The translations under genes and the position numbers were made by a program. The notes under the pieces were generated by a model. It saw only the letters and a list, made by a program, of their open reading frames with translations, ran no database searches and had not been told where the DNA came from. A stretch of 7,010 nt of DNA from Selaginella moellendorffii (lineage: Eukaryota > Plantae > Lycopodiophyta), in assembly GCF_000143415.4 (NCBI RefSeq), contig NW_003314691.1, positions 1 to 7,010 on the forward strand. Direction: 5' to 3'. This document shows, piece after piece, positions 1 through 7,010 of this stretch (positions are counted from its first letter, which is position 1; each line of letters opens with the position of its first letter).

Positions 1-1811
1 GTGAGCTCCTCTTTTCCTTGTCCGGCGATGATGTTGCTAAGGAGGTGAGCTTGAGCTGTGGCTCAAGCTCGACTCGCATCAACGCCAGAGCTTTCTCACT
101 GAATTCTCGAGGATCCAGGTGCTGGACTCCGGCGTTACGAGTGTCGTCACTGAGCTGTGCTTTCAGCCTGGAAACACTCTTCACTAAGTAGCTCTTGGAA
201 ACATTGAAGCACTCACCTCAAAATCTCCTCGCCAAGCAAGGCGCTCTTGGGGTCCTGGTTGATACGAGGTGCGTTCCTGATGCTCCTTGCGCGGTTGGCA
301 TATCTCAGTGTGCTGACGGTCTCTTCGTAGTTATGCTCCGAAGGGCCGATGTTTGCAACCATCACTGTCTTGGCGTTTCCACCCAGTGAATCTTGCAAAA
401 GCCTCGTCAGCTTTGAGTCTCTATACGGGATATGCGTGCTTTTTCCGTCAGCCAACGCAGATATTACGTTTCCCAAAGCCATGAGAGACCAATTTATGTT
501 GGTCAGCTCTCGGAATCTTTTCCCTTTGGCACCGGCTTTGCTCATTCTTTCACTTCCGGCCAGGTCGACCTGAAATACTGAAGCAAGTTAGAATCGAGAA
601 ACAAGAAAAGAAAAAAATACCAGATGAAGTTTTCCAACGCGAACATGAAGGCGTTTCCCTGGATCATTCTCGGCGACGTAACTAGCCTCGACAGTCACAG
701 TAAAGATTGAATGCGAACGAGACGAATCTTGGTTCATCAGAGTCGCTCCAACAGATCTGTTTTTCTTTCCTACCTACAAAAAAAGAAGGAATGCACCTTC
801 AGTGTCAATTACTAGTAGAGAAAAAAACTTACCATTAGTAAATGCAAGATGTCTGATAAGCTGTGCATTCTGCGGCACGTAAGGTTCTTCACAAAAATTC
901 CAACGTCAGCGCTTTCTATCAGCTCCAGCTTTGTGCTGGCGGCAGAAGAGCCTGGTACCANNNNNNNNNNNNNNNNNNNNNNNNNNNNNNNNNNNNNNNN
1001 NNNNNNNNNNNNNNNNNNNNNNNNNNNNNNNNNNNNNNNNNNNNNNNNNNNNNNNNNNNNNNNNNNNNNNNNNNNNNNNNNNNNNNNNNNNNNNNNNNNN
1101 NNNNNNNNNNNNNNNNNNNNNNNNNNNNNNNNNNNNNNNNNNNNNNNNNNNNNNNNNNNNNNNNNNNNNNNNNNNNNNNNNNNNNNNNNNNNNNNNNNNN
1201 NNNNNNNNNNNNNNNNNNNNNNNNNNNNNNNNNNNNNNNNNNNNNNNNNNNNNNNNNNNNNNNNNNNNNNNNNNNNNNNNNNNNNNNNNNNNNNNNNNNN
1301 NNNNNNNNNNNNNNNNNNNNNNNNNNNNNNNNNNNNNNNNNNNNNNNNNNNNNNNNNNNNNNNNNNNNNNNNNNNNNNNNNNNNNNNNNNNNNNNNNNNN
1401 NNNNNNNNNNNNNNNNNNNNNNNNNNNNNNNNNNNNNNNNNNNNNNNNNNNNNNNNNNNNNNNNNNNNNNNNNNNNNNNNNNNNNNNNNNNNNNNNNNNN
1501 NNNNNNNNNNNNNNNNNNNNNNNNNNNNNNNNNNNNNNNNNNNNNNNNNNNNNNNNNNNNNNNNNNNGCCAAGCAACTTTCCGACTCTAAGCACGAGAAT
1601 GCAGCTAAGATTTCATCTCGAGAAGAATTTCGCGATTCTAGAGCACGATTAATGCAATGCGGGATCGAAATACCTCGATCCTGTGCTGCCGCGTGAAAAC
1701 CTTGACGCAGCTCCGGCGCCGGGCGACAAGCTCTCTGTGAGACATCGGGCGGCAGCGCACGACGACCTGGACGCGCTCCCGGCCGCTGGAGGGAGCGTCC
1801 GCCGTCGCCAT
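1..1811 (-). CDS. Kinesin-2 family (KIF3/FLA8/FLA10-like) motor; partial, spliced, interrupted by an assembly gap
   Basis: Manually spliced minus-strand exons: 1811-1674 ([23 protein letters not shown]...RIE, donor GTATTT); the region around gap 961-1567 is unresolved; 960-833 (...[17 protein letters not shown]...LLM, donor GTAAGT); 773-621 ([29 protein letters not shown]...VRVGKLHL, switch I); 569-217 (VDLAGSER switch [32 protein letters not shown], neck [10 protein letters not shown]); 167-1 (RLKAQLSDD..., open to the window edge). Resolved introns are 59, 51 and 49 nt, all GT-AG and in phase. [23 protein letters not shown] and the INxDPKxALL..EEIxRLKAQL neck match kinesin-2 as I recall it. 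The P-loop is not visible and presumably lies in the gap. Confidence 0.93.
961..1567. other. Assembly gap (607 N)
   Basis: Uninterrupted run of N inside the kinesin gene, where the P-loop-coding exons are expected. Confidence 1.
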
Positions 1812-1824
1812 CGCATCCTTGCGC

Positions 1825-1854
1825 AAACCCTAGCTCCAAGAAAACAAAACCCTA
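1825..1854. promoter_or_regulatory. Two telo-box motifs (AAACCCTA at 1825-1832 and 1847-1854) just upstream of the kinesin start codon
   Basis: Exact AAACCCTA matches. The telo-box is an established plant promoter/5'UTR element; function here is inferred. Confidence 0.5.
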
Positions 1855-1880
1855 GAATCAAAATTCCGTGTCATGTGAAA

Positions 1881-1890
1881 TCTAACGGTC
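1881..1890 (+). promoter_or_regulatory. MSA-like element (TCTAACGGTC) in the divergent promoter
   Basis: Matches YCYAACGGYY of the mitosis-specific activator consensus, lacking only the final A. A degenerate copy TCCACGGTCA is at 1896-1905. Confidence 0.4.
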
Positions 1891-2063
1891 GCGGATCCAC
1901 GGTCACATGGATGGAGGAACACGCAGCATGGGCCTGGACACCATAACCTCTTGCGGGAACAAAATATTTGGCCGTCTCTGCGAGCTCTGGCTTTGTTGCC
2001 TCTTCGTCAAGGTAATTTTAATCACTGTCTTCCTTGTCCCAAGACAGCACCATGGTCAGAGCT

Positions 2064-2070
2064 TATAAAA
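2064..2070 (+). promoter_or_regulatory. Possible TATA box (TATAAAA)
   Basis: TATAAAA about 170-235 nt upstream of the candidate ATGs at 2236/2299. It could instead lie in a 5'UTR intron starting at donor-like AG|GTAATT (2012). Confidence 0.3.
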
Positions 2071-2298
2071 AGCAAAGAAATCGATTGACACTATCTCTGC
2101 AAGCTCTCAGCTCTAAGGTTTTAAATCGCCCTTGTCTTCTTGTCTCAATACAGGCACCCAGTTTTTCTAAGGAGTGAGAGAGAAAGAGCTCGACCAAGTG
2201 AAGAAAATCCTCCTTTAAGCTTAATCCATGGAAGCATGGAGGATATAAAGCTAGCTCTGGAGCTCCCAGAGCTTGAGGGCAGAAGCGTCATAGAAGAG

Positions 2299-3147
2299 AT
2301 GGGTGTGTGCTTGTCAAAGGCATCCACGAGAGCTTCTTCTTCCTCTTGGATTTGTAGCGATGTCCACTACATGAGCGGGGTTTTCAGCGAGGAGGAATCG
2401 TCTCAAGAGAGCGCCGCGCGAGCCTCCACCGATAGCTGCGACTCGTCCATCTCCAGGCTCAAGCACTTTTGCCTCTGTGGTCCACCTTTGATCTCCAACT
2501 CGGTGCTGGAAAATGCGAGCTTGATGGCGCATATGGAGCAGAAATCTCTGCGAGAGACGGCGATGATCCGGCTCAAGAAGCTGTCGCTGATGCCAGTGGG
2601 AAGAATCGATGACGAAGCTGGCGTCCCGGGGCCGCAGAATTCACCAGTCTCGACCTGGCAGCATCCGATCATCGTCGATGTGAGTGAAGTGATCGATCCA
2701 TCGCCGGAGGAGCAACCGATCCAGCTGGTTGCCCAGGAAAATGTACTTGGAGTCTTTGGCGGCTTCCACTCCTCAAGTCGATTGCTAGATCTCAGCAGCA
2801 GCCAGGGATCGTCGCAAGGAGCGTTTGGGTCGCCCCTCTCGGTAGAAATCCCGCTTCTCGATCCGGCATTCTCTGGCGATTTCGATGACCACGCCTCCGA
2901 TTCTAGCTCAGATCTCTTCGAGCTGGAAAGCCTGGTGGCAACGTCGACGACGACGACTCCGACTCTTACCTCGGCGCGATCTTCGATCGATCCGGACGAA
3001 GCCTCGAAGGAAGAGAGATCTACGCAAGAAATGGGAGCTTTGGATGGGCTAGCAGCAGCGGATGGGCCTAGAACATACCTCATTGTTTACTCCATCTCCG
3101 GGAAGCGCGCAAAAGTGTCGTCTTCATCCTCCTGGAAGACTGTGTAG
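2299..3147 (+). CDS. Intronless Ser/acidic-rich protein (282 aa) with N-terminal MGVCLSK motif and PKS/BIG GRAIN1-type SSDLFEL motif
   Basis: Open frame 2140-3147 with in-frame ATGs at 2236 (303 aa) and 2299 (MGVCLSKAST...). MGxCxS fits plant N-myristoylation plus S-acylation signals. DDHASDSSSDLFELESL (2884-2934) resembles the conserved SD(A/S)SSDLFE(I/L) motif of PHYTOCHROME KINASE SUBSTRATE and BIG GRAIN1-like proteins. The family call rests on this one short motif; the start codon is uncertain. Confidence 0.65.
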   Translation: MGVCLSKASTRASSSSWICSDVHYMSGVFSEEESSQESAARASTDSCDSSISRLKHFCLCGPPLISNSVLENASLMAHMEQKSLRETAMIRLKKLSLMPVGRIDDEAGVPGPQNSPVSTWQHPIIVDVSEVIDPSPEEQPIQLVAQENVLGVFGGFHSSSRLLDLSSSQGSSQGAFGSPLSVEIPLLDPAFSGDFDDHASDSSSDLFELESLVATSTTTTPTLTSARSSIDPDEASKEERSTQEMGALDGLAAADGPRTYLIVYSISGKRAKVSSSSSWKTV

Positions 3148-3168
3148 CATAGTGACAATTACTCGATC

Positions 3169-3180
3169 CGCCACGTGGCG
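3169..3180. promoter_or_regulatory. Palindromic G-box (CGCCACGTGGCG)
   Basis: Perfect 12-bp palindrome containing GCCACGTGGC, a classic bZIP/bHLH site, about 270 nt upstream of the ROP ATG. Confidence 0.6.
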
Positions 3181-3207
3181 ACAATGTCAAAGGATATTCC
3201 CTCGGCA

Positions 3208-3224
3208 TCCAACGGCTAGGGTTT
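3208..3224 (+). promoter_or_regulatory. MSA element (TCCAACGGCTA, 3208-3218) overlapping a reverse telo-box (TAGGGTTT, 3217-3224)
   Basis: Exact match to YCYAACGGYYA and to the reverse complement of AAACCCTA, upstream of ROP. Confidence 0.5.
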
Positions 3225-3415
3225 TTCATATTTGTGCCGGGGAAGGAACGAGGGTTTGTGCTGGATTAGGGCTTTGCGCAGCGGCAAGATCCAGCTCCTC
3301 CGGCATGGCGATGGCTGCGCGCGCGTCGCATTGTTCCATTTGACAGGTTGCTTGGATTTCTTCTTGGGAATAGTGGGATTTTTTCTCGATTTGGGAGAGG
3401 AACAGTGGAATGTAG

Positions 3416-4438
<1,023 letters not shown>

Positions 4439-4723
4439 AGCGGAGTTGCGGAGTTTTTTAGATGGATCGCCACAGAGAACATCAACCGGTTCCATCGATT
4501 TAACGTTACCAACATATCACACAGATTGGAAAGAAAGAAAATTTCTTATTGCTACTAGCATTTAGTACGTTAAAAAGGATATGCCAAGTGTAAGCTAATT
4601 TTTAAGAAGAAAACCCACCCTCAATAGTGGGGATCTTTGTTAGTTATTGTGGGAGGGAAGACAAGGAGACAGGCAGTAGGAGCTAGGGCAACGAGAAATT
4701 TCCCCATTCTCAAGTGGAACGCT

Positions 4724-4957
4724 ATGGCGGATTCTTGCGAGGGCTCGGTGCTGGAAGAGGATATCGATGACGATTACAATCCCACAGGCGAAGGCGAAGG
4801 TGAGATCGATGAAATTTTCGCCGGTTTTCTTTCTTCCTTCCGTAGAGATCGTTGAGTTGGAGCTCGAGGCCTTCTTAGAATTGGTAGGCGAGGATTGAAA
4901 GAGTCTTTTGTAGTGGAATGGAGGCCGTTTTGTGAGGGAAAAAGAGAGAATAGTTAA
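4724..4957 (+). pseudogene. CEP164: Apparently frameshifted 5' region of a CEP164-like gene (N-terminal acidic motif and WW-adjacent segment)
   Basis: Exon 4724-4799 encodes MADSCEGSVLEEDIDDDYNPTGEGE, and after a 46-nt GT-AG intron (4800-4845) continues EIVE; compare recalled human CEP164 VLEEDYDETYIPSEQEILE. That frame stops at TGA 4896-4898. A different frame (4868-4930) reads GLLRIGRRGLKESFVVEWRPF, matching [21 protein letters not shown], and stops at TAA 4955-4957. Confidence 0.6.
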
Positions 4958-5130
4958 AACAATGCCGAGGGCTGTTTGGAATCCGTAAGTTTTTTTGTTT
5001 ACAGCCTTTGTTCTAAGTTTGCTAGACTACTCAGACCAGCGCACGAACTTGTACAGGGAATGCGCTCACACTATAATCAGGTAGCCTTGCTTTGTTCTTC
5101 TGCTTGTAAATAGCGGCACTGCTTGTGTAG

Positions 5131-6399
5131 AAACTGAAACTTCAACACAGGCGATTTCATTGCTTCCGAGGATGTTTCCACCAAAGCGTTTGCGTAAGAA
5201 AGGTTTTGTTGTGTATTTCCTAAGAATGCTGCTTAAACTTGGCAGAACCAGTCAGCCCGAGAGCTCGAGCTGATATTGGACGCCTTCCAAGTCCCAGTAA
5301 GATTAGTTTCTTGTCCAGTGTCATGTATTTCTCTCTTTTCTTTGCAGCCGCACCCGTAGAGCAAGGAAGCACTCAGGGCTCAATGGTGAAGTGGAAGTCT
5401 AGCGAAGGAAAAGATAGCCAGGGTGGCCTGCAATACAACGTACCGCAGCCGAGAGGTGATGGGGATGAAGCGGAGCAAAAGAAGGGCCAAAGATCGATGC
5501 TGAGTAGCTTACGAACAATGGAGCAACCTCGACTTTCTCCAAATTACACGTCCATGCAAACGGAGTTGCTGGAGAAGGTAAAGAAGGACCTCGAGGAGGA
5601 AGGCTGCAATTTGATGGAACAGAGGCGAAGGGATGTCATTGAAGAGGTCGAAAGGCAAATAGATGAGGAGAGGAAGAGGCTGCAAGAGATACAGAACTCG
5701 AAGCTTCAAGAAGATCTGGAGCTCGAGTATAAACTTCTCGAGCAGAAGGAGCTGGAGAGGAAGCGTGCTTGGGAGGAGAGGCTCAAACAGGAAGAAGAGG
5801 AGAGCGCAAAGATGGCCAAAGATCTTGCAGAGCGGAGGAAAAAGACAGAGGAGGATCTTACAAAGGTGTTGGAGCTGGAGACGAAGAGCTTCGAGCTGGA
5901 AAGCTTGCAGCGGCTGAACTCTTTCAGAGCGGCTCTGGAGGACGAAGAGCTAAAGCTAATCGAATCGGAGAAAACAAAGACTTTGGCTCTCGTCGAGGAC
6001 AAAGTTCTAGCAGAGGAGGAGCTCGTCGCGAAGGAGATGAAGAAGGACGCTCTTGGAAGGATGAAGCTACTGGCCCAGGCGCTGGAAACGGCCGTTTACG
6101 AAAGGGAACTGGAGGTGGCGAGACAGAGGGCGATGGAGCGGGTGGAATGGGAAAGAAAGGAGCTCCGGATGAAGATCGAGAGGGAAGTGGACGAGGAAGT
6201 GGCCAGTTTCAAGGAAGATCTTGTGAAGGAGAGGAGGGAGCGAATGCTACAGCAGGTTTGCAGGAGGATTTGCGAAGAACACAGGCTCCATTACGAGGTA
6301 ATCTCATTCCCGATCGAAGGAAGTTCTAACTCCAAGCAGGCTTTGTCGCGAGGAAACTTTGGTGTCCCGGACAAAGCGTTCATGGCTGCGAGGTTCTGA
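5131..6399 (+). CDS. Glu/Lys/Arg-rich coiled-coil protein, probably the body of the CEP164-like gene; 5' end uncertain
   Basis: Phase-consistent exons 5131 (or 5151)-5193, 5246-5296, 5348-6297 and 6340-6399 (stop TGA), with GT-AG introns of 52, 51 and 42 nt; the last has a CTAAC branch-site motif. The 950-nt exon is stop-free and E/K/R/L-rich (e.g. LLEQKELERKRAWEERLKQEEEE). The link to CEP164 is inferred from position downstream of the CEP164-like N-terminus. Confidence 0.75.
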
Positions 6400-6425
6400 A
6401 AAGTCTCCAAAAGTTTTCCAGCTCC

Positions 6426-6431
6426 AATAAA
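6426..6431 (+). terminator. Candidate polyadenylation signal AATAAA
   Basis: AATAAA 27 nt after the TGA ending at 6399. Confidence 0.35.
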
Positions 6432-6559
6432 GCAGCCATTAGAACGCATGATCGATCGAAAGCTGCAAGTAGACGAGCGAGCGAGTAAAACTTCCGTGAT
6501 CGTGTGTCAACACGAGTTTAACTGTTGGTAAAAGTTCTCGGCAGTAAACGTAGATAATT

Positions 6560-7010
6560 TATAAAGGGCGGGCAGTGTGAACGGAGTTAATGGCTGGGAA
6601 TGAGCTTGGTTTTCCGGGGAGGACGCTAAACCCTTATTCCTAGCAGTATTGTTTTTGCGGCCGATAAACTGGGCTAGGTGGGAGAAGGGCTTTGATTTTA
6701 TTTGTGGAGCGCGACGACGGCGGAGGAGTGATTTCTTCGGCGCTGTTGCTCCAGCGCGCGAGCACGACGGCGGCAGCTGCGAATTCCTTCCCGGCGCGCA
6801 GGAAATCGCGATGGAGGAGGCGTCTTGACCTAATTCGAGGTGCGGCATTGTTAGGGTTTTTGGGATTGATGGAGAGCTCCCAGGCAGCAGGCGCTTCCGC
6901 GTTTTAGGCCTCCAGGAAGAAGAAGCTCGAATGTGCAATTCGAACATCTCAGGCTAGGGATTTATGGGGGCTGCCTGCCCTCTGGGCGGTTACTTGGGAG
7001 CCCTTTTTTT
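6560..7010 (+). promoter_or_regulatory. Probable promoter and 5' leader of a gene beyond the window
   Basis: TATAAA at 6560-6565, GC-rich stretch about 6705-6830, reverse telo-box TAGGGTTT at 6852-6859 (same orientation as before ROP), several short ATG-initiated ORFs, and no recognisable protein in any frame. Confidence 0.35.

Follow-up and report, generated by a model that had tools for sequence, protein, structure and literature searches.

In animals, the head of CEP164 with its WW module recruits TTBK2. Few transition-fibre proteins are as widely conserved as the CEP164 proteins, which have a WW domain at the N-terminus (PMC11190437). The literature searched contains almost nothing on CEP164 in land plants (the trypanosome paper just cited gives no plant detail), and no paper linking CEP164 to Selaginella was found in it. 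The closest systems for comparison are the human CEP164 N-terminal domain (PDB 7NWJ, 7O06 and 7O0S; TTBK2 fusion 7O3B) and a set of loci in metagenome contigs (L005-L044). The locus considered here, in Selaginella moellendorffii, is probably a divergent CEP164 homologue, with a head that is out of frame in the allele carried by the window and open in the other allele, and with a WW core that is unrecognisable in both.

The comparators were collected by scanning metagenome contigs for the exon-1 motif V-L-E-E-D-x-D-[DE]-x-Y-x-P, written as a degenerate DNA pattern. Forty loci match this pattern and 38 of them are CEP164-type genes, which makes the motif a near-specific CEP164 signature in that collection. 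At these 38 loci the motif lies in an exon reading M..IN(G/D)QTVLEEDYDENY(E/Q)PTEE, with a GT donor directly after it; at least 29 loci also show, inside the available flank, a CEP164-type exon 2 (EIxEYARVIGIDP....LLYIAREGINAPLP..WKP) or exon 3 (..GDIYYFNF..G.SIWDHPCDEYYR..). The sole pattern matches outside a CEP164-type context are loci L008 and L015 (MALIRFREGSLVVLEEDEDDMYIPS). The human CEP164 N-terminal domain (7NWJ, 7O06, 7O0S) is matched with an E-value of 1.1e-25 by L024:3700-3924, from an intron-poor locus, which as a positive control also matches Pfam WW with an E-value of 1.5e-10 (41.4 bits). Many of the CEP164-bearing, intron-containing contigs come from a few series of samples and probably represent DNA of the (animal) hosts in metagenomes of symbionts; none of the forty appeared to be human. 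The comparators represent few lineages, are mostly near-identical and include no plants; because they were retrieved with the window's own motif, any score of the window against an exon-1 profile is circular.

The window, its haplotypes and its gene models

The window, by which is meant the whole 7010-nt stretch of DNA that was analysed, is S. moellendorffii scaffold GL377995.1 by exact look-up. Over the gene region it has the same sequence as GL377617.1:814645-827872; GL377695.1 represents the other haplotype, and the assembly reportedly contains both. The sole differences between the window and GL377617.1 are indels at 1625 and 6507-6550 and the unmatched last 75 bases, which mark the two as separate consensus sequences of one haplotype. 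Relative to that main scaffold the window is 16 nt shorter near 6508 and 10 nt shorter near 6550, its bases 6936-7010 have no match there, and a 607-N gap occupies positions 961-1567 of what is a small unplaced scaffold; as a piece of the assembly, the window may be redundant or in part chimeric. The gene has as neighbours a minus-strand kinesin and, at 3452-4438, a Rac/Rop GTPase. Between them lies a 335-codon open, Ser-rich ORF (2140-3147, plus strand), for which the public table calls no gene and Pfam gives no match. Where the first exon region of the Rop GTPase should lie, the GL377695.1 locus has an N gap (4361-4460), and the public model there is accordingly truncated (141 aa versus 196 aa).

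The RefSeq models (XP_024523886-94, XP_024542938-41 and XP_024521659-66) describe this same locus, but they omit its CEP164-type exons: every isoform starts at ATG 5172, on both haplotypes. Window coordinates reproduce isoforms X1, X3, X4 and X5 exactly (Table 1), and the body of the downstream ORF is 97-98% identical to S. moellendorffii RefSeq proteins, a word search with it returning only its own RefSeq clusters. An initial annotation of the window, made from the sequence, had described the downstream coiled-coil exon as free of disabling lesions, and the ORF at 5239-6399 is indeed open. It had further proposed either a pseudogene in the making or a truncated protein begun at a downstream ATG; the RefSeq protein does begin at one of the codons it named, 5172, and the frame lesion is allelic. 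That the short protein is annotated on both haplotypes argues against an abundant 461-codon transcript (the long reading discussed below) in the tissues sampled, from which such a transcript may be absent. A 42-nt in-frame intron, 6298-6339, is removed in isoform X3 and kept in the other isoforms; very short introns are thus annotated in S. moellendorffii.

RefSeq names the gene 'vicilin-like seed storage protein At2g18540' or 'trichohyalin-like'. These names seem to echo nothing more than the charged helical composition of the body, rich in Glu, Lys and Arg, and the Pfam scan of exon pieces finds no vicilin or cupin domain. The AlphaFold2 model of the body (P0010) is disordered over residues 1-88 and helical over 89-246 and 259-335; a long helical region downstream of the head, here a predicted one, may be a feature shared with CEP164-type genes. 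The Selaginella protein differs from CEP164 in that it would be at most 461 aa as a whole and that no similarity to the comparators can be detected in its body: tblastn of the body against the CEP164 loci finds nothing, in locus flanks that may stop short of the coiled-coil exons, and phmmer of the 374-aa body against 1.84 billion protein representatives returns the query itself only.

Table 1. Exons, introns and homologous segments of the locus, in window coordinates
Feature	Position	Strand	Description
Exon 1	4724..4799	+	ATG in good context (gct ATG g); CEP164 N-terminal signature VLEEDIDDDYNPT; phase 1 end; donor GTGAGA
Intron 1	4800..4845	+	46 nt; GTGAGA, pyrimidine tract, TAG; splits GAG as G|AG, then ATC (Ile)
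Exon 2	4846..4931	+	86 nt; begins in the frame of 4848 (EIVELELEAF, TGA 4896-4898)
Exon 2, distal part	4865-4930	+	CEP164-homologous in the other frame only: RGLLRIGRRGLKESFVVEWRPF
Putative intron 2	4932..5004	+	GTGAGG ... TTTACAG; includes TAA 4955-4957 and AVWNP 4971-4985
Putative exon 3	5005..5080	+	22 nt short relative to the other haplotype, between 5067 and 5068; WW signal absent in all frames
Putative intron 3	5081..5150	+	GTAGCC ... ACACAG; required for the open 461-codon reading of the other haplotype
Exon 4	5151..5193	+	RefSeq start ATG 5172 (MFPPKRL); frame open upstream to 5151 (AISLLPR)
Exon 5	5246..5296	+	Introns 5194-5245 and 5297-5347, the latter retained in isoform X1; coordinates reproduce RefSeq proteins exactly
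Exon 6	5348..6399	+	Disordered linker, two long helices, TGA 6397-6399; optional intron 6298-6339

The head region compared with CEP164

Upstream of the annotated start, the reading from ATG 4724 is MADSCEGSVLEEDIDDDYNPTGEGE. Past the 46-nt GT..AG interval 4800-4845, the frame from 4848 reads IVELELEAFLELVGED as far as its TGA at 4896-4898, and the frame of 4724, resumed at 4871-4930 (frame B), reads LLRIGRRGLKESFVVEWRPF. The frames and stops listed in the initial annotation are all present by translation; its start of frame B at 4868 adds one Gly codon.

The likeness to CEP164 begins in exon 1. As in the human N-terminal domain and in the comparator loci, a start Met stands a few residues ahead of VLEEDxD[DE]xYxP; the pattern, which the window has at 4748-4782, shows an expected count of 0.00 when the window is shuffled. 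The likeness continues at the first intron, which in the comparators is in phase 1, splits a codon as G|AG and is followed by AT[CT] (Ile) in 8 of the 8 examined. The junction in the window, GAA G|GTGAGA...CGTAG|AG ATC, is the same. The second donor falls 0-2 nt past the W-K-P codons in comparators; in the window, GTGAGG stands 4 nt past W-R-P.

Exon 2 of the comparators ends in LP..W(K/R)P, and so does the stretch in frame B, where RGLLRIGRRGL...EWRP in the window stands against KDLLYIAREGI...NWKP. Frame B (4856-4930) aligns with CEP164 exon 2 over 21 columns, with 21.6 bits and E 2e-5 in BLASTP (a single comparison) and P 7e-5 in hhalign; its exon-2 HMM score of 7.1 bits is equalled by one of 3000 composition-preserving shuffles. 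A frameshift-aware profile-to-DNA alignment, of the kind that the initial annotation had called for, likewise places the exon-2 region above chance: purpose-written, with the concatenated comparator exons as its scoring profile, it gives 36.7 versus 18.0 +/- 3.2 for dinucleotide shuffles (0/400, z 5.8). The match is partial. Of the pre-WW helix-loop-helix (EIxEYA...LLxIAREGI...LP..WKP) only the distal half is matched; the proximal half is reduced to E-I-x-E, ~9 residues are gone, and in the window haplotype the halves lie in separate frames. A shortfall of about 10 residues had been noted from the letters; measured against CEP164 exon 2, it is ~9 (28 aa against 37).

Searches of general collections with the Selaginella sequences are silent. 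No exon piece of either haplotype is assigned to a Pfam family at E up to 10; phmmer of the pieces against PDB finds no CEP164 and returns only chance similarity to an MHC chain and protein A repeats; two pieces submitted to the ESM Atlas yield no usable match; neither the exon-1 ORF nor the exon-2 ORF of the other haplotype gives a match in word searches; and the short ORFs are not on record in public contigs by exact look-up. The initial annotation had named a lack of CEP164 or WW hits for either frame as counting against it, and on the Pfam and PDB searches with Selaginella pieces alone the CEP164 claim would have fallen, but frame B does match the comparator CEP164 exon 2. The description of the gene as CEP164-like accordingly stands for exon 1 with its signature, the phase-1 junction and the distal part of exon 2, but does not extend to the coiled-coil body, in which no CEP164 similarity is seen. 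Judged from sequence, a CEP164 ancestry holds for exon 1, its junction and the distal part of exon 2.

The WW core itself is another matter. A canonical WW domain (PF00397) carries a pair of Trp spaced by about 20-22 residues, with an aromatic YY.N strand and a Pro at its end. EWRP supplies the Trp and Pro of the first strand at the expected place; the second Trp and the YY.N strand are missing from the Selaginella locus. The YYFNF...W.HP core of the WW domain is absent in every frame, and YYFN...W..P is undetectable in any frame of either haplotype. Pfam WW (PF00397) matches no piece of either haplotype at E up to 10, against 1.5e-10 for the L024 control; the exon-3 HMM finds no significant reading of exon 3; and over the WW and third-helix region the frameshift-aware alignment does no better than shuffles in both haplotypes (z about 1). 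AVWNP (4971-4985), once taken for a weak WW remnant, does not survive as such: it is equalled by 143 of 3000 shuffles and lies inside a probable intron. As a candidate for the second WW Trp it was rejected too, being 58 nt downstream of Trp-x-Pro, in another frame and not significant. NFNTGDFI (5138-5161, plus strand, in the frame of 4724) resembles the WW segment NFATGESI at 5 of 8 residues; it was set aside because it comes after a stop codon and the WW region is not significant. It overlaps the boundary of intron 3 and exon 4. Since the WW core is unrecognisable in both haplotypes, the binding of proline motifs by the head would probably be lost in both.

Two features of the repeat content of this region can be recorded here. 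The sequence GA(T/G)ATCG(A/T)TGA occurs three times, at 4760-4770, 4802-4812 and 4845-4855 (spacing 42 and 43 nt), and each copy encodes an acidic-Ile-acidic stretch (EDIDD, GEIDE and EIVE). Tandem Repeats Finder detects no 42-nt tandem repeat, only direct repeats of 11-17 nt. Reading through intron 1 as coding sequence (EGEIDEIFAGF...) gives no score against the exon-2 HMM and runs into TGA 4853.

A frame break carried by one haplotype

GL377695.1, the other haplotype, reads TTT at the TT of the window (4881-4882), and this one extra T in exon 2 rejoins the two frames. In place of the window's TGA 4896 it has TCA; it has lost both GTAAGT at 4985 and the acceptor at 5004; and its 22 extra bases after 5067, in putative exon 3, contribute KNHPKLQ and leave the frame intact as far as exon 4. 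Checked for frame continuity with the strongest splice sites, the other haplotype gives one open 461-codon ORF, from the conserved ATG to the annotated stop, and the window a reading from ATG 4724 that stops after 42 codons. The chance of an open, in-phase path through the strongest sites is about 0.015. The initial annotation had judged the N-terminal module broken: the exons are out of frame in the window haplotype and the WW half is unrecoverable, but the lesion is allelic. A Logan contig of the locus begins at about window position 5118, so the break is outside its coverage.

In the mechanism that these facts suggest, the acidic VLEEDxDDxYxP motif, the start codon, the phase-1 intron and the exon ending in EW(R/K)P would come from the CEP164 N-terminal domain and stand ahead of a fast-evolving helical body. 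In the window allele, translation from ATG 4724 would end at TGA 4896, and the 22-nt deletion would break putative exon 3 as well; together, the stop after 42 codons and the deletion would leave a coiled-coil protein made only from ATG 5172, without the whole of the CEP164-type head. In the other haplotype the one extra T would rejoin the two frames and keep 461 codons open from the conserved start.

The loss of one T in the window is the simplest reading of the frame break. However, LLRIGRRGL of frame B is the better fit to the CEP164 profile when set beside the in-frame FLEFGRRGF of the other haplotype (hhalign P 7e-5 versus 0.007; z 5.8 versus 2.6), so the extra T may be a later compensation and not the ancestral state: an older frameshifting deletion of about 10 codons, common to both alleles, could have been compensated subsequently by that T. 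All three haplotype substitutions in exons 1-2 change an amino acid, which fits relaxed constraint; haplotype differences in the body comprise about 9 replacement and 5 silent changes, and constraint looks weak across the whole gene.

Competing readings and the meaning of the locus

It is improbable, in our estimation, that the window allele is still functional, but the case deserves to be set out. Weak in-phase sites (an acceptor at 4856 or 4862, then donor 4932 with acceptor 5039) would join exon 1, frame B and exon 4 into a head that is without its first helix and the WW core. The AGs at 4856 and 4862 are both in phase with exon 1, the homologous stretch begins at 4865, just past the second of them, and the 108-nt intron 4932-5039 preserves the frame into GMRSHYNQ and AISLL. 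The same AGs (4855-4856 and 4861-4862), leading as they do into frame B, show to be wrong an earlier contention that a 30-nt intron is the only splice capable of bypassing the stop. Yet the first AG beyond the pyrimidine tract is that of 4845, which matches the conserved CEP164 junction; acceptor 5039 has a poor tract and failed the site filter; and splicing would need both weak sites at once. Unrestricted enumeration of GT-AG pairs in the window produces 827 open paths, so that an in-frame path is expected by chance and the mere existence of an in-frame model proves little.

More improbable still is that the upstream region is a 5' UTR with short upstream ORFs, that its CEP164 likeness is fortuitous, and that the real gene, in both haplotypes, is an orphan coiled-coil protein beginning at 5172. 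The RefSeq start on both haplotypes and the silence of Pfam, PDB and the Atlas on every piece agree with this, as do the haplotype differences in 4724-5080, whose density is no lower than that in the coding body and some of which are indels of a length not divisible by three. Against it stand a pattern that, across a very large collection, hardly occurs outside CEP164 genes and that is not expected by chance in the window, an intron junction identical with that of the CEP164 comparators, a match of distal exon 2 that is independent of the pattern, and the openness of the other haplotype through its strongest sites (p about 0.015). The least probable of the alternatives is an assembly or base-calling error in the consensus of the window haplotype: the 1-nt difference does fall in a short T run, and the window, a small unplaced scaffold, has an N gap and ends in a tail unmatched in the main scaffold, but GL377995.1 and GL377617.1, separately assembled, agree base for base over 4600-5400 yet differ elsewhere, a 22-nt gap cannot be a base-calling slip, and the assembly is Sanger-based (PMC5750206).

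The preferred reading, a divergent CEP164 homologue with an allelic frame break in its head, probably holds, then, on the evidence of motif, junction and frame. From it we infer, as distinct from observe, the splice sites used, which allele is ancestral and a part played at the sperm basal body, including the 'remodelled basal-body docking component' that the initial annotation had envisaged.

The locus is a concrete CEP164 candidate in a plant with swimming sperm, and a misnamed one: the RefSeq label 'vicilin-like seed storage protein' is misleading. It also offers natural variation, the frame of the head being open in one allele and closed in the other, with the WW core gone in both. In the sperm basal-body toolkit of this plant, a CEP164-type part may be decaying or being remodelled. 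A bolder proposition, which we consider unlikely although worth stating, is that this is the sole Selaginella CEP164 gene, its WW domain lost and its head gone in one allele; if so, the docking or maturation of the de novo-formed sperm basal bodies would be independent of the CEP164-WW pathway. The locus thereby raises a testable question: is the CEP164 head still needed by plant sperm basal bodies?
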